This document shows positions 1 through 51,150 of a stretch of 51,150 nucleotides of DNA, piece by piece. The position numbers and the translations under genes are program-made. A model generated the notes under the pieces. That model made no database searches, had not been told where the DNA came from, and saw only the letters and a list, made by a program, of their open reading frames with translations. Each line of letters opens with the position of its first letter. Positions within the stretch are counted from its first letter, which is position 1. The stretch lies in NCBI GenBank assembly GCA_029288805.1, contig JARIGO010000001.1, positions 1 through 51,150 of the forward strand, written 5' to 3'. The DNA is from Candidatus Nomurabacteria bacterium. GTDB lineage: Bacteria > Patescibacteriota > Minisyncoccia > Phycocordibacterales > UBA9973.

Positions 1-521
<521 letters not shown>

Positions 522-709
522 AAATTGAGATGATGTCTTTACTTCGGTAAAGAATTTGAAACGGTTGATTATGCTTGAGCAATCAAACATACGGTTTTGG
601 TATATGACTTAATATATACTCCTTGTACCAAGGTTATGGTACGAAAATCCATTAGTATGATTCTATAGAGCATATTAATGGTAGACTGAGACAATAGAAA
701 GATGATTTT

Positions 710-1162
710 ATGTCCAAAAGCATTCGCTATACAATTTTTATACTAATCATAGTAATAGGAGCAAGCCTTGGTGGTTTGCTCCTTTTACATTTTAAGCAGC
801 ACGCCGTCGGCGTGCTGCGTTCAGACTCCCTGTCTATTCCGGTAACCATTGCCAGCACTGATGCTACTCGACAGCAGGGTCTTTCAGATACAACGTCATT
901 ACCCAAGGACAACGGTATGCTGTTTGTCTTTCAAAATCCAGGTATATACGGTTTTTGGATGAAAGATATGAATTACGCACTTGATTTCATATGGCTGAAT
1001 GCAAAGATGCAGATCGTAACCATTACTCCTAACGTTGCTGCCTCAACGTATCCTCAAGTCTTCTATCCTTCACAGCCCGTGCAGTACGTAGTGGAAGTAA
1101 ACGCTGGTTTTTCCACAGCTCACAACCTTACAGTGGGCCAAACGTTCACACTTTCGCATTAA
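710..1162 (+). CDS. DUF192 family protein with N-terminal membrane anchor
   Basis: Motifs R..GL, GMLFVF, FWMKDMNYALDFIW, YVVEVNAG are typical of DUF192. Confidence 0.88.
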   Translation: MSKSIRYTIFILIIVIGASLGGLLLLHFKQHAVGVLRSDSLSIPVTIASTDATRQQGLSDTTSLPKDNGMLFVFQNPGIYGFWMKDMNYALDFIWLNAKMQIVTITPNVAASTYPQVFYPSQPVQYVVEVNAGFSTAHNLTVGQTFTLSH

Positions 1163-1328
1163 TTATTTTTAAGATTTTTTGCGGTTGTACAGGTCGTCAT
1201 GCTCAGAGACTTTCATTAAAGGCTCTATCAAAATTTTTCTTTACAATACATTTTTTTTATTTTGTTACCATTGAAAATGCTTGCCAACAATATGATGCAC
1301 CCCGACTTTTTTGTATACTAAGTGCATT

Positions 1329-2600
1329 ATGGCAGTAACCCTCATCAGAAAACGAGACGAATCAGTTGCTGATTTTGATCGTTCACGTATCGAAAACGCT
1401 GTTGCGAAGGCATATGCGGCTGAAGGTACGCCTATTGATGAGATTTCTCTATCTATACTGGGTGACCGTGTCATGGTGATACTGGAACACACCTACGACG
1501 AGAAAAACATTCCTACAGTTGAAAACATTCAGGACGTTGTTGAACGTGAGATTGCCCGCAAAGGGGACTTTGAAGTGGCAAGAGCATACATTCTGTATCG
1601 TGAAGAGCGAAACAAGGACCGTAAGCGAGACGTTTTCAAGAAAAGACTGTCTTTGAAGCCCTACGAATACCCGGAGCTCTATGAATATGTCAGTGCCATC
1701 CGCCATTCATACTGGATCCATACCGAGTTTAACTTTGTTGGCGATGTCCAGGACTTCAAGGTTAATGTTGATGAGAAAGAGCGCAATGTCATCCAAAACA
1801 CCATGCTTGCTATCGCGCAGATAGAGGTAGCAGTCAAGACATTTTGGGGAGACATTTATAAGAAAATGCCCAAACCGGAGGTTGGTGCAGTCGGCGCTAC
1901 GTTTGCTGAAAGTGAAGTGCGACACACTGACGCATATGCTCACTTGCTCGAAATACTGGGGCTCAATGATGCCTTCAATAAAATAGACGAGATACCTGCT
2001 CTTATAAAGCGAGTGCACTATTTAGAACGAGCCTTATCCAATGCCAAAAGTGAGGATAACCGAGACTATAGCCAATCCATTCTCTTGTTCTCATTGTTTA
2101 CCGAGCACGTGTCACTCTTCTCACAGTTCCTGATAATGATGTCGTTTAACAAGCACAAGAACTTGTTCAAGGGCATATCAAATGCAGTCGAGGCAACTTC
2201 AAAGGAGGAACAGATACACGGCTTGTTTGGAATCGATATCATAAAGATAGTTAAGGAAGAGCATCCAGACTGGTTTGACGAAGAGTTCGAGGAACAAGTC
2301 ATCAAGATGTGTGAGGAAGCCTTCGAGTCAGAACAACAGGTAGTAGAATGGATATTTGAAAAAGGGGAAATCGAATTCATATCCAAAGCCGCTGTCATAG
2401 AGTTCATCAAGCAACGATTCAATAACTCACTGCACAGTATCGGTATCAAGAAAATCTTCACTACCGATGAGCAGCTTCTCAAAGAGTCAGATTGGTTTTA
2501 TGACGAAGTTATTGCCACAAAACACGGAGACTTCTTCAACAAAAAGTCGATTAACTACAACAAAAAGAACAAGAGCATTACGAGCGATGACCTCTTTTAA
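1329..2600 (+). CDS. nrdB: Ribonucleotide reductase beta subunit with N-terminal ATP-cone (class Id/NrdBi-like)
   Basis: N-terminus IRKRDESVADFDRSRIENAV...TVENIQDVVE...ARAYILYR is an ATP-cone. Ferritin-like ligands IAQIEVAVKTFW, EVRHTDAY, EHVSLFSQF, EEQIHG. Start moved from 1311 to ATG 1329 because TATACT lies at 1314-1319. Confidence 0.95.
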   Translation: MAVTLIRKRDESVADFDRSRIENAVAKAYAAEGTPIDEISLSILGDRVMVILEHTYDEKNIPTVENIQDVVEREIARKGDFEVARAYILYREERNKDRKRDVFKKRLSLKPYEYPELYEYVSAIRHSYWIHTEFNFVGDVQDFKVNVDEKERNVIQNTMLAIAQIEVAVKTFWGDIYKKMPKPEVGAVGATFAESEVRHTDAYAHLLEILGLNDAFNKIDEIPALIKRVHYLERALSNAKSEDNRDYSQSILLFSLFTEHVSLFSQFLIMMSFNKHKNLFKGISNAVEATSKEEQIHGLFGIDIIKIVKEEHPDWFDEEFEEQVIKMCEEAFESEQQVVEWIFEKGEIEFISKAAVIEFIKQRFNNSLHSIGIKKIFTTDEQLLKESDWFYDEVIATKHGDFFNKKSINYNKKNKSITSDDLF

Positions 2601-2622
2601 TAAAGAATTAAATTAAGAACAT

Positions 2623-4347
2623 ATGTATTGGTTAAATGAAACAAGTAGAAAATTTTTAGCAAAAGGCTACCTCGTGGGAGACATGACTGCCGAAGAACGC
2701 ATCCGTGAGATTGCGGAAATTGCAGAGCGTCATCTTAACAAGCCTGGCTTTGCTGACAAGTTCTACGATTATATGTCTCGTGGCTTTTATTCTCTTGCGT
2801 CTCCTGTATGGTCAAACTACGGTATGGAACGAGGTCTTCCAATCAGTTGTTTTGGTAGTTATGTTGCCGATGATATGTCTCGCATTCTCTACACCCATGC
2901 TGAGGTTGGCATGATGACCAAGTATGGTGGTGGGACATCAGCGTTCTTTGGGGGCTTGCGTCCTCGCGGTTCCATCATTAAAGATAATGGCCATTCTTCA
3001 GGTGCTGTGCACTTCATGGAACTCTTTGACAATCTTATTAACATCGTTAGTCAGGGTTCAGTGCGTCGTGGTCACGTTGCGCCGTATCTGCCGCTTGAAC
3101 ATGGTGATATTGAAGAATTTTTAAATATTGGTAAGGAAGGTCACCCAATTCAGGAGTCTACCTACGCTGTTACTGTAGGTGACAAATGGCTTAAGGAAAT
3201 GGTTGATGGAGACCAGGACAAGCGTCGCATCTGGGCAAAGGTTATTCAACGCCGAACAGAAATCGGATACCCGTACATTCTTTTTAGTGATACCGTGAAC
3301 AACAATACTGTTGACGTATACAAGGACAAAGGCATGAGAATTAATAACAGTAATCTCTGTTCTGAGATCTGTCTTCCTAACGGCGATGATATTTCATTCG
3401 TATGCTGTCTTTCTTCAATCAATCTCCGTCACTACCATGAATGGAAGGATACTGATGCAGTTGAAACACTTGCTATGTTCCTCGATACCGTTATTACCGA
3501 TTTCGTAAATCGTCTAGAAAGTTTCCGTGATAGCGCCGATGAACAGAAGCGTTCAGCATTCTACTTCATGCAGCGTGCACATAAATTTGCAAAAGAGCAC
3601 CGCGCCCTCGGGCTTGGTGTACTTGGATGGCATACATTCCTCCAGGAAAGTAACATTGCATTCGATAGTGCTGAAGCTGCAGTTTTGAATGAGGAAATAT
3701 TCTCATTGATCAAAGATCGTGCGTACAAGGCATCTGAAGACATGGCCAAGGAATATGGTGAACCAGAAGTATTGAAAGGTTATGGTCGCCGAAATACTAC
3801 CTTGCTTGCTGTTGCTCCTACAACATCATCTGCATTCATCTTGGGACAGGTATCTCAAAGTATTGAACCATTGATGTCTAACGCATTCGTTAAGGACGTG
3901 GACAAGATGAAGGTTACTATCAAGAATCCAACGCTCGAAGCCTTACTTGAAGAAAAGGGCATGAATACTACAGACACCTGGAACAGTATTCGTGACAATG
4001 ACGGCTCAGTGCAGCACCTTGATGGATTGACCGCTCATGAAAAGAGCGTATTCCGTACCTTTAGTGAAATTGACCAGAAGGCTATCATCGAACAGGCGGC
4101 AACACGTCAGAAGTACATTGACCAGGCACAGTCACTCAACATCATGATTGACCCAACAATGCCGGTAAAGGAATTGAATGCACTCTACCTTTACGCATGG
4201 GAGAAGGGAATCAAGACACTCTACTACCAGCACAGTATGAACGCCGCACAGCAATTCGGCCGAAAGAAGATGCAGGAGATAGAAACAAAGAAACCTAAGG
4301 TAGTCATTGTTGCACAAGAGACAGAATGTCTAACCTGTGAAGCATAA
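2623..4347 (+). CDS. nrdA: Ribonucleotide reductase alpha subunit, short form without ATP-cone
   Basis: GLPISCF, NSNLCSEI (catalytic N-x-C-x-E), LLAVAPTTSS, KTLYY, and C-terminal CLTC redox pair. Confidence 0.96.
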   Translation: MYWLNETSRKFLAKGYLVGDMTAEERIREIAEIAERHLNKPGFADKFYDYMSRGFYSLASPVWSNYGMERGLPISCFGSYVADDMSRILYTHAEVGMMTKYGGGTSAFFGGLRPRGSIIKDNGHSSGAVHFMELFDNLINIVSQGSVRRGHVAPYLPLEHGDIEEFLNIGKEGHPIQESTYAVTVGDKWLKEMVDGDQDKRRIWAKVIQRRTEIGYPYILFSDTVNNNTVDVYKDKGMRINNSNLCSEICLPNGDDISFVCCLSSINLRHYHEWKDTDAVETLAMFLDTVITDFVNRLESFRDSADEQKRSAFYFMQRAHKFAKEHRALGLGVLGWHTFLQESNIAFDSAEAAVLNEEIFSLIKDRAYKASEDMAKEYGEPEVLKGYGRRNTTLLAVAPTTSSAFILGQVSQSIEPLMSNAFVKDVDKMKVTIKNPTLEALLEEKGMNTTDTWNSIRDNDGSVQHLDGLTAHEKSVFRTFSEIDQKAIIEQAATRQKYIDQAQSLNIMIDPTMPVKELNALYLYAWEKGIKTLYYQHSMNAAQQFGRKKMQEIETKKPKVVIVAQETECLTCEA

Positions 4348-4356
4348 ATAGAAAAA

Positions 4357-4384
4357 GAAAAAACACCTTTACAGGTGTTTTTTC
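4357..4384. terminator. Bidirectional intrinsic terminator (nrdA / rnpB)
   Basis: GAAAAAACACCT-TTAC-AGGTGTTTTTTC, a perfect 12-bp stem between convergent genes. Confidence 0.85.
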
Positions 4385-4389
4385 ATTAT

Positions 4390-4658
4390 GTTGTACTCGT
4401 AAGCCGAATTCTGTTTTAGTGATCATTTATCTGTGATGCTTGTTACCAAGCACCTATAGCAGCACTTCCTTCGATTGCTCTCGGGACACGGCCTTGCACA
4501 CGGATAGACATTTAGCCGTTTCACTCCCACTAAAGGGATTCGTCACTGTTCGCAGTCCTATGCTTGCGCACGATGGGCATTACCCACTATCTTTTCGCTT
4601 TTTAACGAAGTGTGTTCGGACTTTCCTCTGCATGAATGCAGCGATCATTCGGTACAAC
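4390..4658 (-). ncRNA. rnpB: RNase P RNA, compact (about 269 nt)
   Basis: Minus strand reads GAGGAAAGUCCGAAC near the 5' end and AAAACAGAAUUCGGCUUAC near the 3' end. P1 is GUUGUAC/GUACAAC, P3 is CUGC/GCAG, and the P18-like hairpin is GGUGCUUG-GUAA-CAAGCAUC. Promoter TTGTGC (4687-4692)...TATACT (4665-4670). Confidence 0.93.
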
Positions 4659-4701
4659 AAGGCTAGTATACGGATATTATGAGATAGCACAAGCTTAATT
4701 A

Positions 4702-4891
4702 ATGGCAAATGCATGAAATATTTTGCTGCGGGTTTTCGCTGCGTGGAATAGCTGCAGCTGTTAATGTCCTTACTAAAATATTTCATGCATTTGCCATGCA
4801 AGCTACAAAATAAATAATTTGTCGAGGACCAAAATTGCTGTGCTTATTCAATGCAACGAAAACCCGCAGACATATTATTTATTTTTGTAGC
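4702..4891. repeat. Two inverted copies of a ~95-nt stem-loop module with conserved loop and diverged stems
   Basis: Copy X: perfect 23-bp stem 4702-4724/4775-4797. Copy Y: ~22-bp stem 4802-4823/4869-4891 (1 bulge, 1 mismatch). The loops are reverse-complement homologs (CTGCGGGTTTTCG 4726-4738 vs CGAAAACCCGCAG 4857-4869, with similarity continuing to GTCCT). Confidence 0.85.
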
Positions 4892-4946
4892 GATGCATCA
4901 TTAATCTTTTTTAAACGCAAACAATTTGCATTTAAAAAAAAGTGAG

Positions 4947-4955
4947 TTATCCACA
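4947..4955 (+). promoter_or_regulatory. Consensus DnaA box
   Basis: TTATCCACA, an exact match. Single copy, so function is unproven. Confidence 0.4.
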
Positions 4956-5085
4956 GTTTTTGTTACAAATTATTTGCATGCATGTGTTGCACGCGAGATA
5001 ATTAAGGTACGAGTGATGATAACGCGTTATCACAATATGTGGTCGATCATCACCGAAGATTAACAGTAAACATAACTTACATTTT

Positions 5086-5196
5086 ATGGCAGCAAAAAAG
5101 AAAGTAGCCAAGAAGAAGGTTGCAAAGAAGGTAGCTAAGAAGGCTACAAAGAAGGCAGCTCCAAAGAAAAAGGTTGCTAAAAAGAAAAAGAAATAA
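5086..5196 (+). CDS. 36-aa histone H1-like Lys/Ala-rich protein (not in ORF track)
   Basis: Translates to MAAKKKVAKKKVAKKVAKKATKKAAPKKKVAKKKKK*. Synonymous codon variation in the repeats, AU-rich upstream region, and a terminator 5224-5251 directly downstream. Confidence 0.85.
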   Translation: MAAKKKVAKKKVAKKVAKKATKKAAPKKKVAKKKKK

Positions 5197-5223
5197 TCTT
5201 TTTCTACACTCTCTTTCCACTTA

Positions 5224-5251
5224 CACAAAAGCCCCTCTCGGGGCTTTTGTG
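5224..5251 (+). terminator. Intrinsic terminator
   Basis: CACAAAAGCCCC-TCTC-GGGGCTTTTGTG. Confidence 0.85.
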
Positions 5252-5301
5252 ATTTTGGGGTGACTGGAAAAAAGGCACTAAAAATGCTATAGTACAGACC
5301 T

Positions 5302-7590
5302 ATGGCATTTTCACTACAATCATTATTTGACCGCGGACAGGTAAAAGGCTACCAGAGTAAGGCTCAAAAAATAGGCCAATTGGAGGAACGATTGACTGGT
5401 CTTACGGACGAGCAATTTCCGCTAGAAACGGAAGCGCTCAAGGCCCGATTGGCTCAAGGCGAAACCTTGAATGACATTTTGCCTGAAGCATTTGCGCTCG
5501 TTCGCGAAGCGGCAAAACGTACTATGAATAAGCGTCATTACGACGTGCAGCTTATTGGTGGTATGGTTTTGCACGAAGGTAAGATTGCAGAAATGCGTAC
5601 CGGTGAAGGTAAGACTATGGTCGCAACATTACCAGTATATTTGAACGCACTTGCTGGCCGCGGTGTACACGTTGTCACTGTTAACGACTACTTGGCACGT
5701 CGTGACGCAACATGGATGGGTCAGATTTATAATTTCCTCGGTCTTTCCGTTGGTATTATTAATGATCAAAACCAATCATTCGTATACGACCCTACGCATC
5801 AGGAGCTTGATGAGGAGCGCGATGAGGAAGGTTCATTCAAAGTTATCAAGCAGTTCCTCCGTCCTGTTACTCGCAAGGAAGCCTATCAAGCAGACATTAC
5901 ATACGGTACAAACAGTCAGTACGGTTTTGACTATCTTCGTGACAACCTCGTAAATACAAAAGAGGAAATCGTGCAGCGCGATCATTACTTTGCCGTTGTC
6001 GATGAAGTGGACTCTATTCTGATCGATGAGTCACGTACGCCATTGATCATTTCCTCTGCCATCGCAGAGTCAGAAGCGCTCTACAAGACCGTTCGCGACA
6101 TCGCCAACAAGATGGAGCCAGAAAAGGACTTTACTGTTGATGAGAAGCTTAAGGCGATCACATTGACTGATGATGGTATTACCAAGGCTGAAAAAATGCT
6201 TGGTATTGAAAACATGTATACCGAAAAGGGCATTAAGTATGCTCACTACCTTGAAACAGCGGTTCGCGCCCGAGCGCTCTTTATCAAGGATAAGGACTAT
6301 GTGGTTAAGGACGGGGAGGTAATCATTGTCGATACCTTTACTGGCCGCATGCAGCCAGGACGTCGTTGGTCAGAAGGATTGCACCAGGCTATTGAGGCAA
6401 AGGAAGGCGTGAAGGTTGAGCAGGAAACTCGTGCCGTGGCATCTATCACATACCAAAACTACTTTAAGCTGTACGAAAAGCTTTCTGGTATGACTGGTAC
6501 CGCCAAGACCAGTGAGGAAGAGTTCATGAAAGTGTATGGCTTGAGCGTAGTTACTATTCCTACTAATCGTCCCATACAGCGTATCGACCATCATGACCAG
6601 ATCTTCCAGACCGAAAACGGTAAGTTTGAAGCTATTGCTCGAAAGGTTAAGGAGCTCAATGCCACAGGTCAGCCAGTATTGATCGGTACTGTCTCTATTG
6701 AAAAGAACGAACTGTTGGCGGCCTATCTAAAACGTGCAGGTATTCCACATCAGGTATTGAATGCCAAGAATCACGAAAATGAAGGTTCCGTTATCGCTCA
6801 AGCTGGTAAAAAGGGCAATGTTGTTATTGCTACCAACTTGGCCGGTCGTGGTGTCGACATTATTTTGGGTGGTACGCCATCAACTCCAGAAGAACAGGAA
6901 GAGGTTAAGAAACTCGGTGGATTGTTTGTTATCGGTACCGAGCGTCATGAAGCGCGCCGTATTGATAATCAGCTCCGAGGTCGTAGTGGACGTCAGGGTG
7001 ACCCCGGCCAGACCCAGTTTTATGTGTCCCTCGAAGACGAACTGATGCGCGTCTTTGGTTCAGAACGCCTCAAGTCTATGATGACTCGCTTTGGCATGCC
7101 GGAAGACCAGCCTATTGTAAACGGCTTTGTTAGTAGCGCTTTGGAGTCTGCCCAGAAGAAAATTGAAGGTTTTCACTTCGATGCCCGTAAGAATACCTTG
7201 GAATACGATACTGTATTGTCATATCAGCGAACTATCATCTATGATCGCCGTCGCGCCATGGTTATGGGGGACAGAGGTCACGTTATGAGTAGTTTCTATG
7301 CCTTGGGTGATATGGAGACTCTGGAACCGATCGTAAAGGAGAAAATCGCCTTGGTAGGGGAAGATGCATTCTGGGAACAGGTTCGTCGCGTTGTTCTGTA
7401 TACCACTGATACTTTGTGGGTAGAACACATTGATACCATGGAACATATGCGTCAATCAGTTGGATTGCGTGCCTACGGCCAGCGTGAACCGCTTGTTGAA
7501 TACAAAAAAGAGTCTACTCGGCTCTTTAAGGAGATGGAACAGCGCTTGAAAGACCAAGTAATCACAATGGTTAGTGCCATTTCTAAGTAA
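5302..7590 (+). CDS. secA: Preprotein translocase ATPase SecA (C-terminally shortened)
   Basis: EMRTGEGKT Walker A, VTVNDYLARRDA, DEVDSILIDE, ATNLAGRGVDI, RRIDNQLRGRSGRQGDPG. Confidence 0.98.
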   Translation: MAFSLQSLFDRGQVKGYQSKAQKIGQLEERLTGLTDEQFPLETEALKARLAQGETLNDILPEAFALVREAAKRTMNKRHYDVQLIGGMVLHEGKIAEMRTGEGKTMVATLPVYLNALAGRGVHVVTVNDYLARRDATWMGQIYNFLGLSVGIINDQNQSFVYDPTHQELDEERDEEGSFKVIKQFLRPVTRKEAYQADITYGTNSQYGFDYLRDNLVNTKEEIVQRDHYFAVVDEVDSILIDESRTPLIISSAIAESEALYKTVRDIANKMEPEKDFTVDEKLKAITLTDDGITKAEKMLGIENMYTEKGIKYAHYLETAVRARALFIKDKDYVVKDGEVIIVDTFTGRMQPGRRWSEGLHQAIEAKEGVKVEQETRAVASITYQNYFKLYEKLSGMTGTAKTSEEEFMKVYGLSVVTIPTNRPIQRIDHHDQIFQTENGKFEAIARKVKELNATGQPVLIGTVSIEKNELLAAYLKRAGIPHQVLNAKNHENEGSVIAQAGKKGNVVIATNLAGRGVDIILGGTPSTPEEQEEVKKLGGLFVIGTERHEARRIDNQLRGRSGRQGDPGQTQFYVSLEDELMRVFGSERLKSMMTRFGMPEDQPIVNGFVSSALESAQKKIEGFHFDARKNTLEYDTVLSYQRTIIYDRRRAMVMGDRGHVMSSFYALGDMETLEPIVKEKIALVGEDAFWEQVRRVVLYTTDTLWVEHIDTMEHMRQSVGLRAYGQREPLVEYKKESTRLFKEMEQRLKDQVITMVSAISK

Positions 7591-7681
7591 AATTTCTAAA
7601 CCAAGGCTTAAGATAGGAAATATCCTTGTTTCGTAGTTATAATAAGACAATTTATTTGCCAAAACGTCAATAAATGTCCTC

Positions 7682-7712
7682 TAAAATACCCTTATTTTAT
7701 AAGGGTATTTTA
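7682..7712. terminator. Perfect inverted repeat (secA terminator or operator)
   Basis: TAAAATACCCTTAT-TTT-ATAAGGGTATTTTA, 14-bp arms. Confidence 0.6.
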
Positions 7713-7715
7713 CGT

Positions 7716-7774
7716 TTGACACATCATTTTTTCATTGTATAACCATTGACAAATATTGCTGTTTGTGATACTAT
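7716..7774 (+). promoter_or_regulatory. Tandem sigma70-type promoters
   Basis: TTGACA (7716-7721)-16 nt-TATAAC (7738-7743), and TTGACA (7746-7751)-17 nt-TGnTACTAT (7769-7774). Confidence 0.75.
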
Positions 7775-7778
7775 ATTA

Positions 7779-7890
7779 ACAAGTTCGTAACCTGTATTGG
7801 TTATGAATTTTTGTTTTGAACACCGACCCGAAAGGAAGGACTCAGGCAACGGTACTGTCATGAAGTTCCTCCGGAGCTAAACCGGAATCT
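7779..7890 (+). promoter_or_regulatory. Candidate structured 5' leader (possible cis-regulatory RNA)
   Basis: About 110-nt leader with hairpin TTCGTAACC/GGTTATGAA, a CC-GAAA-GG tetraloop, and TCCGG-AGCTAAA-CCGGA just before the ATG. Confidence 0.45.
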
Positions 7891-8505
7891 ATGAGTTCAA
7901 TAAAACATTCAATCACTCGATCATTTATCATTGTTCCGTTGATGGCTACTACATTGTCAATGAGCGCGTTTACAACCGCTGTTAATAATGCAGTAACACC
8001 AACAATATCTACCCAAGATCAAACAGTTGCGGCCCCGGCAGAACCTGCCTCGGACACAACCTTACTTCAACAAGTGGAAGGAGAGGAAGCTGCGAAAATC
8101 GATGCTTACTTTAAGCAGAATGATATGCCCCTAGCAGGGTATGGTATGGAAATGGTCACTGAAGCAGATAAATATGGCATAGACTGGCGTTTGATCCCAG
8201 CGATCGCGGTTCGCGAATCGTCTGGAGGAATCCACCAGTGTAAGTCCGTAAGCTACAGTCCGTTTGGATTTGGCTCATGTAAAATCAACTTCAAGGACTA
8301 TAACGATGCCATTGATACGCTTGCCGACAACCTCGGTGGGGTGAATCCAAACACTGCTCACGCATATCAGGGTAAGAATACTGATGGTCTATTGCATGCG
8401 TATAACACGGTTATCCCTGGATATACCAGTCAGATCCATGCAATTATGAATCGAATCGACAATATGGACGTTCAGGTCGCTACGGCACCTGCAACTACAG
8501 CCTAA
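7891..8505 (+). CDS. Secreted/anchored lysozyme-like (glucosaminidase/lytic transglycosylase-fold) protein
   Basis: Hydrophobic N-terminus. KYGIDWRLIPAIAVRESSGG with putative catalytic Glu, followed by PFGFG. Confidence 0.7.
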   Translation: MSSIKHSITRSFIIVPLMATTLSMSAFTTAVNNAVTPTISTQDQTVAAPAEPASDTTLLQQVEGEEAAKIDAYFKQNDMPLAGYGMEMVTEADKYGIDWRLIPAIAVRESSGGIHQCKSVSYSPFGFGSCKINFKDYNDAIDTLADNLGGVNPNTAHAYQGKNTDGLLHAYNTVIPGYTSQIHAIMNRIDNMDVQVATAPATTA

Positions 8506-8527
8506 TTGTCACAAGTTTATATATAAC

Positions 8528-8562
8528 CCAAAAGGCCAGTCACTACGTGACTGGCCTTTTGG
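8528..8562 (+). terminator. Intrinsic terminator
   Basis: CCAAAAGGCCAGTCAC-TAC-GTGACTGGCCTTTTGG, 16-bp perfect stem. Confidence 0.9.
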
Positions 8563-8622
8563 CGTCTCTAAAGAAATAAATACAGGAGTTAGAGGTCGAA
8601 CTCCCTTATAAAAGTCAAACAA

Positions 8623-8654
8623 AAAAGCCTTTGCGAAATTTCGCAAAGGCTTTT
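8623..8654 (-). terminator. Intrinsic terminator for the minus-strand orphan gene
   Basis: AAAAGCCTTTGCGA-AATT-TCGCAAAGGCTTTT immediately past the stop at 8656. Confidence 0.85.
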
Positions 8655-8655
8655 A

Positions 8656-9075
8656 TTAATGATTCATAAAGGAAACGTCTGAAGCAATACTGAAAGAAAA
8701 ATTTTGGAAAAGGCTCAGTTGATCTTTTTTACGGGGCTTGGCTGGTTTGCGGGTGAGTATTTCAATGTATTTTTCATAAAAGGGGATTATGGATTTAAGG
8801 GTGGCCCACATTTCGTTGGTTATTGAAATCCCATCTTTATGCTTTGATCTCTTTTTATAAGAATTCAGCAGTTTGCTAAAAATCTTTCTTCTTATAGCAC
8901 TTTTTTCTGGTTTTGATTGCCAGTCCATAACTCTTATAAGAAAGTCTAAGGCATCCTTTTCTTTGGGCAGTATGTTTTTTGTTAATGAATCAATAATGAG
9001 TTCTTTGATCTCAGCGAGGGTCGGTTTTTTGTTGGTTTTCATCTCGTACTGGTTTGTTTGAATGCAGTATAGCAT
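8656..9075 (-). CDS. Hypothetical basic protein (true start probably MKTNKK at ~9042)
   Basis: Own promoter (minus strand TTGACT-16 nt-TGnTATACT, 9067-9094) and own terminator. No recognisable motif. Confidence 0.65.
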   Translation of the reverse strand: MLYCIQTNQYEMKTNKKPTLAEIKELIIDSLTKNILPKEKDALDFLIRVMDWQSKPEKSAIRRKIFSKLLNSYKKRSKHKDGISITNEMWATLKSIIPFYEKYIEILTRKPAKPRKKDQLSLFQNFSFSIASDVSFMNH

Positions 9076-9107
9076 CTATTGACAAAAAGTCAAGTTTTAG
9101 ATGTAGT

Positions 9108-12100
9108 TTAGAGAATTTTTATGTCATCGATCATGATGGTCGGCTTGTCACCGCGCTGGGCAATGGAGCATTTCATGGCAGCTACGGCGCCTTCCTTAAT
9201 CAGTGAGCCGATTTTTTTGAAGGCTTCAGGGAAGACTACGGCTTCAGCGCGGGCGCTCTTGTCCTGGATGGTAAGAAATGCCATCTTGGAATTATCCTTT
9301 TTGGTCATAATGACACGAGCCTGGTCGATATGGGCGACAATGAGCTGGTTCTTATCGAACTTCTTCTTTATAAGCGTACTGATGGTAGTAGTGGCTTTCT
9401 TGAGCTTGTCAGCATGTGAATCAAGCGGATGTCCCGAGATGTATAGGCCAAGCAATTCTTTTTCCCATTCCAGTTTTTGACGTAGCGATGCTGGCTGTGC
9501 AGGATCCATTTTCAAAACACTTTTAGGTTTGTCCTCCAGTCCATCAAATAGTGATACGTGTCCAGAGTTACTGAACTGACTGATGCCTTTGTGGAAAGCC
9601 AAGAGGTTTTCAATATTGGCACACAGCACGCCACGCTCACCGAAGTCATCCATGGCGCCGCACATGATCAATGCCTCAAGGGACTTCTTATTAAGGTTGC
9701 GATGCTGCACTCGTTCAAGGAAATCTTCTATGGACGTGAACAGTCCACGAGCTTTGCGTTCCTCAATGATGAACTTGCCGATTTCCTCACCAAAGTTTTT
9801 GATGTTCTTTAGTCCAAAGCGGATATTACGAGTGACGATTCCATTTTCAACCACTACGGTGAAGTCCGAGAAAGACTCATTGATGTTTGGAGGCAATACT
9901 GGATAGCCCATACGGTTGGCTTCAGCAATGTATTCACTACATGTTTCAATGTCGCCTGACTCGGCCGTCATACAGGCAGAGAGGTATTCGGCAGGGAAGT
10001 TCGCTTTCAAGTATGCAGTCTGGTATGCCACCATACCGTAACTCGCAGCATGAGCCTTGTTGAAACCGTACGCTGCAAACGGTTCAATTTTTTTCCAGAG
10101 GTCATCGATCTGTGGAATGCTCAAACCGCCGTATTCCTTACAGCCTTTGTAAAACTTATCCTTCTGTTCAGCCATTTCCGCAGGAATTTTCTTACCCATG
10201 GCTTTACGGAATTTGTCGGCATCAAGCCATGTATATCCAGCGAGACGAATGGATGTCAGCAACACGTCATCCTGGTACACCAAAAGACCGTATGACGCTT
10301 CAAGGTCGTCTTTCAAACGCGGGTCAGGATAGGTGACAAGGTGAGGATTTTTCTTGCGCTTAATGTATTCCGGAATGACTTCCATCGGACCAGGGCGATA
10401 CAATGCCACCATGGCCATAAGATCTTCGAGCTTAGTCGGCTGCAGCATTTTGATATTGGATGTCATGCCATCGCCGGCCATCTGGAAGACACCCATGGTT
10501 TCTCCTCGAGAAAGCATTGAAAAAACCTTCGGATCGTTGAGAGGAATGTTGTCCATATCAATGTCGATACCACGGATGGCCTTTACGCGCTCTACAGTGC
10601 CTGAAATGAACTGCAGGTTACGAATACCAAGCATATCGAACTTCGGCAGGTTTACCACGCCGTCACGGCCTCCTGAGAACATATCGTATTGGGTGATGAT
10701 CTTTCCTTCACCCTTGGTATCGTACTGGATCGGCGTATAGTCAGTGATGTCAGGCGTTGGAGCAATGACCACTCCGGCAGCGTGCACTGAGACGTGACGT
10801 ACGTTACCTTCGATTTTTTTTGCCATATCGATGATTTCCTTCGTACCGCGATCGGTATCGTACATTTCTTGGAGTTCCGGTACGATTTCTAATGCGTGAT
10901 CAATGGTCATGGGAAAACCCTGTGAACCCATTGGGATAAGCTTTGATATGGTGTCACCAACGCTGTATGGATAGCCAAGAGCACGAGCAACATCGCGAAC
11001 AGAACCGCGAGCAGCCATCGTTCCAAACGTACAGATCTGCGCTACTGCACCCATGCCGTATTTTTGGCGAGCGTATCCGATAAGGTCATCTCGTCGGTCA
11101 TCGGCAATGTCCAAGTCAATATCAGGAATACCGGGACGAAGCGGGTTCAAGAAACGTTCAAAGGGAAGCTTGTATTTGATGGGGTCAACGGTAGTAATAC
11201 CCGTAAGGTATGACACCAATGAACCCGCTGCGGATCCTCGAGTGTTTGTATAAATACCCATGTCACGTGCGGCGTGCACCAAGTCTGCTTCCACCAAGAA
11301 ATATGACGGAAAGCCCTTCTGGCTGATGACATCAAGCTCAAACTCTATACGTGTCCGTACTTCTTCCGTCATCTCGTAATTTTTTTCCTGAATGCCGAGC
11401 TCGACATTTTCGCGAAGTACTTGGTCATAGGTTTTGCCTTCAGGGATAGGGTAGGTAGGGAATTTCCATGGAGCCATTTCAATTTCCAAATTAACGGTTT
11501 CTGCGAGCTTCACGGTGTTTTCAACCGCTCCTGGCACGTCCTTGAATATCTCCATAGCTTCCGCTGCATTGATGAATGAGTAGTTGCCGGCCTTCATGGA
11601 CATTTTGGCATTGCCAACCTCTGTTCCAGTATTGATGGCTACAAGTGTGTCCTGTGCTTCCTTATCGTCAACGTGAAGGTAGTGAGAATCCCATGTGCCG
11701 ACAAGTGGTAGGTCCAATTCTTGTGCGATCTCTACGATGGTAGGAATAAGCGGCATGTACCAGTCAACGTCTTCGTGATGCATGACTTCCACATACACAT
11801 TCTCCTTGCCGAATGTTTTCACATACCATTGCAAGAGGTTTTTTGCCTCAGCCTTGTTGTCATTCTTAAGGTAATTGATGAAGCGACTTCCTGGGCAGCC
11901 AGAGAGACAGATGACGCCTTCGCTGTGAAGCTCAAGCAGTTCAGCATCCATGCGTGGTTTGTAATAGTATCCTTCAAGGTTTGCCTTTGAAACCAACTTC
12001 ATGAGGTTCTTGTATCCGGCATTGTTCTTTGCAAGAAGCGTGAGGTGGTAGCGCTTGCTATCAATACCCGGTTCCTTGTCAAAACGAGAGCGTTCAGCGA

Positions 12101-12311
12101 CATAGGCTTCGACTCCAACAATAGGCTTTATGCCGGCCTTTCTGCATTCATTATAAAATTCGATAGCACCATACATGGCACCGTGGTCAGTAAGCGCAAG
12201 CGCAGGCATGCCAAATTCCTTCGCTCGTTTTACGAGATCCTGTACTTTTGACAATCCATCCAAGAGGGAATAGTGAGAGTGAGTGTGCAAATGCACATAT
12301 TGAGGCTCCAT
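9108..12311 (-). CDS. dnaE: DNA polymerase III alpha subunit
   Basis: HLHTHSHYSLLDG PHP domain, RGSAAGSLVSY, PDIDLD, KFDMLG, FAAYGFNKAHAASY, and C-terminal OB fold. Confidence 0.98.
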   Translation of the reverse strand: MEPQYVHLHTHSHYSLLDGLSKVQDLVKRAKEFGMPALALTDHGAMYGAIEFYNECRKAGIKPIVGVEAYVAERSRFDKEPGIDSKRYHLTLLAKNNAGYKNLMKLVSKANLEGYYYKPRMDAELLELHSEGVICLSGCPGSRFINYLKNDNKAEAKNLLQWYVKTFGKENVYVEVMHHEDVDWYMPLIPTIVEIAQELDLPLVGTWDSHYLHVDDKEAQDTLVAINTGTEVGNAKMSMKAGNYSFINAAEAMEIFKDVPGAVENTVKLAETVNLEIEMAPWKFPTYPIPEGKTYDQVLRENVELGIQEKNYEMTEEVRTRIEFELDVISQKGFPSYFLVEADLVHAARDMGIYTNTRGSAAGSLVSYLTGITTVDPIKYKLPFERFLNPLRPGIPDIDLDIADDRRDDLIGYARQKYGMGAVAQICTFGTMAARGSVRDVARALGYPYSVGDTISKLIPMGSQGFPMTIDHALEIVPELQEMYDTDRGTKEIIDMAKKIEGNVRHVSVHAAGVVIAPTPDITDYTPIQYDTKGEGKIITQYDMFSGGRDGVVNLPKFDMLGIRNLQFISGTVERVKAIRGIDIDMDNIPLNDPKVFSMLSRGETMGVFQMAGDGMTSNIKMLQPTKLEDLMAMVALYRPGPMEVIPEYIKRKKNPHLVTYPDPRLKDDLEASYGLLVYQDDVLLTSIRLAGYTWLDADKFRKAMGKKIPAEMAEQKDKFYKGCKEYGGLSIPQIDDLWKKIEPFAAYGFNKAHAASYGMVAYQTAYLKANFPAEYLSACMTAESGDIETCSEYIAEANRMGYPVLPPNINESFSDFTVVVENGIVTRNIRFGLKNIKNFGEEIGKFIIEERKARGLFTSIEDFLERVQHRNLNKKSLEALIMCGAMDDFGERGVLCANIENLLAFHKGISQFSNSGHVSLFDGLEDKPKSVLKMDPAQPASLRQKLEWEKELLGLYISGHPLDSHADKLKKATTTISTLIKKKFDKNQLIVAHIDQARVIMTKKDNSKMAFLTIQDKSARAEAVVFPEAFKKIGSLIKEGAVAAMKCSIAQRGDKPTIMIDDIKIL

Positions 12312-12359
12312 GGTGCCTGTAGTATAGCAGCGAGCGATAAGGTTTGTTATATTGACACT

Positions 12360-12965
12360 ATGAAATGGGTTATTGGAATAGATGAGGTGGGCAGAGGGCC
12401 GTTTGCAGGACCGGTGACGGTATGTGCCGTAGCCATGCCTCAGGGTGCGTATAAAAGGGTATTGGCAAGCAATACGTGGAATGGTCTGACTGATTCCAAG
12501 AAGTTGAAGGAGAAGGATCGTGAGTTGTGGGCTGAAGCAGCGCGCGCCTTAGCAAAAGAAGCGAGCGCGCTGCGTATCGCCACCGCTTCTCGTACCGCCA
12601 CCGCAATAGACAAGAAAGGCATCGCAGTGTGCATTCGTGAATGCATTGCGGCAAACCTGAAAAAGCTTCAATTGGATCCCAAGGACTGTGTGGTCTTGCT
12701 TGATGGAGGTTTGAAAGCACCGGCGGAATACAAAAACCAAACTACTATTATAAAAGGAGACTTGCATGAGAAAATTATTTCTCTGGCATCAGTCGTTGCA
12801 AAGGTGCAGCGCGATCATTACATGATCGCGCTGCACAAAAAACACCCTGCCTACAACTGGCAGCAAAACAAAGGCTATGGCACATTAGGGCACAGAACTG
12901 TAATAAAAAAACGGGGTCTGACCCCATTTCATCGCAAGAGTTTTATCAAAGCATTACCACAGTAA
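12360..12965 (+). CDS. rnhB: Ribonuclease HII
   Basis: IGIDEVGRGPFAGPV, DSKKL, IIKGD, ASVVAKVQRD, NKGYGT..H, HRKSF. Start at ATG 12360, 6 nt after TGnTATATT. Confidence 0.96.
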   Translation: MKWVIGIDEVGRGPFAGPVTVCAVAMPQGAYKRVLASNTWNGLTDSKKLKEKDRELWAEAARALAKEASALRIATASRTATAIDKKGIAVCIRECIAANLKKLQLDPKDCVVLLDGGLKAPAEYKNQTTIIKGDLHEKIISLASVVAKVQRDHYMIALHKKHPAYNWQQNKGYGTLGHRTVIKKRGLTPFHRKSFIKALPQ

Positions 12966-13658
12966 TTTGTATGCTCCCAGTATTGCCGCTGTTTCTGTTC
13001 GTAATACTCGGGTAGTGATTTGTAAATGCTGCGGTTTGAATCTTTCGATGATGGCTTCGTCCTGTTCGTCCCATCCGCCTTCCGGTCCTACATAGAGCAC
13101 CATAGTGTCTGCCATCCGTTCAACATGGGATGTTGGACAGATAGGGTCAAGCACAACACTGTCAAAAGGGTAGGCTTCGAAACATTCTTTCAGCGTCATT
13201 GGTTCCGTGATATGTACGCGTCGCGTTCCTCCACATTGTTCTACCGCTTCGTCACTGATAGCTTGTAAGCGGTTGAGGCGAATAGATTGTTTAACGGTGC
13301 GATTAGTAAGCAACGGCACAATGGTGCTGACACCAATTTCTGTCAGTTTTTGCACCATCAGTTCAAATGCGTCACCTTTGACGATGCTGATAGCAGCAAT
13401 GATTGTTCGAGGCACAGCCACCACTGGTGCAATATCCTTAACAATACCGGTTAAAGATAGATCCGTAGTCATGCGTAGGGTAATGGTGTACTGCATTCCT
13501 TCATCCGCAAAAATTTGGATGTCTTCTCCTGGGCGGATTTTCAACACCCGATTGATCTGCTTGGTAATGCGGCTGTCATCAATAGTGATCTGATCACCAA
13601 TATTTTTTGCAGGAATATGTTCCACCAAAAAACGGTGGATTTTTTTGTGACTCATCAT
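12954..13658 (-). CDS. rsmE: 16S rRNA m3U1498 methyltransferase
   Basis: RVLKIRPGE, KGDAFELMVQKLTEIGV, EAVEQCG, VGPEGGW, RVLRTETA. Confidence 0.93.
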   Translation of the reverse strand: MMSHKKIHRFLVEHIPAKNIGDQITIDDSRITKQINRVLKIRPGEDIQIFADEGMQYTITLRMTTDLSLTGIVKDIAPVVAVPRTIIAAISIVKGDAFELMVQKLTEIGVSTIVPLLTNRTVKQSIRLNRLQAISDEAVEQCGGTRRVHITEPMTLKECFEAYPFDSVVLDPICPTSHVERMADTMVLYVGPEGGWDEQDEAIIERFKPQHLQITTRVLRTETAAILGAYKLLW

Positions 13659-14299
13659 ATTGGCAGGTGGATAAAGAATGGCGCATGTGGGGAGGTAAAG
13701 TTGTGTACCAATGCCAACACTGCCAAAGCCATAATAAGGATACCGATAATTTTATTCAATGCCACGGCCTTTTCATATCGCTTGCGTTGTGTGAAGGCAA
13801 TGTATGCTAGGACTGACCACCAAATAAATGCTCCAATAAAAAATCCGATGGCTACTTGGGCACGGGTAAACAATGGCTGGTCAATAAAACGGTTCAAGAA
13901 TAGACCGATAACGCCGAATGCCAAGTATGTAGAGGGATTGGTTAGCGCCAGCACAATAGAAGCGAAAAAATGCTTATGCCATGGCAAGTCTCGCTCGATA
14001 GTTTTCAAAGGGTCAGCCAATATCATGCGTAGACCATAAAAGAATACGATGAGACTGCCAATGATAAAGAGCCAGTTTGGTATGTGATAAAGACTTGTGC
14101 GGGAATGGTGTAGTCCTAAAAGAATGACAAGTGTTGCTGCGGTATCAATCAATGCAATTGCCAAGCCGGAAATAATACCAGCGCGAAGGCCGTGGTTGAC
14201 AGTTCGCTTCATAGTAATCAGTGCCACTGGGCCAAGAGGGAGGGAGATAATTATACCGATACCGATGCCCGATAGCAGACCAAGAAGGGATATATACAT
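13655..14299 (-). CDS. LysE-family translocator
   Basis: SLPLGPVALITMKRTVNHGLRAG and LALTNP, with about six TM segments. Confidence 0.85.
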   Translation of the reverse strand: MYISLLGLLSGIGIGIIISLPLGPVALITMKRTVNHGLRAGIISGLAIALIDTAATLVILLGLHHSRTSLYHIPNWLFIIGSLIVFFYGLRMILADPLKTIERDLPWHKHFFASIVLALTNPSTYLAFGVIGLFLNRFIDQPLFTRAQVAIGFFIGAFIWWSVLAYIAFTQRKRYEKAVALNKIIGILIMALAVLALVHNFTSPHAPFFIHLPI

Positions 14300-14305
14300 A
14301 AAAAC

Positions 14306-14749
14306 CTATTTTACTACAATTTGTCGGTATTCTCGACTGATAAAAAAGACCGTAATAACATTCACTACCAGTAACAGGATAGTGAACCAGGAAAAACTTT
14401 TGAACAATGTCACTATTTGATACAGACTGAAGCCTCCAAGCAGCACGATAGCCAATGGATAGGCCCAGAGACGGTTGGTCCATAATCCCCATACCAAAAT
14501 GAGCTTCACAATGCCGTGACTGAAAAAATATACAATGCCCATAGTCTGGTTTTGGGCTGAGATACTAAGAATAACCTTCTGCAAAATAGCAGAGAAAGGA
14601 TAATGTGAAAAATAAAGATATGCAGTGATACGCTGCTGGAAGACAAAGAATAGCCCTGCAAAAATATCTGTTATGGCAATACAGCCGTTAACGATAATGG
14701 TTGCAAAAAACGCCTTATGTAATAATTCATCCTCCTCTGTGGTTTCCAT
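14306..14749 (-). CDS. DUF2127 membrane protein
   Basis: YFFSHGIVKLILVWGLW..RLWAYP motif. Confidence 0.8.
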   Translation of the reverse strand: METTEEDELLHKAFFATIIVNGCIAITDIFAGLFFVFQQRITAYLYFSHYPFSAILQKVILSISAQNQTMGIVYFFSHGIVKLILVWGLWTNRLWAYPLAIVLLGGFSLYQIVTLFKSFSWFTILLLVVNVITVFFISREYRQIVVK

Positions 14750-14800
14750 GTATTATTACCAGTATACCGCATATTCAGTTTTTCGTAGTATTATGAATAT

Positions 14801-15247
14801 ATGGACATTCGAACCGCCCTCAAAAAACATTGGACCGTTATTGCCATTATAGGGTTGATATTTGTGCTGTTCTTTGAGGCACAGTATTTTATTCATTCTG
14901 TTGAGCACTTTTATTCGCAAGGTGAACTTCGTCCCATGTATCGCCACCGCGAAACCGAAATAGTTCCGCAGGCATCTCCGTCTGCCAAGGCCACCATTGC
15001 AACAGTAAAGAACGTTACAGTTACTCCTACGCTTAATGCCAGTAGCATTCAGTTGTGGATGACGTTTGACTACATCAATGTCGTGTGTAAGTTGCCAACA
15101 AATTATTTGAAAGATATTCTCGGCGCCAATGATCCACGGTATCCTAACGTGCGACTCGACACGTATGCGACTCGTAGCGGTATTGATCCGCAGGTCTTGC
15201 TCCGCACTGTGCAGCAGTATGTTGCCTCATATCAGAATACTCATTAG
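14801..15247 (+). CDS. Hypothetical membrane-anchored protein
   Basis: N-terminal TM and a WMTFDYIN motif. Cotranscribed with DedA. Confidence 0.7.
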   Translation: MDIRTALKKHWTVIAIIGLIFVLFFEAQYFIHSVEHFYSQGELRPMYRHRETEIVPQASPSAKATIATVKNVTVTPTLNASSIQLWMTFDYINVVCKLPTNYLKDILGANDPRYPNVRLDTYATRSGIDPQVLLRTVQQYVASYQNTH

Positions 15248-15252
15248 TTATT

Positions 15253-15882
15253 ATGGATGCATTCGCCCAAACAATCCTGCCATACATCCTGTTGTATAAA
15301 TATTGGGCACTCTTTATTGTCACGTTTTTATCTTCATTGGCCATTCCTATACCAGCTGGCACACTGTTGGTAGCTTCTTCTGCATTTGCTAGTCAGGGAT
15401 ACTTCAATATCATTATCGTCTTGGTAGTGGTGATCGTTGCCAATATCATCGGTGACAACATTTGTTTTTGGATCTCACGCCTCTACGGCAGGAGAATCTT
15501 TGAACGATTCTCGTTCACTCGGAAAGTCCTTGATTCTAAAAACTTCAGACTGATCGAAGCCAAGATCAAGCAGCGTCCCGGCTTTGTCATTTTCATCAGC
15601 CGTTTTGAAGCCATTGCCACACTGTCTGTGAACATCGTCTGCGGGCTTAGTGGTGTGTCGTATCAACGCTATATGGTATTTGAGGCTATTGGAGCGGTAG
15701 GAGATGCGTTGCTGTATGGAATGGTGGGATATATCTTTGGAGACAGTTGGGAAGCGGTGAACAACCTTATCGGCAACTTCTCCATCATTGTCTTTGTTGT
15801 CTTGATCGGTTGCGTTATTTTGTTCTGGAAACGCATCATGAAAAATCTCAGCACTGAGCATTTGTTGGAAAACACCAAGTAG
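15253..15882 (+). CDS. DedA/VTT (SNARE-associated) membrane protein
   Basis: AIPIPAGTLLV, ANIIGDNICFWISRLYG, VIFISRF. Confidence 0.9.
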   Translation: MDAFAQTILPYILLYKYWALFIVTFLSSLAIPIPAGTLLVASSAFASQGYFNIIIVLVVVIVANIIGDNICFWISRLYGRRIFERFSFTRKVLDSKNFRLIEAKIKQRPGFVIFISRFEAIATLSVNIVCGLSGVSYQRYMVFEAIGAVGDALLYGMVGYIFGDSWEAVNNLIGNFSIIVFVVLIGCVILFWKRIMKNLSTEHLLENTK

Positions 15883-15921
15883 GAGTACAATGTCTTTGTA
15901 TCAGCTAATATAAAAAATGAT

Positions 15922-16173
15922 ATGAAGAAAATAAAATGTTCTGATGTTGGTGGGCCTTGCGATCATGCAATAACTGCCGAGACAAAGGAAGAAATGATGC
16001 AGAAAATGTGGGAACACTACGAAAAAACTCATCCAGAAGACGCTGAAAAGGTAAAGGCTATGCCAAAGGAAGAAGTTGATAAGTGGACAGCAATGTTCAA
16101 TCAGAAATGGGACGAAACTCCAGATCTCACTCAGGAAGAAATGGAAGAAGAACGCAACGTTGAAATAATCTAA
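15922..16173 (+). CDS. DUF1059 family protein
   Basis: KCSDVGGPCDHAITAETKEEMM...H. Confidence 0.8.
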   Translation: MKKIKCSDVGGPCDHAITAETKEEMMQKMWEHYEKTHPEDAEKVKAMPKEEVDKWTAMFNQKWDETPDLTQEEMEEERNVEII

Positions 16174-16175
16174 CC

Positions 16176-16206
16176 AAAAGGCCATTCCGTTCCGGAATGG
16201 CCTTTT
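16176..16206. terminator. Bidirectional intrinsic terminator
   Basis: AAAAGGCCATTCCG-TTC-CGGAATGGCCTTTT between convergent genes. Confidence 0.88.
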
Positions 16207-16219
16207 ACATTCTCAATTC

Positions 16220-16942
16220 TTATTGCGGCAAGATGCCAGCCTTTTCTGCTTCAATTGTTTTTATTTGTTCTGCAGCACTCAATGGTACTGCTACGGATGG
16301 GTCTGCTGCAACGATGGTTTTTGTAAGCGCTGTTGCATTTGCAGCTCCGCCATCACCGACAACGACAAAGTTATCAGCACTAAGTGGCACGATAGTAGTA
16401 TCAAAGCGAGATGTTCCGCCAAACATGTGCAAGCCGCCCATGGTGTTAACAGAAATGTCAGCAGGCTTTGTTGCTCCGTCGCCTTCAGGAGGCGTCGTCA
16501 TCCAAAGATGGCTGGTCGTGTCAAAGTAAAATGTCACAGGACCGATAGGACCCGCACCTCCTGTGTCAGTAATAGTTCTGGTTGTGGAATGCGCCTCTTG
16601 AACGATGATAGAAGGATAATCCTGCCCAGCTGGCTGCAATCCTAGTGACTTAACAACTGTTACGGATTTTAATTGTGCGCCAAATGGTGGGTTGTTTGGA
16701 GTAGTAACAGTCCATGTATCTGGATACCAAAATGAAAATCCAAAATTGGTGTCAGTGTATTTTTTCATACCAGCCACTGCAATTGGTTGCGGTTGGGTAG
16801 GGGAAGTAGTTTGTGCCGTTCCTGTAGTTGTAGTAACAGGACTCGGAGCAGTAACGTTGGTTGGTTTTAGGGCCAAATATCCTAGTAATAATATGATAAC
16901 TATCAGTAATCCAATAACTATATTTTTATTCATATAATTCAT
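16220..16942 (-). CDS. Membrane-anchored extracellular protein (PsbP-like YTDTNFGFSFWYP start)
   Basis: N-terminal TM, T/P/Q-rich linker, then KYTDTNFGFSFWYPDTW. Confidence 0.75.
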   Translation of the reverse strand: MNYMNKNIVIGLLIVIILLLGYLALKPTNVTAPSPVTTTTGTAQTTSPTQPQPIAVAGMKKYTDTNFGFSFWYPDTWTVTTPNNPPFGAQLKSVTVVKSLGLQPAGQDYPSIIVQEAHSTTRTITDTGGAGPIGPVTFYFDTTSHLWMTTPPEGDGATKPADISVNTMGGLHMFGGTSRFDTTIVPLSADNFVVVGDGGAANATALTKTIVAADPSVAVPLSAAEQIKTIEAEKAGILPQ

Positions 16943-16979
16943 TATTTCACATTTTCCAGAAAAACAGTATGATTATGGT

Positions 16980-18014
16980 ATGGGAACGAACGTTCACAAA
17001 ATCATTCATATCGATATGGACGCATTCTATGCTTCAGTAGAGCAGCGTGATAACCCTGAGCTCAGAGGCAAGCCTATTGCAGCTGGATATAGTGGCAAGC
17101 GTGGTGTCGTGGCTACTGCGAGCTATGAAGCACGAAAATTTGGCATTCATTCCGCCATGCCTTCAGTCACCGCCATGCGACTGTGCCCACAGTTGATCTT
17201 TGTGCCACCTCGATTTGATGTCTATCGTGAATTGTCGCGACAGATTCATGAAATCTTTGCAAAGTATTCTGACTTTGTTGAACCGTTATCGTTGGATGAG
17301 GCATATCTTGATGTTACTGAAAACAAACAAGGCATTGATACGGCATGGAATACTGCCAAGGCTATTCGTGCGGAGATTTTTGAAAAGACTGGACTGACTG
17401 CTTCTGCCGGTATTTCGTACAACAAATTTTTGGCAAAGACGTCATCGAGTAAACGCAAGCCAAACGGGCAATTCGCAGTCACGCCTGACATGGGTGAGAC
17501 GTTTATGGAGACGCTTCCTGTAAAAAAGTTTTATGGTGTTGGTCCGGTGACGGCACGCAAGATGCAGGAACTTGGTATTGAAACTGGAGCAGACCTGAAG
17601 CGATGGTCTCTCGAAGATTTGAAAAAGCAATTTGGCAAAGTCGGCGGTTGGTACTATGACATTGTGCGAGGTAACGACAATAGAATTGTGAACCCTCATC
17701 GCGAACGCAAGTCCTCAAGTTCAGAAACAACATTTGCAGAAGATTTAGTGGATCAGGATTCCATCGAATCAGGCATTCTCGCTATGGCAAACGATGTGTG
17801 GCAATGGTGTGAGAAAACCGGCATGCGCGGTCGTACTGTAACTGTGAAAATTAAATGGGGTGATTTCACGCGCTCTACCCGTAGTCGATCTGCCAAAGAG
17901 CCTATTGTTGCCAGCGAGCAGTTTCAGCAATTGGCATTAGATTTGCTTCGCTCTGTTTTTCCATTGCAAAAGGGCATTCGGCTGGTGGGTGTCGGTCTTT
18001 CGAATTTTAAGTAG
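16980..18014 (+). CDS. dinB: DNA polymerase IV (Y family)
   Basis: IIHIDMDAFYASVEQRD, ATASYEARKFG, SLDEAYLD, NKFLAK, IRLVGV. Confidence 0.97.
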   Translation: MGTNVHKIIHIDMDAFYASVEQRDNPELRGKPIAAGYSGKRGVVATASYEARKFGIHSAMPSVTAMRLCPQLIFVPPRFDVYRELSRQIHEIFAKYSDFVEPLSLDEAYLDVTENKQGIDTAWNTAKAIRAEIFEKTGLTASAGISYNKFLAKTSSSKRKPNGQFAVTPDMGETFMETLPVKKFYGVGPVTARKMQELGIETGADLKRWSLEDLKKQFGKVGGWYYDIVRGNDNRIVNPHRERKSSSSETTFAEDLVDQDSIESGILAMANDVWQWCEKTGMRGRTVTVKIKWGDFTRSTRSRSAKEPIVASEQFQQLALDLLRSVFPLQKGIRLVGVGLSNFK

Positions 18015-18020
18015 TAGAAT

Positions 18021-18464
18021 ATGCATATGAAAGAAGAAATTTGTCCTGAATGCGGCGCAGTGCTTACTGAAGGAAAAACCTGCAGAGACTATCTCGATAC
18101 CATGATCATGTGGGACTTTCAGGATTTTCTTGGAGTCGGACAGATTCACCATCTTACGGTGCTATGTTATGGGTTGCAGCACCCGGCAACGTATTCCCAA
18201 AAAGGATTGGAAGACGCAAAGGATTTCCTCAGAGAATTTGTCCATGAAAAAAATTCATTCGAAGAACATGACAAGAGAAACAGGGAACGTCTTTCTTCCA
18301 ACGTGCGTGATTGGAAAATAATCGGTACGCCAGAAGATCACGGTAGCTATGCCGCAATGCCTCATTGGACTATTCGTACGCCTGATGTGGCAATGCCGGG
18401 ATTGGAAGGGTATCCAGAACGGGTAATTGCATGGGCACAATCTATATATAATGAGATACAATAA
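18021..18464 (+). CDS. DUF5946-like protein with N-terminal CxxC
   Basis: CPECGA...C; HHLTVLCYGLQHP. Confidence 0.65.
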   Translation: MHMKEEICPECGAVLTEGKTCRDYLDTMIMWDFQDFLGVGQIHHLTVLCYGLQHPATYSQKGLEDAKDFLREFVHEKNSFEEHDKRNRERLSSNVRDWKIIGTPEDHGSYAAMPHWTIRTPDVAMPGLEGYPERVIAWAQSIYNEIQ

Positions 18465-18468
18465 TAGT

Positions 18469-18777
18469 ATGGCTAAAAAAATTTCTGGAGGTGTGGCACA
18501 TGAGTTGCCAGAGGATGTGCGAAAAGCTCTCACCGCTGATGCTAAGGCGCTTGCATTGTGGGAAGACATTACACCGCTTGCTCGCAATGAATGGATCTGT
18601 TGGACTATTTCCGTCAAAAGTCCTGAGAAAAGAAAAGAGCATGTTGCTCGAATTGTTTCGCAACTTAAGGAAGGAAAACGCCGCCCATGCTGTTGGATAG
18701 GGTGTGTTCACCGCAAAGACAAGGCACTCAGCCCCTCTCAAAAATTCATCTTGCAATCAAGATCGAAAGCCAGATAA
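18469..18777 (+). CDS. YdeI/OmpD-associated family protein
   Basis: ELPEDVRKAL...WEDITPLARNEWICW...K.PE.R..CCW.GC. Start at ATG 18469, 6 nt after TACAAT. Confidence 0.85.
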   Translation: MAKKISGGVAHELPEDVRKALTADAKALALWEDITPLARNEWICWTISVKSPEKRKEHVARIVSQLKEGKRRPCCWIGCVHRKDKALSPSQKFILQSRSKAR

Positions 18778-18799
18778 AAATTAGGCCAAGTGAGGGAAG

Positions 18800-19366
18800 T
18801 TATTTTACTATCCGATAGTGAACGCCGATAACGCCATCGCCTATGGTTTCTGAACTGATGAGTTCCAGAAGAACCTTTTTGTTCACATGTCCCAAAAATG
18901 TTTTTCCTTCACCCAAGATAACGGGGTTGATGGTAAATTGAAATTCATCAATAAGTCCAAGTTCCATTAAGGAGGTGGCAAGGGTAGGGCTGCCGAATAT
19001 CACCAGGTCTTTACCTTCCTGTTCCTTCAGCTTCGTAACTTCTTCCGTGATGTTCTCAGAAATTATTTTTGTATTGTTCCAATCTTCATGAGTAAGCGTT
19101 GTTGAAAATACGATTTTCTCTATGTTTTCAATCCACTTGGCATGCTCAGCCTCGTGAGGAGTTGCAGAAGGATCGTTCAAGACAGTGCGCCAGTACTTCA
19201 TTAGTTCAAACGTGTTTCTTCCATATAGAGGAGTACCAACAGACTTCACGATTTTTTCCGCGTACTGTTCAAATGCTGAATTGTATGAAATCCATTCCAA
19301 GCCCCCGTCCTTTGTTGCACAAAATCCGTCTAATGATATGTGCATAAATAAAACTATTTTTCTCAT
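18800..19366 (-). CDS. Dihydrofolate reductase-family (RibD C-terminal domain) protein
   Basis: MRKIVLFMHISLDGF, LYGRNTFELM, KIVFSTTL, GKDLVIFGSPTLA, GLIDEF. Start at 19366, 6 nt after TGnTATACT. Confidence 0.9.
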   Translation of the reverse strand: MRKIVLFMHISLDGFCATKDGGLEWISYNSAFEQYAEKIVKSVGTPLYGRNTFELMKYWRTVLNDPSATPHEAEHAKWIENIEKIVFSTTLTHEDWNNTKIISENITEEVTKLKEQEGKDLVIFGSPTLATSLMELGLIDEFQFTINPVILGEGKTFLGHVNKKVLLELISSETIGDGVIGVHYRIVK

Positions 19367-19450
19367 AGTCATAGTATAGCAGTAAAATAATTCTATTAAT
19401 TTGATGTATGGAAAATGATTTAAAAATATTCCAACCAAAAACCGTGACTG

Positions 19451-20032
19451 CTATAGGGCAATCACGGTTTGATCTTCAAGGTTTTTTCTGAGAGAAAGAT
19501 ACGTAGGATATTCGTAGGAAGGACGAGACCATGGAAAAAAGTACATTCCGGAATAACAGTAATAATCTACAACAGGATTATCAAACACATTGCTGACAGT
19601 TGCTGTCTTAATGCATCCGACTCCAATTGATTGCAGATACTCGATAGCAACGAAAAAAGTTTTTCCGCTATGCACTGCGTCATCCACCAGTAACACGTTC
19701 TTTCCTTTCAACGCTGACTCAGTCAGGGTTGGGAGCCGCGCTTGAAGCATGGGGTCCTTGCAGTGAAATAGTAGACCTTGCACTATCGAAGGTATAATCC
19801 GCAGACGTTCCGGGAATATACGGTATAGCTTCTGCAGGTTGATCGATCTCTTCACGGTAATTGAATAATGGGGAAGCTGAAGCTTTTTCTCCAGTAGGTG
19901 TCCTATGTACCATCCTCCGGATTCAATGCTGACAATGTAATCAGGACGGAACGTTTTCACGTTCTCTGCTATTTTGTCACAGCAACGTTCTAGCCTGGCT
20001 AGGGTTACCAAATGGTTTTTAAATATGTTCAC
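19451..20032 (-). CDS. Type I phosphoribosyltransferase
   Basis: PRPP-binding loop VLLVDDAVHSGKT. GTG start. Confidence 0.85.
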   Translation of the reverse strand: MNIFKNHLVTLARLERCCDKIAENVKTFRPDYIVSIESGGWYIGHLLEKKLQLPHYSITVKRSINLQKLYRIFPERLRIIPSIVQGLLFHCKDPMLQARLPTLTESALKGKNVLLVDDAVHSGKTFFVAIEYLQSIGVGCIKTATVSNVFDNPVVDYYCYSGMYFFPWSRPSYEYPTYLSLRKNLEDQTVIAL

Positions 20033-20163
20033 TTTTTAGGCTTTTGGTTTTGCATACTATACAAGCAAAATTTAAACTTGGCAACACTGATAGTTTAATC
20101 GCCCCTAATCTTGACTTGGACAAAGGTCAGGGATAGAGTAAGAAAAACTAACCATACTTACAT

Positions 20164-20568
20164 ATGAATATAGGAGCAATAATACTTGGATTATTTTGGG
20201 CTTTTACAATAAGCATTTTTTCCTACTGCGAATATCGTTCGCGAAAAAAAGGAAGGATTAGGCGAATACTGGCTGACAGACTTGAGGATGCTGAGAAGGA
20301 GATTGATAAGTATATTGCCAAGTTCTGCTCGCGCCTGGAGGACAACCTGCAGTATGAGATTAGCTCCTCACTGGAAGAGATCGACATGATTGATCCGTAT
20401 CAGACCGTCACGTACAAGAAATTACTGAAAGAGAAGCACAAAGCTCTTGTAGCATATTTTGAGACTAACAAAGCCAATATCCGTAAAGAAACACTCATTG
20501 CACTCCTGAGTCAGATTGATGATGAAGATCTCACCCAGAGAGTATTAATGCTGCTTTTCACAGGCTAA
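20164..20568 (+). CDS. Hypothetical membrane-anchored protein
   Basis: N-terminal TM. Promoter TTGACT-17 nt-TAGAGT (20111-20139) and own terminator. Confidence 0.7.
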   Translation: MNIGAIILGLFWAFTISIFSYCEYRSRKKGRIRRILADRLEDAEKEIDKYIAKFCSRLEDNLQYEISSSLEEIDMIDPYQTVTYKKLLKEKHKALVAYFETNKANIRKETLIALLSQIDDEDLTQRVLMLLFTG

Positions 20569-20602
20569 CATCACCTTTTATTGTAAAGGTGATGTTTTTT
20601 TT
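20567..20602 (+). terminator. Intrinsic terminator
   Basis: AACATCACCTTT-TATTGT-AAAGGTGATGTT followed by a T-run. Confidence 0.85.
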
Positions 20603-20629
20603 GTTTCGGGTTCGAACGAAATACTTTGT

Positions 20630-21196
20630 CTAGCTAAACGCATGTAGTGCTTCCTTTATTCCATAAAAGACAATCACAAGACTTGCAGCACTGTCTGTCC
20701 ACCACCAACCTAGATATGTAGTAGCGAGTAATCCAATAAGTACTGATACCGCAAGCAATCCATCTATAACCGTCACTCGTGATTCCGCAATAAGGACGGG
20801 GTTGTCGATCTTTTGCCCCACCTTCTTTTTTCCATAGGCAAGCAGGAACATGACGATCGCGGTAACGGTTAGCCATATGATACCGTCAACGGAAGGTGAG
20901 GCATGAGAATGATGAGCTAGGCCGAACGTGACTTGAGTAACGATGTAGAGAGAAAGCAGGATAAAAGCGACCCCGATCAGCTTTGTTGCCAAACCTTCAT
21001 ATATTTTGTTAATAGCCCTTAACTGCCATATCACCACGACAGAGGCAAAAATTTCAATGACTGAATCAATGCCGAATCCAAACAACGAGAGAGAGGAAGC
21101 CTTTACTGCAAGCGCTATGACGATAACACACCCGATAACATTCCAACCGAGCGTAACGTATTCCAATAACAATCCTTTTTGAAGAGGGTTTTCCAT
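20630..21196 (-). CDS. Cation transporter (CDF-like, TM domain only)
   Basis: SLFGFGIDSVIE and AESRVTVID, with six TMs. Confidence 0.8.
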   Translation of the reverse strand: MENPLQKGLLLEYVTLGWNVIGCVIVIALAVKASSLSLFGFGIDSVIEIFASVVVIWQLRAINKIYEGLATKLIGVAFILLSLYIVTQVTFGLAHHSHASPSVDGIIWLTVTAIVMFLLAYGKKKVGQKIDNPVLIAESRVTVIDGLLAVSVLIGLLATTYLGWWWTDSAASLVIVFYGIKEALHAFS

Positions 21197-21220
21197 GAGG
21201 AAAGTATATCAGGTTCGAAC

Positions 21221-21724
21221 TTACTTATTTTGAAAATTTCTTAATCCTTCTGCCAATGTCTTCAACTTTTCAGTATCAGCAATTGGTCCGCCGCCAGAGC
21301 AAATCCACCCTTCATATTTGTCAAACCAAAATTCCTTTTCACTTAAAAACTGTTGCCAAATGCCTTTCTTTAAATTCTCAGTACCATGAAGGGGCATGAG
21401 CTTTATGTGAGCATGGTCGATACCCGTTCCTTCCATGAGCACGCCAACTCTTCCGACATCTTCATAATAGTTTTCCAACACTCCCGCAACTTCTTTGGAT
21501 GCAAGTATAAAACGCTGCAGCACATCGTCAGGCATTTTCATGACATCACTTTCATGGTGTTCCTTTGGAATAACACAGGTGAATCCTTCCGTGTTTGGGT
21601 CAATGGAAAGGAATGCCATAAACTCATCATTCTCCCAGAATATGCCAGGGGTCTGTATTCTTCCTGCTACTATCTCACAGAATATGCACTTGTTGTCTTG
21701 GGTTGTTGCGTCGTATGTTGCCAT
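21221..21724 (-). CDS. HIT family protein
   Basis: CIFCEIVAG, VIPKEHH, IDHAHIKL histidine triad variant. Confidence 0.88.
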   Translation of the reverse strand: MATYDATTQDNKCIFCEIVAGRIQTPGIFWENDEFMAFLSIDPNTEGFTCVIPKEHHESDVMKMPDDVLQRFILASKEVAGVLENYYEDVGRVGVLMEGTGIDHAHIKLMPLHGTENLKKGIWQQFLSEKEFWFDKYEGWICSGGGPIADTEKLKTLAEGLRNFQNK

Positions 21725-21782
21725 GAAGTAAGTATATCAGGTTTGCAACAGCGAGCGGTTTTACAGCTGTATGTAAGATAGT

Positions 21783-22952
21783 TTAGGAGTATTTTCTTTT
21801 GCTCCGAATGGTCGAGAATGCTTTGAGTTGTATTTTATTAAGTCGGGTAGGGGCCAAAGAAGTTAGCTCGCTGTAGACCCACAATTTCATAAGGGTAAAG
21901 TTCCAAATGAACGCTACCAATGTCGCCATGCATGCTGCCCAAATAGGATGGATGTGGAACAGACTCAAAAAGAGGGAAAGGGAAATAAGGTCCAAGGCCA
22001 GTCCGCCTGCCACTGTCAGATAGAAACGCACTATTTCCGTAATGCCCAATTTTGTTTTCTTTTTGAAGGTCCAATAGCGGTTGAAAAGGAAGCTTGAAAC
22101 CGTGCCGGCCAAGAATGAAATAATTTTTGCCACAATCAAATGGTCTGCAAAGAAATGATAGCGACTGATGAAATAGACATAGAGACCAAGATCAATCAGC
22201 GTATTAATGATGCCAACAATGGTGAATCGCACCATCTGTTCTCGGGGCAAGGCACCAAGACGACTCTGAAAGAGAGCGAATAATTCCTTAAATGCCCGGA
22301 TGATAACTTTGGGATGTGCGCCGGTAGCCACACCCTCGACACGAGCATAGTGTGAGACCGGAATTTCCTTAAAGGGAATTTTCTTACGCTGCAATCGAAT
22401 GAGCATCTCGGCGCTCATCATGGCGCCGCGGGTTTTTAGCGGTAGTGATGCCACCAGTTTTCGATCCATCAGTTTAAATGCACAATCAATGTCTTTGACT
22501 TTCAATCCAAACAATAAGCGATTTAAAAAATTCCACAATGCCGCATTCATGATGCGCAGGAAGTTGTCACGGCGTGGAGAGCGATAGCCAAGCACAATTT
22601 TATAATCAGGTACGAAGTGCATCAAAATGGCAAGCTCGGAAAAATCAAACTGCAAATCGGCATCAGTAAAAAAAATGTAATCGTATTGCGCCGCCTGAAT
22701 GCCACTCCACAGTGCCGCCCCATATCCTTTGTTGGGGTTGTGATGAACAACTTTGATATGCTTATTTTTTGCAGCCATTTCATCCGCAATTGCGCCAGTG
22801 TCGTCTTTGCTACCGTCATCAACAATGATGATTTCATAGGTAGAAGTCAGGGTGCTTACTACTGCCTCAGCCGCCTCCACACTATTGCGAATATTGGCTT
22901 CTTCGTTATAAGCGGGGAAAAATATTGAAAGGGAAATAGTTTGTTTATTCAT
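21783..22952 (-). CDS. GT2 polyprenol-phosphate glycosyltransferase (GtrB/DPM1-like) fused to a C-terminal GtrA domain
   Basis: FPAYNEE, IIVDDGSKD, NKGYGAA, FTDADLQF, DIDCAFKL, followed by RFTIVGIINTLID...FLFNRYWTF. Confidence 0.9.
   Translation of the reverse strand: MNKQTISLSIFFPAYNEEANIRNSVEAAEAVVSTLTSTYEIIIVDDGSKDDTGAIADEMAAKNKHIKVVHHNPNKGYGAALWSGIQAAQYDYIFFTDADLQFDFSELAILMHFVPDYKIVLGYRSPRRDNFLRIMNAALWNFLNRLLFGLKVKDIDCAFKLMDRKLVASLPLKTRGAMMSAEMLIRLQRKKIPFKEIPVSHYARVEGVATGAHPKVIIRAFKELFALFQSRLGALPREQMVRFTIVGIINTLIDLGLYVYFISRYHFFADHLIVAKIISFLAGTVSSFLFNRYWTFKKKTKLGITEIVRFYLTVAGGLALDLISLSLFLSLFHIHPIWAACMATLVAFIWNFTLMKLWVYSELTSLAPTRLNKIQLKAFSTIRSKRKYS
21799..21834 (+). repeat. Degenerate direct-repeat site S1 (att-like)
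   Basis: TTGCTCCGAATGGTCGAGAATG matches S2 (28469) at 20/22 nt. Overlaps the 3' end of the GT2-GtrA CDS. Confidence 0.7.
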
Positions 22953-23019
22953 ATCGTAGTAATAAGCATAGGGAAATACCCCCTTTATATAATACGAACG
23001 GATAATTACTATTACTTTC

Positions 23020-23712
23020 ATGCAGCAACATTATCGTTACAACATACTGCCGATCGTCTTTGGCGCAATACTGATCATCATGCTTTGCGCGGCAGGGAAC
23101 GTTTTTGCCGCACATCACGATAATAATGGTAATCATGGAAATGATACGCAAGCTCCAGCTGCGCAAAATACCACCGCCAGCACGCAGAGTCCTGCCACTG
23201 CTGATCCTGCTCCTACCAGTCCGGCCAACGATTCACCGGCTGCTACCCCAAGTGGTAATACACAGTCTCCTGCTACCTCACCAGCCTCCACTCCTTCCAC
23301 CACTGATCCTTCGCAGCCAAACAATCCGGCACCTCCATCACCTGCAGCAGTGGACGATGGAAAGGATAACGGAAATATGCATGATCATGGTAACGATGAA
23401 AATCAGCCGGTCGATACTGATATTTATAATGAAATCATACCGACTGTCGTTCCGTCACTTCCGGATCCGCCATCTGTTATTACTCATTCGGAATTTGATT
23501 CGGCTATCAAGTCTGCCATTACCAAGAATGCACCACAATTAGTCGATCGAATTCATGCCACTAAGTTCACTACCGCTTCAAATTACTACACGCCTACAGG
23601 GTTTAGCGCTACTACCACTCGAAACATAGAATATACGGCATATGGTATGGCGCTGGTCGGACTTATCATGATAATGCAAAACAAAAGGGTGCTTCAAAAA
23701 TTTACAGCTTAA
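23020..23712 (+). CDS. Pro/Ser/Thr-rich surface protein with signal peptide and C-terminal TM anchor
   Basis: Signal-like N-terminus (..NVFA), long PAST-rich tract, C-terminal YGMALVGLIMIM followed by basic residues. Confidence 0.7.
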   Translation: MQQHYRYNILPIVFGAILIIMLCAAGNVFAAHHDNNGNHGNDTQAPAAQNTTASTQSPATADPAPTSPANDSPAATPSGNTQSPATSPASTPSTTDPSQPNNPAPPSPAAVDDGKDNGNMHDHGNDENQPVDTDIYNEIIPTVVPSLPDPPSVITHSEFDSAIKSAITKNAPQLVDRIHATKFTTASNYYTPTGFSATTTRNIEYTAYGMALVGLIMIMQNKRVLQKFTA

Positions 23713-23732
23713 CATTATAAACAGTTATCTAT

Positions 23733-24971
23733 ATGGTGTCTTTCTTAACTCGGATGACGGTACTACAAAAAATAGGTCTCGCACTGCTCATCGTCGCCGT
23801 ACTTTTGTACATACTCGTGCGGTACGAAAATAGTCCTAAAGCGAAAGTGCCATTGGTATTCTCCCAAAAGGAACTGCTCTCAACATTATGGCAAGCATAT
23901 AAAAGCGATAACATTGAAAGCGGTAGTAATCGTACCCTTGATAAACAACAGAATAATATTACTACCTCCGAAGGAGAGAGTTATACCATGCTGCGAGCGG
24001 TATGGATGGATGACCAAGCGACGTTTGACGCTAGCTATAAGTGGACAACCGACATTCTGCAACACAAAAATGATCATTTGTTCAGCTGGCAATTTGGCCA
24101 ATTACCGGATAAAAAATATGGTGTCTTAACCAATCAAGGTGGTCAAAATGCCGCCAGTGATGCCGATAGTGATATTGCCCTGGCACTGCTCTTTGCACAT
24201 GAGAAATGGGGTAATCAATACTATCTTGATCAAGCCAAACTGATCATTAAAGACATATATAAAAATGAAGTGGTGACCATTAACGGCAAGCCTATTCTGG
24301 TTGCAGATGACGTTGAACAATTTTCGTCTAGTCGTGTGGTTATCAATCCCTCATACTTCGCACCATATTCGTATCGATTGTTTGCCATTGTGGATCCTCA
24401 GGATAATTGGAAGGGTGTCATCGACAGCAGTTATGATATTTTGCAGCAAACCACCACCATGCAGCTGAATGGCGTGAACGGCACGCTGCCGCCTAACTGG
24501 GTAGAGATGGATCATCACAGCGGCAGTATCCGTGCTGTTACTGATAATTCATCACTGACAACGCAGTACAGCTACGATGCCTTGCGCATTCCGTGGCGCA
24601 TTGCCTTGGATTGGCAATGGTATCAAGAACCGCGTGCCAAAAGCTACCTTGACTCATTGTCATTCTTTGAACAGCAATGGCAGGCTCATGGCAAACTCAG
24701 TACGGTCTACAACCATGACGGCAGTGCTCCTACAATCTTAGAAAGTCCGGCTATGTACGGCGGTGTCATTGGCTACTTCATGACCAGTGATCCTGCTGAT
24801 GCTAAAAACGTGTACGCTCAGAAACTGCAATTGTTGTACGATCCCGATACCAATGCTTGGCGTAAGGTCTTAAGCTATTACGATGACAACTGGGCCTGGT
24901 TCGGAATCGCCATGTACAATAACTTGCTGCCAAATCTCGGGTCGACTATTACCAGCCAAGAAGCGAAATGA
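23733..24971 (+). CDS. Glycoside hydrolase family 8 (BcsZ-like endoglucanase)
   Basis: TTSEGESYTMLRAV, ASDADSDIALAL, INPSYF, YDALRIPWRIALD. N-terminal TM anchor. Confidence 0.92.
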   Translation: MVSFLTRMTVLQKIGLALLIVAVLLYILVRYENSPKAKVPLVFSQKELLSTLWQAYKSDNIESGSNRTLDKQQNNITTSEGESYTMLRAVWMDDQATFDASYKWTTDILQHKNDHLFSWQFGQLPDKKYGVLTNQGGQNAASDADSDIALALLFAHEKWGNQYYLDQAKLIIKDIYKNEVVTINGKPILVADDVEQFSSSRVVINPSYFAPYSYRLFAIVDPQDNWKGVIDSSYDILQQTTTMQLNGVNGTLPPNWVEMDHHSGSIRAVTDNSSLTTQYSYDALRIPWRIALDWQWYQEPRAKSYLDSLSFFEQQWQAHGKLSTVYNHDGSAPTILESPAMYGGVIGYFMTSDPADAKNVYAQKLQLLYDPDTNAWRKVLSYYDDNWAWFGIAMYNNLLPNLGSTITSQEAK

Positions 24972-24972
24972 T

Positions 24973-26526
24973 ATGCAGCATCCTGAATATCCAAACGAAT
25001 TCCTTAACGGCAAGGTGTCAAAAATACTAATCATCCTGAACACTCTTCTGGCCAGTGTGTACTTCTATATCCTGGTCTTTGTCTTTCCGGTTGGTAACAA
25101 GGTTTTGTTTGGGCTGCTGGTATTCGGTGAGGTCTTTCACGTGTGGCAATTGCTTATGTTTCTTTACACCATCTGGGATCGTAAACGAACCGTGGCACCG
25201 GACCCGCAGTATTATCCCGCGGTGGATGTCTATGTCACAGTGGCCGGTGAGCCGGTCAGTGTTATTGAGGAAACGTTGCAAGGGATCACTGCTATGGATT
25301 ATCCGGATTTCAAAGTGTACATTTTGAATGATGGCTACGTGGCCAAAAAAGACAATTGGCAGGACGTTGAAACGTTGGCTGCTCAATACGGTGCCGTTGC
25401 TATCACCCGTAAAATCGGCGGAGGAGCCAAGGCGGGTAACATTAACAATGCGCTCAAGCAAACCGCCAATCCTTTCGTTGCTATTTTTGATGCCGACCAT
25501 ATCCCTCATATGGATTTCTTAAAAAAAACCGTACCGCATTTCAGTGATGAAAAAGTGGCCTTCGTGCAATCGCCGCAGTACTATAAAAATTTTCATGAAA
25601 ATGAGGTTGCCGGTGGTGCATGGGAGCAACAGCAACTCTTCTTCGGTCCGATCTGTGAAGGTAAGAATCGTCTTAACGCTACCACGATGTGTGGTACCAA
25701 CATGGTCATTCGCCGCGCCGCATTGATGGAAGTGGGCGGCATGTGCGAAGAAAGCATTGCTGAGGATTTTGCCACCGGCATGTTCATGCACTGCAGAGGC
25801 TGGCGGTCCGTGTATGTGCCAGAAGTGTTGGCCGAAGGATTGGCACCGGAAGACTTTTTGTCATACTACAAACAACAATTACGATGGGCTCGCGGGGGAT
25901 TGGATGTCTTGTTTAAATATAACGTGCTCTTTACTTCCGGGCTAACCTTTGCGCAGCGGCTGCAGTATCTTTCATCGGTCTCTTTCTTTTTCTCAGGCAT
26001 TGTGGTCGTGATTAATGCCGTCATTCCGCTTGTCTTTTTCTTCACCGGAGCAGTACCATTTCTCATTTCGACCATGGTGTTGGCAACAATCTTCTTACCG
26101 TACATATTCGTAACCTTGTATACATTGCAGACATCAACCAATTTTCACTTTACCTATCGATCATTGGCCTTTTCGGTCGGCTCATTCGGCATCCATATCA
26201 AAGCCTGGCTGTCGGCTTTGTTTGGCGGCAAGGCCACGTTTGAAGTGACATCAAAAAAGAAATTGAGCGGTAACTTTTTGAATTTGGTACGACCGCATAT
26301 CGCATACATTGTCTTGGCAATTGTCGGTGTCGGCTATGCCTTATGGCGCGATGGATTGACCGCCTCATTGGTTGCAAACGCTTCGTGGGCATTGATCAAT
26401 TCTATTCTCTTCAGTGAGTTTGTATTTGTAGCCATGCCGGAAAGTGAGATAAAGAAGGATGTCGATAAGAGCCGCAAGGTTGTGCGTAGCATTGTGATGA
26501 GGCCACGTAATATTTCAAACATATGA
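24973..26526 (+). CDS. Processive GT2 cellulose-synthase-like catalytic subunit, no PilZ domain
   Basis: NDG, AKAGNIN, FDADHIP, VQSPQ, CGTN, AED and QQLRW (D,D,D,QxxRW) with flanking TMs. Ends about 30 aa after the last TM. Start at ATG 24973. Confidence 0.9.
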   Translation: MQHPEYPNEFLNGKVSKILIILNTLLASVYFYILVFVFPVGNKVLFGLLVFGEVFHVWQLLMFLYTIWDRKRTVAPDPQYYPAVDVYVTVAGEPVSVIEETLQGITAMDYPDFKVYILNDGYVAKKDNWQDVETLAAQYGAVAITRKIGGGAKAGNINNALKQTANPFVAIFDADHIPHMDFLKKTVPHFSDEKVAFVQSPQYYKNFHENEVAGGAWEQQQLFFGPICEGKNRLNATTMCGTNMVIRRAALMEVGGMCEESIAEDFATGMFMHCRGWRSVYVPEVLAEGLAPEDFLSYYKQQLRWARGGLDVLFKYNVLFTSGLTFAQRLQYLSSVSFFFSGIVVVINAVIPLVFFFTGAVPFLISTMVLATIFLPYIFVTLYTLQTSTNFHFTYRSLAFSVGSFGIHIKAWLSALFGGKATFEVTSKKKLSGNFLNLVRPHIAYIVLAIVGVGYALWRDGLTASLVANASWALINSILFSEFVFVAMPESEIKKDVDKSRKVVRSIVMRPRNISNI

Positions 26527-28007
26527 ATACACAGTCTTGGATCAGTCGTAATAGAGCCGCCGTTGCCATTGTTGGATGCATGGTATTGGTAGTAGTGTTG
26601 TCTGCAGCCTTTTTCTTAAAGCAAAGCCTGCGTTTGGACGAATCGCAAAGCTTGTGGCAAACCAGTCACTCTGTCATGAAAATCTTTAATATTATCGCTC
26701 AGGATGTGCACGTACCGCTCTATCACATCATGCTGCATTTCTGGCAAATATTTTTTGGCAATGGTGTGGCCACAGCTCGAGTATTCTCGCTGCTGTTCTT
26801 TGTTCTAGCCATTCCGGCCCTCTTTAAATTGGCAAAGTTACTATATGGGGAAGAGGCGGCAATTTTTACCATCCTGCTCTTTTCCATCTCGCCATTCATG
26901 AATTGGTATGGCAATGAAATTCGCATGTACAGCCTCTTCACGCTAGTGGTGATATTGAATATGTACTATTTTGTCCGTATCTACAAGGAACGTGACTCGG
27001 AAGATCAAAATGCTATTTGGTTTTTGTATATCGTCACGGTTATTGCTGGCATCTTCACGCACTATTTCTTTTTCTTTGCACTGTTCAGTGAATTGATTTT
27101 CTTCATTACTCATCGTGACAAGTTTGCTCCCAATGCAACCAAGCGGTTTATCTGGACTATCGTGCTGGTTGTTGTTGCCTTTGCACCATGGGTACGATAT
27201 GTCTTGCATTTGGGCAGTATCAGTAATAGTGAGCCGTTACTGGCTCCACCGACATCCGTTAACGTGTTCAACACCTTTTCGCAATTCCTGTTCGGTTTTC
27301 AGATTAATTACGTCAACACCATCTTGGTGTCGTTCTGGCCGGTCACTATCTTGCTGGGTTTCCTAGCTCTGCGAAAACGTAAAACCATTTCCGCCGACAC
27401 CGCCTTCCTGGTTATCTGCTTTATTGTGCCGAATATTCTGGCATTTATCGTCAGTACTTTTGTCTTGCCGTTATATTTGAGTCGATATCTGATCTTCACA
27501 CTACCGCCTATGTATATGTTATTGGCAGCCTTAGCGGTATCCTATCCGCCCAAAATCAAAAAGCTTTTTATGGGTATCCTAATCAGCGTCATGATTGTGA
27601 CCCTGGGGGCGGAGATTGTCAGTGCACAAACACCAGTGAAGGAAGACTATAAGCAGGTCGTTAATTATATTCAAAGCCATTCGTCGTTTGATGATGTCAT
27701 TATTGTCTCAGCACCGTTTACAATCTATCCGATTGATTACTACTACAAAGGGCCGATAGCTGCCCAGACGTTGCCGATATGGAATCGTGACAACTATGGT
27801 CCTATACCGCCGTTCAATGAATCCACCTTGCCACAACAGGTCAAACAGATTACGGCAGGCAGTCGGAATGTTTGGGTCGTACTGAGTTATGACCAAGGGT
27901 ACGAAAAAAACATTCATGATTATTTCGAAAGTCATTATCAGAAACTATATCAGCAAGTTTTTTCTCCGGACCTGACTTTGTACGAATATAAGATACGATA
28001 CCCATAA
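26523..28007 (+). CDS. GT-C fold membrane glycosyltransferase (ArnT/PMT-like)
   Basis: SLRLDES near the N-terminus, DVHVPLYH, EIRMYSL, many TMs, and a C-terminal extracytoplasmic domain. Confidence 0.85.
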   Translation: MNTQSWISRNRAAVAIVGCMVLVVVLSAAFFLKQSLRLDESQSLWQTSHSVMKIFNIIAQDVHVPLYHIMLHFWQIFFGNGVATARVFSLLFFVLAIPALFKLAKLLYGEEAAIFTILLFSISPFMNWYGNEIRMYSLFTLVVILNMYYFVRIYKERDSEDQNAIWFLYIVTVIAGIFTHYFFFFALFSELIFFITHRDKFAPNATKRFIWTIVLVVVAFAPWVRYVLHLGSISNSEPLLAPPTSVNVFNTFSQFLFGFQINYVNTILVSFWPVTILLGFLALRKRKTISADTAFLVICFIVPNILAFIVSTFVLPLYLSRYLIFTLPPMYMLLAALAVSYPPKIKKLFMGILISVMIVTLGAEIVSAQTPVKEDYKQVVNYIQSHSSFDDVIIVSAPFTIYPIDYYYKGPIAAQTLPIWNRDNYGPIPPFNESTLPQQVKQITAGSRNVWVVLSYDQGYEKNIHDYFESHYQKLYQQVFSPDLTLYEYKIRYP

Positions 28008-28008
28008 T

Positions 28009-28446
28009 ATGAAATTACAGCTACTTCATCTCCAGCAACACGGATCATTGTTCCAGGCCATTCGCTTCATGATGGTTGGCGTTCTTAATACGCTTGTTGA
28101 TATCGTTGTGTATTTTATGCTCACTCGCTTCACGGGCTATTTCGATCATCATATTCTGATAACGAGAATCATTTCGTTTCTGTCCGGATCCGTCTGCAGC
28201 TTCATACTCAATCGTATTTGGACATTTGAAAAACGAGACAAAATCCAAGGTTGGGAATTGCTAAAATTCTACGTGACGGTTGGCATGAGCTTGTTGATCG
28301 GCCTCTTTTCAATGCAGTTCTTCATCAAGGCCTTTCATCTCTATGATCTGATTGCTTTGGCCATATCCATCATCTTCACGTTCATCTGGAATTTCACCAT
28401 TTCTAAATTCTGGGTATTCAAAAAGAAAGAAGAGTCATTTATATAA
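28009..28446 (+). CDS. GtrA-family flippase-like protein
   Basis: RFMMVGVLNTLVD, SFILNRIWTF, WNFTISKFWVF. Confidence 0.9.
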   Translation: MKLQLLHLQQHGSLFQAIRFMMVGVLNTLVDIVVYFMLTRFTGYFDHHILITRIISFLSGSVCSFILNRIWTFEKRDKIQGWELLKFYVTVGMSLLIGLFSMQFFIKAFHLYDLIALAISIIFTFIWNFTISKFWVFKKKEESFI

Positions 28447-28468
28447 AATGATAGCCACAGTTCATAAT

Positions 28469-28504
28469 TTGCTCCGAATGGTGGAGGATGTTCGAAAGTG
28501 TTTG
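28469..28504 (+). repeat. Direct-repeat site S2 (att-like)
   Basis: TTGCTCCGAATGGTGGAGGATGTTCGAAAGTGTTTG, 29/36 identical to S3. Its final TTG begins a TTGACA -35 box. Confidence 0.8.
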
Positions 28505-28541
28505 ACAGATTATGAAATAGAGGTAATCTGAAACAAAACAA

Positions 28542-28967
28542 ATGAATATGGAAAGGAAACACTTTTACAAGAACCATGAGGAGGTTATATCAATCCTTAC
28601 CAAAGACTACGGTTTTAGATATGACGGCCTGGGAGACAATTACGAAGAATGTTTTCGTAAAGCCTCAGATAAGCCCGAGACAATCTTTATTCACCCAATG
28701 TTTTGCTCATACTACATGGCTTCATCACATGTCCTATTTGCAGAGAGACTCCACGAGTTCAACGTTGAAAGTGATCATAAAAGTGAAAAAAGTCAGTTAA
28801 TCACTTTTCGAAAACTATTAATACATCTTGATGAAGTAGCAATAAAAGAAGGTCTGCCGACCGTATCGGCTGTTCAAAAGCTACCTAACCTTAAAGAGGC
28901 ATTACCAGTACCTACTTTTGTTAAACAGAAGAAATTGACTCTGTGGCAAAGATTAAGCCCTTGGTAA
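28542..28967 (+). CDS. Hypothetical protein (single-gene cassette between S2 and S3)
   Basis: 141-aa ORF with upstream TTGACA and downstream terminator 28987-29010. Confidence 0.7.
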   Translation: MNMERKHFYKNHEEVISILTKDYGFRYDGLGDNYEECFRKASDKPETIFIHPMFCSYYMASSHVLFAERLHEFNVESDHKSEKSQLITFRKLLIHLDEVAIKEGLPTVSAVQKLPNLKEALPVPTFVKQKKLTLWQRLSPW

Positions 28968-28986
28968 GATACCTTTACTTTTCCCC

Positions 28987-29010
28987 AAAATCCCTTTTAT
29001 GGGATTTTTT
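28987..29010 (+). terminator. Intrinsic terminator
   Basis: AAAATCCC-TTTTAT-GGGATTTT followed by a T-run. Confidence 0.7.
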
Positions 29011-29014
29011 TTAT

Positions 29015-29050
29015 TTGCCCCGAACGCTGGACGATGTTCGAACCTGGTTG
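29015..29050 (+). repeat. Direct-repeat site S3 (att-like)
   Basis: TTGCCCCGAACGCTGGACGATGTTCGAACCTGGTTG. Resembles the antisense tRNA-Asn 3' end TGCTCCCCCGGTAGGATTCGAACCT (29419-29443). Confidence 0.8.
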
Positions 29051-29137
29051 ATAAAAGCGTGTCTCATATTTCAGTCTTACTTTTGGTATTTGTTATGGTC
29101 TATATAGTCGCAAATTTATTAAGCGCGACTGAGTTAA

Positions 29138-29347
29138 ATGACAAACGTAGAAAAAAGATACTGTATTAAATGTAAGAATCCCATGAATCTTGTAATGCTT
29201 GGCGACTTCCATGCCGTTGCGGGCAGTCAAGATGTGAAGAGTAGGATAAGAGTTGACGTGTGCACTCTTGTCAATGATGGCATAAAGTGCGCCGAGTTCG
29301 GCATCAAGAAGGAAAGCGGGGACATTGTAAGTGTGCTCCCCCGGTAA
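29138..29347 (+). CDS. Small hypothetical protein, possible zinc ribbon
   Basis: CIKC...C(x8)C in 69 aa. Converges on tRNA-Asn. Confidence 0.5.
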   Translation: MTNVEKRYCIKCKNPMNLVMLGDFHAVAGSQDVKSRIRVDVCTLVNDGIKCAEFGIKKESGDIVSVLPR

Positions 29348-29420
29348 TCTCTTGCCGGGGTTCGCATTTTCAGAAAAGAAAAAACGCCCTTGAGAGGCGT
29401 CCTTTCTTTTCGTTCAAATG

Positions 29421-29492
29421 CTCCCCCGGTAGGATTCGAACCTACGACCAATCGCTTAACAGGCGACTGCTCTACCGCTGAGCTACAGGGGA
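29421..29492 (-). tRNA. tRNA-Asn(GTT)
   Basis: Minus strand TCCCCTGTAGCTCAGCGGTAGAGCAGTCGCCT-GTT-AAGCGATTGGTCGTAGGTTCGAATCCTACCGGGGGAG. CCA not encoded. Confidence 0.97.
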
Positions 29493-29571
29493 ATGACTTT
29501 TTAAGTGCACTGCACTATATCATTTTATTATACGCTTTTCAACACTCTTAAAATGGGTATACTATTTGCAG

Positions 29572-29741
29572 ATCGGGTTCGTCTTGTGTATCCATGGGGC
29601 GTGACAGCTCCGCAAATTACTGGTTGGAAAGCTGGAGAATGCTTGTTAGGCTTAGGCAAACCAAGGGATGCTCGCGCCTCGGCATAGCTGCACAGCCTTG
29701 CCTTACGAGAACCAAAAAACCCTGCGTCCTGCAGGGTTTTG
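29572..29741 (+). ncRNA. Candidate 6S-like RNA
   Basis: TATACT (29558-29563) upstream and a terminator 29714-29741 downstream. Ends pair as an irregular rod: GGTTC/GAACC, GGGGCGTG/CGCGCCTC, TGGTT/AACCA, with an unpaired central segment GCAAATTAC. Confidence 0.5.
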
Positions 29742-30002
29742 TTATAGCCGGATGGCGAAATCGCCTTGCTGGACAGGGCGGCTGTCGTATGGTGAGTGAT
29801 TCCAGAAGTCGAAATGGAACCAGCCGTACCCTTCGGGAGGGGTGGCATTTGCCTCAGCCATACTGGCGTTGCCGAGTGGGTAGGTGGCTTCCCAAGAGTT
29901 TGGATCGATGGCAGTAGGGGCAATCCACTCGCCAGCCTTGATGTGGGGAATGGCGATTAACACCGCTATTATAAGGACTACTATTGCCAAAAACTTCTCC
30001 AT
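29742..30002 (-). CDS. Small secreted/anchored hypothetical protein
   Basis: Signal-like N-terminus. Minus-strand TAGTAT 6 nt before the ATG, and a terminator right after the stop. Confidence 0.65.
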
Positions 30003-30047
30003 AAGGCTATACTACGCCTGCTTTTTATTATTTCAAGCACTATTTAT

Positions 30048-31109
30048 ATGTCTACAACAAATCAAAGAAAAACCAAAATCGTGGCTACAATTGGCCCAGG
30101 GTCTGAATCAAAAGAAAACTTCACAAAACTCCTTCATGCCGGTGTTGATATCGCCCGCACAAACATGAGTCATGATGACCAAACTATTCATGAGGCTCGC
30201 ATTCACAATATCCGTGCCGCAGCTGCAGAAGCAGGCATGCCTATCAGTATTCTGCTTGACCTTTCAGGTCCAAAGATCCGTATCGGAGACTTTGCCAATG
30301 GTCCGGTAGAACTCATTCCAGGCGCAGAGTTCATTCTTTCTACAAAGGAATGCGAAGGAACAGCTGAAAAGGTATTCTTTAACTTCCCAGAAATTGCAAA
30401 GGAAATGAAGCCAGGTCAGGTGATCATGATCGATGATGGTCGTCGCAAGCTTGTGGTAAACAAGGTAGAAGACGGTGACATCTATACCACAGTGGCTGTT
30501 GGCGGCACTATCAAGGGACGTCGTGGCGTCAACCTTCCAAATGCATTCCTTACTATTTCTGCACTGACAGAAAAGGACAAGAGCGACCTCGAATTCGCTG
30601 TGAAGCAGGGTGTGGACTTTATCGCATTGTCATTCGTGCGTACGGCAAAGGATATCGAAGAACTTCGCGACCTTATCAAGCAGCATGGCGGTAATCAGCC
30701 AATTGTTGCAAAGATTGAGACTCCGGAAGCTATAGAGCGCATTGATGAAATCATCGCCGCAACAGACGCTATCATGGTAGCGCGTGGTGACTTGGCAGTT
30801 GAAATCGGTCATGCCAAAGTGCCTGCTGCTCAGAAAATGATGATCAAAAAGGCCAATGCCGCTGGCAAACCAGTGATCGTTGCAACACAGATGCTTGAAT
30901 CAATGATCAAGGCTCCAGTTCCAACACGTGCTGAAGTGTCTGACATTGCCAACGCTGTTCATGATGGAGCAGACGCAACAATGCTTTCAGAAGAAAGCTC
31001 TCTTGGTGAATTCGCTGTTGAAGCAGTCTCTATGATGGCTGAAGTAATCGTAGAAACTGAAAAAGACCTCGGCTTGAAGCCAGAAGACGCTATTGCGTGG
31101 AAGAAATAA
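30048..31109 (+). CDS. pyk: Pyruvate kinase lacking the C-terminal regulatory domain
   Basis: [54 protein letters not shown]. Stops at 353 aa. Confidence 0.96.
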
Positions 31110-31135
31110 TCTTCTAAAGGAGTATAATAAGGTAT

Positions 31136-31489
31136 ATGAGCATACGCATAAAAAGTACACTTATTGAGCTTACTCCAGCATTGCAAGATTATACAGAAAA
31201 GCGCCTGAAGGGCATTACCAAATACACCGAAGGCGATTGCTTGATCGAAGTAGAGATCGGTAAAAGTACGATGCATCATCGTAACGGTGAGGTGTTCATA
31301 GCAGAAGTGAATGTCACCACTCCGCTTGGCAAACAGTATCGTGCCGTCTCAGAAAAAAACGACCTCTACGAAGCCATTGATGATATGCGCGCAGAGATCA
31401 TTAGGGAAATAAAAGCCGGCAAAGCAAAGAATCAAACCTTGCTCCGTCGTGGTTCTCAAAAAATAAAAAGTCTAATTAAGGGAGTGTAG
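31136..31489 (+). CDS. raiA: Ribosome hibernation factor HPF/RaiA
   Basis: ELTPALQDYTEKRL, AEVNV, DLYEAID. Confidence 0.9.
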   Translation: MSIRIKSTLIELTPALQDYTEKRLKGITKYTEGDCLIEVEIGKSTMHHRNGEVFIAEVNVTTPLGKQYRAVSEKNDLYEAIDDMRAEIIREIKAGKAKNQTLLRRGSQKIKSLIKGV

Positions 31490-32317
31490 GAAATCAGCAT
31501 ACGGCTGACGCTTACCATTCTCAGGAATAACTTCCTCGATAACGAAAGTCTCATTATCATATGAGGCTTTTGTTATTTTTACGGTCAATAATTCACTATG
31601 ACGGGTCGCTGACATATGAACCCATCCTCTGCTGCCAAATGCCCTAAAGACTTTCCATTTCTGCCAGTCAGGCATGTCATCAGTTAGCACACCATCTTGC
31701 TTTGTGTACTTGCGAGTATGGGTATGTTTGTCATGGTCCTGCTCTGTAGGAGTGAGTTCTTTTGAAAGGTATTGTTCGATGTTGTCTGCAAATAAGCGCG
31801 CGCCGAGTTCTGCACTTTTAGCAGTGAGAGCATCTACAGTCATGTCTTTTGCCAAGGGAAATGCCTCTTGGACAACCACTGGTCCATGGTCGACTTGTGC
31901 ATCAAGCTGCATGATACTGACACCTGTTTCAGTATCGTCACTGAGCAATACTGACTCCAATGGAGATGGACCGCGATACAATGGTAGGAGAGAAGGGTGC
32001 AAGTTCAAGACCTTGCCTTCAACGACCTGTAACAAACTGTTTGGTAGGATTTTTCCATATGCCACCACGAAAAAGAAATCCCACGGACCTCTATCATGGA
32101 TGTCTTGCAAGACATCAGTAGTGATTTTTTCTGGAGTGATAACAGGAATATTGTGCTCGTGAGCGAACATCGTTACAGGTGTCTCTACCAGATGCATGCC
32201 GCGGCCTTGTGGGCGAGCGGGAGCTGTGACAATCAGGCTAGGAAGCAAGCCTTTTTCCTTCAAGGATTCCAATGTCAGACGGGCTATGGCTGGTGTTCCG
32301 AAAAATACGTATTTCAT
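31472..32317 (-). CDS. fmt: Methionyl-tRNA formyltransferase
   Basis: VFFGTP, VVAYGKILP, NLHPSLLPLYRGPSP, TGVSIMQLDAQVDHGP. Confidence 0.95.
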   Translation of the reverse strand: MKYVFFGTPAIARLTLESLKEKGLLPSLIVTAPARPQGRGMHLVETPVTMFAHEHNIPVITPEKITTDVLQDIHDRGPWDFFFVVAYGKILPNSLLQVVEGKVLNLHPSLLPLYRGPSPLESVLLSDDTETGVSIMQLDAQVDHGPVVVQEAFPLAKDMTVDALTAKSAELGARLFADNIEQYLSKELTPTEQDHDKHTHTRKYTKQDGVLTDDMPDWQKWKVFRAFGSRGWVHMSATRHSELLTVKITKASYDNETFVIEEVIPENGKRQPYADFLHSLN

Positions 32318-32360
32318 GAGAATAATATAGCATATAGAAGGCCGTCCATATTGTTCCTGT

Positions 32361-32652
32361 CGCTAAAGGCTGCGCTGAAGATAGCAAAAACATCATAATA
32401 TATACCTTTGGCACCCACGCTGCGCACATGCTGAAATATGGCTTGCTCGCCCCGCCACATTTCAGCATGCGTCTCCGCCCAGCTCGCCACTTAGCGTGTC
32501 TGCATGTGGTGTTGGGGTTTGGCGTTTTTCAGCTCGCACATTAGAACAGGAACACGAACACCCATCCCGCAAGGCCATGCGATGGCGGAGCCTGTGAAGA
32601 CAGAATCAGAGGCTCGCCGATGACTTCTGGCTTTACAGCGCAGCCTTTAGCG
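32361..32652 (-). mobile_element. 292-bp structured element with 17-bp terminal inverted repeats (MITE-like or ncRNA) between def and fmt
   Basis: CGCTAAAGGCTGCGCTG (32361-32377) / CAGCGCAGCCTTTAGCG (32636-32652) perfect IR. Several nested internal stems. No convincing ORF and no clear target-site duplication. Confidence 0.6.
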
Positions 32653-32667
32653 GGAAGTTATTTTTTG

Positions 32668-33156
32668 CTACTTTCCTGGTGGAAGATCTTCTACGTTTTT
32701 CGCAGTGTCAATAAATAGAATGCCGTTCAAGTGGTCGGTTTCGTGCTGAAAGATTTGTGCAAGCAAGCCGCGGCCGCTCATGACAAATTCGTTGCCATCG
32801 CCATTTAATGCGCGAACAGTAGCAGTAGTAGCGCGCTTCACGTCACCGTACTTCCAACGCACTGACAAGCATCCTTCCTGCATCATTTCCTTTTTCTTAC
32901 CAAGGCGAATAATCTCAGGATTGATAAATACCAAGTCGTCCTCAAACTTCTTGCTTACTTTTTTTGCTACAACGAACATGCGCAATGACTCACCAACTTG
33001 TGGCGCGGCAATGGCAACGGCATCATCTTCGCGATCAATAGCAGCTTTCATATCTGCGATCAACGACTGAATTTTTTTTGTGCCAATATCAGAAACAGGA
33101 ACCGGTTGCGCAGTGCGACGCAGAACCTGGTCAGGCATTTGAACGATAGTTTTCAT
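32668..33156 (-). CDS. def: Peptide deformylase
   Basis: AIAAPQVG, QEGCLSV, QHETDHLNG. Confidence 0.97.
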   Translation of the reverse strand: MKTIVQMPDQVLRRTAQPVPVSDIGTKKIQSLIADMKAAIDREDDAVAIAAPQVGESLRMFVVAKKVSKKFEDDLVFINPEIIRLGKKKEMMQEGCLSVRWKYGDVKRATTATVRALNGDGNEFVMSGRGLLAQIFQHETDHLNGILFIDTAKNVEDLPPGK

Positions 33157-33157
33157 A

Positions 33158-34456
33158 TTACTTTAATTGCTTAAGGTAGGCTTGAAGATCTGGAATTTTG
33201 ACACAGTCCTGACTGCGAGTATCCATATTGCGAACAATGACACTGTTTTCCATCGCTTCCTTTTGTCCGAAAATAATAGTGTAAGAAACACCAGACTTTT
33301 CTGCCACTGCAAGCTGTGCAGAAAGGGAATCCTTTGAAAGGGCCTGCATGACAGGAACATGTGCCTTGCGAAGAATTTCGATAACCTTCAAGCTCTTCAA
33401 CTTTGCATCTAGTCCAACCTGGATGAAGTACACCTTTGGCTTCTTCATGATGCGAGGTGCAAGGTCTTTGAACCATGGTCTCTCAACAATGCGATCAATG
33501 CCGATAGAACCGCCCATAGCAGGAAGATCTTTCTTGCTGCCAAGTTCCTTACCGAGATAGTCATAACGACCACCAGCAGCAATAGTCTGTGTGCGGCCAT
33601 CTTCATCAGTTTCCATAATTTCAAATACAGTGTGTGTGTAGTATGAAAGACCACGAACAAGAAGCTTGTCTATTTGATACGGGATTTCCATTTGGTCGAG
33701 ACATTCAAGGACTTCCTTGAAGTGGCGCTTGCCAGCCGCAGAAAGGAAACTAATAGCATCAGGTGCGCCCTGGTTAATCTCTTTTGTACGCTCATCCTTA
33801 GAGTCCAAAATGCGAAGAGGATTGGTCTTGAGGCGTTCTTGGTCGATAGCAGGGAGGTCAGCAATGTGCTTCTTGTAGTAATTCGTCAATTCACGAATGT
33901 ATGCAGGACGAGACTCCTTGTCTCCGATTGAATTGATGTTCACTACCAAGTTTTTAGCACCTGCTTCTTCGAGAATAGTGTAGATGGTGCGGATAACCAA
34001 TGCATCAATAATACTTTTTTCGCTACCAAGAACATCAACGTCGAATTGGTAGAATTGTCGGTATCGTCCTTTTTGAGGATTGTCGTGACGGAATACAGGA
34101 CCTGAGTGATAGAACAATAGCGGCTGTGGCAATGTCTGCATGCCATGTTCAATATACGCACGCACCAAACTAGCAGTCTGTTCAGGACGCATTGCAAGGT
34201 GATCACCGCCTTTTGTCTTTAGGGTGTACATTTCCTTATCAACGATATCTGTACCAACACCAACAGCAGTAGTAAATGTGGACTCATGTTCTAGGATAGG
34301 CGTCTCAATAGGTGAGAAGCCATAGTACACGGCAACTTCCTGCGCCTTTTCAAAGAAGCCCTGAAACTTGTAGTAGTCGTCACCAATGATGTCACGCATG
34401 CCTTTTGGGCTACCGATATCTTGGGATTTTTTTGGAGTAGAAGGTTTAGTACTCAT
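33158..34456 (-). CDS. hisS: Histidine--tRNA ligase
   Basis: PKGMRD, MRPEQTA, FRHDNPQKGRYRQFYQ, LVRGLSYYT, GGRYD. Confidence 0.97.
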   Translation of the reverse strand: MSTKPSTPKKSQDIGSPKGMRDIIGDDYYKFQGFFEKAQEVAVYYGFSPIETPILEHESTFTTAVGVGTDIVDKEMYTLKTKGGDHLAMRPEQTASLVRAYIEHGMQTLPQPLLFYHSGPVFRHDNPQKGRYRQFYQFDVDVLGSEKSIIDALVIRTIYTILEEAGAKNLVVNINSIGDKESRPAYIRELTNYYKKHIADLPAIDQERLKTNPLRILDSKDERTKEINQGAPDAISFLSAAGKRHFKEVLECLDQMEIPYQIDKLLVRGLSYYTHTVFEIMETDEDGRTQTIAAGGRYDYLGKELGSKKDLPAMGGSIGIDRIVERPWFKDLAPRIMKKPKVYFIQVGLDAKLKSLKVIEILRKAHVPVMQALSKDSLSAQLAVAEKSGVSYTIIFGQKEAMENSVIVRNMDTRSQDCVKIPDLQAYLKQLK

Positions 34457-35033
34457 ATGATTCTTTCGCAGGTAATACGCTTATAGTGTTAACCGGCAAG
34501 AGTCGCAATAATGCACGACCGCGAATGTTTGCGTCAGGAAGCATGCCCCATGAACGTGAGTCATAACTGCCGGAACGGTTGTCTCCCATAACGAAATATT
34601 CATTTGGAGGAACAACGTACGTGCCACTGTCAGTTGAAGGATGAGTAATATATGGTTCATCAAGACTGAAGCCTTGTGGGTGAGCGGTATTGAAAATAGT
34701 AACTTTACCGTCAGTAACCTTTACTGTATCGCCAGGCAAGCCGATCACACGCTTGATATAAAACTTTGTTGGTTCTGGTGGAGCCTTGAAGACAATAACG
34801 TCACCGCGCTGTGGACCGTGAAAATGATATGTTACTTCATCAATAATAAGATACTGTTTGTCCTTGATGTTTGGATCCATTGAGGTACCACTGACGATAA
34901 ATGGGCGAATGATGAATGCCTGAATCAATGCTGCCAAAATCACTGCTCCAATAATATAGAGAAGGTTTTCAATAAACTTGCCAAACCCTGTCTGGAAGAA
35001 CGTTTTTCTCGGGGCACTATTTGTTGGTTCCAT
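34446..35033 (-). CDS. lepB: Signal peptidase I
   Basis: SGTSMDP (catalytic Ser), YIKRVIGLPGD (catalytic Lys), GDNRSGSYDSR. Confidence 0.96.
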   Translation of the reverse strand: MEPTNSAPRKTFFQTGFGKFIENLLYIIGAVILAALIQAFIIRPFIVSGTSMDPNIKDKQYLIIDEVTYHFHGPQRGDVIVFKAPPEPTKFYIKRVIGLPGDTVKVTDGKVTIFNTAHPQGFSLDEPYITHPSTDSGTYVVPPNEYFVMGDNRSGSYDSRSWGMLPDANIRGRALLRLLPVNTISVLPAKESYEY

Positions 35034-35080
35034 AATTAGGGCAAGTATAGCAGACAGCGAATATATGGTACAGTAGCAGT

Positions 35081-35644
35081 ATGATTATCGTGATCGGGCT
35101 TGGAAACCCTGGAAAAGCCCATGCAGGGCAGCGACATAATATTGGTTGGACAGTACTTGATGCGCTAGCTGCAAAAGAGGGGTTACATTTTAATGAGAGA
35201 AAACTCTTTCATGCTTCCATTGCTCAATTTGGGGAGCTGATGCTCGTGAAGCCTGATACGTTTATGAATGAATCTGGTATTGCCGCACGACAACTGGTAC
35301 GAAATTATGATGCGCCTATCGTAGTTGTATATGATGACATCAGCATCAATGTTGGTGAAATAAAAATTTCCTTTGGAAGAGGGGATGGAGGACACAATGG
35401 AGTGACCTCTACGATTGCGCATCTTGGCACCAAGGATTTCTTGCGCATTCGCATCGGCATTCGTCCGGTTCATGAAGAGCTACTGCCACGCATCGCCCCG
35501 CCGCACGGTTTTGAAAGCTTCATGCTTTCCAACTTCGCTCCATTTGAAACCGATCTTCGAGACAAGGCTATAGACAAAGCTATCGAAATCATCGAACAGC
35601 TACCGTTTAAAACAAAGGAAGAACTAATGACACAGTACAATTAA
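35081..35644 (+). CDS. pth: Peptidyl-tRNA hydrolase
   Basis: IGLGNPG, RHNIG, KPDTFMNESG, GGHNG, LRIRIGI. Confidence 0.96.
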   Translation: MIIVIGLGNPGKAHAGQRHNIGWTVLDALAAKEGLHFNERKLFHASIAQFGELMLVKPDTFMNESGIAARQLVRNYDAPIVVVYDDISINVGEIKISFGRGDGGHNGVTSTIAHLGTKDFLRIRIGIRPVHEELLPRIAPPHGFESFMLSNFAPFETDLRDKAIDKAIEIIEQLPFKTKEELMTQYN

Positions 35645-35645
35645 G

Positions 35646-35669
35646 TATCTAGGAATTTCCTAGATAAAT
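35646..35669. repeat. REP-like palindrome, left of RAYT
   Basis: TATCTAGGA-ATT-TCCTAGATA. CTAGGAATTTCCTAGATAAAT (35649-35669) is identical to 36369-36389. Confidence 0.85.
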
Positions 35670-35709
35670 CTTTAAATAAAATTGAGCGCTCTTTTTGTAT
35701 AGTCACCAT

Positions 35710-36372
35710 ATGATGGCTTTACGAAAAATATCCTTTGCAGAAGGTGAGTATTATCATATTTATAGTCGCGGTAACAGCAAACAAAAAATTTTTCACGATG
35801 CTGCTGATTATCAGAGATTTATGATGTTGCTGTATGCCTGTAATCAAGAAAACGCTTTCAAGATCAACAATCTTCCAAAGGGTAAAAATATCTACGATAT
35901 TCAGATGGGAAAACGCATAACCTCATTAGGGACTTATTGTTTAATGCCCAATCATTTTCACCTTCTAGTTAAAGAGACGATGAGTGATGGAATTACCATT
36001 TTTATGAGAAAAGTTATGACTGCCTACGTTATGTATTACAATAAAAAATATAAACGAACCGGTAAGCTGTTTGAAGGACCGTTTATAGCAGAACATATTA
36101 CTGAAGATCGATATTTAAAATACCTATTTGCATATATTCATTTGAACCCAATAAAGCTTATCGATACCCAATGGAAGGAAAATGGTCTAAAAGATGTCTG
36201 TTCTGCCAAACGTTTTTTATCTTCGTATAAGTACTCAAGTTTTTTAACATATATTGAAATTCAACGGCCAGAAAACAAAATTATTACCCTCTCAGATTTT
36301 CCACCCTATTTTTCAAAAATAGGGGATATGTGGAAAGAGATAAACTCATGGCTTAATTATAAAATTAGCTAG
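35710..36372 (+). mobile_element. REP-associated tyrosine transposase (RAYT / Y1 HUH transposase)
   Basis: YYHIYSRG, YCLMPNHFHLL (HUH), YNKKYKRTGKLF, AYIHLNP, YSS. Start ATG 35710, 6 nt after TATAGT. Confidence 0.9.
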
Positions 36373-36389
36373 GAATTTCCTAGATAAAT
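36369..36389. repeat. REP-like palindrome, right of RAYT
   Basis: 21-nt direct repeat of the left copy, overlapping the RAYT stop codon. Confidence 0.85.
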
Positions 36390-36479
36390 GGCAGCACAGA
36401 TTTATTGACTTTTAATAATATTGTGATATAATGATACTGATAATAAACCAATAGATCTTTAACATAAAACTTAATAACC

Positions 36480-36998
36480 GTGAAAAAAGTACTGGTATTT
36501 CTAGCTTTTATTGTTGTTGCAAGCGTTGCATCAGCGCAGGAAATGTTCAATCCGTATCACTTTTATAATGACAATACAGCGTTAGTGATAGGCGATGGTC
36601 ATGTTCATTTTGAATATCCATTGTTCTACCATAATGACAGCATTCTGGTTCATCATGGTGTGCATTTCAGATACGATCGTTATGACAAAGAAATAAATAT
36701 GGCTGTAATGATTCGCACTCTTGAGACTAAGTATAAAAATAAGGGATTCAATATTGAAGACGGACTATCTCTTATTTATTCCTTCATCAAGGGCAATGGC
36801 ACAGTTAAGTCTGGCCAAACGCTAAACCGTAAGGGAAACTTTTTCATTATCAATGAAAATGGTAGAGCCTGGGCGATCTTAGTAGGGTGGTCTGATATCC
36901 AGCATAAATGGGCAATGCTTGCACTTGATGAAAGTGACATTAAGGGAGACGAATGGACTTATAACTGGAAATACGCCTCAGTTATTTGTAAAAATTAA
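36480..36998 (+). CDS. Hypothetical secreted protein (AT-rich)
   Basis: Signal peptide ending ASA-Q. Promoter TTGACT (36405)-16 nt-TGnTATAAT (36427). Confidence 0.75.
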   Translation: MKKVLVFLAFIVVASVASAQEMFNPYHFYNDNTALVIGDGHVHFEYPLFYHNDSILVHHGVHFRYDRYDKEINMAVMIRTLETKYKNKGFNIEDGLSLIYSFIKGNGTVKSGQTLNRKGNFFIINENGRAWAILVGWSDIQHKWAMLALDESDIKGDEWTYNWKYASVICKN

Positions 36999-37013
36999 AA
37001 AGGCGTAAAAGGC

Positions 37014-37045
37014 AAAAGGCCTTCATCATACGATGAAGGCCTTTT
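37014..37045. terminator. Bidirectional intrinsic terminator
   Basis: AAAAGGCCTTCATC-ATAC-GATGAAGGCCTTTT. Confidence 0.9.
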
Positions 37046-37055
37046 TTAGTTCTGC

Positions 37056-38165
37056 TTATTCAGCTGCTTTTTCTCCCGTATCTTCAACTTTCTGTTCACC
37101 GTAGACAAGAGTCATACGCTGTTCTTTTGGTTCGAAGAGAGTAACAGTGAATGGGTATGTTCGTCCGAGCTGAAGGGCTTCGCGAAGCTTTTCTTCAGTG
37201 CCGAATGTTGAGTGGTGGACAAGTCCAGCCACGCCTTCCTTGATGGAAACCAATGCGCCGTGCTTGTTGTATTTGATTACAACACCCTTAACAACATCGC
37301 CTTTCTTCAAAGTACTTTCGAAGGCCTTCCAAGGGTTGTCTTTCAACGCCTTGATAGAAAGTGAAATCTTACCGTCTTTGATGTCGATAATCTTTGCACG
37401 AACCTTGTCCTTCAATTTGAACATTGAGCGAGGATCTTCAACAAGTCCCCAGTCGAGTTCTGAGATGTGAACCAATCCTTCAAGACCGTCTTCGATCTTC
37501 AAGAACACACCGAAATCAACGATACCGGTTACTTCACAATCAAGCTCATCGCCAACTGCGTACTTACTGATAACTTCCTGACGCTCTTCAGGGCTCCCAT
37601 CTTTTTCAGAGAAGATAAGCTTACCGTCCTTTGGATTTGCAGAGATCATTGTCACTGCAAGCTTAGTACCGATAAGTTTCTTAAGTTCTGAAAGGATCTT
37701 GTCCTTGTCACTGTCTTCTACGCGAGGATAGTGTTCAGGCTTGAGCTGTGATGCTGGCAAGAAACCAGATACACCCTGCCAGTCAATAATAAGACCACCT
37801 TTGTTTGCATCCTTGATAGTAAGGTCAAACATAGTCTTAGACTTGATAGCAATGTCTGCTTCGTTCCAGATCAACGCCTGCTTTGCTTCCTTCAATGAAA
37901 GCTCAACATAGCCGTCTTCATTTTCAACGTCAACGACTTTTGCCTTGATGATGTCACCGATATTGGTCTTACGGATCAAGTCACGTGCCGCGATAAATTC
38001 GCGACCGTAAATGATACCTGTACCAAATGGCTTAAGGTCTACGTAAATAGCCGCTTTATCAACAGCGATTACTGGACCTTCAACGATTTCATCAAGCTGA
38101 GCACGATGAGGTTCGTTATTTGTGTCTTCTGTTGCAGTTGCAACCTTTGTTTCTTCTTCGTTCAT
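37056..38165 (-). CDS. rpsA: 30S ribosomal protein S1 (about four S1 repeats)
   Basis: Repeated S1 motifs (GFLPASQL, FGVFLKIEDGLEGLVHISEL, KISLSIK, GALV...GLVH). Start MNEEET at 38165. Confidence 0.92.
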   Translation of the reverse strand: MNEEETKVATATEDTNNEPHRAQLDEIVEGPVIAVDKAAIYVDLKPFGTGIIYGREFIAARDLIRKTNIGDIIKAKVVDVENEDGYVELSLKEAKQALIWNEADIAIKSKTMFDLTIKDANKGGLIIDWQGVSGFLPASQLKPEHYPRVEDSDKDKILSELKKLIGTKLAVTMISANPKDGKLIFSEKDGSPEERQEVISKYAVGDELDCEVTGIVDFGVFLKIEDGLEGLVHISELDWGLVEDPRSMFKLKDKVRAKIIDIKDGKISLSIKALKDNPWKAFESTLKKGDVVKGVVIKYNKHGALVSIKEGVAGLVHHSTFGTEEKLREALQLGRTYPFTVTLFEPKEQRMTLVYGEQKVEDTGEKAAE

Positions 38166-38220
38166 AATTAAAAAATGCCACCGTAAAGGTGGCATCCGCT
38201 TTCGGCGGACCACCTTTTAG
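38166..38220 (-). promoter_or_regulatory. rpsA leader with alternative terminator/antiterminator hairpins
   Basis: On the mRNA, ATGCCACC/GGTGGCAT followed by UUUUU competes with AAAGGTGG/CCACCTTT enclosing TCCGC-CGAAA-GCGGA. Confidence 0.6.
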
Positions 38221-38356
38221 ATTTTCTTCAGCGTTTGGTGCCTGAGGAAGGTTATTCCAAAAGGGAATGGCTAATACTCTATATATTTGAGTGGCATTAC
38301 ATTACCATATATATGTATGTTTGGCTAGCATGCCAGTTTTTTGGTATAGTACAACC

Positions 38357-38992
38357 ATGGTTATTACGTATTTCGGCAAATCTTATTTTAAACTGACATT
38401 AGGAGATCTTACTATTGCTATTAATCCTCCTGCAAAGGACAGCAAGGCATTTACAAAAGTGCCACGTTTTGGTGCCGACATAGCGCTTGTTACTACCAAT
38501 ACTATTGATACCAATGGTGTAGATACTGTTTCTTTGGGAGATAAGGAGCCGTTTGTTATGGATGGTCCGGGCAACTACGAAGTACGTGAATTGATGTTTA
38601 CTGGTGCTCCAAGTACCACTACTGTTGCAGGCAAGGAATATCAGAACACTGTATTTGGCTTTGAGCTTGATGGTATTAAAATTGTTTTCCTCGGCTTGCT
38701 CGTTGATGACAAGATGATGTCTTCAGAAGCAAAGGAGCTAGCTTCAAATGCAGACATGATTTTTGTACCAGTTGGTGGAGACCTTGATCTTACTCCCGCA
38801 AAGGCATACAAGACTGCGGTGTCATTTGATCCTAACGTTATCGTTCCATATGAATACAATGCCGCAACATTGCAGCAGTTTCTTAAGGAAGGAGGACAGG
38901 ATAAAAACAAGGCCGAAGAAAAAGCTACCCTAAAGCGCAAGGATCTTGATGGCAAGGAAGGATATATTTTGCTATTAGAAGCCCAAGGATAA
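38357..38992 (+). CDS. MBL-fold metallo-hydrolase-like protein (Lactamase_B_3 type)
   Basis: ITYFGKSYFKL, IAINP, DGPGNYEVR, VPVGG, AYKTAVSFDPNVIVP. Start ATG 38357, 6 nt after TGnTATAGT. Confidence 0.75.
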   Translation: MVITYFGKSYFKLTLGDLTIAINPPAKDSKAFTKVPRFGADIALVTTNTIDTNGVDTVSLGDKEPFVMDGPGNYEVRELMFTGAPSTTTVAGKEYQNTVFGFELDGIKIVFLGLLVDDKMMSSEAKELASNADMIFVPVGGDLDLTPAKAYKTAVSFDPNVIVPYEYNAATLQQFLKEGGQDKNKAEEKATLKRKDLDGKEGYILLLEAQG

Positions 38993-38995
38993 ACA

Positions 38996-39199
38996 ATGAA
39001 ATTCCTCCAAGGAAAACCGCTTCATATTCGTAAACGTATTGCTGCTATGTGGACGGGCGGTATTGCTATCGTCCTCATACTGCTCATGGTGTACAGCTAT
39101 AGTCATCCTCAGCAGGTTACTCGAGACCCAGAACGGGGAATTATGAATGGTTACACCATAGTTCTTGGGAAAATCCAATCGCTTTTTCATCGAAAATAA
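38996..39199 (+). CDS. Small single-TM hypothetical protein
   Basis: Fills the gap between the MBL gene and gyrA, with one TM segment. Confidence 0.7.
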   Translation: MKFLQGKPLHIRKRIAAMWTGGIAIVLILLMVYSYSHPQQVTRDPERGIMNGYTIVLGKIQSLFHRK

Positions 39200-39218
39200 G
39201 CTATAATATAGATACTAT

Positions 39219-41678
39219 ATGGCTAAAAAAGATACAGCCGCACAGGCAGTCCCAACAGAACCGCGTCAAAGCGTTATAGCGGTTAATATCGTAAAGGAAA
39301 TGCGTGAGTCTTTTATTGACTATGCCATGTCAGTTATTACTGACCGTGCGCTTCCTGATGTTCGTGACGGTTTGAAACCAGTGCACCGACGTATTTTGTA
39401 TTCAATGTATGAAAACGGTCTCACTGCTACCGCAAAGTTTCGTAAGAGTGCAACCGTAGTCGGTGATGTGCTTGGTAAGTATCACCCTCATGGTGATAGT
39501 TCTGTGTATGAAGCCATGGTAAAAATGGCGCAGGATTTCTCAATGCGCTATCCGTTGATCCAGGGTCAGGGTAACTTCGGTTCCATTGACGGAGACCCGG
39601 CTGCTGCGATGCGTTACACCGAGGCTCGCATGTCTAAGATCACTACTGAGCTTTTGCGCGATCTCGAAAAAGACACTGTAGACTTCCGTCCAAACTATGA
39701 CGCCAGTCGCAAGGAGCCATCAGTACTTCCTGCTGCCGTACCAAACCTATTGCTTAACGGTACGCTTGGTATTGCCGTGGGTATGGCAACCAATATTCCT
39801 CCACACAACCTCGGAGAAATCATCGATGCCTGTCTTCATCTTATAGAGAACGATAATGCTACGAATGAAGACCTCGCTGAAATTGTGCAAGGTCCGGATT
39901 TCCCAACAGGAGGTTTGGCATTTAACAAAGCAGATATTTTGCATGCTTCTTCTACTGGACGTGGAGGAGTGGTGTGTCGTGGTGAAGCTGAAATTGCAGA
40001 ACTAAAAAACGGCTCATACCAAATCACTGTTACTTCATTGCCATACCAGGTAAACAAGGCAACATTCGTTGAATCAATCGCAAGTTTGGTGCAGGAAAAG
40101 AAGCTGGAAGGCATCAAGGCATTGGACGAGCTTTCTACCAAGGACATGCGCGTGGTTATTACGCTTAAGGCAGGCGTTAATCCGCAAAAGGTCCTCAACT
40201 TTTTATACAAGCATACGCAGCTCGAACAGACATTCCACTACAACATGGTGGCGCTCGTAGATGGTGTACCACAGACACTTTCAATGAAGTCTATTTTGAC
40301 TGCATTCATTGCGCACCGCGAAGTCGTCATTCGTCGTCGTACTGCATTTGACCTGCAGAAGGCAAAAGACCGTGAGCACATTTTGCTTGGTTTGAAGAAG
40401 GCGCTTGATCATATCGATCGCGTTATCACTATCATCCGTGAATCAAAGGATGCTGCTGTTGCAAAGGTAAACTTGATCAAGGAATTTAAGTTCTCTGATT
40501 TGCAAACAACCGCTATTTTGGAAATGCGTTTGCAAAAGCTTGCTGGTCTTGAACGCAAGGCTGTAGAACTCGAACTCAAAGAGAAGCAGGATCTCATTGC
40601 AGAGCTTGAAGCATTGCTTGCAAGTACAAAGAAAATTTTCAAGGTTATCTCTACTGAACTTTCTGAAATCCGTGAGAAGTATGCCGATGAACGCAGAACA
40701 AAGATCGTAAGCAGTGGCAATAAGGTCATTTCCGATGAAGACCTTATTCCAGAAAAGGATTCTGTGTTGGTATTTACTGCTGGTGGCTACGTGAAGCGCA
40801 CTGATCCAACAGAATACAAGATCCAAAAGCGTGGCGGTGTTGGTGTTGTTGATCTTGAAACAAAGGAAGAAGACTTCGTTACTATTTTGCTGACAACTGA
40901 TACGCACAGTGACTTGCTCTTCTTCACCAATCGTGGAAAGGCATATCAGATTAAGATGTATGAGCTTCCAGAAGGAAAGCGTGCTACCAAAGGTAAATCC
41001 ATCATGAACTTCTTGTCACTTGCGGGAGACGAAAAGGTGACATCTATTCTTGCCGTGCCAAAGAAATTGAAAGAGGAAAAAGCATCATTGATGCTCGTAA
41101 CAAAACAGGGAACTGCAAAGAAGATTTCATACGATAGTTTCAAGGATGTTCGTCGCAGCGGTATCATCGCCATTCGTCTTGAAGACAATGATGAGCTTGA
41201 AGCGGTATTGCGCGTACAAAAAGGCAGTAGTGTCATTTTGGCAACGTCACTCGGCCAGTCTATTCGCTTCGATGAGTCAGATATCCGTGAAATGGGACGC
41301 ACCGCTGCAGGTGTTCGTGCCATGAAGCTCGGTAAGGGAGATGTCATCATCGGTGCTGATGTTGTGACAACTGAAGACAATACATTCGTGCTCGCTATGA
41401 GTGCCAGTGGTATCGGAAAGAAAACTGCCATGAGTGAATACAAGATTCAAAAGCGCGGCGGTTCTGGTATCAAGACTACAAAGGTTACTGCCAAAACTGG
41501 TAACCTTATGGTGGGTAAAGTGGTGCAGAACGATATGGAGCTTGTGGCTATGTCAAAGAAAGGCCAAGTCATCCGCGTTGACCTCAACACCGTCCCTTCA
41601 AGTGGCCGCCAAACACAAGGCGTGACCATCATGAAGTTGCGCGCAGGAGATTCTCTCGCATCTGTTACCTGTCTCTAA
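39219..41678 (+). CDS. gyrA: DNA gyrase subunit A
   Basis: [34 protein letters not shown] (catalytic Tyr), GyrA-box QKRGGVG, and beta-pinwheel repeats. Confidence 0.98.
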
Positions 41679-41683
41679 AAAAT

Positions 41684-41723
41684 AAAAAAGTATTCCTGGA
41701 GCAGGCTCTCGGAATACTTTTTT
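41684..41723 (+). terminator. Intrinsic terminator
   Basis: AAAAAAGTATTCC...GGAATACTTTTTT. Confidence 0.75.
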
Positions 41724-41778
41724 ATTTTTTCTTCGACAAACGATAGCTTCGAATATATATTCACGTTATACTTATTGC

Positions 41779-42303
41779 ATGTTCATGGATCCTGTCAAAG
41801 TATTGGCGGCTTGTAATATACAGTCAACAAATACCATCGCTGATTTTGGGGCCGGTAGTGGTTTCGTATCACGAGCTGCCGCGACACTTGCACCGCAAGG
41901 ACAGGTCTTTGCTATTGAAATCAATCGCGAGCTTGTAACCCGTCTTACTCGCGAAGTGCAAGAGCATACTGTACCCAACCTTCATGTCCTATGGGGAGAC
42001 GTAGAAATTCCTGAAGGAACAAAATTGGCAAAAGAAAGTGTTGATATCGTTCTATGCTTTAACGTGCTGTTCATGCTTGATGACAAAGCTGGTGTAGCAA
42101 AGGAAGCCTATCGCGTATTGAAACCCGGTGGAAAAATTTTGGTGGCTGACTGGACTGAATCATTCGGGGGATTAGGGCCACGACCGCACCACATCTTTAC
42201 GCAAGCAGCAGCTGAAACACTATTAACGAGTGTCGGATTTAAGAAATTAAATGGCAATATACCGGCAGGTGAGCATCACTATGGTATACTTTTTGAGAAA
42301 TAA
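41779..42303 (+). CDS. Class I SAM-dependent methyltransferase
   Basis: IADFGAGSG, RVLKPGGKILVADW. Confidence 0.9.
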   Translation: MFMDPVKVLAACNIQSTNTIADFGAGSGFVSRAAATLAPQGQVFAIEINRELVTRLTREVQEHTVPNLHVLWGDVEIPEGTKLAKESVDIVLCFNVLFMLDDKAGVAKEAYRVLKPGGKILVADWTESFGGLGPRPHHIFTQAAAETLLTSVGFKKLNGNIPAGEHHYGILFEK

Positions 42304-42311
42304 ATAACGGT

Positions 42312-43631
42312 ATGAAATTCTCATTCCAAACTATTCTCATCATTGTATTCATCATCGGCTTTGTAGTTGCTGTTGCTATTTTCTCGGGGCTGTTTTCAGG
42401 CTCATCATCAAAAACAACTTCTAGCACCCCAAGTGGCACCGTCGTGGTCTGGGGTATCGAACCAGTGGAAGAAATGCAAAAATACATCGATACTTTTAAT
42501 GATCAAAATTACGGGTACACGCTTTCATACTCATATCACAGTCCGGCAAACTTTTATCAAGACCTTATCACTACGCTCGCTAATGGCCAATCACCAGATC
42601 TTGTACTGATTTCTTCAGAGCAGTATTCTCAGTTGGGAAACAAACTCTACACTATTCCGTTCACCGCATATCCTGAGCGACAGTTTCGTGATGACAACAT
42701 AGACGGCGCACAGCTCTTTCTTACAAGCACGGGAGTGTCCGCCTTGCCATTGGTAGTTGATCCAATGGTGGCGTATTACAACAAGGACTTACTTGCTGCC
42801 AAAAATTTCGTAACAGTACCGACAACATGGGACAATCTCCAAGCCGCAGTGCCAATTCTTACAAAGAAGGATAGCAAGAACCAACTTACTCAGAGCACCA
42901 TTGCTCTTGGTGAAGCTGATAACATTCTCCATGCTCGAGACATTCTTTCTACATTGTTCCTGCAAACCGGTAACAGTATCGTTTCGTATGACGCAAGTAC
43001 TCAGTCCAATACAGTTAAGCTTGCCAATAGTAGCGCTTCAGCAGAAGCAGGAGATGCTTTGCCATCAGTACAGGCGCTGGATTTTTATACTAGTTTCTCG
43101 AACCCTACCAGCAGTTCATACAGTTGGAACAGCGCGTTGCCGGAAAGCTTGCAGAATTTCCTAGCGGGGAATTCAGCGTTTTATCTTGGGCGCGCCAGTG
43201 AGCTTTTCACCATACAGCAGCAAAATCCAAACCTGAACTTTGATGTCACGCAAATGTTCCAAAGCAGTTCCGCTACTCGACCGATTACATTCGGCTCATT
43301 CCTTGCTGTCGGCATCATGGCCAAGGCTCCGAATGCCGCAGCGGCAAATGCCGCAGCCTTGGAAATGGCCAGTGCCACTAACATCGATGCATTATCAAAG
43401 ACGTTGTCATTGCCGCCGGTACGACGCGATCTCTTGCAGGTGACTCAGAGTAATCCCTACGTTACTGTTTTCTTCCAAGCAGCATTGTCATCATTCGCGT
43501 GGGCTGATCCCAATCCAGCTAGTACCAACCAGATATTCCGTGATATGATTAATAACGTAAACAGTAACACTACTGACACGCAAACAGCCATTTATGATGC
43601 GACGCAAGCACTTCAATCAAGCATTCAGTAA
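42312..43631 (+). CDS. Membrane-anchored extracellular solute-binding protein (sugar-binding family)
   Basis: N-terminal TM, VVVWG, PDLVLI, PLVVDPMVAYYNKDLL, F..G.SAFYLG. Confidence 0.8.
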   Translation: MKFSFQTILIIVFIIGFVVAVAIFSGLFSGSSSKTTSSTPSGTVVVWGIEPVEEMQKYIDTFNDQNYGYTLSYSYHSPANFYQDLITTLANGQSPDLVLISSEQYSQLGNKLYTIPFTAYPERQFRDDNIDGAQLFLTSTGVSALPLVVDPMVAYYNKDLLAAKNFVTVPTTWDNLQAAVPILTKKDSKNQLTQSTIALGEADNILHARDILSTLFLQTGNSIVSYDASTQSNTVKLANSSASAEAGDALPSVQALDFYTSFSNPTSSSYSWNSALPESLQNFLAGNSAFYLGRASELFTIQQQNPNLNFDVTQMFQSSSATRPITFGSFLAVGIMAKAPNAAAANAAALEMASATNIDALSKTLSLPPVRRDLLQVTQSNPYVTVFFQAALSSFAWADPNPASTNQIFRDMINNVNSNTTDTQTAIYDATQALQSSIQ

Positions 43632-43992
43632 GCTCGTAGCATACGGCGCTGTTTGCTCACTACTTTTTGTACAAGCTGCCAACGCTCAAGCTTCGGGTCT
43701 TATTCCGTGTGATGGCGATGACTGCAGCCTCAACTCCGTCATGCAGCTGATCAATACGCTCATGAACTTCTTTTTTAAAACATTGCTCCTGCCGTTGTTC
43801 GTATTTATGGTCCTGTATCTTGGATACAGCTATATCACTGCCCAGGGCAAGCCCGGCATGCACGCCAAGCTCGGCAGCATGGCAAAGCATATGGTTGGGG
43901 GATTGGTGCTGATGCTCTGCGCATGGCTTATTGTTAAGACCATACTCGTTATCCTCGGATATAACGATACCTTCGGGTTTTTTAATAGTTAA
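43594..43992 (+). CDS. TrbC/VirB2-like pilin 1
   Basis: Signal, LIPCDGDDC, two TMs, GLVLMLCAWLIVKTI. Confidence 0.75.
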   Translation: MMRRKHFNQAFSKLVAYGAVCSLLFVQAANAQASGLIPCDGDDCSLNSVMQLINTLMNFFFKTLLLPLFVFMVLYLGYSYITAQGKPGMHAKLGSMAKHMVGGLVLMLCAWLIVKTILVILGYNDTFGFFNS

Positions 43993-44003
43993 TACGTTAT
44001 ACT

Positions 44004-44480
44004 ATGAAGGTCATGAGAAAATCATTTTTGGTATTAATCGCACTGTTTTTTGTACTCGGTACCAGTCTGCCTGCGTCATTAGCGTACGGAGACAGTTCTG
44101 CTTCACCATTAAATGGCAACCCTACTAATCCTTCCACAGCTTCACCATTAAACGGTACGGGCAACGCTGCTACTCAGCAACCTGCTGGCCAGCCTTTGAA
44201 CATCCATCTCACCAATCCACTTGCCGGATCAGGTGTTACTGACATTCCTTCAGCAGTAAACAAGATCCTGACGGTAGTCATTAAGATTGCATTACCACTC
44301 ATCATCATTATGTTCATCTGGTCAGGTATTACCTTCATCTTTGCACGTGGTAATCCTAAGAAACTTGAGGATGCAAAGAGAATGTTCCTCTATACCATTA
44401 TCGGTACGTTGCTCATTCTCGGAGCATGGACCATTACTAACGCCCTTATCGGAACAGTTAATTCAATCATCACCCCATAA
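44004..44480 (+). CDS. TrbC/VirB2-like pilin 2 (start possibly 44013)
   Basis: LTNPL, IWSGITFIFARGNPKKLEDAK, IIGTLLILGAWTI. Confidence 0.85.
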   Translation: MKVMRKSFLVLIALFFVLGTSLPASLAYGDSSASPLNGNPTNPSTASPLNGTGNAATQQPAGQPLNIHLTNPLAGSGVTDIPSAVNKILTVVIKIALPLIIIMFIWSGITFIFARGNPKKLEDAKRMFLYTIIGTLLILGAWTITNALIGTVNSIITP

Positions 44481-44481
44481 T

Positions 44482-45324
44482 ATGAAATATTTTTTCGCCA
44501 CACTTACTTCCTTTGCATTGTTGTTCTCAGCTGCCATCGCTCATGCTGATGACATAAATTACACACCACCGACTGCCAGTCAGGTTATTCAGCAGTCTGA
44601 CTGTTCAGCAACCAATGTCGTTACCTCAACCTGTTATGAACGAATGTGTACCGGCCAATCAAATGAAGACTCTGTATCCTGTAACAATTTTGCCTCAACA
44701 TGGACCTCATCAAACAATCCAGACAACCCTCAGTGCTACAGTATCGGACCAACCAATGAGGATCAGTGCTGTCCAAACGGAGAAAGCGACTCACCGATAT
44801 GCGCAGCGTATGATACATACACTGATCGCGACGCTACAACTGAGGCGTACAGCAGAACCGTCATAGGTCAGGTGGGAAGTGGTACTCAAAATACCAACCC
44901 TGTAAATAATGCGTACTCTAATGGAGAGGGTAATCCATCATTAACCATTCCTACATACGATGCCGCTGCAGCAACGTCATGTTCCAACGTGAAGTTTACC
45001 AACCTTCTTAATATTGCGATCTGGGCGAAATGCATCATCGGTGTCATTATCATACCGGGCATATTCACGCTTGCCTTCGTAGTGTTCCTGTGGGGAGTAT
45101 TCAAGTTTATTCGTGCTTCAGAGGAAAAGGACAAGCAAGCAGGGAAGCAGTTCATTTATATGGGGCTCATCGGGCTATTTATCATGGTGGCCGTATGGGG
45201 CATTATCAACATTGCAATCAAAACCCTCGGTTTCAACTCGGTGGTACCGACCCTGCAGACCGACTATCTCAGCCCAAGTAGTGCCACCGCTATGCCTACT
45301 AGTACCTCTACCGGCACCAATTAA
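44482..45324 (+). CDS. TrbC/VirB2-like pilin 3 with Cys-rich N-terminal extension
   Basis: Signal AHA-D, 8-Cys domain, then VFLWGVFKFI...GLIGLFIMVAVWGII. Confidence 0.8.
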   Translation: MKYFFATLTSFALLFSAAIAHADDINYTPPTASQVIQQSDCSATNVVTSTCYERMCTGQSNEDSVSCNNFASTWTSSNNPDNPQCYSIGPTNEDQCCPNGESDSPICAAYDTYTDRDATTEAYSRTVIGQVGSGTQNTNPVNNAYSNGEGNPSLTIPTYDAAAATSCSNVKFTNLLNIAIWAKCIIGVIIIPGIFTLAFVVFLWGVFKFIRASEEKDKQAGKQFIYMGLIGLFIMVAVWGIINIAIKTLGFNSVVPTLQTDYLSPSSATAMPTSTSTGTN

Positions 45325-45399
45325 TTAACAGTTGTTTTGGATAGTTCCGTGATATACTAAAATTACCTGTATATTAACCAGGAAGTTAAATAATTAATT

Positions 45400-45801
45400 A
45401 TGAAAAAAATTTTTACTGTTAGTACACTTTCAGCGCTGCTCTTGCCAGCATTTGCATTTGCGCAAGATTTTACATACGTAAACTCATGGCTTACAGAAGG
45501 TTTGACCTTGCTACGTTTGGCGATCACTGTTATCACCATTTTGATGACCGTGTACTTCTTGTACAACGTGTTGCGCTTTATCATGAACAAGGATCCAGCA
45601 AAGTCAGCCGATCTTCGCAAGATTATGATCAATGGCTTGATCGGTCTCTTTATCTCAGTTGCTGTGTGGGGCATCATTGGTCTCGCAAGTCGCGTCACTG
45701 GTGTTAACAACAACGCATCACCTAATATCACTTGCCCTCCTGGACTTGATTACAATACTACCACTGGTACTTGCGGAACTAATGGGGGTACATTGCGCTA
45801 A
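45400..45801 (+). CDS. TrbC/VirB2-like pilin 4
   Basis: Signal AFA-Q, GLIGLFISVAVWGII, C-terminal C-x9-C. Confidence 0.85.
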   Translation: MKKIFTVSTLSALLLPAFAFAQDFTYVNSWLTEGLTLLRLAITVITILMTVYFLYNVLRFIMNKDPAKSADLRKIMINGLIGLFISVAVWGIIGLASRVTGVNNNASPNITCPPGLDYNTTTGTCGTNGGTLR

Positions 45802-45815
45802 TTACACTGTTTGAA

Positions 45816-46145
45816 ATGTTTGCCTACGCGGATGGATTTGACAAAGTATTAAACAGGATAAATGCCAACATCATTAACCCTGTTATTGAGTTTGCCTTTA
45901 TCATTGCTACTGTGGTTTTCCTTTGGGGAGTCTTCCAGTTCATTCGTAATGCTGGGGATGAAACCAAGCGTCAGGAAGGGAAAGATCATATCCTCTGGGG
46001 CATCGTGGGATTTCTCATTATGTTCGGTGTCTATGGCATCATCAACATACTGGCCAATACTATCGATGTCAGTGGCTTGACTCTTAAACAAGGCCAGCAA
46101 ACGTTTACTCCTCCTCCTATACAAAGTATTACGGTGCCGAAATAA
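45816..46145 (+). CDS. TrbC/VirB2-like pilin 5
   Basis: VFLWGVFQFI...GKDHILWGIVGFLIMFGVYGII. Confidence 0.85.
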   Translation: MFAYADGFDKVLNRINANIINPVIEFAFIIATVVFLWGVFQFIRNAGDETKRQEGKDHILWGIVGFLIMFGVYGIINILANTIDVSGLTLKQGQQTFTPPPIQSITVPK

Positions 46146-46157
46146 CCTGAAATAAAA

Positions 46158-46186
46158 AAAGCCCTCTCACAAAGTGAGAGGGCTTT
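46158..46186. terminator. Bidirectional intrinsic terminator
   Basis: AAAGCCCTCTCAC-AAA-GTGAGAGGGCTTT. Confidence 0.85.
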
Positions 46187-46202
46187 GGCTTTGCAAGGAA
46201 CG

Positions 46203-46964
46203 TTAATTCACCTTGTAGTCTGTAACCATAACCGATGTAGTTTTCTTGAGTTCGTATACACCCCAAGCGAAATGATCGCCAGCTGGTCCCAAGTAACCGT
46301 TTTTAATCTCGGTACTACTCAATGGTACGCCATCCGCATGTTCTTTTGTGAAGAAATGGTCTCGGCCGGTGCCATTTGAAATATTGAGATCAACCAGATA
46401 TTTATACGGCGTATTAGCCTTTAGCAATACCGTACCGTAGCCGATAGTCTGAATGGTTTGATATGAATCAATAACCTTTCTTTCATGAGGCTTACCAGCA
46501 TCCGGATTATGAACATACCGCGGAGCCTGGTCGGTAGGTTGGCTCCAGATGCATAAATGGTTATTCCGCAGATAAATGATAAACCATATAGCAAGCACTA
46601 AAGCCGCTAATCCTAACAGACTTCTGAATCCTTTACCAATGATATTGATAAATATAACAGATCCTTTTTTGTCCTTTTTTTCGCTATTTTTAGCACTTTT
46701 TTCAACCTTCACAGTTCTTCTACCGCTGAATATATTAGTTAAAAATACAACGATAAGCAGTGTGCCGATAATGCCCATAATAAGCAATTGCCAATCAAAG
46801 CCTTTGGTCTCTCCAGAACCTTTTGCAGGTGTGGTAGAAAAATCCCAATAGATGTAGCTTGCAAAAGCAATGATAGCCAAAACACCATAGATGATGCATC
46901 GTTTAATGAATTTTAAATAGCTAAAAGGTGCAGTGGTTTTTTCAATCGGTTCTTCATTTTGCAT
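46203..46964 (-). CDS. Hypothetical multi-TM protein
   Basis: Three TM segments. Likely start MQNEEP at 46964, overlapping the upstream gene's stop. Confidence 0.7.
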   Translation of the reverse strand: MQNEEPIEKTTAPFSYLKFIKRCIIYGVLAIIAFASYIYWDFSTTPAKGSGETKGFDWQLLIMGIIGTLLIVVFLTNIFSGRRTVKVEKSAKNSEKKDKKGSVIFINIIGKGFRSLLGLAALVLAIWFIIYLRNNHLCIWSQPTDQAPRYVHNPDAGKPHERKVIDSYQTIQTIGYGTVLLKANTPYKYLVDLNISNGTGRDHFFTKEHADGVPLSSTEIKNGYLGPAGDHFAWGVYELKKTTSVMVTDYKVN

Positions 46965-48057
46965 GTTCCGCCTCCTCTCTTTTACGCGCCCTGAAGACGT
47001 CTTTCCCTGCAACTTTTTCTGCAGATTCGAACATTTTCTCAAGGATAGTCGCGCCTATGGTTTTAGTTTCATGGTTTGCTTCAACAAGCATATTGGCCCT
47101 AGCGGCTTTAACCTTTGCTTCACCTTCATAAATTGTTGCAGCAACTTTAGTAACAGGATCAAAAAAAGAATCAATCTCAATTACATTCATTTCTGCCACA
47201 GCCTTTGCATCGTTAATTTCAGTTATGCGTTCCTGCACTCTGACATTTTCCTGTGCCTGCTGATTTAATGCTTCTTGCACCAAATCCTGCTCTTCCTTCT
47301 TGCGGTCATAATATTCATTGGTGTCTGCACCAGCGATCTTATTGAGGGCAATAGTGTGTACAACGCAGCCAAAGGGCTTAACTTTTGCATCAAGGTATTC
47401 CTTCATGTGAACATTTCCCTCAAAACAGATGTCTTTCTTTATGTCATCTATATCGAGTATCCTGATCTCCTCAACTCCTTTTTGGGCAGCCCACGGTCCT
47501 ATCTTTGACTGTAGGTCAATTTGACCGATCATCTTAAAGTCTGGTCGGCCAATTGGGCCCATGTCATCGATGATTTCGTAAATTACGGTGAAATCAAAGT
47601 TGTAGCTAAGTGTCTCTTTGGTCTTAACATCAATGAGGTAATTTACAGGCTCCCATATCAAATATGACGGAACTCGTTCATCACGCTCTGCAAAGATCAT
47701 TGTTGCCTTAGGGTCAACAGGCCGAGGATTTTTGAATTTCTTCTCGTCTGTTGCTCCTATTGTTTCGTTTGAACGATTTGCTGGAACAACCTCCGTCCAG
47801 TTTAGTGGAGGGTGGATTGGTTTGAATCCCAGCGGAAAGGGGATTTTAGAAAGCCACCACGGCAGTCTTTTTTGCTGCCGTTTGTCTACCCTGATGGAAC
47901 CGAGAATTCTTTTCCCGATACCCCAATAGTAAATATGGCCTTCTTCTGTACTAAGCGGTCTGCCTGGCAGATAGCCGGTACTAGTGTATGCAGCAATTAA
48001 TAGGCCGAAGTCTATAATCCCTGCCACAATGTGTGAAAAAAACAGTGTTAATAGCAT
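46954..48057 (-). CDS. SPFH/Band-7-like membrane-anchored protein
   Basis: N-terminal TM, beta-rich core (YNFDFTVIYEIID), and Ala/Glu-rich coiled tail. Own promoter TTGACA (48129-48134)-17 nt-TAAAAT (48106-48111). Confidence 0.55.
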   Translation of the reverse strand: MLLTLFFSHIVAGIIDFGLLIAAYTSTGYLPGRPLSTEEGHIYYWGIGKRILGSIRVDKRQQKRLPWWLSKIPFPLGFKPIHPPLNWTEVVPANRSNETIGATDEKKFKNPRPVDPKATMIFAERDERVPSYLIWEPVNYLIDVKTKETLSYNFDFTVIYEIIDDMGPIGRPDFKMIGQIDLQSKIGPWAAQKGVEEIRILDIDDIKKDICFEGNVHMKEYLDAKVKPFGCVVHTIALNKIAGADTNEYYDRKKEEQDLVQEALNQQAQENVRVQERITEINDAKAVAEMNVIEIDSFFDPVTKVAATIYEGEAKVKAARANMLVEANHETKTIGATILEKMFESAEKVAGKDVFRARKREEAEHAK

Positions 48058-48224
48058 AGTTATTTAATTGTTAAGTTGCAAATTTTGTGAATTAATTTTG
48101 ATTATATTTTAGCACAAATATGTCAAATTGTCAATGAAGAAGAAACGAATAAAAAGCTTACGAAATAAGCTTGAAAGGGAAGCGCAAATACTGTATTATG
48201 AATCCTACGTGTTGTGTCCAAAGT

Positions 48225-48306
48225 GCTGGGATGGTGGAATTGGTATACACGTTAGTCTTAGGAACTAATGCCGAAAGGCTTGGGAGTTCAAGTCTCCCTC
48301 CCAGCA
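48225..48306 (+). tRNA. tRNA-Leu(TAG)
   Basis: GCTGGGA/TCCCAGC acceptor stem, TTAGT-CT-TAG-GA-ACTAA anticodon arm, and long variable arm. Confidence 0.97.
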
Positions 48307-48332
48307 CTTTGGACAGATACTGTCTTTATATC

Positions 48333-48405
48333 GCCTCTATAGCTCAGTTGGTAGAGCAGCTCCCTCTTAAGGAGACGGTCGTGGGTTCGAATCCCCCTGG
48401 AGGCA
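48333..48405 (+). tRNA. tRNA-Lys(CTT)
   Basis: GCCTCTA/TGGAGGC acceptor stem, loop CT-CTT-AA, GGTTCGAATCC T-arm. Confidence 0.95.
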
Positions 48406-48410
48406 CAAAT

Positions 48411-48443
48411 GAAAAAGCCTGACTTTAACAGTCAGGCTTTTTC
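48411..48443. terminator. Bidirectional terminator between convergent tRNA pairs
   Basis: GAAAAAGCCTGACT-TTAAC-AGTCAGGCTTTTTC. Confidence 0.9.
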
Positions 48444-48453
48444 ATTTGTGCTG

Positions 48454-48537
48454 TGCCCGAGGTGGGACTCGAACCCACACGCCGGTTGAGGGCAGAGGAT
48501 TTTAAGTCCTCCGTGTCTACCATTCCACCACTCGGGC
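48454..48537 (-). tRNA. tRNA-Leu(TAA)
   Basis: Minus strand GCCCGAG...GAGGA-CT-TAA-AA-TCCTC...CTCGGGC-A with long variable arm. Confidence 0.97.
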
Positions 48538-48558
48538 AACGTACTCATACAAATTGTA

Positions 48559-48633
48559 TGGAGGTCTGGGCGAGAATCGAACTCGCGTATAGTTCTTTTG
48601 CAGAGAACCGCCTTACCACTTGGCCACCAGACC
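48559..48633 (-). tRNA. tRNA-Cys(GCA), CCA encoded
   Basis: Minus strand GGTCTGG...GTTCT-CT-GCA-AA-AGAAC...CCAGACC-T-CCA. Confidence 0.97.
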
Positions 48634-48660
48634 GTAATCAGATACGGCTTAGATATCTTA

Positions 48661-48990
48661 CTATTCTTTCAATAATTCGTCGATATGACGGCGAGCCTTT
48701 TCACCGACGTCGATTTCAGCATCAAGGAAGGGAATAGTGCGAATGTTTAAATTCTTTTTCACCTGTTCACGAATATCCGGACGCAAACGCTTCAGGAAGT
48801 TTATGGCTGATTCTTCGCCGCTTTCAGGCATGACAGTGATGTACAGTACTGCCTTGCGTCCACGTTCAAAGAGTTCAACGCGATTAACGGTGATCAATGC
48901 AGTCTTGTTACTTTCACGTTCAATAACGCGAGCAGCAATTTCCTTGATCTGCTCTTCAATCTTTTCATTACGGCCGCTTTGAATAGTCAT
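48661..48990 (-). CDS. rbfA: Ribosome-binding factor A
   Basis: R..KIEEQIKE, ITVNRVEL, IRTIPFLDAEID. Directly downstream of infB. Confidence 0.88.
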   Translation of the reverse strand: MTIQSGRNEKIEEQIKEIAARVIERESNKTALITVNRVELFERGRKAVLYITVMPESGEESAINFLKRLRPDIREQVKKNLNIRTIPFLDAEIDVGEKARRHIDELLKE

Positions 48991-48991
48991 G

Positions 48992-50479
48992 TTACTTCGT
49001 TACAAATATAAACGCTTCCAATATGTCACCTGGTGCAATATCGTTTTTACATTCTACCAAGATACCGCATTCGCCTTCGATCACTTCCTTAACCTTATGC
49101 TTTGCCTGCTGCAATTCTACAACGGTACCAGTAGTAAGGGGGAAGTCACGACGTACGACAGTAACCTTTGCACCGTCAGTAATGCTACCAGAGTCCACGC
49201 GACAACCAAGGACCTGACGCTCCTTTGTCTTTGAAAATGTCTTCAGTACTTTTGCGGTACCAATAACTTCACGAGTTTCTACGCGAGGGCGACGCTTTTC
49301 GAGTTCCACTTCCAACCATTCAGTTAGTTTGTAGATGATGTCGAATGTTTCGATAGTAGCACCAACCTTTTCCTGAATGTCACGAGCGCGAGCATCCATG
49401 CCAACGTTGAATCCAAGAATGATAGTGTCCTTGTCAGACTGCGCCTGCTTGATGTCAGTTTCGCCAATGGCACCGATACCTTTGGTAACGATCTTGATAT
49501 GAAGTCCCTCAATGTTCATTTTTTTGATTTCCTTTTCTACAGCTTCAACAGTTCCGTATACATCGGCTTTGATGATAATAGGTACCACTTTCTGGCCATC
49601 TTCCGGACGAGCTTCCTTGCTGTAGTCACTGGTCGAACGCTCTTCAATATAATCCTCAGCGTCACGCTTCTTGTCAAAGACAGCAACTGGCACGCCAACT
49701 TCTGGCAATGAATCAAAGCCAACGAGCTGCACAGGAGTACCTGGATCTGCGTCATTAATGGTCTTTCCCAAGAAGTTTTCCATAATGCGAGTAGTAGTGA
49801 TGGCAGTACCAGCTACAACAAACTGACCCTTTTTTAAGGTTCCATTTTTTACTACCAATGTTGCCGCAATGCCGCGCTTCGGATCAAGACGAGATTCAAT
49901 GATGATGCCTTCAGCGTTTTGTTTTGGGTTGGCTGTCAGTTCTTCAAGGTCAGCTACGAGCAAAATAGTCTCGAGCAGGTCGTCGATGCCTTCACCGGTC
50001 TTTGCAGAGATGGCATTCCAGGGAATAGAACCACCGTATCCTTCTACGAGCACTTCGTTTTCAGCGAGCATTTGTTTTGCCTTATCAATGTTCGCACCGG
50101 GCTTATCGATTTTGTTGATAGCAACAATAAAAGGAATGCCTGCATTGCGAATGGTATTCAAGGCTTCAATAGTCTGAGCCTTAACGCCGTCTTCTGCTGA
50201 CACAACAAGAATGGCAATGTCTGCCGCTACAGCACCGCGTTCGCGCATGCCGGTAAATGCAGCGTGACCAGGAGTATCCAAAAAGGTGATACGACGATCG
50301 TTACCTTGATAGGGAATGCTGATTTCGTATGCACTGAGGTGCTGCGTAATACCACCGGCTTCACCAGCGGTTACGTTTGCCTTGCGGATATAGTCCAGCA
50401 ATGTTGATTTACCATGGTCGATGTGACCCATGACGGCTACAATTGGAGGGCGGGCGTTTGTTGTGTTTGTATCATTCAT
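48992..50479 (-). CDS. infB: Translation initiation factor IF-2 (no N-terminal domain)
   Basis: RPPIVAVMGHIDHGKSTLLD, EAGGITQH, DTPGHAAF, NKID, IIKADVYGTVEAV. Confidence 0.97.
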   Translation of the reverse strand: MNDTNTTNARPPIVAVMGHIDHGKSTLLDYIRKANVTAGEAGGITQHLSAYEISIPYQGNDRRITFLDTPGHAAFTGMRERGAVAADIAILVVSAEDGVKAQTIEALNTIRNAGIPFIVAINKIDKPGANIDKAKQMLAENEVLVEGYGGSIPWNAISAKTGEGIDDLLETILLVADLEELTANPKQNAEGIIIESRLDPKRGIAATLVVKNGTLKKGQFVVAGTAITTTRIMENFLGKTINDADPGTPVQLVGFDSLPEVGVPVAVFDKKRDAEDYIEERSTSDYSKEARPEDGQKVVPIIIKADVYGTVEAVEKEIKKMNIEGLHIKIVTKGIGAIGETDIKQAQSDKDTIILGFNVGMDARARDIQEKVGATIETFDIIYKLTEWLEVELEKRRPRVETREVIGTAKVLKTFSKTKERQVLGCRVDSGSITDGAKVTVVRRDFPLTTGTVVELQQAKHKVKEVIEGECGILVECKNDIAPGDILEAFIFVTK

Positions 50480-50952
50480 ATGTCTAGTGGTTTCTTAGCT
50501 TCGGTAAGCGCTTCTTGTTCTTCGGTCGTTAGTGATGTTTCAGGTTTTCCCTCAATTACTTTTTTTGCATAGACGCCAACGTGATTGCGATTGGTAATGA
50601 CAGAGAGAACATATCCGTCACCGTATTCATCGAGCAATCCAGAAGCAAAACTTTGTTCGCCGCCAGCATTGTCATACGCATCGTACTTGATAAGAGAGTA
50701 TCCTCGAATACTGCGCTTTACGCGACTATCAATAAATTCTAGTCCTTCTTTATGGGCACCCAAGGTTTGTTGAATATCTGAGACGCTGCTGGTAAGGTCT
50801 GAAAGAGTAGTTTCAAGGTTAGCACCGTCTTTGCCGTTCATAAAAATGCGAAGTTTCTTTTGGAGGGTTACAACCAAATAAATTAGTACTCCGACGGCGA
50901 TTATCAATACAATGACAACGCCGATAAGAATCGGTGCTATACTTTGTCCCAT
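50476..50952 (-). CDS. DUF4446-like protein
   Basis: N-terminal TM, coiled coil, KYDAYDNAGGEQSFA..LLD..GDG.VLS. Start ATG 50952. Confidence 0.8.
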   Translation of the reverse strand: MGQSIAPILIGVVIVLIIAVGVLIYLVVTLQKKLRIFMNGKDGANLETTLSDLTSSVSDIQQTLGAHKEGLEFIDSRVKRSIRGYSLIKYDAYDNAGGEQSFASGLLDEYGDGYVLSVITNRNHVGVYAKKVIEGKPETSLTTEEQEALTEAKKPLDI

Positions 50953-50975
50953 AGGCAGCAATTATACTATATTTT

Positions 50976-51150
50976 ATGGATTTTTTCAAGATTTCCTCAA
51001 AACGTCATCCACAGTCAAGAATCTATCTGGACTACGCTTCCAGTACACCGCTTGACCGAACAATGCTTGCGGATTTTCCACGGATTGAAGACAGCGTGCT
51101 TCAGGCCAACCCCAGCGCATTGCACAAGGAAGGAGTGGCAGCCCGGGGGG
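50976..51150 (+). CDS. iscS: Cysteine desulfurase (IscS/NifS family), 5' part only, not in ORF track
   Basis: Translates to MDFFKISSKRHPQSRIYLDYASSTPLD...ANPSALHKEG. IYLDYA.STP and NPS.LH are family motifs. Confidence 0.88.
   Translation, partial: MDFFKISSKRHPQSRIYLDYASSTPLDRTMLADFPRIEDSVLQANPSALHKEGVAARG

Follow-up and report, generated by a model that had tools for sequence, protein, structure and literature searches.

The window analyzed here, by which we mean the whole stretch of 51,150 nt, is a piece of a compact genome that carries housekeeping genes separated by mostly short spacers, together with a reduced RNase P RNA gene and the 3′ end of a 16S rRNA gene. On its minus strand, lepB, hisS, and def lie in series with overlaps or a 1-nt gap, def being the last of the three, and a spacer of 350 nt separates def from fmt. 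Most of this spacer is occupied by a discrete non-coding element of 292 bp at positions 32361–32652, which has a perfect 17/17 inverted repeat at its two ends and lies 15 nt from the def stop codon. The features of the locus are given below, where X3 denotes a partial, diverged copy of the element from a public sequencing run.

31472–32317, minus strand: fmt, methionyl-tRNA formyltransferase, 281 aa (Formyl_trans_N, 3.5e-30, Pfam; TIGR00460, 1e-49, NCBIfam)
32318–32360, minus strand: fmt-side flank of 43 nt, probable fmt promoter (extended −10 word and conserved 12-mer)
32361–32652, no strand: the element, as delimited by its terminal repeats, GC, fold, and the end of the X3 copy at 32652
32361–32377, plus strand: left terminal arm CGCTAAAGGCTGCGCTG, complementary to the right arm at 17/17 positions
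32378–32410, adjoining the left arm on its inner side: sole A+T-rich part of the core (24% GC)
32386–32378, minus strand: extended −10-like word TGCTATCTT, facing fmt
32425–32471: hairpin A, an 18-bp helix with 16-nt arms at 94%
32473–32479 and 32584–32590: long-range stem CTCCGCC / GGCGGAG, used in the minimum-energy fold of the minus strand, with the GGCGGAG half unchanged in X3
32480–32496, plus strand: third arm-like copy CAGC-N7-TTAGCG, in the orientation of the right arm
32530–32546, plus strand: degenerate fourth arm-like repeat CAGCTCGCACATTAGAA (family D1, 71% to 32480–32496; family D3, 80% over 15 nt to 32480–32494)
32562–32585: variable hairpin, kept in X3 despite about 10 substitutions in 24 nt
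32588–32615: hairpin GAGCCTGTGA / TCAGAGGCTC, in which C32591T of X3 gives a T-G wobble on the plus strand
32592–32645: invariant block of 54 nt, identical in the window and X3, which runs into the right arm (44 nt adjoin the arm)
32636–32652, plus strand: right terminal arm CAGCGCAGCCTTTAGCG, with 32636–32645 unchanged in X3
32668–33156, minus strand: def, peptide deformylase, 162 aa (Pfam, NCBIfam)
35695–36372: weak RAYT/IS200-like Y1 ORF, 3 kb from the element (37 bits against an NCBIfam cut-off of 80)

The terminal arms are 258 nt apart and constitute the sole long-range, G+C-rich, perfect inverted repeat of the window. The 17-mer arm word has no other site in the 51-kb window with 3 mismatches allowed (chance expectation, 0.08), and the exact pattern CAGCN7TTAGCG is found at 3 sites in the 51 kb, namely, the two arms and the copy at 32480–32496, all of them within the element. 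A direct repeat, CAGCTCGCCACTTAG / CAGCTCGCACATTAG, lies at 32480 and 32530, and a blastn search of the element against the window itself detected no second copy in the 51 kb. At 54.5%, the GC content of the element exceeds that of the window (43.8%) and of most other spacers (24–45%), and it reaches 57% once the 33-nt A+T-rich stretch at the left end is excluded, with the tRNAs of the window at 51–61%. A GC content 11 points above that of the genome is compatible with a foreign origin. The flanking sequences, which end in CCTGT on the left and begin with GGAAG on the right, share nothing, and there is therefore no unambiguous target-site duplication; a 2-bp palindromic duplication might nevertheless be present in the CG at the outer end of each arm, where it would be indistinguishable from the repeat. 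The perfect terminal repeat, the nested stems, the internal direct repeat, the GC richness relative to other intergenic DNA, and the lack of a clear target-site duplication had all been pointed out in a first-pass annotation of this DNA, and each of these observations holds, the stems and repeats lying exactly where that annotation had placed them.

The interior of the element carries little that resembles a gene or its signals. The extended −10-like word just inside the left arm provides no evidence of a promoter, as one such word in 584 nt does not exceed the chance expectation (118 in the window), and a scan for sigma-70-type promoters and intrinsic terminators found neither in or beside the element on either strand. 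The one terminator-like match, at 32235–32252 on the plus strand, is inside fmt and outside the element, and a canonical intrinsic terminator after def was rejected on the same negative scan. Open reading frames within the element are limited to 21–39 aa, none with a coding-like substitution pattern, and a small protein gene was likewise discarded because the substitutions in X3 fall mainly at codon positions 1 and 2 (manual count). ARAGORN detected no tRNA or tmRNA in the element. As a separate observation on its edges, TTTTTGCTACTTT (32662–32675, plus strand), shortly beyond the right arm, agrees at 12 of 14 positions with AAGATAGCAAAAA (32377–32390) read as its reverse complement, the latter lying just within the left arm, and each of the two includes a TGCTAnnTT −10-like word.

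The 43 nt that separate the element from fmt probably hold the fmt promoter. This flank contains an extended −10 word, TGCTATATT (32332–32324), followed by N6 and the ATG, as well as a 12-mer (32344–32355) that is conserved in X3, and the fmt start of the nearest relative found, L003, reads TACAAT-N6-ATG with the same geometry. Similar words are common in the window, as a −10-like TAnnnT is located 5–9 nt before the start codon at 19 of 47 gene starts and the extended form TGnTAnnnT at 7 of 47, where we estimate that about 5 and about 0.3, respectively, would be expected by chance. The 16S rRNA 3′ end reads GGATTAACTC, where GGATCACCTCC would be expected; at window positions 505–525 it is GGATTAACTCAAAT, and as it lacks CCTCC, it provides no canonical anti-Shine-Dalgarno sequence. 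The −10-like words at gene starts and the absence of an anti-Shine-Dalgarno sequence suggest that leaderless mRNAs may be widespread in this organism and, judged from the sequence, fmt would be transcribed as a leaderless unit from a start within the 43-nt flank. Given that fmt has a −10 word of its own, the element is probably upstream of the fmt transcript rather than within a def-fmt mRNA, and this promoter-like word would allow an insertion at this point to be tolerated. The encoded Fmt protein is short, the TIGR00460 equivalog aligning residues 2–212 only, with a score below the cut-off.

When metagenomes were scanned with the Fmt protein, 80 loci were recovered. About 70 distant relatives (31–41% identity) have def directly upstream of fmt, with a gap that is absent or at most about 100 nt, an estimate that allows for unaligned C termini. 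The expectation of the first-pass annotation that def and fmt are usually adjacent is borne out by this survey, and the contiguity of the two genes in distant relatives implies that the element is an insertion, one that is both bounded and structured. L003, the only close relative, is syntenic with the window and 72% identical at the nucleotide level across fmt-hpf-pyk. Its contig begins 152 nt before fmt, and these 152 nt are not def, which implies that the lineage as a whole has extra DNA before fmt. The similarity of this DNA to the element is weak (local score, 35; reached by 14 of 500 shuffles). For the core of the L003 segment, at 24–64, the best match in the 51-kb window is the loop and fmt-proximal arm of hairpin A (~32406–32454, same strand; score 34, with the next best in the window at 28), although hairpin A is not conserved in L003 itself.

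The DNA before fmt in L003 has a wider distribution than the element. In its home metagenome, L003:10–92 is present at a 4- to 15-fold depth of the adjacent unique DNA, and the 40-nt core is found with many different flanks and on both strands in groundwater, drinking-water, freshwater, permafrost, and peat metagenomes. Its copies differ by non-triplet indels and are therefore not coding. The 10–92 segment folds as a stem-closed two-hairpin unit, and a search of L003:1–160 against Rfam at E ≤ 10 produced no match. Based on sequence and depth, L003:10–92 may represent either a dispersed repeat or a non-coding motif that is widely conserved. The HExxH motif of def, a universal coding motif, gives the same depth picture as the L003 core, and when contigs carrying the core (L003:24–64) from four metagenomes were compared with the element, the def HExxH motif was the sole match. 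The over-representation and varied flanks of L003:10–92 imply that the site before fmt seems to collect repeat-like elements.

The element itself is almost absent from public data. A 20-mer of the invariant block gave 2 matches of 21–22 nt in 185,579 species genomes, both in unrelated phyla and attributable to chance, while a 24-mer had no match in JGI metagenomes and IMG/VR. By blastn, the spacer matched nothing among plasmids and phages, and the element nothing among the 82 loci that were fetched. No identical proteins are on record for def, fmt, hpf, pyk, or lepB, no run was matched in a sequencing-run search with a 9.9-kb stretch, and the literature search found no mention of the element's sequences or of a def-fmt element. 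Words of the element were found in only two public runs, besides near-identical soil reads, and in the runs that contain the element the depth of the host organism is at trace level. In a scan of the whole window at the gathering threshold, no Rfam family matches the element, and the sole match at E ≤ 10 on 32200–32800, PVT1_3, is spurious (14.5 bits against 45). The element thus matches nothing catalogued in Rfam or among plasmids and phages, and it is real, sharply bounded, and uncatalogued. A folate or ZTP riboswitch serving fmt was also considered and discarded, there being no Rfam match for either.

The X3 copy is informative with respect to both constraint and orientation. It is a single 151-nt contig, the ends of which are not fully readable, and it aligns to 32525–32652 with 84% identity over 128 nt (21 differences), and the match breaks off precisely where the right arm ends on its outer side, at 32652. 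Not one of the differences falls in the 54-nt block at 32592–32645, beside which 13 of 37 neighboring positions differ, and this argues for constraint at the sequence level on this end of the element rather than mere conservation of a helix. The adjacent hairpin at 32562–32585 shows a different pattern, with 7 of 8 pairs kept and two of them doubly compensated (G-C to A-T and C-G to T-A); in a simulation of random substitutions this has p ~0.01, for a hairpin that was chosen post hoc and with two sequences, one of them partial. The compensated hairpin could reflect structural constraint on either RNA or single-stranded DNA.

Past the arm, the 23 nt of X3 (AAACAAACAATATGGACTATGCT) match the left, fmt-side flank of the window at 14 of 17 positions in register, 12 of them consecutive (P ~1.4e-6), whereas only 5 of the 23 match the right flank. 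After a 9-nt gap, the similarity to the fmt-side flank resumes in TATGCT, the start of the fmt −10 word. The right arm of X3 therefore adjoins the fmt-promoter flank, and by this flank orthology, which spans 23 nt of one contig, the core of X3 is inverted relative to fmt. As the two halves of the window's element are not reverse complements of one another, X3 cannot be explained as one reading of a long palindrome; indeed, a single long palindrome or REPIN-like hairpin was rejected when the left half was compared with the reverse complement of the right half, with 299 of 500 shuffles scoring as high. The opposite orientation points to an event at the DNA level, either inversion or mobility. 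The simplest account is a flip between the arms, and the alternative is a second insertion that hit exactly the same base in the opposite orientation. Two contigs from the strain of the window, X1 (32173–32401) and X2 (32536–32686), are in the window orientation at both junctions, at a depth of ~2.

When folded, the element is far more stable than shuffled sequence on both strands. The minus strand reaches −130.8 kcal/mol (z, −5.85) and the plus strand −118.5 kcal/mol (z, −4.90), each better than all 200 shuffles, and a nested GGTGTT / AACACC stem is apparent on direct reading. Hairpin A is unbroken on the minus strand, where 32426/32470 and 32438/32458 form two G-U pairs, and is interrupted on the plus strand by A-C mismatches at these two pairs, just as the first-pass annotation had described. 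The same annotation took this difference as a sign of folding at the RNA level, and here our analysis does not follow it, as the asymmetry amounts to two pairs in one hairpin and the minimum-energy folds contain 9 wobble pairs on the minus strand and 6 on the plus strand. Given that the fold of each strand has wobble pairs of its own, the strand bias is local to a single hairpin, and a general G-U bias was rejected.

A possible agent of mobility was sought within the window. The first-pass annotation had named the RAYT-like gene 3 kb away as one candidate mobilizer, a proposal that our analysis does not support. Its ORF scores 37 bits against a cut-off of 80 and is bracketed by two direct copies of an A+T-rich, 24-nt palindrome of its own, TATCTAGGAATTTCCTAGATAAAT (35643–35669 and 36363–36389), which has no further copy in the window and no similarity to the element ends CGCTAAAGGCTGCGCTG. 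The gene was therefore rejected as a mobilizer because it is flanked by different palindromes. No DDE transposase and no tyrosine or serine recombinase was detected among the ~50 ORFs of the window.

Taken together, the element looks like small mobile or invertible DNA rather than a proven RNA gene, and it most likely belongs to a known kind, the small inverted-repeat foldback DNA elements. More specifically, we tentatively favor a rare, non-autonomous, MITE-like foldback element in which recombination between the repeats has flipped the core, a reading that we hold with somewhat less than even confidence. The perfect and conserved arms, the invariant block, and the third CAGC-N7-TTAGCG copy suggest a transposon end or recombination site, and the insertion at an otherwise closed def-fmt junction, the higher GC, and the change of orientation favor this reading. 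The element would then have settled between the end of the lepB-hisS-def transcription unit and the promoter of fmt. Its constant parts, namely, the 17-bp repeats, the 44 bp by the right repeat, and the third repeat word, would be putative binding sites for a transposase or recombinase encoded elsewhere, while the interior would drift freely provided that folding persists. On this account, the element is or was mobile, and recombination from arm to arm, rather than a second insertion, probably flipped the core at least once. In the orientation of the window, the only transcript to include it would be the def message, as its 3′ tail, where the 17-bp closing helix and the 18-bp hairpin could act as a passive 3′ stabilizer or a barrier to read-through. 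Weighing against the MITE-like reading, there is no unambiguous target duplication and no transposase or recombinase with matching ends in the window, and the compensated hairpin and tRNA-like GC fit a structured RNA at least as well. With one copy in the 51 kb and no further copies of the exact words, the multi-copy status that defines a MITE is unproven.

A structured RNA, either a small-RNA gene or an element of the def 3′ untranslated region, is a less likely competitor. In that case, the fold itself would be selected, the terminal repeat would be a closing helix, and the change of orientation would be a neutral flip of a self-contained gene through the repeats of that helix. The argument for it is built on the folding of both strands beyond any shuffle (z, −5.85 and −4.90), on a GC content of 54.5–57% that resembles that of the tRNAs of the window (51–61%) rather than that of the genome (43.8%), and on the hairpin at 32562–32585, with its 7 of 8 pairs and two double compensations (p ~0.01); an invariant block adjoining a variable hairpin is, moreover, the usual pattern of an RNA family. 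In both lineages, wobbles fall on the strand that has the sense of fmt, namely, 32426/32470 and 32438/32458 on the minus strand of the window and T32591-G and G32571-T on the fmt-sense strand of X3. In addition, the arm-like internal repeats might allow alternative pairings, and the indels of the L003 core together with its two-hairpin fold make a family of RNA motifs at this locus possible. However, the element has no genuine Rfam match at E ≤ 10 and no promoter- or terminator-like site around it on either strand, and the folds of its two strands are of nearly equal quality. The closing helix, which is perfect, has at least 10 nt identical in sequence in X3 and shows no covariation, hairpin A is not kept in L003, and the compensation is seen in two sequences only, one of them partial, in a hairpin picked post hoc. 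Of the alternatives in the first-pass annotation, namely, a MITE that acts as RNA, an excisable RNA element, or a novel ncRNA, the part that stands is the discrete, structured, uncatalogued insertion; the RNA reading is weakly supported and is not the one that we favor, and nothing points to an excisable RNA or to an intron.

Two further explanations appear improbable, the second more so than the first. In a programmed inverton, a distant site-specific recombinase would flip the 258-bp core between the 17-bp repeats and thereby change either read-through into fmt or the promoter activity directed at it, so that the balance between initiator-tRNA formylation and the deformylase would be adjusted. 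The architecture is that of published invertons (fimS, hin, and the Bacteroides capsule promoters; PhaseFinder, DeepInverton, PMC11602134), which are intergenic segments bounded by inverted repeats, of which more than 75% are shorter than 300 bases (PMC11602134), and the element is likewise ~300 bp long, directly upstream of a gene, and present in two orientations relative to one fmt-promoter flank. Its arms are perfectly identical, as recombination would maintain, one arm and the adjacent block are conserved in sequence, a third arm-like site lies inside the core, and recombinases can act from a distance (Mpi of Bacteroides, cited in PMC11602134). Unlike the published cases, though, there is no tyrosine or serine recombinase among the ~50 ORFs around it, the scan detected no promoter-like site or orientation-dependent signal in the core, and the core is G+C-rich and highly base paired rather than a typical promoter segment. 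The opposite orientations come from two diverged lineages, whereas an inverton is defined by both orientations in one population, and all contigs of the window strain are in the window orientation, at very low depth. Furthermore, whichever way the core points, positions ~−44 to −60 of the putative fmt promoter are taken up by an arm, and a flip would alter little nearby. The other explanation, an inert remnant of decayed foreign or rearranged DNA with a repeat and stems that have no present function, is the least probable of all. It would account for the single copy, the absence of a partner gene and of homologs in large collections, and the lack of coding potential. Decaying DNA would not, however, be expected to retain a perfect 17/17 repeat and a 54-nt identical block in sequence that is otherwise 65–75% identical, nor to fold far beyond shuffles, and a compact genome in which most spacers are < 150 nt would rarely keep 292 nt of junk.

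The foldback reading that we favor can be compared with elements known from other bacteria. The Correia/NEMIS elements of Neisseria, the ERIC/IRU elements of enterobacteria, and the RUP elements of pneumococci are RNA-folding MITEs with tens to hundreds of copies per genome. In these families the target duplication is defined (TA in the case of Correia) and a partner insertion sequence is often known, and the elements are co-transcribed with the upstream gene, their hairpin affecting mRNA processing or stability. Like these elements (100–300 bp), the def-fmt element is non-coding, has terminal inverted repeats and a foldback structure, and lies between co-oriented genes in either orientation; unlike them, it is seen once in 51 kb, lacks a clear duplication and a partner, and is nearly absent from public data. 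With REP, BIME, and REPIN sequences, it shares the properties of extragenic palindromic DNA without a clear target duplication and a RAYT-like Y1 gene 3 kb off, but it is 3 times longer than a REPIN, has a branched fold rather than one long hairpin, and is not repeated in the window. The resemblance to 6S, large SRP, raiA, and OLE RNAs lies in the length of ~300 nt, the paired 5′ and 3′ ends, and a G+C-rich branched fold in an A+T-richer genome, whereas its orientation is not fixed relative to its neighbors and it has neither a promoter or terminator nor a covariance-model match.

If the element is a foldback mobile element, it would be a first representative of a family not yet catalogued, from a little-studied soil lineage with small genomes, and it would show that the otherwise universal pairing of def and fmt can be split once fmt has a leaderless promoter. 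If the fold is under selection, it would represent a new RNA of ~290 nt, and a programmed flip would make it a rare case of a switch that controls a core translation gene instead of a surface structure. Leaderless initiation depends centrally on initiator-tRNA formylation, as does tolerance of the deformylase inhibitors that soil actinomycetes make. A programmed DNA switch in this putatively CPR-like bacterium with its reduced genome, with the flip shifting fmt relative to def and making formylation phase-variable, is a rather remote prospect, a shade less probable than the inverton in its general form and a shade more so than the inert remnant; in a variant of it, an invertible cassette would carry the core as a new RNA gene. 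Our data do not allow a choice among these readings, and the value of the element at this point is that of a well-defined, testable locus rather than a discovery.

Several other features of the window are worth recording. The 16S rRNA fragment (window 1–525) has 525 nt for 402 model positions and contains an A+T-rich inverted repeat at 37–57 and 113–133, which, from the sequence, suggests an insertion of ~120 nt in the gene, especially at 37–133. A perfect 23-nt inverted repeat with its halves 50 nt apart, at 4702–4797, adjoins the reduced 277-nt RNase P RNA gene (4384–4660). Two imperfect inverted-repeat pairs link 37037–37159 with 39986–40034, ~2.9 kb apart (29 nt at 83% and 20 nt at 90%), and are located in or beside the 3′ end of rpsA and in gyrA; as the pairs are not colinear, they may be chance matches. 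The pyruvate kinase gene (30048–31109, 353 aa) encodes the barrel domain only, and the region 43594–46145 contains three small paralogous ORFs with T4SS-pilin/TrbC-like domains, beside ORFs without a family match.
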